From Conidiobolus incongruus B7586 (Eukaryota): 48,602 nt of DNA. Below, piece by piece: positions 1 to 48,602 of the stretch. Under the pieces are notes generated by a model. It ran no database searches and had not been told where the DNA came from. It worked only from the letters and a program-made list of their open reading frames with translations. How positions within the stretch are numbered: the first letter of the stretch is position 1; each line of letters begins with the position of its first letter. Both the position numbers and the translations under genes were made by a program. The stretch spans positions 1-48,602 of the forward strand of contig JNEM01006243.1 of assembly GCA_000697335.1 (NCBI GenBank), in the 5' to 3' direction.

Positions 1-171
1 TAGGTTCAATTAATAATAGATATAATTTATTAATTATTTTTAAAAAATATATATTTTAGTATTATATTATAAATAATTTAATAATAATTTAATTATTATT
101 TTTTTAAGTGATTTATTAATTTAATTGATAAAATAATTTATAAATAAACTTACAATAGAAATTAATTGCCA

Positions 172-1314
172 ATAAGATATAATCCAAAGGAAAACTTGAA
201 TTAATAATTATATAACAAATTTGGAATATTAATCATTTTATAGATATTTTGAATATATTAGTCGATATGGATAATTTAATTAATTTATATTATAAATGAT
301 ATATTTACATAGTTTAATATTAATTAATATAGTTAAAAATTTTAGAAAAAAATAATTATTAATAATAAAATAGAAGAATATATTGATATAATAAAAGTAA
401 AAAAAAGGAGCATATTTATGGGTGAAATTAATGATATCTATAATTGAAATAACTTTACTAATATAAATTAATTGATTATTTAAAGTCTGATATTAAATAT
501 AAAGTTATATAAGAAGTTTTATAATAATTTTTCAATAAAATAAAAATAATATAAAAACAATTTATTATTTATTTAATTAAAACTCATTTGACAATTTAGT
601 AGCCTTATACAATATAACTCTCTTTTGAGGTTTATTTAATATAAACCCTATTTTTATTAAATTAGATATAATTCATTATAAAATAATAATTTCATTCTTT
701 AATTTTTAAAACATCAATTAAAATATTTATAGCTAAAAGTAAATAATATTAATTTTTTACTGTTTAAAAAAATAAAAAATAGTTGAATTATTTATACTTA
801 ATATTATATATTACTTTATCTATATTAATTTATACTATATTTAAATTTTAAATTCTTTGAGTTATCTTTGATATTAAAATTAAAATTTTTTGAAACTTTT
901 AAAAATTGTATTTATAAATTATTTGTTGAATATTTTGAAAGAATATTGTTTTTGACTACCAGAGCCTAAGGTTAACTCATATATATTTAGACTTAAGAGC
1001 TTATTTAATAAAGGAAGAGAATACCTTTGGTGTATGGTAGTTATTTATATAAGCATTATATAAGCAAAATATAAAATAATTAAGGATATTTACATATAAA
1101 CTTGGATTAAAAAAACTTTCAAATGTCTTTAGTATTATATGGGGACAAATCAAAATATCAATGCTACTAGAATATATTTTTTATTATCTGATATTTAGTT
1201 CATTCAGTCTTACAAGGTTGGTGTAGGGGCTTACTCCAACGGTGTCTCTGGACTCCATGCTGGATTTGGATGAGGGCGATCAAATTGATTAACTTGGTCA
1301 AGTTTAACTATAAG
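172..1314 (+). mobile_element. Degenerate Fanzor2/TnpB (IS607/IS200-605-derived) element relic, copy 1
   Basis: + strand reads N-K-G-R-E-Y-L-W-C-M-V-V-I (from 1007), K-H-Y-I-S-K-I-*-N-N-*-G-Y-L-H (1051-1095), K-L-G, and K-T-F-K-C-L-*-Y-Y-M-G-T-N-Q-N-I-N-A-T-R (from 1112). Reverting mostly G>A/C>T changes gives NKxREYPWC..EHYTSKTCGNCGYLH.KLG..KTFKCPQC....DRDINAAR, the TnpB/Fanzor Zn-ribbon + RuvC-III signature. Weak N-terminal remnant IRYNPK...FG at 172-225. The left boundary is uncertain and may lie outside the window. Confidence 0.8.
1200..1314 (+). ncRNA. Candidate omegaRNA scaffold / transposon right end of Fanzor relic 1
   Basis: GC-richer non-coding segment directly after the RuvC-III remnant, homologous to 21525-21640. 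Hairpins GTTGG..GTA../..TAC..CCAAC (1217-1240) and AACTTG-GT-CAAGTT (1291-1304). Confidence 0.5.
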
Positions 1315-4166
1315 TAAATATAATTTCAAAATTATTTATATTCTTAATTAATTAATAATATAACAATTTAATCTTGACTTTATTATATTAATCACTCATA
1401 TAAAATACTTCCATTTAAAATTAATAATTTATTATGATATAAATTATAGCTAGTATTTAATAAATTATGGTATTTATTATGACTTGGAACATTTATGAAT
1501 TTAATGGGTACTATTGGCATTAATTCTTCAGAAATCACATGATTATATCTATCAACTGCATAATTCCGCAATATTAAAATTTGCAAAATGATTTTTAGTT
1601 GAATTAATGCTCTTGTGATTTTTGAAATGCAAAAGGTGCAACTTAAACCGTTCAAATTAATCAATTCAAGTAAAATTTTAAAACATCGATTATATCTAAA
1701 TATTCAAGTATCAATAGATATTTTTAAATACTTTGTTAGATAAAACCTTGAATATAGTTTAAAATTTTAAATAAATATGCAAAATAATGAATTCTTGAGG
1801 TTCAATGGATTTTTGTAATTACGTTAGTTGTTAATTTTTAAATTGGTCTATTCACAAGTAAAATAAGTTGTTTGGACTAAATTCTCAATAGAGGTTAAAC
1901 AACTAGATAAATTATAATTGAAATGGAACGATTTCTTTTTGAATTGAAAAATCTCAAACATTAAAATGTATTAGCAAATCCACAATGCTTCGGTTATATG
2001 AAAGATGCTTCGGAAAATATAAAGTATATACCCATTAATACATTTCAATTCATCCACAAGTCTTGGATATTTAGTCAAATATGTTAATTTTCATTTAAAT
2101 TTATTTATACCGAACAAAAATATTAAAAAAGCTATACCTGTCAAAAGTTAAATATGCAACCAGTAAAATGTTAAATGACTAGTAAATGATATTAAAAAGA
2201 GTACCAAATGGTTGATGATCTTTATCAGTTTATAATAATGAATAAATATTTAATTCAAAGAAAATTATCTCTCAAAAATTCCATCATATTGATCAATCGT
2301 TTAATTATTCATTAATGTGTAAAAATAAAAGAGATATATCAGTAAGTTATTATCAATTTCAAATGATAAAAAACAATAATAAAATGTATTAAAAATAGAA
2401 AATGGATTCTTATAAAAGGTTATAGTTAAATATAGGAGATAATTTTAATTAACTAAATAATAGATTCAGAGAAGTATTTAAATTAAAAACAGGGTTGTTG
2501 AATTAGTTAAATTGAGTGGTATTTTATTTTATCTCTTTTGGTTTATTACGTAAATTTAATGTAAATCTTTTCAACTGAAATTTCCAATAGATGGTTAGTA
2601 AAAGTGATAATTCATGTATAATGAATGATTTTTCCAGAAGTTATGTGTTTTGTCTTCTTAATTGAAAAATAATTGTTCATCTAATTCTCTATTATTAAAC
2701 TGATATTCAAATATTGAATAAATTTAGAGTAGAAATTGATTTTAGCTAGCGAATTTACCGATAAAATCATTAAAGTCAATTTTCAATTGAAAATTCCTTT
2801 TCGTAATTATAATATTATGCTTATTAAATTATTTAGTTAAATTCAAAAGCAATTGGTACTGAAACATCCTTTCAAATATTTAATAACATTATGTAACAGA
2901 AATCAATATAATATATGTTTTGTTATCCATCGCCTCTATCTGATTATGTTTGAATTTTCAATAATAACCAGTACCAACCAACAGTTACTTACCAATATTG
3001 GTAAGTTTTGGCCACCAACTAACCAGAATTCGCATATGTCAGGTAAATATATTAAATTGCAATTTTATTTCTAAAAATCCATGCTAAATTATATAACAGT
3101 TGATTGATATAATTTTACCCAATCATTATTTCCAAGTTGATATAATATTAACATAGTATTGATAATATAGAATTTTATTATTTTCAATGATATTAAGTAT
3201 AATAATTGTTATATTAGAGTAAAATTTATCTATATGATAATAATTCTAAATAATTATATTAAAATTACTAAAATTAGCAAAATTTTATCAATAGATCAGA
3301 GATTGTAATATAGTTATAGTCCAATGAATACAAGAGAAATATTAGCTTCTAAATTTTTAGTCAATTAATCACCTCAATAAATAAAACAAAGGTGTGTGGT
3401 AAATGATACTAATATTAATATAGTACTATTAATCAAAAAGTGTATATATGATAAAATCTAATTCGAAAAAGGGAGAGCTTAAAAAAAATTCAGTTCAAAA
3501 GGAGAGATTCATATTGTTCAAATCTAAATTATTCAGTATCAAAGGATTAAAGCAGCTAAACGGATGAAAATTATTTAGTCTCAGACTAGACCCTGAAAAT
3601 CTTAGACCATTTTAGTCCAACATCTTGACTAATAAGCTATACAATTCCTATAGGAAATCGAATTCAGGAAGTACATTAAATAACATTTAACTATTTTTAA
3701 TATATGTAGCATCTCCTATATTCCAATGTTGTACCCTTTATTCTTGTAAATATATGTTTCATAAATTTATTTATCAATTGTATTCCTTTTAAGTTAGTCC
3801 AATTATTCTAATTATATCGAGTTTCGATTTAATAATATATTTTAATATATTGAATCCAATCATATCGAATGTATTCATTCCCAAATATTTTACTTCTCCA
3901 CACTTAGATTGCCTAATTGGGAGACTATGATTCTAAATCACTGAATTTATGAGTGCATTTGTCACAACATTTTGAATTTTATATTTGATGCCCATTGTTA
4001 TGTTTATCAACTTGACAGGAGTAGGTAAGGACTAAACACATCATGAATTATGAGTTCATCTTAATTGATGGTATGGGTGTAAAATTAAATTGGTTTAAAT
4101 ACTACCTCTCCGTCATGATAGTTGAATCAAATTAGTTTGATTTGTATAGTCTAAACTTGAATTAAA

Positions 4167-4976
4167 ATGGAAAGTCATCAATTGAACGATACTGAATACT
4201 TGAGCGAACAACAAATGCAATGGTTCAATAGATTGTCAATGGATATGTGTAACAACGAATGCTTTCAAAGTGTTCTACCTGACTTCACTGCCATGAGCGG
4301 TAGTGCAAATTACTTTGATCCCTTCTTATTACAAACTCAATATCTTGCTGCACAAGGTTCTCCAGTGCTATTCCCTTATCAAAACAATATGTCAAGCGAA
4401 TTCCTCAACAGCCCAATCTCTCCTTCTGGAAATACACCCTGCTTTACAGATTATTCTTTCTCATCTCAATGGCCTCAATCTCCACTTTCTTCAAGCAGTT
4501 TTGAGCTTCCCATCTCTCAATTCCCTTGGGATCCTACAATGTCTCCCACCTTCCAACCCTCATACAGTGAAGTGAGCATGGATATGAGCTCAATGAACTC
4601 ACCCCCTATGATGTATTCAGATGCTCCTCTAACTAAAGTATCCACATATCCTTCGAATACTCGCAACCCTTCTCCACCTATAATTGGCCAATTCAATATC
4701 ATCTCCTCTGATTTATGCCCTCGTCCATACACATGTCAAGTTCCCAACTGCCACCGTAGCTTCAAACGCAGTGAACATCTCATTCGCCATCACCGCTGCG
4801 TGCACACCAACTTAAAGCCCTATAAATGTAAATACCCAAGTTGCAAAAAGACCTTCTCCAGATCCGACAACTTACACCAACACGAGCTCACTCATACGAC
4901 AAAATCTTCAAACAAGAAGAGTAAGAAGGAGATGGGTACTAAGGAAGGCTTTGACAAATTCTCCCTTACTGCCTAA
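4167..4976 (+). CDS. C2H2 zinc-finger transcription factor (two fingers, Ser/Pro-rich N-terminus)
   Basis: RPYTCQVPNCHRSFKRSEHLIRHHRCVH-TNLKPYKC-KYPSCKKTFSRSDNLHQHELTH. Single 269-aa ORF. Confidence 0.93.
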   Translation: MESHQLNDTEYLSEQQMQWFNRLSMDMCNNECFQSVLPDFTAMSGSANYFDPFLLQTQYLAAQGSPVLFPYQNNMSSEFLNSPISPSGNTPCFTDYSFSSQWPQSPLSSSSFELPISQFPWDPTMSPTFQPSYSEVSMDMSSMNSPPMMYSDAPLTKVSTYPSNTRNPSPPIIGQFNIISSDLCPRPYTCQVPNCHRSFKRSEHLIRHHRCVHTNLKPYKCKYPSCKKTFSRSDNLHQHELTHTTKSSNKKSKKEMGTKEGFDKFSLTA

Positions 4977-6966
4977 AACGAGGCACTTAAAAACTCAAAC
5001 TACAATTAATCTAATATGATTAGATTAACCTCAAAAAGTTAGTAATTTATTGACTCTGAACAAAACCAAAAGTTCATAATCCAAAACTTACTAGAAAATC
5101 ATATATCAATAATGTATATATGGCCCCCCCCCAAAAAAAATTATATTCAAATATTTCCATCTCACTAAGTTTATCCTTCCAAAAAACTTTTTAATTAATT
5201 TAAAAATTTATAAAAATAAAAATTAAATAAAATAAAATAAAATAAATTTATAAATTTAATTAATTAATTTCCTATTTTTTATTAGTTAATGGTTTTTAAA
5301 AATATTCATGTAAATTTTTTAGGGGTTTTCAAAATTATATTCAGGTTGAAATTAGACATTGGAAAGTGTCTAGAATTAAAGTTTGGTTATTTTATTTGGG
5401 TTATTATTTAAGATACAATTTTGTTAGCTAAATGGGTCAATATTATGAGCTTAATGTTCGTTATTTAAGGATTTTTATTATTTTTAAATTCTGATAGTCA
5501 GAATTTACCACTATGATTACATGCTTTAAGTTCAAAATATAGTTTTAGTTCTTCGTTTTGCACTATTAGAAATAATGTATATCAATTACAATCAATTACA
5601 TGGATTTTTTTACAAATATGAATTTATATGCATATTATATTTGATAATTAATTAATTTAAAACCCAATATACTATATGAAATTTATTTAATATATATATC
5701 TAGATATAATATCCATTAAATTAAATTCATCAAATCAATTTATCATAAATTTTTAATCAGTTTAAAACAAATACATACCATAAAAATAATATTACTAAAC
5801 AATTTTAAACCATAAAGAGAAAAAATGATTTCATTATATGATCATAACGCTATATTATAATTAATCGATTTAAGTGTTATAGCACCCTATAACAATTATA
5901 TTGATTTAACTACTTTCAAATTATTCAATTTATTTTCATAATCTATAAACTGTTTCACATCTACCTTACTCAATTATTCATTATTAAGTCTTAATTAAGT
6001 AATATATAGGATAGCCTAATTAATCAATTTAATAAATATATATATTCATGAAAACCAATCAGATGATAGAATTTCATGTCATTGAATTATAAAAAAGCAT
6101 TTTATTTACTTGCATTTAATTGATTATATAAATTCAATATAAATAAAATAAATATATATTTTAATCGAATTAAATATATATTTGCCAATTGAGATAATTT
6201 ATAAGGAACTGAATCTATTTCTAGTTAGTATAAAACGAAATTAAAACCAATATTTATATATTACAACTTTTTAGTGTCAGTTACGGATCTTAATGGGCTA
6301 AGATTTAATGATTCATCATTCATTGGCAATATCACTATCCAATTGATTTAATTTTTAAATTATTTGTTATATAATAGCTTCATTAATGTGTGTAGATTAA
6401 AATTAATAATATTTACTTAATTCCTGATTGAGTTGACGAATTATTTGATTTTACTAGAATTAGTTTTATCCCATAGTTTGAATCTAATTGAATTTAGATA
6501 TTATTTATATTTCAAGTATCCAATGTGAATAAATTGATATTCAATTTTAAATTGTAAAATTCTTAAATATAGTGTTATGTAATCAAATTGAACTTATATA
6601 ATGTAATTTAAAATTTTTAAAAAAAATATATTTTGTAATAATCATTTAATTAATTTTTAGGAGGAAATTTTGACTAATTATTAAATGGTATCTATAATAA
6701 ATTAAAGGAAATATAATTATAAAACATTGTTGAATAATAAAATTAGAAAATGACAGTAAAACCTATTGAGCATGGTTTTAAAAAGAAAAATGAGTGTTTA
6801 AAGATATATGATAAAAAAGAATAATTGAAAAAATAAATTCAAAGGTTGATTAAAAACAATAAAATGATAAAAATAAAAAATTATCAATAGTTAAGTATTA
6901 AATCGAAATATGATGGAATGAATTGAATAAATCTAATTATAGATAATTTTAAATAATACGGAATAA

Positions 6967-7038
6967 TCCGATATGGTCCAGTGGTTAGGATTTCTCGCTT
7001 TCACCGAGACGGCCAGGGTTCGATTCCCTGTATCGGAG
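6967..7038 (+). tRNA. tRNA-Glu(TTC)
   Basis: Acceptor stem TCCGATA/TATCGGA, anticodon arm TCTCG-CT-TTC-AC-CGAGA, T arm CAGGG-TTCGATT-CCCTG. 72 nt, with a T-run downstream. Confidence 0.96.
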
Positions 7039-7593
7039 TCCGGTATTTGTGAATTGGTTTCTTTTTATTTAAACTATATTACAATTTTATATTTAATTAT
7101 TTTATTACTACCCAACTTCTATTTATCAACAATTATTATTTTAACCAAACTTTTTATTTATTTCTAGATATATTTTTTCAATAATATTGTCAAATTTCTT
7201 TTTTTGCAAGATATGAATATTCATTTATTTTACTAATATCTAATTTTTTATATCTATGTCTAGCTATCTTCTCAAATATCAATTAGTCAATAACCGACTA
7301 ACTCTAATATTTATCTTAAATATTAGTCCGATTTAAGCAATTGTCTTTTAGGGGTTTTTGGATAATTTCTAGATTATACAAAACAATATGATTATGAATT
7401 ATACGTTATCAGTCAAAGCTTTAGTATGCTAATCAATGAATTTTCTTGTAAATATTGTAAATGCAGACATTTGAAATATTCATTATTTAATTTAATCAAA
7501 GAAAAATCAATCCCATAATATCAATTTATCCCATATAAATTTCATTTGAATTGGACTATTATCCCACACATATCCAGACAATTCTCCCCAAAA

Positions 7594-8056
7594 ATGGACC
7601 AAGATAATTTTACTAACAATAATATATCAATAGTTGATAAGATCCTAAATAATTCAGAATTCGACGATCTCCGATTAAAACTATTTCAAAAGTTTGAAGA
7701 TGAAGTAACTTACGGTATCACTTATTCATAACCAATATTAACTTAATCGATAGGAAAACAAAACCAATTTAATAACTCAAGAACTTAAAAAAATAATGAA
7801 CGAAATTAAATATAAACATCCGGAATGGTTTGATAATTTTAACCTCTATAATATTCAAATTTTTAATGAGTTTGATAACTTAGTTCAAGAGTAATGAATT
7901 TAATATTGATTAACATATGACTAATAAGGTTTAAATAGTGATCATGTTCTACAATTGTTAGAGAAAGAATTGTGGAAGTTAGTTCAGTCTAAAGAGATGG
8001 TAGATAGTTTATCGGATCTAATCCACAGGAATAGTAGAAGTAATAATAGAAGTGAT
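7594..8056 (+). CDS. Small 3-exon protein, Shg1/BOD1 (COMPASS-associated)-like
   Basis: Exons 7594-7704, 7754-7890 and 7939-8056 splice in frame via GT-AG introns. N-terminal SEFDDLRLKLFQKF resembles the Shg1/BOD1 G.FD.LR..L...F motif. The family call is tentative. Confidence 0.55.
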
Positions 8057-8345
8057 TCTTTATAATTTTTGTAATAATGTAAATAAATAATACTTAAATT
8101 TTATTAGATTATTTTTAGATTAAGTCACATTTTCAATCAAATTTTATATTTTAACTCTCAGTATTTTTGATAACAGAATAATTTTCATTAAATATAAATT
8201 AAAATTAATTATTTATTTAATAAAATAGTTTAAATTTATAAAAAAATAAATTATAATACCAATATTTTATCAAAAATACTCTAATTTACAAAATAAATAA
8301 CCGATATAAAATTGGATTTATTTAGGAAAAAAATTATTTGATTGA

Positions 8346-9590
8346 TTATATGACAGATTGAGGACCGGAAGTTAGAGGTAATGCAGGTTTTAAAGATCTC
8401 CAAATCCTTATTAAAAAGCTATTATTATCTTTGCCTTGGGAGTTGGTATACTTTTGAAAGCTTGGACTAAGGAGACGACGTCGACTCCACCAAATAAACA
8501 CTAAAGTGAAGAGGATGAAGGAAACCGTCGTCCTATAGAGTGGCGTCATAGTTTGTACACGGTGGTAAATACTGTCAGAGAACTGTCGGAATTGTACAAA
8601 GTACGAATTGGAATTGGTGTGACTTCTACCATCTGACGGTTTGTAATTGGGTGGAAGCTTCTTACCCTGATAAACTTGTGGTTTGGGTGTACTGAGCTTC
8701 GATACGAGCTCATTCGATCCCAGGGGATTAAGTAAAGAATTTGTGGATTTCTTTAAATCATCTTGTTTCTTCTTAAGTTGAATTTGCTTACTTTTTTCAA
8801 TTAAATTCTTCCTTATAATCTGTTTCAATCCCTCAGTCAATATCATATCGTTCTGGATAATCATTTCAGCTTCTGAGTACTTCTCCAAAGGACATAATAT
8901 GAATAAAACTAAAGAACTTGAAATAGCTTCATAACTAGCTTGTAAACTTGGATCTAACTCGATTTTTTGGGGAGGTTGCTCAGGTGAAATTTGTTGAATT
9001 ACGAGCTTGTGAAATGAAGATAGGTAGTACTTGGCAACGTGTTCTGCAAAGTTAATTTGACCTTGTTGAATTGAAACCACAATGCTAAACCTCAAATATC
9101 AATCTCTCACTTCAATAGTATATTAAAAAAATTCTTACCAAGTTAAAATAATGTCGTCAGGTATTAAATAAACATGGTGCCAATATAAAGTATTTAAAAT
9201 TGTAATAACATGACTCAAACTCTTCTTTAAATTCTTGACCAATTTGCTAAAATTTTCAACTTTGACACTCTCTCCAATCTCTTCAAAGCAACTGGCATCA
9301 AAATTGTCATTAGTCAATTTCAACTCTTCTTCATATATCTTGTACAGTGTGGTAATTTGTAAGCACCAACTCTTATTCCACAAATCACGATACTGTTTCG
9401 TACGCTCATCAGTTTTAAGTTCTCCGACTATTTTTTCAACGATATCAACCGGAAATGAGGCAATGAGGTCGATATTACCTTCCCACACTTTATCAAATTG
9501 TCTATTAATCAATTGGTTTACAAGTTTTTGGTAAGTTAGTTGAATATGTTCTAAAATGTCATTTTTGTTTTGATGATTAATTCCATTCAT
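8346..9590 (-). CDS. Tail-anchored membrane protein, Pex26-like peroxin (2 exons)
   Basis: Exons 9590-9139 and 9084-8346 joined by GT-AG intron 9138-9085 (IILTC/IVVSI). Helical N-terminus with IPDDIILTC..YL and LFILCPLEKYSEAEMII, then a C-terminal TM (VSFILFTLVFIWW) followed by RRR, as in Pex26. Confidence 0.6.
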
Positions 9591-9993
9591 TATTTAGTTT
9601 TTTAGATTAAATGATCAAGTTGTAATAAAAGGTTAATTATTTTTATATATATTTATTGTGAATGGGTAGTGATCACATTTGACTGGGTCATTATTTGTTC
9701 ATATGATATTTGGTTCCATTGTTGATTTTATTAGATTTTATTTATTTATAAAATTGGAATAATTAAATAGTATCTGATAGATTTATTATATCCTGAAAGT
9801 CGAAATAAACAATGAGAATATTCAGTTTAATAGCAGTATTCAATTCTAAAATGTATTAATTTTTAGTTCATTATTTTTTATAATTCATTATTATAAACTC
9901 AATTGGGGTAATTCTAGGATAGAGATCAATTTCAAAAAATTCTAGTTCAAAATTTCTAAATTATAATTAAAAGTAATATGAATCCGAATATTG

Positions 9994-10020
9994 ATATATA
10001 TATATATATATATATATATA
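9994..10020. repeat. (AT)n microsatellite
   Basis: About 13 perfect AT units. Confidence 0.9.
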
Positions 10021-11223
10021 ACATTTTTACTAGTATAGACAGTGCTAAACAATATTTTATTTTTAGTGTTATAGGTAATTGGATTATATAGTCGAAATTC
10101 AAAAATGATTATAATATTCGATATATTAGTATTATATTATTAAACTTTTTTATCAACTATATAATTTTTTAATATATATTTAAACTTTGAACAGTTACTA
10201 ATATTTTTATTATTCAATTTATAACTTATTAAAGTAAGAAAATGTATAATAATCATCATATTCCTTTTTTATTTGGTATCAAAATAAAATCCAAATATTT
10301 ATTAAAATACATAAAATACTTAATTATCAAGAGTAATGTGAAAGTTTTATATCTAACTCAATCGTTAATTACAATGGACTGTATAAATTGTAATATAATC
10401 ATTGTCCTATAATCATATTTCTAATATATCTTTGATTTATATAGTAATTAAAATATCAAGTGATAAATATATCTATTTCAATTCATACAATTATTTCAAG
10501 ATAATGCTATTGAAAGTTTTGCACCTATAAATGAGTGATAAAAATTGAAATAAAAGAGGTAATAGAATGCTGAAGTTAAACGACATTGTCAATGTTAATA
10601 TTTGATATATATACTTTTAATTCCGTTATATTAAATTCAAGATATTTGGATGGATTTGGATAGTTGAATCATTAAATTCCCAAATTATAAATTTTTTCAG
10701 ATATAAACTGTCAATAAACAAAAAATTAATATATTACATAATATTCATCACATTTTCAATATAATTTGTGAATCAGGTAATTACCTCAAGTCAACTGTCA
10801 CACATTTCTCTAATTCACTCAATTAACTTAGCTATTGATTATCTTTTCTTTATCATATTTTGTGATTTGACTCACCTGTTCCATGATAATTTATAAAATA
10901 TTTCTCTTCTTCATTACAGTATATAAGCAGTCTTTATCTTATCTCAATACAAGACATCTTTGATAATAAGAATAAACAAGTTGAAAATTATCGTTATCTA
11001 TCCTTATTAATCAAATTTCGTCAATAGCATTAGTAGAGATTCAAATCAGTCCTAATTGTATTTCACATAGCCAATTTTTCAAATATATTATTCAAGACAT
11101 TACATCAAACAAGCATAAATTATAAGATATTATAATAACTTTAGGGATTTATATTTATAAATATTAATAAAATAATAAAAGAATGGGAAATGAACAAATA
11201 ATGAAAATAAATAAAATAAACCA

Positions 11224-11295
11224 AGATCTGCCTGAGAACCGAACTCAGATCGCAGGATTCAAAGTCCTGAGTGCTAACCATTACACCAGCGGAGC
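11224..11295 (-). tRNA. tRNA-Gln(TTG), atypical or possible pseudo-tRNA
   Basis: Minus strand: GCTCCGC-TG-GTGTAATGGTTAGCAC-T-CAGGA-CT-TTG-AA-TCCTG-CGAT-CTGAG-TTCGGTT-CTCAG-GCAGATC-T. D, anticodon and T stems pair. The acceptor stem has two mismatches and the T loop has G at position 58. Confidence 0.85.
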
Positions 11296-12385
11296 TCTTA
11301 TCAAAAGTTATTTTACACATCTATTAATTGAAATTAGTCCCCTTTGATTCTGATTATTTCAATAATTAATTGTATAAATCATACAATATATAATATTGAT
11401 ACAATCTTCACAGTCATAATCCATCACTTGTATATATATCAAATAAATATATATTAAAATCTTAATTTTTTACTAATAAATTTAATATCACTTTTTTACT
11501 AGTATTCATTATATTTTATATTATTTACTTCTATAATTTCAATATTTTTCTCAATTTAATTGATTACTTATAATCATGGTCATAATTTTATACCTTAATT
11601 TTACTAAGACTCAACATATCAAAAATCTCAAATACAATCATATTCTTTACTTAGCTTTTTTTTCAAAAAATGTCGTTAATATCGGCTATTTATCTGATAA
11701 AATTCTCAAATTAACTAGTCAAATTAATTTATGACCTATGATAATTATTATTGGTATCATTTAATGATATTTAAAATCACTATATACTTAGAATTATGTA
11801 CTGATATCTAGATTTATAATTCTAATTTTAAAGAATATATTTACATATAAATAGTTTGCTATTAATTCCAAAACAATATTGACATATAATCATTACCTTT
11901 CCACTTCATATTATAAATGTTTTCAACTTTTTTATATGATAATTTGTTTCTCATAATATCAGAATTATGATCTTAATTCTTTAACTGATAACTATATTTA
12001 ACTTTATTTGATTTCTTAAACTCACGAGTATAAAATATAAAATATTAAAAATATTTTGACTATTATTTGTATATGAATCATTATTATTAAAATTAATATA
12101 ATCTTTAATATTCGATGACACATGTTAAAATTCTATAAATTTGATTCATTCAACTTTTAATTGTTTGCCCCTTGAAATCAACGTCACAATAATTCTAAAT
12201 TAAGCTGTAAGTTGATTTTAACGAAAAATGATTCATCAAAAATTAAAATAATTATTTAACTTTATTTAAAATGATATCATCAATTCAATATATTTATCCA
12301 TTCATTCTAATATATTCCTTAATTTTCAACCCTATTAGAAAAATTGTTAAACTATAATTATTGTACAACTTTCAATCGATATTAT

Positions 12386-14035
12386 ATGGATACTATAGCT
12401 ATTAGAGATCACAACTCAAAACATTTGAGTCCATTCAACCCGAAACGCAATCCGCCTTCCCCTTCAGAGAGTACGATATCGCCACCTCCCTCACTAGTTA
12501 ATCACGATACCGAAGCGGATACAGAATCACTGACACCCACACCTGGCATAATGAGGCTGGATCCCCTACAACCTATAGTGTTTATTTCCAATGGCTCCGA
12601 AGAAGAGTTGGGGTGCTACCTTGCCAATTATTTTTTGAAGAGGAATTGTAAAGTTATTTTAGGACTTCCTAAACCTTCGGAGCACCACGTTATCAATGGT
12701 AATTATTAATTATTGTTAGATAGTTTTATGACTAATTGGGTTGACTAGATTTGGATTGTGACAAAATTCACTTAAATATTAGAGATTCTCATAGCATTGA
12801 CTCAGTATATGAAGTAATTTTGATCGAATTTATAATTAACTATAATATTAACATGTTGATTTTTAGTTTATAAAGTCAAAATATGAAAGAATAGGTACAA
12901 ACTAAATTACATTATATATAAAAATTTAAACTTATATATTGTTCAAATTCTTTAGACATATTAGTAATACCACCCACAAAAGATTTAATAGGACCTCTTA
13001 TCAATTTAAATTTGAATAATTTAAAAAATTTGTTGGATTTTAACCTTATTGGTAACTTGAACTTGATTAAGAGTATTTCTAAATTAATGGTATTTGATTA
13101 TAATATGCTTGATATTATAAATGCTAACCTAGACAAATAGATAATGCAGAAATCGGGTATTATAGCTTTCGTAACGAGTGGTTTGGGTCATTGGGGTACT
13201 CCTTGGAATGGTAATAGAAACGTAATAATTTCATAATATAAAATATTAAAATTGATTTCGTTAGAGGCTTTTGGATTGAGTATGGCAAGTTTAAACTCTG
13301 TCATACAGACCCTTAAATTGGAATTAGCTCCATTTAATGTTTCTGTATTGAATTTTCAGCTTAAGTAACATATACTTTAATTCATTTATGATTTTATTTT
13401 TAATATTTTTGAATTATAGTGAAACTAAATCTCTCGTATTGAATAATAATTTAAGACATTTAAGTGTTCAAAGTAAATCATAACAATATGAATTAAAAAT
13501 ACTGGTTATTGATTATATTGATTTAGATCACTATGATCCTGTCAAAGACTACATCTACTGTTCAGGAGTGATGTCACATAGTGAAATTCATCACAAATTG
13601 GACAATGCAGCAAGTCAAATCGTCCAAACAATAATGAACAGACTTTCGGGCTTCCACAAACTTATGCACATTCTATTCTTACCATTTTATTATATTTTCT
13701 ACCTATTAGCTATCACAATCAACTTCATTATACCAGATCTAGCAGCCCATCTCAAATATTTTACAGTGGAGAATGCAATCTTTCCTGTTTATACCAGCGA
13801 TTACTATGTACTGGAAGGTTGGTTTAAAATTAATTTATTCTCCATCTCAAGCTGGCTGCCCGTGCCCTTGAGAGAGTGGCTGCTCTGGGATATTACAGGA
13901 TTAGGTTACATCAATTACCCAGCCCCAGAATTTGACGACCCTATATCAACTACGACAGAAGCCGATTACAAAACCTACTTCGAACAAAGTAATTATTCGA
14001 GAACTCCAAGATCTTCATTTTCATCATTCAAATAA
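12386..14035 (+). CDS. Multi-exon short-chain dehydrogenase/reductase-fold protein (Ayr1-like) with degenerate catalytic motifs
   Basis: Spliced exons read PIVFISNG..ELGCYLANYFLKRNCKVILG, IDILVIPP, FNLIGNLNLIKSI, KSGIIAFVTSGLG..GTPW, QTLKLELAPFNVSV: the classical SDR motif order. Hydrophobic segment in the last exon. Confidence 0.8.
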
Positions 14036-14107
14036 TTCAATAAAATCATATATATATATATATATTGAATCATTTTCAATGTAACTCAAAAGATTAATTC
14101 ATTATAT

Positions 14108-14823
14108 TTATTCTTTCAAAGATTTCAACTTTTGAGTTAAATTCTTCAATTTTTCATCCAATGGACCGAATACCAATCGTCCTTTGTCGTCGAAAACTTC
14201 TCCAAGGTGGAACGTTTCACTCTGGGTCTTGCCCTCGAGTTCAATGGTTAGGGTGTAGTAGGGTTGGTATTCCTTTAAAAAGGCTTTACCCTTGACTTTG
14301 AAAAAATCCTAAATTCTTACATTAACAAATAATTGGAAATTTGAACTAGATAATCGTTACTTGTCCAGGTTTCGCCTTATTCATATAAACAATATTCCCT
14401 TGGATAAAGTAACTTTGGTACATCATCAAACTTGTCAAAATGAAATACCTATATAATTCATAAGTCACAACAATTCAAAATCATAAAAAATAGCCTGTTT
14501 ACAAAACGGAAGCTACCATTGCAATATCTCTATGCTCTTGAAAATCGCGACCCCAACTATAATAAAATGTACTACCTGCGATAATCGCACTCAAGTACCC
14601 CAATATTAAATGACGATCGATAAAGGTGTGGTCTTCAGTTAGTTTTAAATCAGAATTAAAATACTAAACCGAATTAATAAAAATCGATGATGGTGAATTA
14701 TTTAATTACTCTGGCAATGCCTTCCGTCATAGCAGTCTTCAATTCTTTAATATTGTAACGGTCAATGGGTTCGGAACGTCTACTATTAGCGATAATATCT
14801 GAATTGGTGGTAGAATTAGTCAT
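14108..14823 (-). CDS. SPC2: Signal peptidase complex subunit 2 (SPC25 family), 4 exons; missed by the ORF track
   Basis: Spliced: MTNSTTNS..IDRYNIKELKTAMTEGIAR/YFNSDLKLTEDHTFIDRHLILGYLSAIIAG..SWGRDFQE..VL/YFILTSLM..QGNIVY../..YQPYYTLTIEL..GEVFDDKGRLV..KSLKE*. Two TM segments and typical SPC25 motifs. Confidence 0.88.
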
Positions 14824-15309
14824 ATTTATATATTATTTATGCTATAAGTATCTTAATCAATGAAAATTAAGCAAATATTGGATTTGATGTAAGTAGTATT
14901 TATGTTGAATTGAAGAAATGTATTTATTGAATGAATGTTTGGATAGATTTTAGATAGAAATTTGCTACCCAATGAGATTGTGATTGGTTAATTTTTGGGA
15001 GTGATTAGAAGGAGAATTAAAATTTAAATGATAAAATATTGCAACAAATAAAAATGATATATGTGTCAATTTGATGATTTACAAAAAAACCTTCAAAAAT
15101 ATTAATGGTTATATCGAATTGATGCTATGGGGTTAATATTAACTATTATATTATTTAAAACGAGGTATATTGATGAATTTAATATTTTATTAATTAATTT
15201 TTTTGTGAAATTCATAAGTTAATACTGTAATAAAGTATTTATTAATAATTATATAAATTATATGTTATAAAAAACTATAAAATCCTAAACAAATCTATCA
15301 ATTAATATG

Positions 15310-18300
15310 TTACTGATTCCAGCCATGATCATTCCTACGTTTGACAGGAGACGTTGGAAAAGTGCGTCCCTTGCCAAAACTCCTATCAAAGCTCAAATCT
15401 TCTTGCATTGTAATATCACCATTCAACGTACCAGGATCTTTGAACACTGTATTGAAAGGATTCTTATTATGGTAATTCTGGTTTGGATTCTGCATAGTGT
15501 TATTCTTTCTAGGCCCAATCTTAGGTAATGGACGTCCCGTAGTTACCGGTTTAAACACTTCTGGAAGATGTTTCAAAGGTTGATTTTCATCTACAATACC
15601 TGATTTGTCAACCTCTTCCTCCAGCAGTTTATCATGTAATGTATCCCATTGTACTTGGTTGAATTTGTCAAATTCTTCAATAACTGGAGAAACAAAATTT
15701 TCCAAATCTTTGCTCAGTTGCATATCGAGAGTGTGCTCGTTCAACGTCTCTTCCGATCCTGATGATGGTGGTGGGGTTTTTGACTGTAATTTCTCCAAAT
15801 TGTCCACGATATTCTTCTGCATGTTGAGATAGTCCTCCATCCTAGATTGGATCAGACGGTTCTGCTCCTAGATCGTTTTGGCTTTTTGCGCTTCTTTCAT
15901 AGCTTGGCGTTTGCTACGTTTAATCAGTGTCAATTCGTGCCACTCGGCCCATTTGCGAAATGGAATGCTTTCTGGTCCTTGATTATGCAAGTTCTTGTCC
16001 CCGTGACCGCCTTCTCCGTGACCTGTATCGGGACCGTCAATCTTTCTGGTAGCTCCCCAGTTAAAATCGTCGAATCGCCAGAATGCGTACGCTGGTAAGA
16101 CTAAATTCCAGATAGGGAGTGCTAGAATGAACACTCCCATCCACATGACATATGACGCTTTCTTGGTAGTTGTCAGGATGAGAACAGCTTGGAGTAAATA
16201 GGCGCCCGCCATCATTTCCAATGGCAGCAATACATCCTGACCCATAAAAGCAGCAATAATGAGATAAATGGTAAAGCACATACTTGCAGATAGCACTACA
16301 GTACCAATTAATTCCAACAGAATGACAAATTGCATTGAACAACAGAAAATACCACACAATTCAGGAACAAGTACTAATTCCAGCAGATTGTGAATGGTGG
16401 AACTGATCCATCGACGTCTTTGGGATAGCAATACGCTAAATTCGTCTGGAACTACGATTTTACATATAGCTCTAGGCACGTAAATCATTTTGCGATTGGG
16501 AAAAGTTCGCATCATTAGAGTAGTTAGGTAGCGGTCTTCACCCAACAGTAACAAATTCTTCTTATGTAATGTACTTACGTCGTTTGATGAATAATTGGTA
16601 ACAATATCTGGATTTGCTAAAACTGGGACATTGTAACCATCTTTGTTCTGAGCTTTAACGCGATACATACAGGAGGAACCCGAAAGACGTGCGACACCGC
16701 CGAAGATCGATTCGAAAGCTTTACCCAAATGATGACTGATATAGTATTGGTACACTTGTATTCGAGTCACCCAGGTATCTCGCTTGTTAGTTATTTGCGT
16801 CTCGCCGCACAAGCCCATAACTAATGGATCGCCCCCCATAGCAGCTACCATGATACCCAAAGCATCTGGCAATACTCTCCTATCGGCATCCACCATTAAT
16901 TCCAATTCATATCTGTCAGGTGCGACTCCCACTAGTTGACGCACCTTTTGGAAAATATCTTAATGCAGGGGGCTCATTGGTTCGTTAAAGCAAATAACTG
17001 CCAACCAATGCATCAAAATGAATTTAAGTCTCGTTTACCTTGATTACCAGCCTTGAGCTGCATTCTCTCATAAGGTAATCCATATTTGATAATTTTATAT
17101 ATAATACTCTGTGATCCAAAATATTATCTCTATGTGTACTTGAGCCAAATTGTGTTTTCAAGATCATCTCCAATTGCAATGTATGACTTTCGCTTTGGAG
17201 CTGGTACCCTCAGGTTAAAAGATTCCATAAGGTTGTGAAGGATTTGAGGTGTACTCTTTTCATTAGCCGATCCCGTAATATTGCCATCAACAATGACGAA
17301 TAATAGCTTGTGCATATCGTCATAATTGGACAATACTAAACTATTCAAGATATCCTTAACCGATTCCAACCATTCGAAATAACATGTAACTAATAACAAA
17401 ACGTGGCTCAACATATTTTTATCCCTCTTTTTACTATTAATCTTTCCTAACTTCCAACTCAAGAACCAATCGAAAGCCACAGGTGCCAAAAATTTTATGT
17501 GAGTCATAGTCAACAATATCATAGTGCTGCAAATCATAGCTATATTAGCAATAAAGCAACCGGTGGTAGTTCTATCCAATTTACCGACAACCAACTGCTT
17601 GTCAAAGCACAACACCAATTTTATGAGTGCGTAATTCCTTAAAACGTCCTTGGTAGCATCTTTCCCTATAAAACTTTGGAAGATCGGGTCCCACCCTTTG
17701 AAGTAGTGTTCTTCGTCCTTATCGCTGAAATATTCAGTGAGACTATACTTCTTGTCATTATACACGAAATACTTTGTATTTTGATCCCATGGAGACGTGA
17801 TGTTCTGCCAACTGTATACGACATAATCGTTCATTGCCAAATTCTTGAGCGTGGTCCAGCACTGTGTACTGATGTGACTACAGTTTTGTATCGTTGCCTA
17901 TCTTTTCCAGTTTTTTGCACGGATTTTTCTTGTTGTCCTCAGGCCAGAATTCGCACGTTGAGCCGCCCGAATCTGGGGGGAAGAAGTGTGAAATGCCGTG
18001 GCCGTATAATGTTTGGATAATTTCGTCTAAATCTTCGTCCTGAAGGGGTAGGATTGGATGATGGCCGCCCAATGGGAAGTACAGTCCCACATCGTATAAC
18101 TGACCTCGTATTATCATCAGTTTTTGGCCGCTGGATCGTGATCCGTGATCTCTGGCAACCCAGTCTACGAAGATTGGTATCTTTTTCTTACAAATTAAGC
18201 TAGCGAACCCAAATGTCAAGAAGCCCAGCATTGCCGAAATCAGGGCAATAATCACGCACAATGCCACCTTTTCACGCCAGGCTTGCTGAATTTTGGGATC

Positions 18301-20365
18301 TGTTAAATTGCCGAATTTTTTAAGGGCCCAGCTGAAGCAGCAGGCGTCACTACTTGCGAAAACAATTCCCATCGGGATTGAGGATTCAGTCCGAAGTGAT
18401 ACCATTTGTGCTTGTCGTCGATAGGTTTGCTCAAGTTGCTGAATTGAGCGGGTTGGTTCCCTTGGATAGCACCATTGCCTGAAAATGGGTCAATTGAGCT
18501 ATTGATGGATCCCTTTCAAGCTTTTCTTGCTCTCAGAGTATTCTGTCTATTTAAAGTAGAAGTGTACGACGGTACTTTAAGATCGGACAAATCCTCCGTC
18601 TTTTCAATTAACGGCTCCTCCAAACTGATATCGGCAAAATCATCCATAGTATTTTGTTTCTCCCAATTATCTGGCAAGGGACAAGGATAGGGATCGGTAC
18701 TACCCAAATCGTTGGGCATCGAAGGTTGTTTCTTGGAGCAAAGTTCTGTAAGATGATAAGCTGGTGTGGGCATTTGCAAACTATTCAAATCTGGGAATTG
18801 TTGTCCACGACTCAATTGTTTTTAATGACTTCTTTTGTATGCTCTATCTCCTATCTGCAAGATTTGAATCACTTTGGCGTGATCATCTTGCTTCACTAAA
18901 CTCAGTGCAGTTTGCGCTTGTTTGATTGTGGCATTTGGATATGCTCTAGCTTGTAATAGTAAATCAACGACATCTACATGGCCTGAAAATGATCCTATCA
19001 TCAGAGATGTCCAATCGTGAATGTCGGCAATATTGATACCTGCTCGAAAATCCAATAGTAATTTTACTGTTTTACTATGCCCTTGGAATGAAGCTATCAA
19101 GAGAACAGTCTTTCAGGTGTGATCCTTAAAATCCAGATAAGTTTGCATGAATGTACCGGTTGTAGTTTGAGGACTTGGAGACTGCGTCTGATAGTTAATC
19201 AATAGCCTCCGACATATTTCAGTATGACCTCCAGATGCAGCAGCCATTAATTGAGTTTGCAACAGTTTTGTAGCAACAAAAGGATCTACCTTATAGTACA
19301 ACATACGATCTACCTGGTCCAAAGAACCTCTCAAATAAGACTTATACAACGGAGTCTCGTCCGCCGCATCCTGATTATTCACATCAATCCCGCTCAAACT
19401 TAGAACCCAATTCAATATAGAAATTGGGAGAGCAGGATCCATACAACATCTCTGCAGCAGTGTAAAGCCTTGACTGTCGCAATACACATTCAAATCCATA
19501 TCCTTCCTGCAATAAACCCTCTGCAAGCCGTTGAGATCGTGCGCCTCTAAATGGTAAAACAATTGACTCACCAAATCTTTCGCATTCGTTTCCACGGGCG
19601 ATTCGGGATCATCGATTATATCCTGTAATGGATTATCTTCATCGTCATTGTAGTATACCGGACTTTTCGTATATTCCGGAGGGTCGAAAGCATCCATGAC
19701 TTTAGCCAAACTTTGGTCCAATATATCCACAGATTTCGTTTTGAAAATATCCTCAGGTGGTGGTCTTAGACTCTTGCTCTTTTTCGATAGAGATGCCGAT
19801 CTTGGATGTAAGTCAGATTCACTTAATAGTCCTTTGGTGTACACCATTTCTGGATGGTCTAAATCTATTGAATAAAAAATTTAAATTAAATGATTATATA
19901 ATTACCTTGCTTGGGTCCATCATCCAACATGCTATCATCCTCAAAGTCCATAGCTGCCCTTATCTGGCTGGTACTCTCCAAGCTATACTTGGAAGTGGAC
20001 GGAATCGGCTCCAAAAGACTGATCTAAGGCCTTATCAACTCACTATTCTCTATCCCTGCGTCGTCATATCTCGGTGGTTGACCACCGAACGTGGTGGGAA
20101 ACTTGCTCGTACTCTGCGTCGGCCTCTCCAGCTAGCTGGGCACCTCCATAATCGGCTCCAATCCCCCACCAGCTGGCCTGAACATATTATCGTTAGGATC
20201 CTGCCCATTCGTCTTGGTTTCTTTCGGATCCGGCGTTGAGTGAGTATTGGGACCTGCATTACCGGTACAATCCTCCAAAAAGATCTCATCAGTCAAGCCT
20301 CGCATTGATTCTTCCTCCTGAATATAAAAAACATCCGAATTGTCAGGACTTGAAATACTAATCAA
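15310..20365 (-). pseudogene. Disrupted chitin synthase (division 2, class IV/Chs3-like, cytochrome-b5-like domain) with N-terminal ankyrin repeats
   Basis: Colinear fragments: ankyrin repeats (19847-18822), QQAWREKVALC plus b5-like IRGQLYDV (18405-17878), VTCYFE..DGNITGS..STP (17840-17130), decayed GNxGKRD (~17050), MVDAD, LGEDRYLT and SQRRRW (16944-15868), then a C-terminal tail (15840-15310). Fragments are separated by in-frame stops and several frameshifts. The 5' boundary is uncertain. Confidence 0.9.
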
Positions 20366-21029
20366 AATTAGTGAAATATCTTAATGGCTATTAACATATC
20401 AATGAATATTGTGTTATAATCAATTATTAACGACCGGTTTTATAATATATAACTTCTTCGATATCAATCCGAGTTATTAATATTGACAAAATAAGATATC
20501 TTTAAAATTGATTAATTTAATATTAATCAAAATAGCAAAAACTATAAATCACAACCATTAAATAATCCTCAATAAAATATAGTTAGTTCAAATAACTGCA
20601 ATCAACTATATGGTTATCTTTTATAATAAATTTAGATTTAGGTATTTGGATTACATTAGTAACTAGATTAGAATGATGATTATAGTTATCATTTTATATT
20701 GTTAGAGATAAGTCACAGTATAAAATAATCTAAGAGTGACTGTTATTTACATTTACTATTAATTTGAAAAAATTAATGAATAATATTTAAAAATCTACAT
20801 ATTTAATAATAATAATAATAATTTTAAAAATTTTATTTGCTTCAAATTATCCAAAAAAATATATTAATTTTGTAAAATTTTGTTATATTTAATTAGAAGA
20901 AACTTTAATCTTGTTTAAAATATAAATATAATCAATTCCCCATAACTTATTTAATTAGTGATATTAGTCTTAATATAATATTTTAATTAATGCTCACAAA
21001 TTTTCCATTACTTTTGAGTACATCTATCA

Positions 21030-21640
21030 ATATTAAATCAAGGTTTATATAAATTATCATTTGAAATATAAATATTTGGATATTATTTTACAAATATAAT
21101 TTTATTTCAATATATATAGTATTTAACATATTATGATCATTTTTAATATATTTTTCAAAATATCATTTTTATTTTTGCCTACAAAATAACATAATAAATT
21201 GAAATATTATTAATCAATCTTAGATATTAGGATAAATTTAGGAAAGTTAAAATAATATAAACTCTAGGTAATATCAAGTTTATTCAGTTTATGATATTAA
21301 ATGGCCTTTTTATTGATTTAAGAAAGCATATCAAATAAACCAAAAGATTACATTAAGTTTAAGGTAACAATTTATAACAGATTCTATATAAATAAAATAT
21401 ACAATAATTATATATATATAATTTAAATCAAGAAAAACTTTCAAATGTCCTTAATGTCATGTAATGATAAACAAAATTATCAATATTTCTAGAATCATAT
21501 CCTTTTGTTATATAATAGCCAATTAAATCAGGTTTCCAAGAGGATTATCAGAGCTTACCCACTTGGGGTCTTTGGACTCTATGCAGGATTTGGACAAGGA
21601 AAATCATAATTGATCAACTTTGGACAAGTTTGATTATAAG
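21030..21640 (+). mobile_element. Degenerate Fanzor2/TnpB element relic, copy 2
   Basis: W-P-F-Y-*-F-K (from 21302; cf. WSHYRFK), N-K-P-K-D-Y..K-V-T-I-Y-N-R-F-Y-I-N-K-I-Y-N-N-Y (21334-21411; cf. KVxICDE.YTSKTCGNC) and K-T-F-K-C-P-*-C-H-V-M-I-N-K-I-I-N-I-S-R (from 21434). Nucleotide homology with 1112-1314. Weak L-N-Q-G (cf. RuvC-I LDPG) at 21033-21044. Confidence 0.78.
21525..21640 (+). ncRNA. Candidate omegaRNA scaffold / right end of Fanzor relic 2
   Basis: Shares GCTTAC, GTCTyTGGACTCyATGCwGGATTTGGA, AATTGATyAACTT, CAAGTTT and TATAAG blocks with 1200-1314. Confidence 0.5.
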
Positions 21641-22599
21641 AATATAAATCCCAGTCAATCTTAATCCAATTATAAATAAACAAATTAATTATCAATGCTT
21701 TCATCGTCGCACGCACCTCAAAAAGTATTGAATTAGCAATTGTAAAAGAAATAATCAGACGCCGGGTAGAATGTTAGAATTCACTAAATCGGAACCATTA
21801 TTGGTTCAAATTGACAAAGATTAAGTCAAGCTAACTTTAAATTCGCTATTGCAGATATTACTAATAGTTAGATGAGTCAGAAGGAAGTGGATGTTGCTAC
21901 CAATTTGGGATATATCAATGGGATTGTTCAGGTTGCTAAGTATTTAATATACTTCAAATTGTGTGAATTGAATCACTTATAATTTATTAGTTTTAGACCA
22001 TATTGAAAATTTGACAAAGACTGATTGAAATAGCATCAAAAAATTATCCATGTTAATATTACATAAAAAGATCTCAATTAATCCCATTTTTTAGAGCTTT
22101 TAGCATCAGTTTATTTTCCTTGATTTGTTTGATTCAAAACACTTTTTCACACCTCATATTGGATAATGACAATATCATTTTCATTAGACTAGGTACTGCT
22201 ACTAGCACCTGCCAAGGATGCAGCTTTTTTTGCTTATCCAAAACCATTCTTGATATAATAAGTGATTTATTTGCTATGGAACATCCCAGTCTCTACACTT
22301 TATCACCTAGTCCCAGTATGATGGATATTGAGATGCAAACCAATATTAGAGAGATAGATAATGACTGAATATTTTATCTAAATCCACAGAGAGTTAACTT
22401 TTTATTAGGCTCCAGTATCATCTAAGCTCAAATGTAAAAATGATTCCAAGATCTTAAGAGTGGTAATAAATTGTTATATCCCAATGTTCCTGAGATCACT
22501 GAAGTTTAAACAATCATGATCTTCTTTCCAGCAAATTCCAATTATAGATTTATCAATTGAGATATTTAATTATTATAAATTTAAAATCAGAGGAAATTT

Positions 22600-25120
22600 T
22601 AGTTTTAGATTTTTATATTATTACCTTATATTTAAAGTAATGAGAAATTTTTTAATTTCTGATTTTTCAAACATATTATTAGTTTAAAATAAATAAATAT
22701 ATACAAAGTTAATAAGAAATTATATATTTTAAATATATATATATATAATAATTTTTTTGGTTAAAAAATTAACCTTTTAAAATTGGTTGTTTAATTTAAT
22801 TATACTTAAACTAAATAATAATTATCAAAAGTTTTTTATTTTAGTATTAGTATAATTTAACTATAAGCCTTTTAAAATTATTTATAATTTACAAGCAACT
22901 TTTAATAATAAAGTATTATTTAAATTAACAATTTATTACTAAGTAAATTATTTTAAGGTTAAAAGAAAAACTATTTAAAACTTGTTAAAATTTAAAAAAT
23001 TAACTTTAACTGTTATTTTTTTAATTATTAATAAAATGAAAAAATATATTAAAAAGTATTTTTTTATTTTAGTTAAAAAATTATTTAAGTATTTTAATAT
23101 TAGTTTTATAAGTATTTTATATATAATAAAGTTTAAACTCAAATTAATAAATAAAAATATAATATAAATACTTTATAATTTAATTAAAGCTTAAAAAAAA
23201 GTTAAATATTATTATTAAATAAAACTTATTAAAATATTATTAAAAGCTTAAACTTTTATAATAAATAATTATAATTAATAAATCTTAAATTTATATATAT
23301 ATTTTTTTATTAAAATATAAATTAAAATACTAAATTAAGTTAAATTAACCCCTTTTATAAATTTTTTTAAATAAGTATTTTATTAATAAATAAATGTTAA
23401 TTATTATAATAAATTATAATAGTATATACTACTTTTATTTAATTTTTAAAGGAAAATTAATTAATAATAAACTTTATATTGTTTTTTAAATAAAAGTATT
23501 TTTAATTAGTATTTTTATTATAATTTAAGAAAACTTATTATTTTATATCATTATTACAAAATATATAAATCTAAAACTATAAAAAACTTTCTAATTAAAA
23601 ATAATTAGAAAAAACTACCATATCTAATAACCTCTTTAAATTATAGCTTATATAATTATAATTGTTTTAAATAATTAAAAAACTAACTTATAAGAAAAAA
23701 AATTTTATAAAAAAATTTAATTAGTTTGTAAAATATTAAATTTCAATTTTTAATAAAAAAAATTATTTTTTAAGTATTTAATCTGTGTTAAAAGTATAAC
23801 AAAAAGTTATTAATAATAAAAGAAACTATTAAATTTATATTATATATTAATTTTAATCACAAAAAATTCCTATTATTAAAAATATAAAGTAATAATATTA
23901 TATTATTTTGAATCTCACTTAACAAATTTAACTATTTATTTAATTAATTTTACAATTCAAATAAAAATTATTTATAAAAAAATATTTAGTTAGGTAAAAA
24001 AATAAATATTAAAAAATTTTCTATATTAGTGTATATAACTATATATATTTAATAAAACATATAATATTAATGTTATTTGAATACTTATGACCTTTTTATT
24101 TATTATTATTATTAATACTACTCAATCATTATAGTTGAAATAAATTAAAATACTTAAAAATATATTTTATAAATTTAAAATAATTTTTAGTGATTGAAAT
24201 TTTACAAAAATTATATATTGATTTATTTACTAGATTTTTATTTTCTCCATATATTATTATATCAAATAAAGTTTTTAATCAAAGCAATATCAATTAGTTT
24301 ATATATTATTACTTTGAAAATTATATTAAATAAAACTAATATAAATTTATATTTATTGATCTAAATTATTATATCAAAAATTATCTGTGTCTAGTTTGCT
24401 TATTTTTGGTATTTTATCAAAAACATAGCTATATATAATTGCTTTGACTCCCCACTCATATTCAGCTTAGAAATTCAGCTACTTATAATAATAATTATCA
24501 GTTAATTTGATTAAAATAAAATTTCAATCACTTTAATTATTATATCTAATTATTTTTTATTTTAAATTCAAGTTCAATTCATAAAATAAAAGATTTAAGT
24601 TTTTACCTTGTAATATAATTAAATATAATTGATTACATTCATTGATAAAGCTTTCATTATTTTAAAATTGGTATAATATAATTGAATAAATATTTGAACT
24701 ATATATTATTTAATTCTGAATAATAATAATATACTTTTATAATTAATAAAGCTTTATTTTATTAAATATTTCAAAATTTATATGTAAATTATTAATAAGA
24801 AATTCTTTCACTTCTATTGAGTGTATTATATAATGTATTTCAGAACAGATATGACTTTAATATTTGATTAATAAGGTTAAAGAATAAAAGAGTTTTAAAT
24901 TCAAATACATTTTGTTCTATAAATTAGTATTTATCTCAGTCTAAATATTTTTTATTATTATGATATTTCAGAATTTCATTTGATTCAATTGTGAATAATT
25001 TTGTAAGCTGAATTAATAAAATAATACTTAATATTTCATCAATTAAAACATAAAATTACTTTTATTATGTCTTTAATATATACTATTGATAAAATTTAAT
25101 ATTTCTTGTTAATCATTTTT
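22600..25120. other. Extremely AT-rich, deamination-scarred (RIP-like) region, probably a decayed repeat
   Basis: No CpG seen by eye between 21846 and 25120. In ~22800-23800 the surviving C/G sit mostly in ACT/AGT/AGCT contexts, with few CA/TG. Confidence 0.6.
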
Positions 25121-26045
25121 CGAATTATAAATAGATTATTATATTTAATAAACTGAGTATTTTTGATGTAATGCAATCAAATAAATGAATAATTGGGTTT
25201 GGAATAATTAATATTAAATTAATGAGATAAATCATTCAGTTAATTCAATATGCCAATGTTATCAATGAACCGTCCAAGTTGAGCTGTATATAATATTTTT
25301 AATATTATAACTATTCAAAATACTTACTAGTTAATTTTTTCATTAGATTGTTAAAATATATTTGAATGACGCAATAACTAAGAAAATTTTCATTAGAAAA
25401 TTCATTTATAGGTAAAATAGTATGTTAAATGAACTATTCTTTTATTTAAAATAATTGTATAATGAATTGTATATTTTTGAAGAAATTAATAATATTTTAA
25501 AATAATTTTTATAGCATAATCATAATTATATAATTCAACTTCTTCCAATTATTATTAGTTCCTAATTTTTGTGATGAGGTATTTTTATAGTTGAATTCTG
25601 AAATAATTTGAAAAATAATAATGTATACTGAAATTAAAGCAATTATCTTATTCAAAGACAAATTAAAAACATTAAAAAATTAATTAATTTATACTGGATT
25701 TTTTTTTTGAGTTTTATAACATATTTGAAATATGTTATTGTCTTAATTTAATTATAACGTGTATAAATCCGTTAATTTGATTGTAAAATAATCAATGTAA
25801 AGATTGATTTGAAAATAAATCCCATAAGGAAAATTAAATTATATTGAATAATACAATTAAATTAATGATAACAGTACAAAACCTCAGCAACCATTGCAAC
25901 TTATCACCTTTTAATTAAAAAAGAATTAGTTATTATTTTTGAAATCAACCAAAGCTTTAATTATTCAATTGTAGAAATCAGTCCAATTTTAATTAAGTTT
26001 TAGTACTATTTAGTAAATTTGAAATTAGCTTATTTTTTTAAAAAA

Positions 26046-26450
26046 ATGTCTATGAGATCTGTTCAACAAATTCACTTGACTAAAACTCATTTAACTCAAT
26101 CAAGTGCTTCTCAAGAGCCTCAATCCCCAACGGAATCCTTCGCTGAAGTTGAAGATACTGTTGACGATACACATATCACCGATATTGAATTAGAATCTAT
26201 CACTTCTTCCAACTGCTCTACACCCAATCCCAATTTACCTCAGCCTCCTCTCCAAACCAAAGACTTGATCCCAGCACTCTCCGTATTATTACCACCTCAA
26301 CATTACGTCACATATACGCAATTCTTCCTCTATAACTTATTTTTTCCATTCGTCGCAGGTTTCTTTGGTGGTATCGGCGAAATTTTTGCAGGAGAATTGA
26401 CAAGATATTGGGGTTGGAAATCTACCAATTTACAATTTTTAAGAAAGTAA
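26046..26450 (+). CDS. MIM1: Mitochondrial outer membrane import protein Mim1/Tom13
   Basis: YNLFFPFVAGFFGGIGEIFAGELTRYWGW matches the Mim1 NL.LPF..G...G.GE.FA.E....GW signature. Acidic N-terminus. First ATG at 26046. Confidence 0.85.
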   Translation: MSMRSVQQIHLTKTHLTQSSASQEPQSPTESFAEVEDTVDDTHITDIELESITSSNCSTPNPNLPQPPLQTKDLIPALSVLLPPQHYVTYTQFFLYNLFFPFVAGFFGGIGEIFAGELTRYWGWKSTNLQFLRK

Positions 26451-27274
26451 AATATCCACATATATATAATTTATATTTAAAATTTATTTATTATGTATAT
26501 TATAATTTAATAACTCAATTTCTAAGACGCTATATAATCCAGTCACATTTTAGAAATGGGTTAAAATAATTTTAATTTATCAATTACTATTGACTGGATT
26601 ATCATTTACCAAATATTTTGTTTGATATGATGAAAATTTGTTAGGGATTGAATGAGATCATTTGGATTAAATTTCAGTTATCCATTCACAAATGATTAGC
26701 ATTAATCCCCTCATTATTATCATTCTGAGTCAATTCAACAACTCATTTTATTGGTGTTGATCATCCTGATTAATTCCAATCTATTTAAATTTTTTATCTA
26801 CATTTTTAAGATCACTATAATTAACATTTTGATAATATATAGTATATTATCAGGTTTGATACTATATACTTATATTATATTTAAATGATATATTATTGAT
26901 TAATACGATTGAACTGAATAACATAATATGAATAAATATCATATGATCCTCTAATGTTATTCATTACCAAATTAACCTGAATAAAGTTTCATCAAATTTT
27001 AAACTATTTCAACTAAAAATTAACAATAATTGGTTTTTTATTTATAAAAAGCAATTGATTCAGGATTAAACATCATTCTCTCTCTTTCTCTCTCCTCAAT
27101 TCATTATCTAACTTTCATTTGTAAAAAAGTTGCAGATTTATTATTACTTTCACTTTTGAATGAATTTATTATTATCATTCAATTACTCTCACATACTTTT
27201 ATAATCAATTTTAACAGTCATATCAACAAAAATATTCAATATAAATTTAACAGCTTTAATACATTTAATTCAAA

Positions 27275-28749
27275 ATGAATTCTCAAATATTGAATAAAGG
27301 TAACACCTTTCAAAAGAATGCAACTCCCCCTAACGGTTTAATAGCTAAATACTTTTATAATATTGAAAGTTTTCAGTTGACTATTATAGCTATTTTAAGT
27401 TTATTAAGTCTGAACTATTTTAATATGAAAATATTAAAATTTATTGTTCAATACTTTATGGATAAGTCGACTATCAGTATCAAAAGTACCAAAGTGACGG
27501 ACCCTACGGAAAGGAGTATTAGAATGTTGTGTGAGTCTACTGTAATTAGTAAAAGTCCTCTAGGAGCTCAAGTCCAATTTGAGGGCCCTGCCCAAATGGG
27601 TTTCGTTAACCCTGAAGGGGAGACTATTTGGTTTGGCGAGTCCGAAATGCCTATTCTCAACTTGAAACCAGGAGCTGAACAGACTTTGGAATTACCTTTA
27701 CATGTTATTTTTAAGGATAATAAGCAATTTGGTCAATTTAATAAGTTGTTAATGCTTCAAAAGAAGGTAAAACTGGTCATGAAGGGCTTTGTTACCGTTA
27801 AATGTTTAGGGTTTTTGAGGATTAAAGGTGTTTTGATGAATAAGATTATTGAAATTAATGGTAATTAATTTCATATATTTATTACATATTGAATTTATTT
27901 GAGTGATTGAATTTGATTCAACGTTTAGGTATGGATGGTCTTAGCCAAATTAGCATTAAAGATGTGATGGTCAAGAAGGGAGATCGTACTAAAGTTGAGA
28001 TTGCTGTGAACTGCAAGATGATTAATCCTTCGGATGTCAGCATGACACTTGACAAAGTTTGGTTCAACTTATATTATAAAGATGTAGCAGTTGGAACTGT
28101 GTCTATTTCACCACTAAAATTAGCTCCAGGAGAGAACTCGCCGCCAACAAAGGTATTTTTCCATCCTGACCCCAACAATCCTCAAGCCATCGAAATGGGT
28201 CGTGAGCTAATGTCTAACTTTACCAAAGGAGTGGATTCTGAGACCAGTATCAGAGGCAACCATCCTAACAAACAGCTCCCCTCCTATCTTGCTGAAGGCA
28301 TGTCGGGACTTTGTATCACAACTACCTTAAACGGCCTCTCGATTCCTCTCCTTAAGAGTGCCAAAATGAGTATTAGCCCACTTGATTTAGTCATGTCTAT
28401 GGCTGCATTTTCAGTACCCACCAGATTAATGACTACCAATCCTTTCGATGAAGATTTCTACATTGTAAAGATTAATTCCGAAGCAATAGTTAAAGGTGTG
28501 AATATTGGTAGTTTGAATGCTGATCACAGCAGCTATCCTATAAAGATCTCTAGACGCTCCACTGTCGAAACTGGCTTAATGACGATGAAACTCAACCCCT
28601 TGGTTGAAGGTTTTGGTGCAGTGGCGACGACTTTGGGCGAAGGCAATATGACAGCAGATATTAAAGCCACAATTGATGCCAAGGTTGGTAACTATAGTAT
28701 GATCATTGATTATGAGCAGCAACAAGTACCTATTATTGTCGGACTCTAA
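27275..28749 (+). CDS. Tag1/DUF3712-like membrane-anchored LEA_2-type repeat protein (2 exons)
   Basis: Intron 27861-27928 joins ..IEING/MDGL.. in frame. N-terminal TM, FGQFNKLL, KIIEINGMDGL, INPSDVSMTLDKVWFNLYY..VG...L.L.PGEN and NPF motifs typical of DUF3712 proteins. Confidence 0.8.
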
Positions 28750-29488
28750 TTCATTAAATGTATATATATGGATTTATGAGGTTATTAGCATTGCCTTCAC
28801 ATTATACATTGTGATAATAAACTTGCTATCAAATGTTACCCTTTAACAATATTTTTTTGAAAAATATAACATTTATTTGCAATTTGTGAAACTTTACCAA
28901 ATATCAAATTCATATCTTGATAAAGAAGTCTGCATGCTCATATTAGGAGTTAAATTGATTTCTCAAGCCATTGATTTTTCATAGATGAATTATCAGCTCC
29001 TTTATAAATCATAATTTCAATTCTCCAATTTTTATATTTGTATACTATTAATCTCAAAGATTATTATCATAATTATTGGAATTTTCCAAATATTTTGAAA
29101 ATTTAATAACACCCAAACTCAATTTATCTTATTATGACATCCGATTTTTGATATCAACTATTTTGGGAATCAAAAAAAAAATAATAAGTTAATAAAGAGA
29201 ATATATTACATTTATCTAATGTATTTGGTAAAATTTAATTTAAAAAATAGTATTTATAGTTATAAATAATCAAGATAACTATAATATATTACATCATGTA
29301 TATTTATAATTATATTTATATTTTTATTTTTATTTGAGAAAATTTTTGATAAATATTTTGTATTAGAATTATATTAGATTGATATAATATCATTAATAAT
29401 CAATATTTTATTAATAGAATAAAAATAATATCATGATATTTCAAAGTATTTAAAACTTGATCATATTTTTTTTGAAGATTATTAAATT

Positions 29489-29779
29489 TTAATAACCTTC
29501 ATAACCATATCCACTGTTACCATAATTTTCATAACTGTCATAATAGTCTCCATCGTAGTGAACATCTCCATAATCGTTATAATGATTATCGTCATAGTGG
29601 CCATCCCACCTATCCAAATGAATTGGCCTTTTACTGCCTCCAGCTTTAAATTCAGCGTTTAACTTAGAAATATCATAACCCTGAGTTGCCGCGACCTGGT
29701 TGTTGTAAGAATAACTAACTGGGCTTGAGTAGATAGTGCCAATCAAAGTCAAAATAACGGTAGGCAAAATAGATAGCAT
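29489..29779 (-). CDS. Small secreted Tyr/Gly/Asp-rich protein
   Basis: Signal-peptide-like MLSILPTVILTLIGTIYS-SP, a KR dibasic site, and a low-complexity Y/G/D/N/H-rich C-terminus. GC is elevated relative to the flanks. Confidence 0.75.
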   Translation of the reverse strand: MLSILPTVILTLIGTIYSSPVSYSYNNQVAATQGYDISKLNAEFKAGGSKRPIHLDRWDGHYDDNHYNDYGDVHYDGDYYDSYENYGNSGYGYEGY

Positions 29780-31695
29780 TTTGTTTTGAATAATTTATCA
29801 CACAGTAATAATTAATAGAATTTTATAAAATTTAATAATTTTTTGATTGAATGAATGATTACTAACTGATGGTTATATATAAAGTTACAATGCAACTCAA
29901 GAAACTTGGATACCTCCTGATCCCACATTCTCCAAACTCACCCTAGTAATTATTACCCAAGTTAAGATTCAAATTGGGGCAATTGGTACCAATTCATGCA
30001 AATTGGAATTTCTGTTAATTTGATTTGCATTTGTTATAATTTCCCCATCTCAAATATTTCTATTGAATGTAAATTGGAGTATTGGCCATTATGATTTGAT
30101 ATTTGATGTTCTTAGGATTACTATTATTGTACGAATTGATATTTTGATAACGGTCAGACGGACCAATTAAATTGATTAGAACTCATTAACCTGATAACTG
30201 ACGTGGGGTAATTACATTGGTGTCTTCGTATTAAAGAACCCATAAAACTATCCTGAGAAGCAAAGAAACTTTGATACATTATATCATCATTTGTTAAAGA
30301 GGTTATCTTGAATATCTTTATCATGTGATTATTTTTTATTTGATTTAACTCTTATTATCTTCAACTATTAAGGTAATAATATTATTTGGTACTTATATGA
30401 TTTCATAGATCTACTTCGAAATTTGAAAGCTAAAAATATTGTCAAAGTACTTTATTCAATATCAGTGAAAAGATTTCGAAGTTAATTTTGGATATTCTGA
30501 TATTAATTGAAACTAACGGAAAATTGAAACATAAAAATTTAACTGTAGTAATAGTGAGTGATAAATAATTTTGAATTTATATGAATTAATTATTTAAATA
30601 TTATTTAATAATTATAATAAAAATTAAAACTATTACATAAATTTATATTTTTTGGACTATATTAAAATTTTTGAAGTACACTATATAATAAGAAATTTAC
30701 TCATTTGATTGGTAATACTGGAATCTGATGATTTATTTAATAATTTTTCTATTCCTAAATAATCAAAAAAAATAATTTTGTTCAAATTTGAATTAGTCAA
30801 TTTATTAATTTAATTCGATAATTAATTGGAAAATTAAAACCACAATTTTGATGCTAAACACTTATATAATATTAAAATGTTAAAAATAGATATTGATTTT
30901 TGTTCAAAATGTGACTAAAATCGTTAGATAATAGGGTATATTAAAGTGATAATGAAAAATAAGCTCAAAATATGAATTTTAAGAAAAATTCTAACTTTAT
31001 CAGAATTATATTAATATTAAATAACGAAATTGATTTGATATATCCAATCCATATAATCATTTCATATTCTAGATAATTACAATAGTAATATATTTAATCA
31101 ATACTTCCTATTGTGAAATTAAAGTTTAAAGTAAAATATACTTTATTGTTCGATTTTATAATAAATAATATCTTATTGAAAGTAATGTATTTCATTTTGA
31201 AATGAAATATATTAAGCAAATAGATTTCAATATTTGAATTATTTTTATAATGCATATAATTAACATTTTATATTTTTGAAATCAAATTTTGTCCAATAAT
31301 TTGGATTAAAATTATTTTAAATGAAATTGTATCATTATACTAAATACTATTGTTATCAAAAACTAATAATATGTTTATAATGAAATTATATATAATAACC
31401 CAACAAGGGTGAGTATTTTATGATTAAATAATAAATCAATCAAAGGATATATTATAATGAATAATGTGAGACTACAACCTAAATCGATATATACATATCA
31501 CAATTCAATTCAGCATAATATTTGAATTAATTGGGAAATTTATTATCCCTTATAAAATTATCCCATGAATATGAAATTTGAATTAAAATTAATATAAAAC
31601 GAATGATTACATAGTCCATTTAATTATTACAACTATTAACTTCATTTAAAATTTATTGATTATTGATATTTGATAATTATAAAATACTATAAATT

Positions 31696-34528
31696 ATGGC
31701 TATACGAAATCTCGAGGGTAATAATAATAATAATAATAATATATCAATGGTTATTCAATGTATTAATGATGATTTAGTATTTTTAAAATCTAAAAATCTT
31801 GTTCATAAGAGTCCTATTTCCACTTTGAACGACTGTCGATTGGCGATAGATGGTCATATTTGGTTAAAGCAATTAATTTTAAAATTTCCACAAGATTTTA
31901 CAACTATTGTAATGGGTGGTATTCCTTTGGGTTTAAGTGTTAATATTCATAAAGAATTGGACTATATTGAGTAAACTTAGTCTTTTAATTTTGTTAAATT
32001 AATTATTGAATGGTCAAATTTAGAGAGAATAATATACACCCTATTTTTGTGTTTTCAGGTTTAAATCTCAATAAAAATGAAAACCCTTTCGTAGATCATT
32101 TTAACCAAGCTGAATCTAAAAAATCTGGTTGGGATGCCTACGAACAGGGCAATTCCGATTTAGCTTCAAGTCTTTGGAAGAATTCAGGTAAACTTAAATA
32201 ATGATTTTTGCATTTTATTAAAACTAAGTATTTATATGAATTAGTCAATATACATCATGCTGATATTCTTGGTCTCGTGTTTTCCATTTTTCATGATAGA
32301 AATATTGAATTTATTAGAGCTCCTTATTTGTGCTCAGCTCAGGTACATCATTTTAATTTGATTAAAAATCAATATTGACATTTTGGTTAGCTGGCTTACT
32401 TAGTGAATAAACCTCTCGTTCATGCTGTCTATAGTGATAGTGAACTCATTGTCTATGATGTTGATAATATTATCTCTGAAATGGATTTCAAGGTAACTAC
32501 AACAGTTTAGTTTGAATTCCATATATGCTAATTTTGATTGCATTAAATAGGAAGGAACATTCAGTTGGTACTCTCGCGACGAGATCATCAAATACATGAA
32601 AGTTACTGTTGAGCAATTCATTGATATCTGCTTACTTTCTGGCACTCGAAATTTATCTACAATGCCTGTTTTATCTCCCAAAGGGTCTACTTATTTTAAT
32701 GGTTAGTAAGTTGATAACCTTGAGGATTTGTAATACTAATATATGGTTTTACAGCTGCTTGGGAAATGGTTAACCAACACCGCAATGCTCAAAATATTCT
32801 TGCCACACTCGTAGATAATCCAAAAGTAACTACATTTTTATATTTATTTCTATTGTTGTTTATTTATTTTAATTTTTTAGCTTACAAAATTACGATATTT
32901 TGAAAATTTTAACAGAATACGCTACTCTATCAAGTATCATATGGTGATGAACGATGAGGGCTTGCCTAATCCGCTCTCTTCACAAGCACCACCTCCTGAT
33001 GCATTGGATTTTTTAGGCAATAAATTACCAAATGAATTTTACTACTACCTTGCACAAGGTCTCATTGGACCAGATGTATATTTTAACAAAATATTTTTAA
33101 ACCAAATATTAATGGATTTTTTAGGTTATGAATTATCTTGTTCACGGCTTCTGGAATGAATATGCTCCATTGTGTAATGGTGAGTTTACCGAATACCACC
33201 AACTCCTTGACGATTTATCTCCTCTCCGCTCACAAATCCTCTACTTGGCTACTCAGCATCTCAATAATTACTATAAGGGTCGCGAAGTGGTAGGTACCCT
33301 AATACTCTTTAGATTTTATTTATTTTTCCATTTTTGCGAATCTTGTTTGTTAATTTGATCCCTTTTACATATTTTATCTAGTTTCTAGAATGAGGATTAA
33401 CTAAAATATATTTGTCTAGGTTACTATCTACTGGTATGACCCCAGAACTCACCATACTTTGAATAGCTTTAGCGATGTTCAAATGCCTAAATTAATGACA
33501 GCTAAGTGGCGCTGTGAGCAAGCGTCTCTCGATGAAGAAAAAGCCCGTCAAAAGGTAATATTTATACAACCTTAAAATTTACTGTGTATAATAACAATTT
33601 TTATAGAGCCAGAATCTAATTGATTTATCGTTCCTCGTTAGAGCTTCAGAATCTGAATCATTCTTAAAATTACAGTCCGACTCCCCTGTTACGCTTGAAT
33701 CTGCTGAGCAGATTGTGGCCACTGCCCTTATGAGATTTCTAGAGTTTAGAGGTTTGATTAATGTTCCACAAGTATCAACCACTTATGGTAATACTCTTAT
33801 CAAAGCACTTAACACAGCCCACAAATCTGATGGAACTCAGCCAAGAGACTTTACCGAAGAGTTAATTGTTGCTCTAGAACTCATTCGGTTGGGCGTCTTA
33901 CACGACAATCCATACTCCAAAGAGCATCCTGAACCCCTCCTTCCCAACGTCTCTGACGAAGATAAGCAGCATGTTCGCCTTATTTCTCGCGTCTTAAGCT
34001 TACTTCCAGTCACATTCTCTAGCGCACCCTGGGTTGGTCCCGTTGACCATAACCTCCTATGCTTCCACAGCTGCGTAAAGCTCCTTTATGGAAATCTCCG
34101 CAATGTAGTTGAAATGACTGTTCTATCTATTTTCCTCTCCAAGGAATGCAGGATTGAGCGAGATGATTACACTACTATCTCTCTCATGCTTCCCTTCTTG
34201 CAAGAGGCCAACACTGCATTGGGAGTGATGGCCAAGACCTATTTAAATAAGACATGCGCTAAACCCGATATTCAGGTTGACCGTTGGTTGGAGAGTGACG
34301 AATTACCTAAACTATTCCCATGCTGCTATAATATTAAAGAAGAGCTTCAGAATGGTTTCCAATTCTGGGATCAGGTAAATACAATTTATTAATATTAGTT
34401 ATCCATTATTAATCTATTTATATTTTTAGTTAACTGCTGCTGTTTCTACTCTTGATCAAACCCAGAATTCAGCCATTGTCAACGCATTTAAGGATGCTGA
34501 CGCTTGGCTCTCTAAAAAAAGATTTTAA
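31696..34528 (+). CDS. MKT1: Mkt1 post-transcriptional regulator (XPG/PIN-like), multi-exon
   Basis: MAIRNLE/VFLK..STLNDCRLAIDGHIWL, MGGIPLGL, IHPIFVFSGL, EFIRAPYLCSAQ/LAYL, FIDICLLSG, PPDALDFLGNKLPNEFYYYLAQGLIGP, APLCNGE, WVGPVDHNLLCFHS, LPFLQEANTALG, FQFWD, ending AFKDADAWLSKKRF*. Confidence 0.92.
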
Positions 34529-36542
34529 ATAAAATGTTTTTCTGTCATTAATATAATGACAAAAATATAATCATCTAATTAGTTTTTAAATTAATTTTAC
34601 TTATTTAATATATTATTTATTGATAGATTTAGAACAAAGATTTTTTAGTGAATTTTCTTCCATTCAATAAAGTTCAATATGAATGGCTATCTTAAGTAAT
34701 GTTTGGTTTTATTCTTTTAATTACACCTGGATTTTGCAAATATTCAACCTTTAAATTTTTTCAATTATTTCTGAAAATATCAAATAAAATTAATAATGAA
34801 TGAATAAATGTAGGGTTCAATAATTTTATGATCATTAAATTTAATATTAAGCGTGTAATTTGTAAATTTTTATAAACATTATACCCTCTTAATTTATATA
34901 TTATATAGAGTGAATATATATTTGGAATATTTCAGTTAATAAGCCTTAGATCATATCTTATTTTAATATAATTGTCAATTTTAAAAGTATATATCTACGA
35001 TTAATAAATTGATTATAGCAATCTCTAAAATTAATTAAGATATTATAAATAATCCTGTTTATATTGATTTAGATGCATATTTATTTCTTTGGTGAAATAT
35101 AAATAACATTTTAGATTATTTTCTAGATTCATAAAATAATTGAAATATTATTTCTAATTAAGAATTTTTTTTATATTCATTTTAATATATATTGTCAGAA
35201 ATTAATAAAATATTAAATATCGTCCCAAAAGTATTAATATCAAAATTATTGATATAGTTTTCATGTTTTCTTATTTGCGAATACTCAATGTGGCAATGTA
35301 AAATGCAAATTTTGCAGAATTTTAAATTAAACTTGAATTCCTGTAAACATTCTTTCAAAAGTATATTCTTTCAGAATTGATGTAATATTTATTATTTATT
35401 TGTAAAATTAATAGCTGTGTATATTAAATATTAAATAGTACAATGAATATAAATATATTTTCATATGAATAGACATATTCCTAACATTTAAATAGTCTAA
35501 GTTGGCAAATAATAAATATTATTACTCTCCATATTTGATTGTATTAGAATCTTAATGTTAATTTTGTTGTAGAAAGTTGCGACTTTAAAGTTAACTTTTT
35601 CTATATATTTAGCTAGTACTATAAAATTAAAAAGTTACTGATGATGTAATGATTAATAATGAATAGATAATAGTATGTTGAGTTGGTTTTACCACCGATT
35701 TATCATGTAATAAAATTTATTAATGTTGTGACAACTAAATACTCATTTTACAAATTTCAATAATTATTTCGAATGTTGAATCATTTATTACGTTCAACCT
35801 TTTGCTTTATTGGTGATATTGAAAATAAATTTTTGAACTAGGCCTAAATATAGATATTTTTAATAAAATAATAAAGATATGCAACTGAATTCTATTACAA
35901 CAATAAATTATATGAAATTTTATAATATAAAATTTTCATGATTAGAGGCTAATTAATTATTCTTAATAGAAAGAGTTACTATAAACAATAATAAAATCTT
36001 ACGGTTTCAAGCATCTACTATATAAATATTTTTACATAAATAAATCGAACTTGATTGATCATTAACGATTTTCATATAATGTCCATAATATAAGTGCATA
36101 GCATTGATAGATAAAGAATAATGTTAATTGAATATGTTTGACAATCATTTTCAATCAAGTATATGCAATAACCAGTGACTGTATTCAGCCCACTCCCACA
36201 ACCCAATTTTATTTTTTTTCAAATTCCCATACTAATCCAATATCAAAACAAACCATAACATATTCCTTAGATTTATTAACAGTACTATTCAAATCTATCA
36301 AAGAATATTTTTTAATATAAAATCTTTTTTATTATTTATAATAGTTATTCAATATTAAAAAATAATTTTTATAATATTTTAATTAATTTTTGTACATGGT
36401 TAATTGAATAAATTACAGTTATAAATAGAATCGATATACTAATCTCTATTCAAATTATATAAGCAATAATTAGTAAATAATATAAAAATATTGGCTATTA
36501 CGCTCTATTAAAACAGAATATTGGACACTTTATTAACCAAAA

Positions 36543-39500
36543 ATGGCATATGCGGAAGGAACTACTAGTATAGTAAATTTATATCAAGATTTACCTTTGA
36601 TAGATGTTATCAATTCAAGATCTCGTTCGAATTCTAACCTATCTCAAAGTTCACAATCTAACGAACCAAATATTCGCGAGCAAACCAGTCCTAGACCAGC
36701 TCCAGTCACCCCAACTATAAACACAAAGAATTTGGAAAAACCCAATCGAAGAAGGTCAAGTTCTGTATCTCAATCCGGATTTCATCCTGCTACAATGCAA
36801 CACTCGATGTCAAGTCCTGCTTCTTACTACTCACCTCAGCAATATCAGACCAATACGTCAAAATTACCTAATGACAGAGATATTATTGGAATGATACTTT
36901 CGCCTAACGGTGCTTGGTTTTTGATTACTTGGTCTAATTCGTCAGTAGAGATATGGATATCACAAGTATGTCCTGTAAAAATTTATATAATTTAAAAATG
37001 ATATTAACTATTTTGAATCTAGACTTGTACATTAATAGGCCAACTTACCAGGACTCGGGAATCAGTCTCAAAGGATGGTACAAATCAGTTGGTTATATGG
37101 AACGAAGATTGTAGCCAATTTGTGATACAAGTATATAACATTCAATCATATCTCAATGATTTTATCTCATTATTTCTATAGACAAGTAAAGGATATCTTA
37201 ATTTTTATCAAATTTCAGGTATCCAAGATCTGATTCCACTACCACTCAACAGCACTCAAAACAGCCCTCAAACTCCACAGCAATTATCTAACCTGGGCAT
37301 TGATAATACCTCATCATGGTTGCGAAGTCCTGGAAAGCTATTCTCAATAAAGTTTATCCATCAAATCAAAGTGGATCAAGGAATTTTCTGCACGATTAAT
37401 TTTGAAGACAATTTGCTTGTGTCGACATACAAGAATCCTTCTATTCTGTGCTATGATTGGAAGGATAAACTACTCCTCAATGCTACAGTACTTAACGACG
37501 AAGTAAAGTTTCTTGAACCACCCGGAGTCATGATCCTCAAAATTGAATATGATAAATTTCAAAATTTGCTCGTACTTCTCTCATCCGATGGACAAGTGTA
37601 TCTGACTCGTCGTAAACTAGTTCTTAACGCATTCGAAGCTGACTCACCTTATCAGATGCAAGGAGTCAAAGTTCACACTTCTGATGGCTCAAAAAACTTA
37701 TTTGCATCTAATATCGCACTGAATACAAAGTTCTTTTTGATAGCAGTTGGTACCAAAGGGTAAAAAAAACTTATTACTATCATCAAATCAATTGCTAACA
37801 AATTTAATTAAGTGATACAGTTATAATTTACTCTTACAGTAAATCAGCATCCCAGCCCCAGCAACTTTTTTCTATTACGATAGGCGGTTGTATTACAAGC
37901 TTAGCATGGTCTAATGACGGCGAATGTCTTGCAGTAGGGTCTTCAACAAAAGGGGTCTCATTATTTGATTTATGTGGCAATTCTACACTAAATACTGCAC
38001 AAATTAATTATGTTTTATCGTAAGTGGGATCATTCAAATAATTCTTTGCATTTTATATCTTATAATTCCTCCTTATAGCGAATCAACTGAATCCCTTGGA
38101 GATAACCATATATCAAGTGTAAGATTTTTGGTAAGATAAATTCAAATTTACAATAATTTAATATGTTTGATTTCATTAAATGGCAAATATTTAGGCATTT
38201 TTCCCTGATGGCAACAAGCTTATGGTTGTACCAAACTTGGACGAGGAAAGTGGCAAATTTACAATTTTACCGCTTACTCGACCCGCTTTTGTGACAATCC
38301 AAACTACAGACAACTTGACAAATCCAGCACTATTTAATGGAGGATCTGTGACATTGCAGTTATTCAAACAACTACCCAATGGCTCTATCAACCCTGATTA
38401 TTTGCCTCATACAACGCAAGTAAATATCATATAACAATGTTGTAAAATTTCTGTTTCTAATTATTGGTTAGATTCCTTTAGAATATTTTTTAGAACATGC
38501 ACCTATTCAAGTAAGTTTTAGTGAATTTTTTTTTCAAAAATAATTAATTTGAATTTTAGTATGTGAGTTTAAGTGAACGGGGGACTTACCTTGCTGTGAG
38601 TGGACAGCGAGGACTCATACATTATAGTTTAATCACTAAAAAATGGAAAATGTTCAACAACCGACTTCAAGAACGTAAAATGCATGTATGCGGTGGTATA
38701 GCTTGGTATCGACAAGCCATTATTGTTACCTGTCAGGTTATTGGTACGGATAGCTACCAGCTTCGCCTCTATCCTAGAGACCAAAATTTAGATGATAACA
38801 AGATCATATATTTGTTTGAGTTTAAATCCAAGCCAATTTATATTAATCGAAACTGGAACTACTTGGTTGTTTATACAAGTGATAATATTTTGAATTTTTT
38901 CGAACTGATACAAAATTCCTCTGGTAAGTTTTGAAGGCTGACAATTATATGCTTTCATAAATTAATATATTTCGAAATAGGCTTAGTAAGTAATGCTGAA
39001 TTAGTTCAAAGAATCTCACTATCGAAAATTGTGAAAGTACCACAAACAGTTCGATATATCAACTGGTTTCAACAAGACCTTAGATCGCATTTCCCGACTT
39101 TATTTATTTTATGCTCTGATATTCTCCAGATTTTCACACCAGAAACTGTTAAAACTGCTACTTCAAGCAATTTGCAATATAAAATGTATCAAATAGCACA
39201 GCATATTGATAATTTTAATATTATGGATCGTTATATCGCAGGCATTCACTTTTTAATTTGGGGATATCATAGAGGTCACATCAGGATTTGGTACAATATT
39301 AACCTTAACACAATTTCTTCGGATGACGATGATCAATCAATTGAAGAAACTAAACCAAATATAGACTTTCACGAATCAATGACTATTGATGTTCCTTTCA
39401 GACCACTCAATTTTGAACTCGAACAGGGTCTAGTTTTTGGTATCGAAACTAACTTCCATGAAAATCGACAAGTTCCGGGAGTTTCTTTCACTCACAGTTC

Positions 39501-40663
39501 CAGAGTAAATTATTTTATTTAACTTTCTCATTAATTATGCTAATCTTTAAATAATAGAGTTATTTGGTATTCCATAAAATAATATATAACTTAATTAAAA
39601 TAGGGTATCTTAATATAATTCAAAAAATTCATTTCATTTAATTAATATTTAAAACCTTTTAGACACTATGATTTCGCCTATTTGATAGCTAGACATTATG
39701 AAAGATTCGATTATTTTTCCCACGGTCTAGAAATTTTATTACATGATTGTCTTGAAGATAATCAAATTAATGATGAATCTAACTCGAATTCCAATGTCTT
39801 GAATGATGTTATAAACCTCATTCAACAATTCCCCTGTGCTTTGGAGACTATAGTTGGATGTGCGAGAAAAATCGAAATTGCTCTTTGGTCTAAACTTTTT
39901 GCTATTGTTGGATCTCCCTATGACCTTTTTAATGTGAGTTTTGTAATACTTTCGAGAATTTTTTATTTATTATTTTGTTTAGGCTTGCTTGGAAAAGAAT
40001 CAACTTACAACAGCTACTTCTTATTTGATAATTTTACATACTTTGGAAAATGATCAAATCAGTAAAACTGTAAGTGGGTATTACTCTGTGTAGTTTATTA
40101 TTTCTAATCAAATATTCTAGTCAACTTTAAAATTGTTCAATCGAATTATACAATTAAGAGATTTGGAGGTATTTCAATGAATATATTTTTGATTTATCAT
40201 TGATATTTATTCTTTTCGATTTTAGTTATTCAAGGATTTGGTTAGATTTTTAAAACGTATAACTGGTTATGACACCCAAAAAATAATGGAAATTTATATA
40301 AATCCGAGTAAAAACTGCATTCATGAATCTCCAGATTTAGAGGCTAAAAACGCAATCATACCTAAAACCCAACTAGTTAATGGTACTTTAGATAATGAAA
40401 CACATACAAACCCCACAAATTCCAACCCTCCCACTATATCTACCAATTATTTGGTGTTGAATGGTGTTTCTAATGGAAATGATGACTATGTCTTTGACTC
40501 TCCTGTCACACTTGAGAAACAACTTCCTGATGTCATACCTGAAGAAGATATTAGTTATTATGAAAATCCAGGGACTTTAAAACCTCCGATGCCAGCCAAG
40601 ATTGCGCCAAACGAAAAGTGCAGTACTCCCTCATCGTTTGAGACTGATTCATCCAATTTTTAA
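36543..40663 (+). CDS. RIC1: Ric1 (Ypt6/Rab6 GEF subunit; WD40 + RIC1 domain), multi-exon
   Basis: WD-like SLAWSNDGECLAVG, GTYLAVSGQRGLIHYSLITKKWKMFNNRLQE, YFSHGLEILLHDCLE, FPCALETIVGCARKIEIALWSKLFAIVGSPYDLF, TATSYLIILHTLE, DLVRFL. Confidence 0.93.
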
Positions 40664-41284
40664 GACACATCGATTAAATCATTTTATATCATTTAATACA
40701 GTCATAAATTTATTATTATCATTATACTTTATCTTTTTCTATATTTACATTTTATCAAGTCATTAAATATTTGATTCTTCAATGTTAATAATTCATTTAT
40801 AATTAACAGCTTAATAATAAGTTATTTTTTCTAAATATTTAATTTACTTATATCAATTAATTAAATGGTAAAATGTCAAAGTAAATCTGGTAAGGAGATA
40901 ACACATTTGATTGTTAATATCTGCTTAGACATAATATATTGTTTATTTTTGTTCTAATAAACTAAAAGAACTTGCTCTCTTGTTTATATACATTGATAAT
41001 AGGTATTAAGAAATTTAAATTTTACACATTTTATCAAATATATTAATTTTTAAAAGTATGAACCCAATCAACTATACAAATTAATCAGTTAATTAATCAT
41101 CTTTTGTTAAGAGTCAATATAAAAAAATAAATCATTAAAAAGTAATTTTGATATATTAAATATCATTTAATTAGATATATAATATATCATTATTGACAGT
41201 TTCAAGCATATAAAAATCATATGCCAAGGATATAAAAGTACTATAACTTCTTTAAATTTATCGCTTTATTGTGTTCATTTTAGT

Positions 41285-41923
41285 ATGGCTAGTTTTTATG
41301 GTATTTAGAATCAAATATTAATATATTATTTTTGTTTGATGAATTAATATTACAAAATTATTAGGATTTGTTGCTAATGAACAAGATGCAGAAATATTAA
41401 TAAGTTAATAATAATTAATTTTAAATTAGAAATTGATTCTTATTGAACAAGCTTTGAAATTTAGAAGCCATTCAATTAAACCTAATCCCTCTAGTCACCA
41501 ACCGATTAACCACCAAACAACAGCAAAGTATCCAATCTGGATACGTGTACATTTATCAACCTCAAACCACCAATATTACAAGATGGACAGATGGAAAAAA
41601 TTGGTCATATTCCAAAGAATATAAGAATTTTTTATTTTATTGGGAATTAGATACTTTTCCACTGACTCAAATGGACCAATTTCAACTATCTGTAAAACGA
41701 GGCAATTGCAACTATGGATTCAAATTAAATGGATTAATTAAAACTACAATTAAATTGATGTACAATGGTATTGAGTATAAAATTATTTCTTATTTTACGA
41801 AAGAAGGTAATTTTATTGGACAAGTGCTGATATTTTATTGATTTATGTATTTTTTTAGATATTTGTACTGGAAAGCTAATGACACCTTCTCAATATTTCC
41901 AATTCAACCATTTATTAATTTAG
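41285..41923 (+). CDS. Gti1/Pac2 (WOPR) family DNA-binding protein, domain-only, ~153 aa, 4 exons
   Basis: Exons 41285-41300, 41365-41403, 41465-41806 and 41859-41923 splice to MASFYGFVANEQDAEILIKAIQLNLIPLVTNRL..IQSGYVYIY..ITRWTDGKNWSYSK..NFLFYWEL..GLIKTT..IISYF..DICTGKLMTPS. Confidence 0.85.
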
Positions 41924-44900
41924 GTTTCTTAGTTTTTTATTATATTAGCATTAGTATTATTATTAGATCATAATATATTCATAGAATATAGAATAAATTT
42001 TAATTATTATTAACTTGATTTTTTATTCCTTTTCTATTAACTAAAAGTATTTTATATTTTTAACAATATATATGTTTCAACCCCTATTAAAAATTAAATA
42101 AATTAATCAATCAATAATTAATCTGATAAGAATAATATAGGATTATAATGATCTTTATATATTTTTTACTTAAGCTTCAAATTACATCCCAATTAATTTA
42201 ATATTTCATGTAATATTGTTACGAAATTGTATGTTGAGTTCTTGAAGAGGTATATAATTTTAAAGATATAAATTTTCATATCCCTGATTTGAGGATTCAA
42301 CTTTTGGTATCAGATATGAGAAAATTGTACGAAGCAATTATAATAAGTTCTTATTGATTATTTATACAACTTACAAGGAAATATGAGATTTGTTGTTTTA
42401 ATCTTTAAAAATAGTTTAATTATTATATTTTAAAACTATTGTAGTAATGCTACTTAAAATACTAATTTGAAATTACTTAAAAAGCGTTTTGATTAACTTA
42501 ATCAAATATAACTATATCAATCAATTAAATCATAACCATTCACTTTATAAAAATATTTATAGGTGTATATATCTGATGAAATCATGCATTACCAGTCAAA
42601 TTTTTGAATCAAAGTTTCTTGATCAATTTGTTGATTCTATTAGAAAACTATATGCAACTTAAAAATTTAATAATCGAAAAGCTTTTGATAGGTGTATTTA
42701 GTTTATCTATAGATTTTCACAAACTAATTAATTATTGCTATTTGAGGGTGAGAGTATTCAAAATTCTTTAGAACGGAATCCAGTTAGGACAGAATAAAAT
42801 TATCAACTTAAATAAGCTAGTATTCAATATTTTATGCGTCTATTTCGTCAAAATGGGATACTTTAATAAATGCGTAGCTAAACCATTCATTAAGTTATTA
42901 TAATTTTATTGGCAAATTTTTGAGATAGTGTCTCATTATTAAAATATATATGTATATAATAAAAATTTTATTTATATAATGTATCTTGTTCAAATAATCA
43001 TAAATGATTGAATACCTATTCATAAAATAATAAAATGAAGTACAATTTTTGAATAATAATTTATATAGAAGTTTAACTATTCAAAAAATAATGTGTGACT
43101 GATTTGATATATTTCCAGTTTAATTTTTCAATCCTATTATATCATATGAAGTTTAATTGTCAAATAATATTACATTTTCTATTTTTATTTTTTAATAATG
43201 AATATCATTCGAAATTAATTTAACCTTATATTATCGATTCATTTTATATAAAAGTCTTTATTAATCATTTTCATTGATTCATTAATTTAAAATTATAAAA
43301 TTAGCCAATACCGAAATATAATATTGTTTTATTAGAATTAAAATAATAAAAGAGCAAAATGAATTCATAGCCTATTCCTATTTATTAAATTGACTCTATT
43401 TATTTTAATAAATTGTTCAAGTTATTGGAAAATGATTATTAAATCATTCTATATTAATTCAGATAAATCAATCACCAGTCGTATTTTAAATAACAAAACT
43501 ATAACTTTGTGAATCTTAAAAGATTTACAAACTGGGCAAAACTGTTTTACTACCACTTATTGGGTATTGTCAAGTGACTTGGAATTTTAATTTCTTTTTC
43601 GGCTGGGAATAGTGGTTTAGTTGAATTTGAAATTGGAGATTATTTTTGAGGCTAAATTTGTGATATATATTAATGGATTAGTTGAATTATAATCAATTTA
43701 TTATTATTATTTAGTAAAAATTAATAGTTTATACCTTTAATGAATATATAATGTTTTTTTAATATTAGAAAAATAACCACCTATTCATCTATCCTTAAAA
43801 CAGCAAATAATTAGAACTTATACTACTTTAAATATTATTAATTTTATGATATGTAATTGTGACAACAATTTTAAACAAGATATAAATAATGATACAAAAT
43901 AAGTAATTATATAAATGCTATTTTAACCAAGTACTAATAATATCCTTAATATATTTTGATAAATAGAAATAGCTAACTGAGGCTTTGTTGGATGATTTAA
44001 AGATGTTTTAAAAGATGATCAGTTAAAATATTGGTAATTCAGTATTTTTCATATTTATACTAATAGAGATTGTGAATATTATTATGCATATATTTAACAT
44101 CATATTATTAAAAATGATATTTATGCTAGTTTACATAAAAAGTAGAATATACCCCAGATTTGAATGATATATTAGTTAAATACTCCTATTAAAAAGTAAT
44201 GTTAATAAAATTAAAAAATTCATTTAATTATTAGGAAAAATTAAATATAATCGCGATAAATATGCTAAGAATAATTGTATAATTAATCCAAATAAGTGTT
44301 ATTATATATATCATCAAATAGATACCATTGATACAGAGTATGTATAAATAATATTTTAAAATACTTTTTAATTATACTAATTTTTGATGATATTTGAATT
44401 TAATGTTAAGACATTAAATTAGGATTAGAAAATTTCACAAAATTAAATCCATTAAATAGAATAATCTGGATTATTATAATCATTAATGATGAACAATATT
44501 TATTCCCTTTATTAATTAATGCAACCAAAAGTAACATTTATTTCAATTTGCATAAATTGGATTAAATAAATTTTCAACTGTACTATAATTTATATCTATG
44601 ATTATAATTTAAATGAATAGATATATATTCAAGTATATTCATATATATTGAAATGTCCTAACAAAGTCTTTATATAGATAAAATTAAATTTGTAAGAATA
44701 TGTTTAACAAGCAATGATAATGCTAAAGCTCTTGAATTGGATAAAAGTCTAGATAAATGCCATAATACAATTATTCTGAACCATTTTACCCACCAATTAA
44801 TAAACAATTTAAGTTTTTTAATTCACATTTTTAAAGTTGAATGAATATTTATATAATAGTGTGACAAATCGCAGTTTCGTATATAAATGAGTTTAAATGA

Positions 44901-46282
44901 CTAATCAAATTTTAAAATGCTAATATAGTCCAATCAATATGAGATATTCACTTATTATTTATTTGAATTTTAACGGATAATAAAAATTTTGCTTAAGCTC
45001 CTTCTACTTGATATTTGATTACAACAATAAACAAAAATCTTACTTTTGTTATCTTAAGATTGATTGGCTTGCAGATGATCAAGATTGAAAAAAATAGATA
45101 ATTCATCTTGATCAGCTTCACCTACTTGAAAAGGTATACTTGAAATAATAATTGGTGTTTTAATTGAATCAACATTAGAACTTAATATGGAAATTATTCA
45201 ATTAAGCTAAGTAAATAGGATTAATGTTAAAATATTTGTATTCACTATTAACCCGAGTTGCGTTTGGTAACTTCGAATTTAAGGGGGAAGAAAATCAACA
45301 TGAATATGAAGTAAAAGTTACATTTTTTATGTAGCTCATAAAACCATTATATAATTTTATGTAATTTAAATGGACAGTATCTATAAACATTGAATACTCA
45401 ATCCAATAATATCGTTTGACCAATATTTGTCATTTATGATTAAGACAATATTTTAGTGTTATTTTGGTAGTTTAATCACTCTACTAAGCTTTGTCCTCAA
45501 TTTTATCAACATAGGATACATTATAATATAACTTATAAAGTATTTTAAACTAATAATTTCTGTTAGACTAATCTATGTTAAATTGAATACATATTTAAAT
45601 ATTGGCTCTAGATTATATTGAATTATATTTCTGATCAGGTTTAAATTTAGTTTATTGATTCTAAAATTTTCAAAACTTTATTAAGTTAATTCCATTAGAA
45701 CTTAACTTGGTCAATTTCGCCAATTCAATAAAGAAGAAAATTATTTAATATTTAACAACAGGATTAAGGAATTGAATTATTACCACCCCCTATCATACAC
45801 ATATTGTTCACTAAGATTTATCCTAAAATATCTAAATTATTGATTTCAATCTTCATTCAACTCATTGGTAAAATGATCCACTAGCGTTTCCTTTGTTTTA
45901 ATTTGATTGGCCCTTCATCTAACTCAATATGAATCCCTGAATTGTTAAAGCAGTCCTATTAAGTCAATCTAGGTCATATGAATATATTCTTATAATAATT
46001 GGCTACTTTTATTGATCCAACCAATTATATTGTCAATGGATCAATATAGTTTAATTACCATATATTTGATGTTATTCATAAGTCAAGAAATTACAGTATA
46101 TAAACTGGCCAAGTATATGGATTTCATTGAGAGAGTCAAAACCCTCAAATTTTTATTTCATATTTTACCAAGTCAGCAATACCAACTACTAACCACTGTA
46201 TTACTCCCACTCAGTTATCTGAATTTTCCTTCAATTATTACAAATTTATATTACTATTTATTCAGCTTTAACTATTAAAACT

Positions 46283-47206
46283 ATGGAATGCGCTATGTTT
46301 GACAATCGCTCAGATTGCAACCTTTACTCTTTTGCTGAACCTCACCCAACTATGGTCACAAATATTGATCCATGTACCGCCGCTGCTTTGAATACTTATT
46401 TAGATCCAACGTTAATTAATTGGGACGTGTCATATATTGACCCCCTGATCAAAATGGATCCTACCTCTGTCACTTCCCAAGATTCGCCTCAGCTTCCTGA
46501 ACCTTCTCTTACACCTATGTTGCCCCCGATTGACTCGGGAATGATTCTTTCACCATCTTACCTACCCCCTCCACTTTTAATTCCTCCTTTTAGTTCGACA
46601 ACGAACTTGACTCCACCATCAGCTGAATATCTTCCCATTTTCTGGGATAAACAGCCTCAACTCAATCAGTCTATGTTATCGTTTTCCAGCGAAGGAGATT
46701 CATTATCTCCTCTGAATGCCGCTCACATGATAAATTCGCAGTCTAACATAGCATCTTCTCCACAAAGCGTGGATTCTCCTCCACAGAGTTCTCAGATAAG
46801 GGTGGGCTCTCTACCACCTGAAGAGCTTGTCAAATCTTCAGAAGCCCCTGTGGAAAGAAAAGCTAAAAGCACAAAACATCTACGTCGTCATACCATCTCA
46901 ACTAGCACAGTTCTAGCTCAGCGTAAGCCTTCTGCTTCAGGAGGTCGCACTCGCAGATCAAGCCAGAGTTTAACTTCTGAAGAGATTGAGGCAAAGAAGT
47001 TGGCGCGTTTGGAGCGCAACCGTGTAGCTGCCTGTAAATCCCGCCAGAAGCGCAAGATGCTCACTGACGACCAACTCACTGCACTTAAAATATTAGAGGA
47101 TGATACAGCTAAAATTGAGGAGCAGAATATTCTTCTTCAGGCAAAATTAAATGCTTTGACTGAAGCCCTCAACCTTCGTCGATACAATCCCAACCAAAAG
47201 AATTAA
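46283..47206 (+). CDS. bZIP transcription factor (ATF/CREB-like)
   Basis: Basic region KKLARLERNRVAACKSRQKRK followed by a leucine heptad. Pro/Ser-rich N-terminus. Confidence 0.92.
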   Translation: MECAMFDNRSDCNLYSFAEPHPTMVTNIDPCTAAALNTYLDPTLINWDVSYIDPLIKMDPTSVTSQDSPQLPEPSLTPMLPPIDSGMILSPSYLPPPLLIPPFSSTTNLTPPSAEYLPIFWDKQPQLNQSMLSFSSEGDSLSPLNAAHMINSQSNIASSPQSVDSPPQSSQIRVGSLPPEELVKSSEAPVERKAKSTKHLRRHTISTSTVLAQRKPSASGGRTRRSSQSLTSEEIEAKKLARLERNRVAACKSRQKRKMLTDDQLTALKILEDDTAKIEEQNILLQAKLNALTEALNLRRYNPNQKN

Positions 47207-48602
47207 GTTATTATATATACATTTACATATATATATTATACTATTGATACTGTATTTGAACCCAATACATATTGATAGCTAAATAACCGAAATCTTTGAT
47301 TTAAAGAATCACCATTATCCCAACTGTATAAAATATAATAAATCACAATTACAAAATTACTACTATAAAAATAATTATCTATTACTGCAAATTGATTTTT
47401 CCATTAATTTTATCAAAATTTTACATCAAAACCCATAGAATCTCCTTATTTCGCTTGCAAACTAATCCCATTTTGTCAACAACAGTCTTTTAGTACAGCA
47501 CATTTTTTATTAGTTGAAAACCAATCCTGATTGATAAATTAACTATTCGAGTAACTATGTGAGGTTATTATGTTACCTGTATTCTATTATTGAATAACTT
47601 ATTACGTAGCAGTGATTGGTTAATAAGTTTGATGAATTCACTTTATGACAACGATCTCAATTTCTTTAATATAAAAAAGGAAGCTTTCAATTGGTTCAAC
47701 TGAATGGAGAGAGGGAGCTGAAACTTAATATAAAATTAATCATTTCCTCAAAACTTAGTGCTTATGAAATCAGTATCAATTCTTCATTCAATTAATTAAT
47801 ATGTTTGACTTGTTTCATTTATATTGATAGTTAAATACTATAAATATATTTGCAATAATAATAACTACACACTTAGTATAGTGATATACTATATCATTTA
47901 GTTATTATATAATAAAGTTTGGTAATATATTAATAGTCATACAATCTAACTGTATATATTTAAGCTTAAATAAAAAAACGGTTGAATTATTTCAGTTTAG
48001 TCAAAAAAGAGTTTATACACAATTGATTCAAATAATGAATCCAAAAATAGCATGAATAATCGTCCAATTTAACATATAATTTATATGCGTGCAATTTTAC
48101 CCAACTTTGATCAGTTTATATTATTTAGTTTAATATAAAAAAATTCAATATTTGTAGTTAAAATGGTTGGTTCTTTATTATTCAAATATATATATATATA
48201 ATTATATACATATATATTTAATTACGAATAATTTGAATAGAAAATTATGAAAATTATCCATAAGAATTGAACGTGTAATATAAGTAAAAGTTACATACTA
48301 AATCATGAAACTTAACTCAATTTAAAGAATTTTTATACCATTAAAATATATTATACAAAGAAGAAATATTAAATGATAAATTAGTAAAAAATCAATCAAA
48401 CTATTAGAAAATTATCTATTTTAATTGAAAAAAAATTATGATATTTAATTAATTTTAAATTTTTATTAATTAATATTTAAAACAGATTTACTTTTTAATT
48501 AAAAGTTATAATTTTATTAATATTTTATTTTGATTAAATTATATGTATAATTCAAATAAGAAGAAAAAAGAATATTATTATTATTATTTAATTATTTTAA
48601 TT

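What the first reader, a model, noticed from the sequence alone, without database searches (positions are those of the whole stretch)
172..1314. Hidden Fanzor2/TnpB RNA-guided nuclease relic in an ORF-less AT-rich stretch
Seen: in apparently junk DNA the + strand carries, in order, NKGREYLWCMVVI, (E>K)HY(T>I)SK(T>I)*NN*GYLH, KLG, KTFKC(P>L)(Q>*)(C>Y) and (D>N)(R>Q)(D>N)INA(A>T)R. Most deviations are G>A or C>T changes, e.g. GAT CGA GAT > AAT CAA AAT. Known: TSKTC..C..(F.C..C)..DRD.NAARNI is the Zn-ribbon + RuvC-III C-terminus of TnpB and eukaryotic Fanzor OMEGA nucleases. Inference: this genome hosted a Fanzor2-type programmable nuclease family, perhaps undescribed in this lineage. Intact copies may exist elsewhere, or an ancestor could be reconstructed.
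Basis: partly seen in the sequence, partly recalled or inferred. Interest (0 to 1): 0.88.

Follow-up and report, generated by a model that had tools for sequence, protein, structure and literature searches.

The report
Dead Fanzor2 jumping-gene remnant in fungus
An AT-rich fungal genome carries at least two broken tail-ends of a mobile element that likely once encoded a Fanzor2 RNA-guided DNA cutter together with its guide-RNA scaffold; the remnant is real but belongs to a family already catalogued in other fungi.

Summary
The relic is real, but smaller than claimed. The motifs lie at 955-1175 over three frames and a second copy lies at 21299-21642 (70% identity over 342 nt, E 6e-33). Pfam on raw frames finds nothing. 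A frameshift- and C>T/G>A-aware alignment to real Fanzor2 proteins gives 81 bits against at most 27 for the best of 330 proteins on 15 shuffles; the opposite mutation direction gives 19. New here: 1174-1316 is the decayed right end/guide-RNA scaffold. Intact relatives pair a loop 5-mer with the bases before the terminal CG (23 of 30; covariation 0/500 shuffles), and both copies keep CTTA/TAAG. Two of three catalytic residues and three of four zinc cysteines are lost; 172-888 shows no Fanzor or TnpA signal. At least ten other contigs of the probable source sample match in part. The same subfamily is listed as FZ2 in arbuscular mycorrhizal fungi and Naegleria (Saito 2023 table). No intact copy was seen. 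This scan noted many Fanzors on other DNA, none look-alike by sequence. New member of a known kind; interest modest.

The parts
889..954 (+). Weak upstream fringe of the Fanzor2 coding remnant (FET motif region of RuvC-II); uncertain
   Evidence: Only the alignment to P0115 extends this far; the P0097 alignment starts at 937 and the 13-protein profile at 995
955..1175 (+). Decayed C-terminal coding part of a Fanzor2 nuclease: helix before RuvC-II, shifted catalytic Glu (codon 1051, now Lys), zinc finger (Cys codons 1072 stop, 1081 stop, 1124 Cys, 1133 Tyr), RuvC-III (codons 1148-1156, Asp now Asn); three 1-base deletions
   Evidence: 95.7 bits against P0097, shuffles max 23.4; best-of-330 control; other contigs carry one extra base behind 1046/1048, at the first frameshift
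1174..1316 (+). Right end / predicted omega-RNA (reRNA) scaffold, overlapping the former C-terminal tail
   Evidence: Top match of 25 in the window to a covariance model built only from 17 intact relatives, full model length, E 0.22 (weak); 98 of 141 columns identical to copy 2; GLTP/GVGAY tail shared with relatives
1229..1234 (+). 5' strand of the predicted pseudoknot (GCTTAC)
   Evidence: Same offset (+54) from RuvC-III as the partner motif in relatives (mostly +49 to +107)
1260..1308 (+). Predicted terminal hairpin of the scaffold
   Evidence: -12.6 kcal/mol; copy 2 folds alike at -13.6; whole-end folding is not better than shuffles
1311..1316 (+). 3' strand of the predicted pseudoknot and element terminus (TAAGTA; relatives end TA[AG]GCG)
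21299..21642 (+). Second, more decayed copy: coding remnant 21299-21496 and right-end scaffold 21497-21642 (GCTTAC at 21553, TAAG at 21637)
   Evidence: blastn 70% over 342 nt, E 6e-33; 61 bits against P0097, shuffles max 23.5; second-ranked covariance-model match, E 0.77

Best explanation
Window 955-1316 is the broken 3' end of a repeated element whose sequence matches Fanzor2 nucleases and their right-end RNA scaffold, and it likely descends from an IS607-type transposon that spread in this fungal genome and then died. Shown: C-terminal nuclease motifs with Fanzor2 spacing, a conserved non-coding end, a second copy, partial matches on further contigs, loss of the RuvC-II Glu, the RuvC-III Asp and three zinc cysteines, stops and frameshifts, and a strong excess of C>T/G>A change. 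Inferred from relatives and papers: the ancestor carried a serine-recombinase TnpA upstream, made a ~140-nt scaffold RNA closed by a pseudoknot that ran into the flanking DNA as guide, and cut matching DNA, likely helping the element to be kept or restored at its site. Inferred: this copy makes no nuclease; its 5' part was deleted or eroded beyond recognition by GC-to-AT mutation with no strict dinucleotide context.
For: copies; protein match with shuffle, strand, best-of-N and direction controls; nearest intact protein is closest to ApmFz2 among solved structures, next TnpB E 6e-12; TnpA-like ORF in 52 of 80 metagenome and 54 of 79 viral loci of relatives; pseudoknot pairing found blind by RNAalifold, 97% of 101 cells paired, 19 compensatory, 0/500 shuffles; both copies rank 1 and 2; metagenome Fanzor2 group scores higher than prokaryote-genome TnpBs: max 74 vs 55, median 41 vs 27; PMC11832414 and 10.1101/2023.08.09.552727 passages for the defining features.
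Against: No Pfam hit in any raw frame; a plain amino-acid profile of distant Fanzor2s was not significant (14.0 and 18.6 bits, below unrelated tiles); covariance-model E-values are only 0.22 and 0.77; the ends fold no better than shuffles (z -0.05 to -1.25); RuvC-I (DPG), HTH, TnpA and a left end were not found, so IS607 mobility is inferred from relatives only; one prokaryote-bin contig of 2.1 kb (L171) scores 54.7; the scoring model is my own and its bits are not HMMER E-values.
Confidence: 0.88

Rival explanations
1. The element is a Fanzor2* or 'ghost' derivative: a non-autonomous element that kept the right end and guide scaffold and was moved in trans or by a eukaryotic DNA transposon, after the nuclease gene had died.
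For: Both copies lack recognisable sequence upstream of about the same point; the scaffold is richer in G+C than the coding remnant in both copies (52/138 vs 52/216, P 0.008; 49/142 vs 37/198, P 0.001) while 20 intact relatives show no such step (0.46 vs 0.44); ghost loci and Fanzor2* are described.
Against: Identity between copies is the same in coding and end parts (127/180 vs 98/141); shared G/C sites differ only at P 0.10; other contigs still carry the base missing at the first frameshift and a tail that reads in frame like relatives; no inverted repeat or duplication was found at the ends; the ancestral GC of the coding part is unknown.
Confidence: 0.2
2. The relic is a prokaryotic pro-Fanzor/IS607 TnpB acquired directly from a bacterium, or contaminating DNA.
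For: Cyanobacterial IS607 TnpBs share the shifted Glu (67 of 68), so the motif alone cannot separate them.
Against: Prokaryote-genome proteins score lower than the eukaryote/virus-type set; cyanobacterial rows form their own clade apart from the copies; copy 2 sits between fungal genes in the same window and both are eroded to host-like AT content; one contig spans 960-1340 in one piece with flanks in each of two runs of the probable source sample.
Confidence: 0.05
3. It is a Fanzor1 remnant of a Mariner/MuDR/Helitron element, the commoner type in early-diverging fungi.
For: Fanzor1 shares the shifted Glu and is widespread in such fungi.
Against: Four-cysteine finger with 14 residues between the CxxC pairs fits the Fanzor2 expression; pseudoknot present, which Fanzor1 lacks; P0097 matched no Fanzor1 structure among 18 hits. 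No Fanzor1 sequence was scored directly against the relic.
Confidence: 0.03
4. Chance motifs in AT-rich DNA.
For: Raw-frame Pfam, PDB and protein searches are blank.
Against: Second copy E 6e-33; best-of-330 null at most 27.3 versus 81.1.
Confidence: 0.01

Closest known systems
Fanzor2 of Glomeromycotina fungi (Diversispora epigaea RHZ81291.1, Rhizophagus irregularis CAB5365895.1 and CAB4385202.1, Gigaspora, Racocetra, Scutellospora; FZ2 rows in Saito et al. 2023 PMC10432273 Supplementary Table 1 and Yoon et al. 2023 PMC10711439 Table S2)
   Same: Same subfamily block (TWSHxRF...K.REYPWC.V....E.YTSKTCG.CG..H.KLGG.K.F.CP.C...DRD.NGARNILLR.L), compared by eye. P0091, one of the nearest proteins, differs at 3 of about 108 residues from RHZ81291.1 by eye. 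Many of those fungal rows are also fragments.
   Different: Here only the last ~90 codons and the right end survive, heavily C>T/G>A eroded; the host is a much more gene-dense, AT-rich fungus whose lineage was not determined.
ApmFz2 / ApmFNuc of Acanthamoeba polyphaga mimivirus (PDB 9B0L) in an IS607 element
   Same: Best structure match of the nearest intact relative (E 6e-28); shifted Glu, zinc finger, RuvC-III, pseudoknot to the last scaffold bases.
   Different: ApmFz2 is intact and active with a ~200-nt scaffold; the relic has a ~140-nt scaffold, no catalytic residues left in view and no TnpA.
Naegleria lovaniensis Fz2 (row KAG2381996.1) and unnamed metagenome proteins P0097/P0115/P0205
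   Same: P0097/P0115 are the best-scoring of 457 sequences and share the C-terminal tail overlapping the scaffold; the Naegleria row shares the RuvC-I to RuvC-II block by eye.
   Different: Hosts of P0097/P0115 are unknown; I did not verify that this Naegleria row is the assayed NlovFz2.
Cyanobacterial pro-Fanzor IS607 TnpBs (Microcoleus, Coleofasciculus, Hormoscilla)
   Same: DPG and shifted Glu; about 35-42% identity to P0097.
   Different: Lower scores against the relic and a separate clade.

Membership tests
Fanzor2 | Catalytic Glu six residues before the first CxxC (shifted RuvC-II) | tested here: met
   Position kept at codon 1051 (now Lys, one G>A away), then six codons, then the first Cys position; definition
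Fanzor2 | CxxC-x(12-18)-CxxC-x(4-8)-D zinc finger and RuvC-III spacing | tested here: met
   Spacing fits across two frameshifts; only 1 of 4 Cys is intact in copy 1, 2 of 4 in copy 2, whose first pair reads Tyr
Fanzor2 | DPG motif in RuvC-I, 120-160 residues upstream | tested here: inconclusive
   Not found upstream of either copy; scores at shuffle level. Present in the nearest intact relatives
Fanzor2 | Right-end RNA scaffold with pseudoknot to the last bases before the guide | tested here: met
   Covariation in relatives; CTTA/TAAG kept in both copies; model ranks both first but at E 0.22 and 0.77
Fanzor2 | Phylogenetic placement in the Fanzor2 clade | tested here: inconclusive
   X-read-through copies group with P0097/P0115 (100/98) but on long branches, 106 columns, read through by alignment to P0097 (circular) and without Fanzor1 rows
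Fanzor2 | Expressed omega-RNA and RNA-guided cleavage | not testable with these tools
   Needs small-RNA data and assay; this copy cannot encode an active enzyme
IS607 element | Serine-recombinase TnpA upstream, no TIR or TSD | tested here: inconclusive
   TnpA in 106 of 159 relative loci; none detectable upstream of either copy; left end not found
Fanzor1 | No pseudoknot, enlarged REC, TIR/Helitron host element | tested here: not met
   Pseudoknot motifs present; no TIR found; no Fanzor1 structure hit for P0097
Canonical RIP | C>T confined to CpA (or one other) context, positive composite index | tested here: not met
   52 transitions between copies: CpA 26, CpT 17, CpC 7, CpG 2; CpA excess P 0.15; 33 transversions; composite index -0.26 at 1001-1500 and -0.79 at 21251-21750

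The most novel reading that the evidence does not exclude
This fungus, if it lies outside the lineages in published Fanzor tables, hosts its own Fanzor2 family that still has young or intact members, and its guide-RNA ends have been kept under selection while a directed C>T process destroyed the nuclease genes, leaving a genome-wide set of guide-only loci.
Probability: 0.12. Interest if true: 0.6.

Novelty: new member of a known kind. Interest (0 to 1): 0.3.

Why it matters
It extends the record of Fanzor2 invasions of fungal genomes to copies that Pfam and protein searches cannot see, so published counts are underestimates; the mutation-aware alignment and the right-end pseudoknot are practical detectors for such fossils. 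The covarying end (loop 5-mer with the 5-mer before a terminal CG) defines the scaffold boundary for a large set of intact relatives (P0097/P0205, L016, L020), which are better starting points for a nuclease assay than this relic. The relic itself gives no working enzyme and no new mechanism.

Tried and rejected
Own genome not held, so copy number and intact copies could not be counted. Raw-frame Pfam, PDB, protein search (3 candidates, none scored) and viral-contig scan with the stop-read-through frame were blank. Rfam: no match in 1-2000. Exact 29-nt end pattern: no match in metagenome contigs; 22-nt pattern: only the two copies in the window. One search gave 3 loci; the one examined (L009) was a phage capsid gene, a chance match; the other two were not examined. 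One search found nothing. No RNA holder listed. Runs X5 and X7 (same species label, other samples) laid 0 records; no proof of absence. A nucleotide match of 115-566 to L162 looked promising (115) but 26 of 40 local shuffles reached it: rejected. A profile hit near 15312 vanished when scored on its own background: rejected. TnpA profile on the AT block 22500-24400 scored 19.3 and 18.5 (0/20 shuffles each) on only 14-16 residues, barely above the shuffle maxima 18.1 and 18.2: treated as noise. A regular-expression split by RuvC-II signature did not separate groups well. Canonical RIP rejected as the stated cause. No ESM Atlas result was obtained. No structure or complex prediction was run: no intact protein of this window exists. 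Literature: 'Fanzor'+'Zoopagomycota' 1 unrelated paper, 'Fanzor'+'Conidiobolus' 0, 'Fanzor'+'early diverging fungi'+'transposable elements' 0, 'IS607'+'fungal genome'+'relic' 1 yeast paper; these taxon names were my recalled guess of the lineage and no call confirmed it.

Full report
Setting. The window is AT-rich eukaryotic DNA with fungal-type genes (chitin synthase, Gti1/Pac2, MKT1, RIC1, DUF3712). The lineage was not determined; my guess of an early-diverging fungus is from recall and untested. No genome is held. Bases 1-950 are 11.7% G+C.

Observation. No raw frame hits Pfam (6 frames, 12 more), PDB or the protein collection. A repeat search showed a second copy; blastn aligns 990-1323 to 21315-21647 at 70% over 342 nt, E 6e-33, the next hit being 2e-07 low-complexity AT. 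Laying contigs of the probable source sample at 80% likeness on 960-1340 gave 11 records in X1 and 10 in X4 (one sample, not independent): one is the source itself, the rest are partial matches at 1015-1072 (contigs of 3.2-3.8 kb in X1), 1205-1283 and 1244-1286. Those at 1015-1072 carry one more base behind 1046 or 1048, exactly at the first frameshift. A 143-nt contig has word depth 72 against 14 for the source contig (the tool warns depth is no copy number; collapsed near-identical copies are one reading), and its loose 5' part translates as LLHYLTVNR, like the tail of intact relatives (LLRYFTLNR in P0097).

Protein identity. A motif scan of viral contigs gave 4 loci, two with a TnpA resolvase gene and a PF07282 protein closest to ApmFz2. 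A plain amino-acid profile of 45 such distant proteins did not detect the relic (14.0 and 18.6 bits, below unrelated tiles). I then scored codons allowing frameshifts and C>T/G>A decay. With the first profile copy 1 ranked first of 96 tiles (34.8; 0/100 shuffles) but an unrelated tile scored 32.8. With 159 proteins seeded from P0073, chosen because it resembled the relic, copy 1 scored 58.6 and copy 2 40.1 (46.2 at higher decay), shuffles at most 28.1. The nearest single proteins are P0097 and P0115 (457 sequences scored): 95.7 and 90.0 for copy 1, 61.1 and 62.2 for copy 2, shuffle maxima 22.7-27.2; without any mutation bias P0097 still gives 42.3 against 23.2 for the best non-copy tile. To cover seed selection, the best of 330 C-terminal pieces gave 81.1 on the real stretch, 18.4-27.3 on 15 shuffles and 21.0 on the reverse complement; with P0097 the direction C>T/G>A gave 81.1 and 49.1, the reverse direction 19.4 and 13.6, C>A/G>T 44.3 and 22.4, none 39.2 and 21.0. 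These bits are from my own model. P0097 carries PF07282, PF12323 and a sub-threshold PF01385 and its best structure is 9b0l, E 6e-28. The layout E-x6-CxxC-x14-CxxC-x4/5-D fits the Fanzor2 expression of Yoon et al. (passages). In copy 1 the Glu reads Lys, the RuvC-III Asp reads Asn, and the cysteines read stop, stop, Cys, Tyr: it cannot encode an active enzyme.

Extent. Alignments start at 995 (13-protein profile), 937 (P0097) or 889 (P0115). Upstream, Fanzor profiles scored at or under shuffle level in every setting tried, a TnpA profile from 119 ORFs likewise, a DNA match to L162 was matched by 26 of 40 shuffles, and residual G/C shows no codon periodicity. So 172-888 is unsupported: deleted, or eroded past detection.

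The right end. Scans with a 13-protein alignment gave 80 metagenome, 79 viral and 80 prokaryote-genome loci. Of the 159 metagenome and viral loci, 79 had the zinc-finger/RuvC-III pattern; 67 were distinct with at least 110 nt downstream; 30 of these had an end motif TA[AG]?GCG, and in 23 of the 30 the five bases before the final CG have a complementary partner upstream (permuted partners: mean 7.1, max 15, 0/2000). On 17 ends, picked by hand from those 30, RNAalifold proposed this helix unprompted: 97% of 101 cells paired, 19 compensatory, four of six pairs vary on both sides, 0/500 shuffles, slid controls 20-40% (relatedness is not removed by the shuffle). This matches the pseudoknot described for TnpB and Fanzor2 and absent in Fanzor1 (PMC11832414 and 10.1101/2023.08.09.552727 passages). 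Both window copies keep GCTTAC at +54/+56 and TAAG at +136/+140; copy 1 ends TAAGTA where relatives end TAAGCG. The model, built without window sequence, ranks 1174-1316 and 21554-21640 first and second of 25 matches, though only at E 0.22 and 0.77. Single-strand folding is not better than shuffles and Rfam has no match.

Relatives and origin. TnpA-like ORFs lie in 52 of 80 metagenome and 54 of 79 viral loci. Of 12 neighbour ORFs scanned, one is an NCLDV major capsid (L094) and one an Erv1/Alr oxidase (L045). Prokaryote genomes give mainly cyanobacterial proteins at 35-42% to P0097; they score lower against copy 1 (median 26.7, max 54.7, n 68) than metagenome proteins (41.5, 74.4, n 56). In a 70-row, 106-column tree the X-read-through copies join P0097/P0115 (100/98), away from the cyanobacterial clade, but with long branches and a circular read-through. 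A phmmer search of 1.84 billion representatives with P0073 added no closer protein.

Decay. 9 of 14 and 10 of 18 changed conserved codons need only C>T/G>A. Between copies: 52 transitions, 33 transversions, contexts CpA 26, CpT 17, CpC 7, CpG 2, CpA excess P 0.15; the composite RIP index is negative over both copies. This is GC-to-AT erosion without proof of RIP; RIP outside Dikarya is reported only as tentative (PMC11105155 passages). The scaffold keeps more G+C than the coding remnant in both copies (P 0.008 and 0.001), unlike 20 intact relatives, but identity between copies is equal in the two parts: unexplained, a weak hint of longer selection on the end.

How it most likely worked. Inferred from relatives and from the papers read: TnpA moved the element; a transcript over the right end gave a pseudoknotted scaffold plus about 15-20 nt of flank as guide; Fanzor2 cut matching DNA next to a TAM, which, from recall of TnpB work, favours retention of the element. 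Shown here only: the fossil anatomy, several copies, and death by stops, frameshifts and catalytic loss.

What is known. Bao and Jurka 2013 (passages) list Fanzor2 in four yeasts; Saito 2023 says Fz2 is found broadly in fungi (passages), and its Supplementary Table 1 (term searches; parts 98 and 99 of 158 read; file 2 unreadable) has FZ2 rows from Gigaspora, Rhizophagus, Diversispora, Racocetra, Scutellospora, yeasts, Naegleria, Acanthamoeba and Pandoravirus with the same sequence block; P0091 is nearly identical to the Diversispora row by eye. Yoon 2023 Table S2 has 9 Rhizophagus rows. Conidiobolus, Entomophthor-, Basidiobolus and Smittium had no rows in the Saito table and the first three none in Yoon's; Jiang 2023 (passages) Data S1 gave no hit for six taxon terms but seems to carry no species names, and its main supplement was too large to read. 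So a Fanzor2 in this host may be unlisted, but the host is not placed and the kind is known. Earlier notes of this scan: 2085 mention Fanzor, none resembles this DNA.

Verdict. Real, dead, multi-copy Fanzor2 3' end with its guide-scaffold; new member of a known kind; interest 0.3.

Noticed in passing
window 22600-24300: 1.7-kb block at 9.9% G+C with no CpG, TpA/ApT 1.17 and (CpA+TpG)/(ApC+GpT) 0.53; composite RIP index up to +1.05, the only clearly RIP-like stretch of the window. No Pfam, Fanzor or convincing TnpA match. Probably another eroded repeat.
   Followed up: partly
window 15868-18821, minus strand: A chitin synthase gene (PF03142, PF22997) is split over several frames with in-frame stops and no obvious intron ends at the three joints viewed; looks like a pseudogene or assembly errors.
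   Followed up: partly
window 1176-1313 and 21498-21639: Scaffold part keeps 35-38% G+C next to 19-24% in the coding remnant, a step not seen in intact relatives.
   Followed up: partly
L016, L017, L020, L047, L068, L072 and others, 3' of the Fanzor2 stop: A strongly covarying pseudoknot and a terminal TA[AG]GCG define the right end of this Fanzor2 subfamily; no Rfam family matched the window's version.
   Followed up: yes
L002 1862-3595 and 3000-3554 (minus); also L014, L023, L027, L094: The Fanzor2 reading frame extends upstream over the TnpA gene in a second frame.
   Followed up: no
L072 172-1137: A Tc1/mariner DDE transposase lies just upstream of an IS607 TnpA-Fanzor2 element whose protein is nearly identical by eye to a Diversispora row.
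   Followed up: no
window 1-950: Very AT-rich (11.7% G+C, one CpG) stretch at the window start with no assignable origin.
   Followed up: partly

Follow-up and report, generated by a model that had tools for sequence, protein, structure and literature searches.

Two copies of a decayed repeat

The window, which is the whole 48,602-nt stretch of DNA analyzed here, belongs to an AT-rich fungal genome and carries a repeat of ~330 bases in two copies, both decayed. Copy A lies at 990–1323 and copy B at 21315–21647, both on the forward strand, and they share 70.5% identity over 342 columns (E 1.7e-33; BLASTN of 950–1340 against the window). No third copy was detected in the window: the remaining BLASTN matches were AT-rich noise of at most 46 columns, and an nhmmer profile of the repeat unit (E ≤ 10) retrieved copies A and B besides two junk rows (E 2 and E 7.6). 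Genes elsewhere in the window include chitin synthase, MKT1, TOM13, and DUF3712, the basis for its fungal origin. Each copy consists of the 3′ end of a decayed open reading frame (ORF) followed by a tail of ~115 bases. The ORF part of copy A (990–1198) spans ~69 codons, is interrupted by several stops, shifts frame at least once, and is 69% identical to 21315–21526 in copy B; three in-frame stops are common to both copies. The tail occupies 1199–1314 in copy A (116 nt after the stop) and 21527–21640 in copy B.

Both boundaries of the repeat were evident from the alignment. On the left, homology starts at the same internal point in both copies, only ~69 codons 5′ of the stop, and the DNA upstream of it (13%–25% G+C) is unrelated between them. 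On the right, similarity stops at 1314–1323 in copy A and 21640–21647 in copy B, at most 10 bases past TATAAG, and the flanks beyond ~1323 and ~21647 are mutually unrelated. The preliminary description of this DNA had reported that ~110 nt of tail were conserved with 21525–21640 and that similarity faded after TATAAG, and the alignment agrees on both points; the motifs it quoted (GTCTyTGGACTCyATGCwGGATTTGGA and AATTGATyAAC..CAAGTTT..TATAAG) are present in the alignments of the two copies. The inverted repeat of the right end had seven upstream matches with at most three mismatches (7.3 expected). A loose-end consensus behind 1069 was set aside at an agreement of only 0.62. Depth holes at 968–991 and 1112–1135 are evidence of nothing.

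The ORF of copy A likely ended naturally at the TAG at 1196–1198. The identical codon is a stop in copy B (TAA, 21524–21526) and in a 143-nt contig of the same genome (TAA) present at ~5.6x single-copy depth, so that a stop ~6 codons after the zinc-ribbon/RuvC-III-like motif described below is conserved in three lineages. Differences between the two tails are spread over the codon positions as 12, 11, and 10 (33 among 118 aligned positions). Because the in-frame stop is shared by both copies and the multi-copy contig, and the differences lack codon periodicity, the tail is non-coding, as had been proposed.

Conservation within the tail is uneven. The tail is richer in G+C (43% in copy A, 37% in copy B) than the ORF part (22% and 19%), which bears out the earlier observation of a G/C-rich tail behind an eroded coding part. 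The accompanying claim of better preservation holds for one portion of it: the last 71 bases, hereafter the core (1244–1314 in copy A, 21568–21640 in copy B), are 83% identical compared with 69% for the ORF part (p 0.02), with differences at 12 of 71 aligned positions plus 2 gaps. By contrast, the whole tail (72% vs 69%, Fisher p 0.61; 28% diverged) is not better kept, and its first 45 bases (1199–1243) are the worst-conserved stretch, at 56% identity. An edge effect of mutagenesis, suggested earlier as a cause of the better preservation, is not needed, since less decayed relatives show a tail that was G+C-rich from the start (47%–60% in 30-letter stretches).

The reading frame upstream of the tail

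Translation of 1112–1177 in copy A gives K-T-F-K-C-L-(stop)-Y-Y-M-G-T-N-Q-N-I-N-A-T-R-I-Y, which may be read, with moderate support, as an eroded form of R-x-F-x-C-x-x-C-G-x3-D-R-D-x-N-A-A-x-N-I, a motif that joins the second half of a TnpB zinc ribbon to RuvC-III. The counterpart in copy B (21434–21499) is K-T-F-K-C-P-(stop)-C-H-V-M-I-N-K-I-I-N-I-S-R-I-I. The motif was first chosen by eye. The substitutions that this reading requires (D>N, R>K/Q, A>T, and C>Y) correspond to G>A or C>T transitions, and in a comparison with a less decayed contig, 7 of 18 differences in 30 letters were C>T (our count). Across the six frames of the window, the pattern C..[CY].{4}[DN][RKQ]..N matched only at copies A and B (0.11 matches expected), and a decay-tolerant regular expression matched in the copy A stretch 1112..1177 only (0.005 expected).

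Profile–profile comparison placed the motif in register. Against a profile of 60 phage TnpB C-termini, hhalign aligned 22 columns of the two-copy profile in the canonical register s.R.w.C..CG..hDRDvNAA (P 2.8e-4, probability 41%), with a score of 25.9 that none of 200 column shuffles reached (maximum 20.9). In an earlier run, 1 of 120 shuffles had precisely the real score, a suspected though unproven artefact. Copy B alone scored 25.3 (P 2.2e-4), compared with a maximum of 19.6 for random 82-residue pieces of the window (n = 510), and the two other frames of copies A and B scored 9.3–10.4. Copy A alone yielded no score, and copy B supplies nearly all of the signal; the putative assignment to the TnpB family is therefore drawn from ~20 residues of one copy. 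Part of the score reflects generic zinc-ribbon likeness, since a designed C2H2 finger in the PDB is another, weak match of the TnpB profile.

Searches with curated models and large libraries returned no member of this family. With X in place of the stops in the read-through translations of both copies, Pfam and NCBIfam gave no family at E ≤ 10, and thus no match to OrfB_Zn_ribbon (PF07282) or TnpB; neither the copy B translation nor the two-copy profile matched the PDB at E ≤ 10 (phmmer/hmmsearch). Among 1.84 billion representative proteins, the two-copy profile matched two, both internally repetitive and neither of them TnpB, one being a CapR/treble-clef zinc-finger repeat. An HMM of the TnpB C-terminus that we constructed from 75 phage ORFs and ran on whole frames and 9,690 overlapping pieces ranked copy B as the third-best locus of the window at only 3.7 bits; copy A was absent from the best 400 of the 9,690 pieces, and the whole frames contained one unrelated domain only. 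A "G/C-restoring" two-copy consensus was dropped because it needed too many transversions and raised the score only to 4.2 bits.

The RuvC-I aspartate and RuvC-II glutamate of TnpB and Fanzor proteins lie 125–275 residues upstream. Neither RuvC-I nor RuvC-II was recoverable here, where the homology of the two copies covers only ~69 codons 5′ of the stop. The Bao and Jurka criterion, as worded in the relevant part of their paper, is a C4 zinc finger followed by RD/RuvC-III, [TS][TS]-x-x-[C4]-x(5,50)-RD (PMC3627910); a first CxxC with [TS][TS] can be read by eye only in another frame (1057–1083 and 21385–21411). Of the RuvC-III nuclease remnant named in the preliminary description, what stands is a motif-level profile match in the correct register, while Pfam, NCBIfam, and the PDB offer no match and copy A by itself contributes nothing. 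We infer the family of the ORF from profile evidence confined to that motif.

Fold and distribution of the tail

The two cores are predicted to fold alike, into a small hairpin and a long three-tier stem. In the long-stem structure 37 of 37 cells pair, and core changes fall less often in paired (3 of 38) than in unpaired columns (11 of 35, p 0.016). Thermodynamic stability gave no clear signal: whole-tail fold z-scores were −0.35 (copy A) and +0.32 (copy B), those of the cores were −0.57 and −2.50, and the two-copy alifold z-score of −1.66 and structure conservation index (SCI) of 0.66 were equalled by 43 and 98 of 500 shuffles, respectively. Between the two sequences, the long-stem model has 0 compensatory pairs and the hairpin model of the preliminary description has 1; the two models are mutually exclusive and fit equally well. 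The shared core architecture and the changes that avoid the stems agree with the description of the tail as structured, which the z-scores do not show to be beyond chance; the RNAalifold check suggested with it reveals no real covariation in the two copies.

Hairpins within the tail are short. The terminal one, AACTTGGTCAAGTT at 1291–1304 in copy A (AACTT-GGTC-AAGTT) and AACTTTGGACAAGTT at 21616–21630 in copy B, lies 10 bases 5′ of the end of similarity. It corresponds to the terminal inverted repeat reported earlier and is indeed present in both copies, but perfect 5-bp stems of this kind arose in 381 of 1000 shuffled tails for copy A and 426 of 1000 for copy B, so that neither is beyond chance alone. 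In copy A, the initial 45 bases of the tail (1199–1243), variable and rich in G+C, contain a GGGG-CTTA-CTCC hairpin that is broken in copy B. The best 5′ hairpins comprise 3–5 pairs (GUC....GAC and GGGG-CUUA-CUCC), with a 7-pair version containing one mismatch in just one other genomic copy, and copies A and B show no evident counterpart of the 7-bp SL1 of solved Fz1 omegaRNAs.

Further copies of the repeat came from DNA contigs of one sample (four contig sets), which may be the source of the window, and just 12–30 letters beyond each match were visible. At least five other contigs match 1244/1247–1283/1286 at ≥80% identity. Five of the six records in one contig set are other copies; all five match within 1205–1286 only, and their continuation still resembles AATTGATCAAC..GGTTCAATTATAAA. 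Within the visible letters, other copies are similar up to ..ATTATAAA. Contigs bearing the repeat had 2.2x and 5.6x single-copy depth. In the counterpart of 1199–1243, four other copies differ in sequence, one of them containing a perfect AGGGG-CTTA-CCCCT. The sole element kept in all four variants is the AACTT/ARGTT stem, which lies 10 bases from the end and whose loop varies; a stem change in one other copy produces U-G, which is tolerated in RNA and a mismatch in DNA.

Database searches with the tail retrieved no relatives. At Rfam gathering thresholds the tail was unmatched and only two tRNAs were reported, and E-value mode on 900–1450 gave three junk rows only (E 0.3–5.9). A metagenome scan with a 21-base core pattern found no relatives outside this genome: all 72 loci were unrelated, and none resembles the tail beyond the pattern itself (65 represent one conserved gene of bacteria with 53%–63% G+C, 4 a phage-/plasmid-like intergenic site, and 3 others).

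Interpretation of the tail

Judged from its sequence and position, the tail is probably, by a modest measure, the omegaRNA-bearing right end of a dead Fanzor-like element, and its core a candidate guide-RNA scaffold. On this reading it derives from a mobile element, now decayed, whose ORF likely had a TnpB/Fanzor-type zinc ribbon and RuvC-III at its end, and it forms the non-coding 3′ tail of that element. In an active ancestor, transcripts of the tail, chiefly of the final 71 bases, would have folded and served as the omegaRNA scaffold of the nuclease's guide RNA, with the guide portion read from flanking DNA past TATAAG. In TnpB and Fanzor systems the omegaRNA is bound by the nuclease and its transcript ends 14–21 nt past the scaffold. 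The arrangement here agrees with this reading in that the tail follows directly after the stop and reaches the end of homology, and in that the conserved core gives way to copy-specific flanks. The same 3′ layout is described for Fanzor and TnpB omegaRNAs (PMC10432273, in part), and the portions of PMC11423790 that treat Fz1 give omegaRNA lengths of 75–150 nt and, for Fanzor1, an order of seven-bp SL1, SL2, and guide. The earlier proposal of an omegaRNA scaffold is hence sustained by a position after a conserved stop, non-coding character, a sharp end, and a best-kept 3′ core, and weakened by an unclear stability signal and a nuclease family call that is not solid. Copies A and B themselves are most likely dead relics, given an ORF riddled with stops, tails that have diverged by 28%, and a disrupted upstream hairpin in copy B.

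Among known systems, SpuFz1 (Fanzor1) of the element Spu-1 in the fungus Spizellomyces punctatus resembles the repeat in carrying a short conserved non-coding region between the nuclease stop and the element 3′ end (75 nt there, 71 nt here), a region also kept in "ghost" loci that lack a working nuclease gene (Saito et al. 2023; PMC10432273, as far as its text on these loci goes). Spu-1 differs in its 30-nt terminal inverted repeat, none of which was found here. The SpuFz1, PpFz1, and GtFz1 omegaRNAs listed in Table S3 of PMC11423790 were compared with the core by eye only, and that of SpuFz1 showed no sequence likeness beyond a GGTTCAAT-like word. The remnant aligns to a TnpB-type C-terminus, and the 28 PDB matches of the phage TnpB profile list no chain named Fanzor1. 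They include ApmFz2 (PDB 9b0l, E 8.8e-26), a Fanzor2/IS607-type TnpB-like protein, from a group found in fungi and giant viruses, with the C-terminal R.W.C..CG..DRD.NAA signature of the TnpB/Fz2 kind and, as proposed here, a guide RNA at the 3′ end; its scaffold, however, is ~205 nt long, overlaps the ORF, and has a pseudoknot according to the section of PMC11832414 that describes it, compared with just 116 nt after the stop here. TnpB of IS200/IS605 (ISDra2 type) matches the putative zinc ribbon and RuvC-III motif in register, and has an omegaRNA at the 3′ end with a guide taken from the flank, again as proposed here; its hosts are bacteria and phages rather than eukaryotes, and the present ORF ends ~6 codons after the motif and lacks Rfam and Pfam matches. 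Some 20 residues are too few to separate the Fanzor1 from the Fanzor2 clade.

An alternative that we regard as unlikely, yet worth serious consideration, is that the tail is solely a DNA-level transposon right end, a subterminal hairpin and end sequence for a transposase or replication protein, with no guide RNA and the TnpB-like gene optional. The one element kept in all four variants is indeed a short stem 10 bases from the end, as in transposon ends. Helitron, Mariner, and other elements carry Fanzor1 genes, and the copies on Helitrons often have an intact 3′ end but a truncated 5′ end (PMC3627910, in its account of these elements), much as copies A and B share an internal start point and keep their 3′ end. 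However, canonical Helitrons terminate in CTRR with the hairpin 10–12 bases upstream, whereas the terminus here is TATAAG or TATAAA, no Rep/Hel remnant lies near either copy, and upstream matches to the end's inverted repeat did not exceed expectation. Conservation moreover spans all 71 bases, changes avoid the long stem, and the stem change to U-G suits RNA and not DNA. The two readings partly overlap, as known TnpB/Fanzor elements encode the omegaRNA in the very DNA that forms the transposon end.

It is improbable that the copies are an unrelated repeat or duplicated intergenic DNA in which the TnpB-like reading arose by chance from the Lys/Asn/Ile-rich translation of AT-rich DNA. The failure of curated models and library searches to recognize the ORF, the generic zinc ribbons among the library matches, the initial choice of the motif by eye, the silence of copy A, and the three shared in-frame stops all favor such a coincidence. 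Against it stand the profile match, which keeps precisely the canonical register and outscores 200 shuffles and 510 real pieces of the window, the restriction of the required substitutions to G>A and C>T together with the C>T share in the one less decayed comparison, and the stop conserved 6 codons past the motif in three lineages. The multi-copy state of the repeat, on contigs at 2.2x and 5.6x depth, is as expected of a mobile element rather than of a segmental duplication.

Present-day use of the tails finds still less room. It is highly improbable that the core persists in at least 10 genomic places because it is still used, as trans-loaded "ghost" guides that each target the DNA beside their own insertion, although such use would explain why the core stays 83%–90% alike while the ORF and the first 45 tail bases decay. 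That copies A and B in particular are still-working "ghost" guide-RNA genes that an intact nuclease encoded at another locus uses in trans is extremely improbable. Their core is kept better than the ORF and is the part common to at least five other contigs, and ghost omegaRNA loci are known in Spizellomyces punctatus (PMC10432273, in part). However, the cores of the two copies differ at the 12 positions and 2 gaps noted above, copy B has a disrupted upstream hairpin, copy A bears no stability signal (core z −0.57), and the two-copy profile found no intact nuclease in the protein library; nothing supports the retained function as an orphan guide RNA in trans that had been envisaged for them. 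Finally, a protein-coding tail, either a C-terminal extension or another exon, is hardly credible: in both copies one frame (952 in copy A, 21273 in copy B) stays open for ~40 codons across the tail and ends in or just past TATAAG, but it is not the motif frame, which stops at the codon shared by three lineages, its offset differs between the copies, the differences are spread evenly over codon positions, and an open run of 40 codons at 40%–45% G+C is not rare (~0.1, a rough estimate and not a computed value).

The omegaRNA-bearing right end is likely an ordinary relic of a known system and would leave the understanding of such systems unchanged, as 3′-end guide RNAs and gene-less "ghost" copies have been described since 2023. 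If the reading is correct, it would add one more fungal lineage in which the guide-RNA ends of dead Fanzor/TnpB-type elements are scattered through AT-rich intergenic DNA. Its practical value would lie in annotating these sequences as relics of a transposon, not as regulatory DNA of the host, and in providing a seed for a covariance model, and the 71-base candidate scaffold may serve as bait for intact members of the family in the full genome.

A two-copy repeat with a G+C-rich, non-coding tail

BLASTN of positions 950-1340 against the window paired a repeat copy at 990-1323 (copy A) with a second at 21315-21647 (copy B; 70.5% identity over 342 columns, E 1.7e-33), and reading and aligning both places confirmed the two conserved stretches of the preliminary description. 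The remaining matches were short AT-rich noise, and a profile search of the window found no third copy of the repeat unit. The described fading of similarity after TATAAG also held as a common 3′ boundary, with A/B likeness stopping at 1314-1323 and 21640-21647. The tail, i.e. the part 3′ of the ORF remnant (1199-1314 and 21527-21640), is richer in G/C than the eroded part, as described: G+C after 1198 is 43% for copy A, up from 22% in the preceding 209 bases, and 37% for copy B, up from 19%. Its reported better preservation applies to the last 71 bases only (the core; 1244-1314 in copy A, 21568-21640 in copy B), which are 83% identical (p 0.02 versus the part before the tail). The whole tail hardly differs from that part (72% vs 69%, p 0.61), and divergence is greatest over its first 45 bases (56% identity).

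The tail is non-coding. The frame carrying the nuclease-like motif stops at the identical codon in both copies (TAG 1196-1198, TAA 21524-21526), and again in the 30 printed letters of a 143-nt contig of the same genome at ~5.6x single-copy depth. The three codon positions receive 12, 11, and 10 of the 33 differences counted over 118 aligned positions of the tail, which argues against a protein-coding C-terminus; another frame stays open across both tails, out of phase with the motif frame and at an offset unequal between the copies.

The surrounding DNA is AT-rich (G+C 9-25% intergenic, 30-43% genic) and carries fungal-type genes for chitin synthase, an MKT1 C-terminal domain, TOM13, DUF3712, an ankyrin protein, and a C2H2 finger. 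The chitin synthase gene (15310-18489, minus strand; Chitin_synth_2 E 2.7e-149 plus a CHS4-like domain) is spread across at least four open frames and therefore has introns. Genes for tRNA-Glu(TTC) (6967-7038, plus strand) and tRNA-Gln(TTG) (11223-11296, minus strand) both lie in AT-rich intergenic DNA. AT-richness is extreme at 23001-25000 and 1-1000 (8.8%, 14.5%, and 12.8% G+C in 1-kb windows), and under loose BLAST settings these blocks align mutually at ~60% identity, although they are not truly homologous. A 41-base direct similarity (73%) between 4741-4781, in the C2H2-finger ORF region, and 29528-29568, by an opposite-strand ORF near 29489-29794, may reflect paralogous gene pieces or chance.

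The nuclease-like remnant

TnpB-type proteins end in R-x-F/W-x-C-x-x-C-G-x3-D-R-D-x-N-A-A-x-N-I. Read by eye, copy B gives R-K-T-F-K-C-P-*-C-H-V-M-I-N-K-I-I-N-I-S-R-I-I and copy A K-K-T-F-K-C-L-*-Y-Y-M-G-T-N-Q-N-I-N-A-T-R-I-Y, a stretch that looks like such an end decayed by G>A and C>T changes. Searches with the ORF remnants gave zero Pfam and NCBIfam matches at E<=10 and no PDB match, and screening 1.84 billion representative proteins with a profile returned two repetitive proteins only, one a zinc-ribbon repeat. Because these curated and library searches missed the motif, we made a directed TnpB test: a degenerate pattern of the motif drew 121 loci from a viral-contig collection, 75 with ORFs having at least 130 residues before the motif, of which 60 contributed their C-termini to an aligned profile that recovers TnpB, Fanzor2 (9b0l), and Cas12f/g/m chains in PDB.

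Using hhalign, the two-copy profile gave a single alignment to this TnpB profile in exactly the expected register (P 2.8e-4, probability 41%), pairing IKKTFKCLXYYMGTNQNINATR with s.R.w.C..CG..hDRDvNAA. None of 200 column shuffles reached the real score (maximum 20.9 vs 25.9); one of 120 in an earlier batch returned an identical score, attributed to an uncleared output file. Singly, copy B scored 25.3, copy A 8.0, and other frames 9.3-10.4; the top score among 510 random 82-residue pieces of the window was 19.6. The plain TnpB HMM was much weaker (copy B third-best locus, 3.7 bits; copy A outside the top 400). Two decay-tolerant regular expressions, both composed after the sequence had been seen, matched copy A only (0.005 expected) and, when loosened, only A and B (0.11 expected). 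A TnpB/Fanzor-type C-terminus is the best reading of the remnant, and a likely one, on ~20 residues, mostly of one copy, with a score that partly reflects generic zinc-ribbon likeness. Other defining nuclease motifs are unrecoverable because A/B homology starts only ~69 codons before the stop.

In another frame, copy B reads by eye Y-I-N-K-I-Y-N-N-Y (21385-21411, plus strand, frame 21274) and copy A Y-I-S-K-I-*-N-N-* (1057-1083, plus strand, frame 952). Both strings may be decay products of Y-T-S-K-x-C-x-x-C, which corresponds to the [TS][TS]-x-x-CxxC part of the TnpB/Fanzor signature; in that case, A and B would carry a common frameshift ahead of the second CxxC and stem from a copy that was itself dead. 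Three in-frame stops of copy A (1061-1063, 1097-1099, and 1130-1132) share their alignment columns (X38, X50, X61) with stops of copy B, reflecting either inheritance from a dead progenitor or Trp, Gln, or Arg codons that decayed in parallel by G>A/C>T changes.

Other copies in the genome

Four DNA contig sets, all from one sample, contain the stretch, and comparison at 80% likeness showed further copies in them. Over 1190-1330, run X2 returned six records, of which one is the locus itself (depth 28), two are 143-nt contigs (depth 157 and 63), and three are single-copy contigs (depth 26-31). None of the five foreign records matches outside 1205-1286, and four match solely from 1244/1247 to 1283/1286 with 4-7 differences. 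Their printed continuations past 1283 (..CTTTGATCAAGT(TTAATT)) and past 1286 (..TGATCAACTTTGAATAGGTTCAATTATAAA) are recognisably the same end, and the 30 letters preceding the core are strongly unlike among copies. Just before 1205 the high-depth contig is a less decayed version of copy A (12/21 identical over the last 21 positions), the differences being mostly C in the contig and T in copy A. The family is therefore multi-copy, with the window's copies as old, decayed members and the 71-base core as the part staying alike. The less decayed contig also indicates a tail G+C-rich from the outset, making the proposed mutational edge effect unnecessary. Three more contigs of this genome (3.4-3.8 kb) match 1015-1072, in the ORF remnant, at ~84% and are unlike on both sides beyond; they may contain members of the family that are longer and less decayed. 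The 21-base core word GGACTCNATGCNGGATTTGGA has 72 metagenome matches (L001-L072), 65 in one highly conserved soil-bacterial gene (53-63% G+C); these are coincidental, and the word alone is thus an unsafe probe.

Predicted core structure and comparison with omegaRNAs

Folding of the whole tails gave no sign of unusual stability for either strand (z -0.35, +0.32, -0.82, +0.47), and Rfam gave no match to the tail. The cores (71 and 73 nt; z -0.57 and -2.50) share one predicted architecture, GUC....GAC followed by a long stem pairing GGAUUUG with CAAGUUU, a middle tier, and an inner AUCA/UGAU tier. On the A/B alignment, 37/37 cells of this long-stem structure pair, with two one-sided and 0 compensatory changes. 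The terminal hairpins described earlier are present in both copies, each alone within ordinary chance (a 5-bp stem arises in ~40% of tail shuffles); extended, that model pairs 17/18 cells with one compensatory C-G/U-A pair. The two models need the same 3′ arm and are mutually exclusive. Changes avoid the paired columns of the long stem (3/38 vs 11/35 unpaired, p 0.016) and not those of the hairpin (3/18 vs 11/55). The alifold energy was mildly better than that of column shuffles (z -1.66, 43/500 as good; SCI 0.66). The comparison of two sequences, with 0-1 compensatory pairs, is suggestive at best of a conserved core structure.

Solved Fz1 omegaRNAs, the guide RNAs of these nucleases, are reported as 75-150 nt, a 7-bp SL1 and a variable SL2 preceding the guide (PMC11423790), and a Fanzor2 scaffold as ~205 nt with a pseudoknot (PMC11832414). 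Fanzor1 genes are described on Helitron, Mariner, and other elements, the Helitron-borne copies often 5′-truncated with intact 3′ ends (PMC3627910). Canonical Helitrons have a CTRR end, unlike the repeat here, and no terminal inverted repeat of an element end was found. In Spizellomyces punctatus, 134 gene-less 'ghost' loci retain the omegaRNA-bearing region (PMC10432273). That copies A and B act today as orphan guides is very improbable. The preliminary reading of the tail as an omegaRNA scaffold and element end is reasonable and only partly supported. The order of stop, 45 variable bases, conserved 71-base core, and unrelated flank fits the omegaRNA pattern. We consider it very likely that the tail is the non-coding right end of a decayed mobile element and likely that this element was of TnpB/Fanzor kind; overall, the balance tips slightly towards the tail, as a candidate, having encoded a guide-RNA scaffold.

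What the first reader, a model, noticed from the sequence alone, without database searches (positions are those of the whole stretch)
21030..21640. Second, independently decayed Fanzor relic 20 kb away in the same orientation
Seen: WPFY*FK..NKPKDY..KVTIYNRFYINKIYNNY..KTFKCP*CHVMINKIINISR. Cys codons are turned into Tyr (TGT>TAT, TGC>TAC) and Thr into Ile (ACA>ATA). It keeps residues lost in copy 1 (CP.CH), while copy 1 keeps REY.WC and INA.R, so the two cross-validate a consensus KTFKCPQCHV..DRDINA.RNI. Inference: two copies in 48 kb imply a formerly high-copy mobile family. Their divergence, which includes transversions, suggests old insertions or distinct subfamilies.
Basis: partly seen in the sequence, partly recalled or inferred. 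Interest (0 to 1): 0.75.

Follow-up and report, generated by a model that had tools for sequence, protein, structure and literature searches.

The report
Dead repeat, possibly a Fanzor-gene tail
A 340-base stretch that occurs twice in this fungal DNA window, and whose end occurs about a dozen times in the genome, is a dead non-coding repeat that possibly descends from the tail of a Fanzor/TnpB-type nuclease gene; it is ordinary transposon debris.

Summary
The repeat is real. Window 21310-21648 matches 985-1322 on the same strand at 69.6% identity (blastn E 2e-31), far above shuffled or natural controls. Only these two copies lie in the window. Assembly contigs of the source organism hold the last ~100 bases about 10-13 times.

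The Fanzor reading is only suggestive. Copy 2 reads R-K-T-F-K-C-P-stop-C, then four residues, then N-K-I-I-N-I-S-R-I-I. This has the canonical TnpB spacing ([RK]-x-aromatic-x-C-x-x-C, four residues, D-R-D-x-N-A-A-x-N-I). It ranks 2nd of 97,062 six-frame positions in the window, and copy 1 ranks 60th in the same register. However, 16% of shuffled windows reach that score somewhere. Pfam, NCBIfam, PDB and an exhaustive phmmer search of 1.84 billion proteins find nothing. No other part of a nuclease gene, no inverted ends and no transposase are present.

Four of six stop codons sit at the same aligned codons in both copies, and both lack the D-R-D residues. If the repeat derives from a nuclease gene, it was already dead before it spread, so the copies did not decay independently. 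The host is an early-diverging fungus, a group where Fanzors are common. Low interest.

The parts
21310..21648 (+). Copy 2 of the ~338-bp dispersed repeat (the finding). It is non-coding, with 7 stops in the motif frame over 21302-21649.
   Evidence: blastn; MAFFT; nhmmer E 1.6e-91; translation
985..1322 (+). Copy 1 of the same repeat, 69.6% identical (231 of 332 ungapped columns)
   Evidence: nhmmer E 4.5e-96
21431..21502 (+). TnpB-like 24-codon block of copy 2. It reads R-K-T-F-K-C-P-stop-C, four residues, then N-K-I-I-N-I-S-R-I-I-S. This would be the second CxxC of a Zn ribbon plus a degenerate RuvC-III D-R-D-x-N-A-A-x-N-I.
   Evidence: PSSM rank 2 of 97,062; the top four of 9690 HMM-scored pieces overlap it; HMM aligns model positions 42-56
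1109..1180 (+). Homologous block of copy 1 (K-K-T-F-K-C-L-stop-Y-Y-M-G-T-N-Q-N-I-N-A-T-R-I-Y-F). The second Cys is lost and N-A is kept.
   Evidence: PSSM rank 60 of 97,062, or 25-26 with stop penalties; codon table
21524..21648 (+). 3' module of copy 2. It is the best conserved and most repeated part of the family (core 21546-21647) and has two predicted stem-loops (21550-21580 and 21586-21631). It is possibly a transposon right end or guide-RNA scaffold (inferred).
   Evidence: Depth 266-331 vs 25.3 single copy in run X1, with 7 other contigs listed per run; fold_alignment; fold z-scores not significant
1200..1322 (+). 3' module of copy 1
   Evidence: (1244-1286 in at least 3 more contigs)
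21611..21613 (+). TGA shared with copy 1 (1286-1288) in the motif frame as aligned to copy 1. It is a possible original stop codon, 46 codons after the D-R-D position (inferred).
21030..21309 (.). It is AT-rich intergenic DNA. 21194-21237 is a separate short stretch with about 6x depth.

Best explanation
This is a dead, non-coding ~338-bp dispersed repeat that possibly derives from the 3' end of a TnpB-like (Fanzor2-type) nuclease gene together with the transposon's right end, and it would have spread as an already inactive, ORF-less fragment.

Shown directly:
- There are two same-strand copies 20 kb apart at 70% identity.
- The last ~100 nt occur about 10-13 times in the organism's assembly.
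- There is no open frame, no inverted ends and no transposase nearby.
- Both copies have stops at the same aligned codons.

Inferred:
- The block K-x-F-x-C-P-x-C, four residues, N-[KQ]-[NI]-I-N-[AI]-[ST]-R-I would be the second half of the OrfB zinc ribbon followed by the RuvC-III D-R-D-x-N-A-A-x-N-I motif.
- The shared TGA 46 codons later would be the old stop.
- The conserved GC-richer tail would be the right end, where TnpB/Fanzor elements encode their guide-RNA scaffold.
- Three internal stops and the loss of all three D-R-D residues are common to both copies. Their last common ancestor was therefore probably already a pseudogene fragment, mobilised in trans like the ORF-less 'ghost' elements of Spizellomyces, and is now inert.
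For: - Repeat reality.
- Copy number of the 3' module. Depth is 266-331 against 25.3, and variants at 21607/21609 appear in 10-12 other contigs per run. All four runs are one sample and probably the source assembly.
- Canonical spacing: 98 of 111 distinct phage/viral TnpB C-termini fetched here have C-x-x-C, four residues, then D-R-D. The same spacing shows in the viral Fanzor2 passages of Bao & Jurka's protein supplement.
- With a PSSM of that 24-residue block, copy 2 ranks 2nd and copy 1 ranks 60th of 97,062 six-frame positions, in the same register. The ranks are 2 and 25-26 when stops are penalised.
- The top four of 9690 HMM-scored pieces of the window all overlap copy 2.
- When the two copies are merged in a script, preferring G/C at mismatches, the score is 5.9. 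This is reached by 1 of 2000 column shuffles. The reverse strand scores -25.9.
- The motif lies upstream of, and on the same strand as, the conserved 3' module.
- Shared stops: 4 of 6.
- Of 7 variant sites inside the second predicted stem-loop that are seen in 4 or more contigs, 5 are unpaired and 2 are G-U to A-U or U-G to C-G changes that keep the pair (my reading).
- The host is an early-diverging fungus. Saito et al. 2023 state that Fz1 and Fz2 are widespread in fungi and describe 134 ORF-less ghost loci (passages).
Against: - No database or profile search sees a protein. Pfam and NCBIfam give 0 families at E<=10. PDB gives only three chance hits at E 0.22-0.55. phmmer against 1,835,955,588 proteins gives 0 at E<=0.001. 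Two word-index searches give 0.
- The PSSM score of copy 2 (2.5) is reached somewhere in 32 of 200 shuffled windows, and an obviously spurious site at 25767 scores higher.
- The HMM aligns only 15 residues. Copy 1 alone is unremarkable with the HMM (rank 1369).
- The first CxxC, the [TS][TS] pair and the RuvC-I/II residues are absent. A full-length TnpB HMM finds nothing upstream of either copy.
- Mismatches show no codon periodicity: 23, 26 and 17 at positions 1, 2 and 3.
- The longest open run of the merged sequence (75 codons) lies in a different frame.
- The tail folds no better than shuffles, with z -0.6 and -0.8, and matches no Rfam family.
Confidence: 0.48

Rival explanations
1. It is an unclassified non-coding dispersed repeat with no nuclease ancestry. 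Candidates are the 3' end of 5'-truncated retroelements, a SINE-like or MITE-like element, or a Helitron-type 3' end with its hairpin. On this view the TnpB-like string is a coincidence in AT-rich sequence.
For: - All protein and RNA family searches are empty.
- 32 of 200 shuffled windows reach the motif score somewhere.
- There is no codon periodicity.
- The longest open run is in another frame.
- Copy number rises toward the 3' end, as in 5'-truncated elements.
- Both copies share stops, as expected if the sequence never coded in this frame.
Against: - A hit of this quality inside the 1.4% of the window occupied by the repeat has a chance of roughly 0.16 x 0.014, or about 0.002 (inference).
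- 1 of 2000 element shuffles reaches the merged score.
- The two copies complement each other at the motif: C-P-x-C in one, N-A-x-R in the other.
- There is no poly-A or simple-repeat tail, no tRNA-like head and no TIR.
- No RT or transposase was found in the window.
Confidence: 0.42
2. One reading: two full Fanzor insertions that decayed independently in place.
For: The same motif evidence as above. The copies are old and diverged.
Against: - 4 of 6 stops are shared, and D-R-D is lost in both copies.
- Homology starts at the same point in both copies, with nothing upstream.
- Host exons lie within about 1 kb upstream of copy 2, leaving no room for a roughly 2-kb gene.
Confidence: 0.05
3. It is a family of small structured RNA genes or a host regulatory module, not a mobile element.
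For: The tail is conserved and GC-richer, with two predicted stem-loops and one compensatory pair. Variation among contigs is concentrated in predicted loops.
Against: Fold z-scores are -0.6 and -0.8. There is no Rfam match. The copies sit in unrelated flanks (loose ends without consensus beyond 21640). The copies are only 70% identical.
Confidence: 0.05

Closest known systems
Fanzor2 / IS607-type TnpB elements (Bao & Jurka 2013, PMC3627910; Saito et al. 2023, PMC10432273)
   Same: The second zinc-ribbon half and the spacing to the RuvC-III motif match: [KR]-x-aromatic-x-C-x-x-C, four residues, D-R-D-x-N-A-A-x-N-I. A short tail to the stop is followed by a conserved right end. The element is multi-copy in a fungal genome.
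   Different: Only about 24 degenerate residues are recognisable and D-R-D is lost. There is no first CxxC, no RuvC-I/II, no N-terminal half, no intact copy in any database searched, no serine recombinase and no significant profile hit.
Ghost Spu-1 elements of Spizellomyces punctatus (Saito et al. 2023; passages read)
   Same: Both are ORF-less short elements that outnumber gene-bearing loci and keep the conserved right-end region, which there encodes the guide-RNA scaffold.
   Different: Ghost elements have 30-nt inverted repeats and a proven cognate Fz1. Here no inverted repeats were found, no cognate nuclease is known, no RNA data exist, and this element would keep a piece of the ORF.
Fanzor1 elements of zygomycete fungi (ROr, MCi and PBl families, Bao & Jurka 2013)
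   Same: The host group and the general C-terminal R-D-x-N-A motif are shared.
   Different: In the Fanzor1 passages seen the last Cys pair and the N-R-D-V-N-A motif are spaced differently from the relic, and those elements carry TIRs/TSDs of known superfamilies. The comparison was by eye only.
5'-truncated non-LTR retroelement tails / SINE 3' tails
   Same: The 3' end is far more abundant than the 5' part. There are no TIRs and the copies are short and non-coding.
   Different: There is no A-rich or simple-repeat tail, no RT remnant and no Pol III head. Depth is not monotonic: there is a 1x valley at 21502-21545 between two peaks.

Membership tests
Fanzor/TnpB (motif of Bao & Jurka 2013: D-X(125,275)-[TS]-[TS]-X-X-[C4 zinc finger]-X(5,50)-RD) | RuvC-I Asp 125-275 residues upstream of the zinc finger | tested here: not met
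   Homology between the copies starts about 40 codons before the motif. A full-length TnpB HMM (66 sequences, 381 positions) has no hit in or upstream of either copy; the best score anywhere is 2.5 bits. Host exons lie about 1 kb upstream of copy 2.
Fanzor/TnpB | [TS][TS]-x-x followed by the first CxxC of the C4 zinc finger | tested here: not met
   The 71-position C-terminal HMM aligns only positions 42-56. No such string appears in the codon tables.
Fanzor/TnpB | Second CxxC of the zinc finger, preceded by [RK]-x-aromatic-x | tested here: met
   Copy 2 has R-K-T-F-K-C-P-stop-C. Copy 1 has K-K-T-F-K-C-L-stop-Y. 98 of 111 fetched TnpB tails have this layout.
Fanzor/TnpB | R-D (RuvC-III Asp) 5-50 residues after the zinc finger | tested here: not met
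   At the canonical +5 to +7 positions the copies read N-K-I and N-Q-N. N at +9, A at +10 (copy 1), R at +12 and I at +14 (copy 2; Y in copy 1) fit the D-R-D-x-N-A-A-x-N-I block. This is compatible with decay but is not the motif.
Fanzor/TnpB | Significant similarity to OrfB_Zn_ribbon (PF07282) or to any TnpB/Fanzor protein | tested here: not met
   Searches are all empty. Own HMM gives 6.3 bits, P 5e-4 per piece among 9690 pieces.
Fanzor/TnpB | Conserved non-coding right end encoding a guide-RNA scaffold, transcribed with a variable 3' extension | tested here: inconclusive
   A conserved, multi-copy 3' module exists. The predicted stem-loops have 1 compensatory pair, but fold z-scores are -0.6 and -0.8. 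No RNA data could be examined.
Ghost (ORF-less) Fanzor elements | Terminal inverted repeats homologous to those of a gene-bearing locus | tested here: not met
   The TIR score is reached by 140 of 500 shuffles (copy 1) and 42 of 500 shuffles (copy 2). No gene-bearing locus is available.
Ghost (ORF-less) Fanzor elements | A cognate intact Fanzor gene elsewhere in the genome | not testable with these tools
   No whole genome is held. The protein databases gave no relative.
Non-LTR retroelement tail / SINE | A-rich or simple-repeat 3' tail; RT-bearing master; Pol III head for SINEs | tested here: inconclusive
   No tail is visible at 1322 or 21648 (flanks). No RT was found in the window and no tRNA-like head. 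Masters elsewhere in the genome could not be searched.

The most novel reading that the evidence does not exclude
The 3' module is a live guide-RNA gene family. On this reading, ORF-less ghost elements of a Fanzor2-type system in an early-diverging fungus keep a fossil of the nuclease tail, and their conserved stem-loops still supply guides to a nuclease encoded elsewhere in the genome.
Probability: 0.06. Interest if true: 0.5.

Novelty: new member of a known kind. Interest (0 to 1): 0.2.

Why it matters
It matters little beyond annotation. If the Fanzor origin holds, it adds one more decayed, ORF-less Fanzor-derived family in a fungal group where such elements are already known to be common. 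It would also illustrate that the fragment spread after the gene had died. It is useful as a caution: a short zinc-ribbon/RuvC-III-like string in AT-rich DNA is not enough to call a Fanzor, and shared stop codons can tell decay before spread from decay after spread.

Tried and rejected
- Whole-genome copy count: no genome is held. Assembly contigs of four runs of one sample were laid instead. Copy 1's own contig was not listed, and few pieces of 80% or more matched it.
- No RNA holder was listed among the runs, so expression could not be examined.
- A metagenome scan with a 21-mer of the conserved tail gave 6 loci, all with GC 39-58%. The similarity does not extend beyond about 22-45 positions, so they are chance matches.
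- Earlier-findings look-ups by place, by sequence and by relatives gave nothing.
- Rfam at gathering threshold found only two tRNAs. At E<=10 it found only noise, sn2343 at E 8.7 and Vimentin3 at E 0.44.
- Inverted-repeat and TIR/TSD searches gave only AT-rich noise.
- Sigma-70 promoter and terminator scans are no different from shuffles and are irrelevant for a eukaryote.
- A ciliate-type code (stops read as Gln) was considered because of the in-motif TAA/TAG. It was rejected because the host genes (chitin synthase, MKT1, RIC1) read normally under the standard code.
- RIP as the cause of decay was considered. The mutation pattern is only mildly transition-rich (54:47), and from my own knowledge RIP is not established in this fungal group.
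- Fanzor proteins from Bao & Jurka's supplement were compared by eye only. Their alignment file S4 could not be read.

Full report
CONTEXT

The window is AT-rich (9-43% GC per kb) nuclear DNA of an early-diverging fungus. Its open frames encode ordinary host proteins:
- a chitin synthase with N-terminal ankyrin repeats (minus strand, about 15.3-20.3 kb)
- TOM13
- MKT1
- RIC1
- Gti1/Pac2
- a C2H2 protein
- a bZIP protein

The chitin-synthase exon is 87% identical to an unnamed JGI/Logan protein. It is 57-72% identical to named proteins of Entomophthora, Syncephalis, Basidiobolus and Glomeromycota. No transposase, reverse transcriptase or recombinase domain was found in 45 of the 61 open stretches of 70 or more codons; the other 16, mostly frames overlapping annotated exons, were not submitted. 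No whole genome is held for the window.

Yes, as a DNA repeat.
- Self-blastn gives 990-1323 vs 21315-21647 at 70.5% over 342 columns, E 2.3e-31, 132 bits. The next match is an internal AT-rich similarity at 71.6 bits, and all others are 55 bits or less (28 pairs in all).
- The Smith-Waterman score is 179. 300 dinucleotide-preserving shuffles give 25.9 +/- 3.3 (max 39), and 300 natural window pieces of similar GC give max 48.
- Sliding identity places the boundaries at about 985-1322 and 21310-21648. The first 280 bases of the flagged interval (21030-21309) therefore do not belong to it.
- A profile of the two copies finds no third copy in the window (next E values 1.9 and 7.7).
- Over 345 columns there are 231 matches, 101 mismatches (54 transitions, 47 transversions) and 13 gap columns.

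FAMILY SIZE

Contigs of four runs of one sample, probably the source of this DNA and so not independent, were laid on copy 2 at 80% likeness or more.
- Single-copy depth in run X1 is 25.3.
- Bins 21568-21633 reach 266-331, about 10-13 times single copy.
- Seven other contigs per run are listed covering about 21546-21647.
- Variants at 21607 and 21609 are carried by 10-12 contigs per run.
- A smaller peak (89-125, up to 5 times) lies over 21414-21457, the zinc-ribbon-like stretch.
- One contig joins 21463 to 21610, so at least one other copy holds both parts.
- Upstream loose ends of these contigs agree with each other (0.71-0.81) and resemble copy 1. Beyond about 21640 they have no consensus (0.52-0.53), which fixes the 3' boundary.
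- Copy 1 has fewer close relatives.

The 'multi-copy mobile family' inference holds at moderate copy number.

WHAT IS IT?

(a) Searches for a protein or RNA family all failed.
- Read-through translations (X at stops) of both copies match no Pfam or NCBIfam family at E<=10.
- PDB gives only three chance hits at E 0.22-0.55.
- phmmer against 1,835,955,588 representative proteins gives no hit at E<=0.001.
- Two word-index searches among longer proteins give nothing. The second used the best-conserved tail in the motif frame.
- Rfam gives nothing beyond two tRNAs elsewhere in the window.
- A metagenome scan with a conserved 21-mer gave six chance matches.

(b) A direct test of the TnpB/Fanzor idea.
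- The published defining motif is D-X(125,275)-[TS]-[TS]-X-X-[C4 zinc finger]-X(5,50)-RD (Bao & Jurka 2013, passages).
- In passages of their protein supplement, the viral Fanzor2 tails read K-x-aromatic-x-C-x-x-C, four residues, then D-R-D-x-N-A-[AS]-x-N-I. The Fanzor1 tails seen are spaced differently (by eye).
- I fetched 121 viral-contig loci that encode D-R-D-x-N-A-A-x-N-I. 111 distinct tails resulted, and 98 have the C-x-x-C, four residues, D-R-D layout.
- A 71-position HMM of these tails was run against 9690 overlapping 60-residue six-frame pieces of the window. Its four best pieces all fall on copy 2 (6.3-5.9 bits, per-piece P about 5e-4). The next site scores 5.7.
- The HMM aligns only model positions 42-56, to S-R-K-T-F-K-C-P-X-C-H-V-M-I-N. 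Copy 1 pieces rank 1369th or lower.
- An ungapped 24-position PSSM ranks copy 2 second and copy 1 sixtieth of 97,062 positions, both in the homologous register. With stop penalties the ranks are 2 and 25-26.
- Merging the two copies in a script (G/C preferred at mismatches) raises the score to 5.9. This is reached by 1 of 2000 column shuffles. The reverse strand scores -25.9.

(c) Limits of that evidence.
- 32 of 200 block-shuffled windows reach copy 2's score somewhere, and 12 of 200 reach the merged score. A plainly spurious site at 25767 scores slightly higher.
- The motif is therefore not significant for the window as a whole. It becomes notable only because it lies inside the one dispersed repeat, which covers 1.4% of positions. 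The joint chance is roughly 0.002 (my inference).
- It is also notable that it lies upstream of, and on the same strand as, the conserved tail.
- Nothing else of a nuclease is present. There is no first CxxC or [TS][TS], and a full-length TnpB HMM gives no hit anywhere near either copy.
- Mismatches show no codon periodicity (23/26/17).
- The longest open run of the merged sequence (75 codons; 3.5% of the null) is in another frame.

(d) Independent decay is contradicted.
- Codon by codon in copy 1's frame, 4 of its 6 stops are stops at the same aligned codon in copy 2: 1061, 1097, 1130 (inside C-P-x-C) and 1286.
- At the D-R-D positions both copies have A where G would be needed (AAT/AAC, CAA/AAA, AAT/ATT).
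- The flanks of the two copies are unrelated, so this is not a segmental duplication.
- The most economical reading is that the common ancestor was already a non-coding fragment that was then copied.
- The shared TGA at 1286/21611 lies 46 codons after the D position, within the range of tail lengths in the fetched TnpBs (14-129 residues). It could be the original stop (inferred).

(e) Ends and tail.
- No terminal inverted repeats were found. The scores are reached by 140 and 42 of 500 shuffles. No target duplication is visible.
- The tail has two predicted stem-loops conserved in both copies: 25 pairs, with 1 compensatory and 4 one-sided changes.
- Within the second stem-loop, 7 variant sites are carried by 4 or more contigs. 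Five fall in predicted unpaired positions and two are wobble-to-Watson-Crick changes (my reading).
- Neither copy folds better than shuffles, with z -0.6 and -0.8. This is a hint only.

VERDICT

The element is a real, old, non-coding, moderately repeated ~338-bp sequence.

My best reading, at about even odds, is that it is the fossil of the last ~60 codons of a TnpB-like (Fanzor2-type by spacing) gene plus the element's right end. It would have been propagated after the gene had died. This is comparable to the ORF-less ghost elements that outnumber Fanzor loci in Spizellomyces: 134 ghost loci against 42 gene-bearing loci (Saito et al. 2023, passages).

The main rival, nearly as likely, is an unclassified repeat with a coincidental motif.

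Two earlier AI notes on a red alga describe gutted elements that keep only a Fanzor tail. They are precedent only and were not tested here.

Either way the finding is ordinary transposon debris in a fungal group where Fanzors are already reported as widespread. Membership in the Fanzor family cannot be claimed, because four of the defining features tested were not met.

Noticed in passing
window 15300-20400 (minus strand): A multi-exon chitin synthase gene has N-terminal ankyrin repeats (Chitin_synth_2 E 1e-147; CHS4; Ank). The same ankyrin-chitin synthase architecture appears in the Pfam lists of many Glomeromycota, Zoopagomycota and Basidiobolus hits.
   Followed up: partly
window 22660-24130: An extremely AT-rich block (8.8% GC at 23-24 kb) has loose internal direct similarity (22761-23327 vs 22992-23576, 66%) and short tandem arrays (28-nt unit at 23204-23263; 12-nt unit at 23309-23338).
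   Followed up: partly
window 1015-1072 (inside copy 1): A 55-nt piece matches three other contigs at 80% or more. The flanks of those contigs agree with each other (0.86 upstream) but not with copy 1. This is possibly a different short repeat or a mosaic junction.
   Followed up: no
window 21194-21237: A short AT-rich stretch upstream of copy 2 has about 6x single-copy depth in the assembly contigs. One contig joins it directly to 21592, skipping 355 nt.
   Followed up: no
window 6967-7038 (+) and 11223-11296 (-): tRNA-Glu(TTC) and tRNA-Gln(TTG) genes are present.
   Followed up: yes
window 25767-25838 (+): This is the highest-scoring PSSM match to the TnpB tail block in the window. It has no second Cys pair and no repeat partner, and is judged spurious. 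It shows how easily AT-rich DNA mimics the motif.
   Followed up: partly
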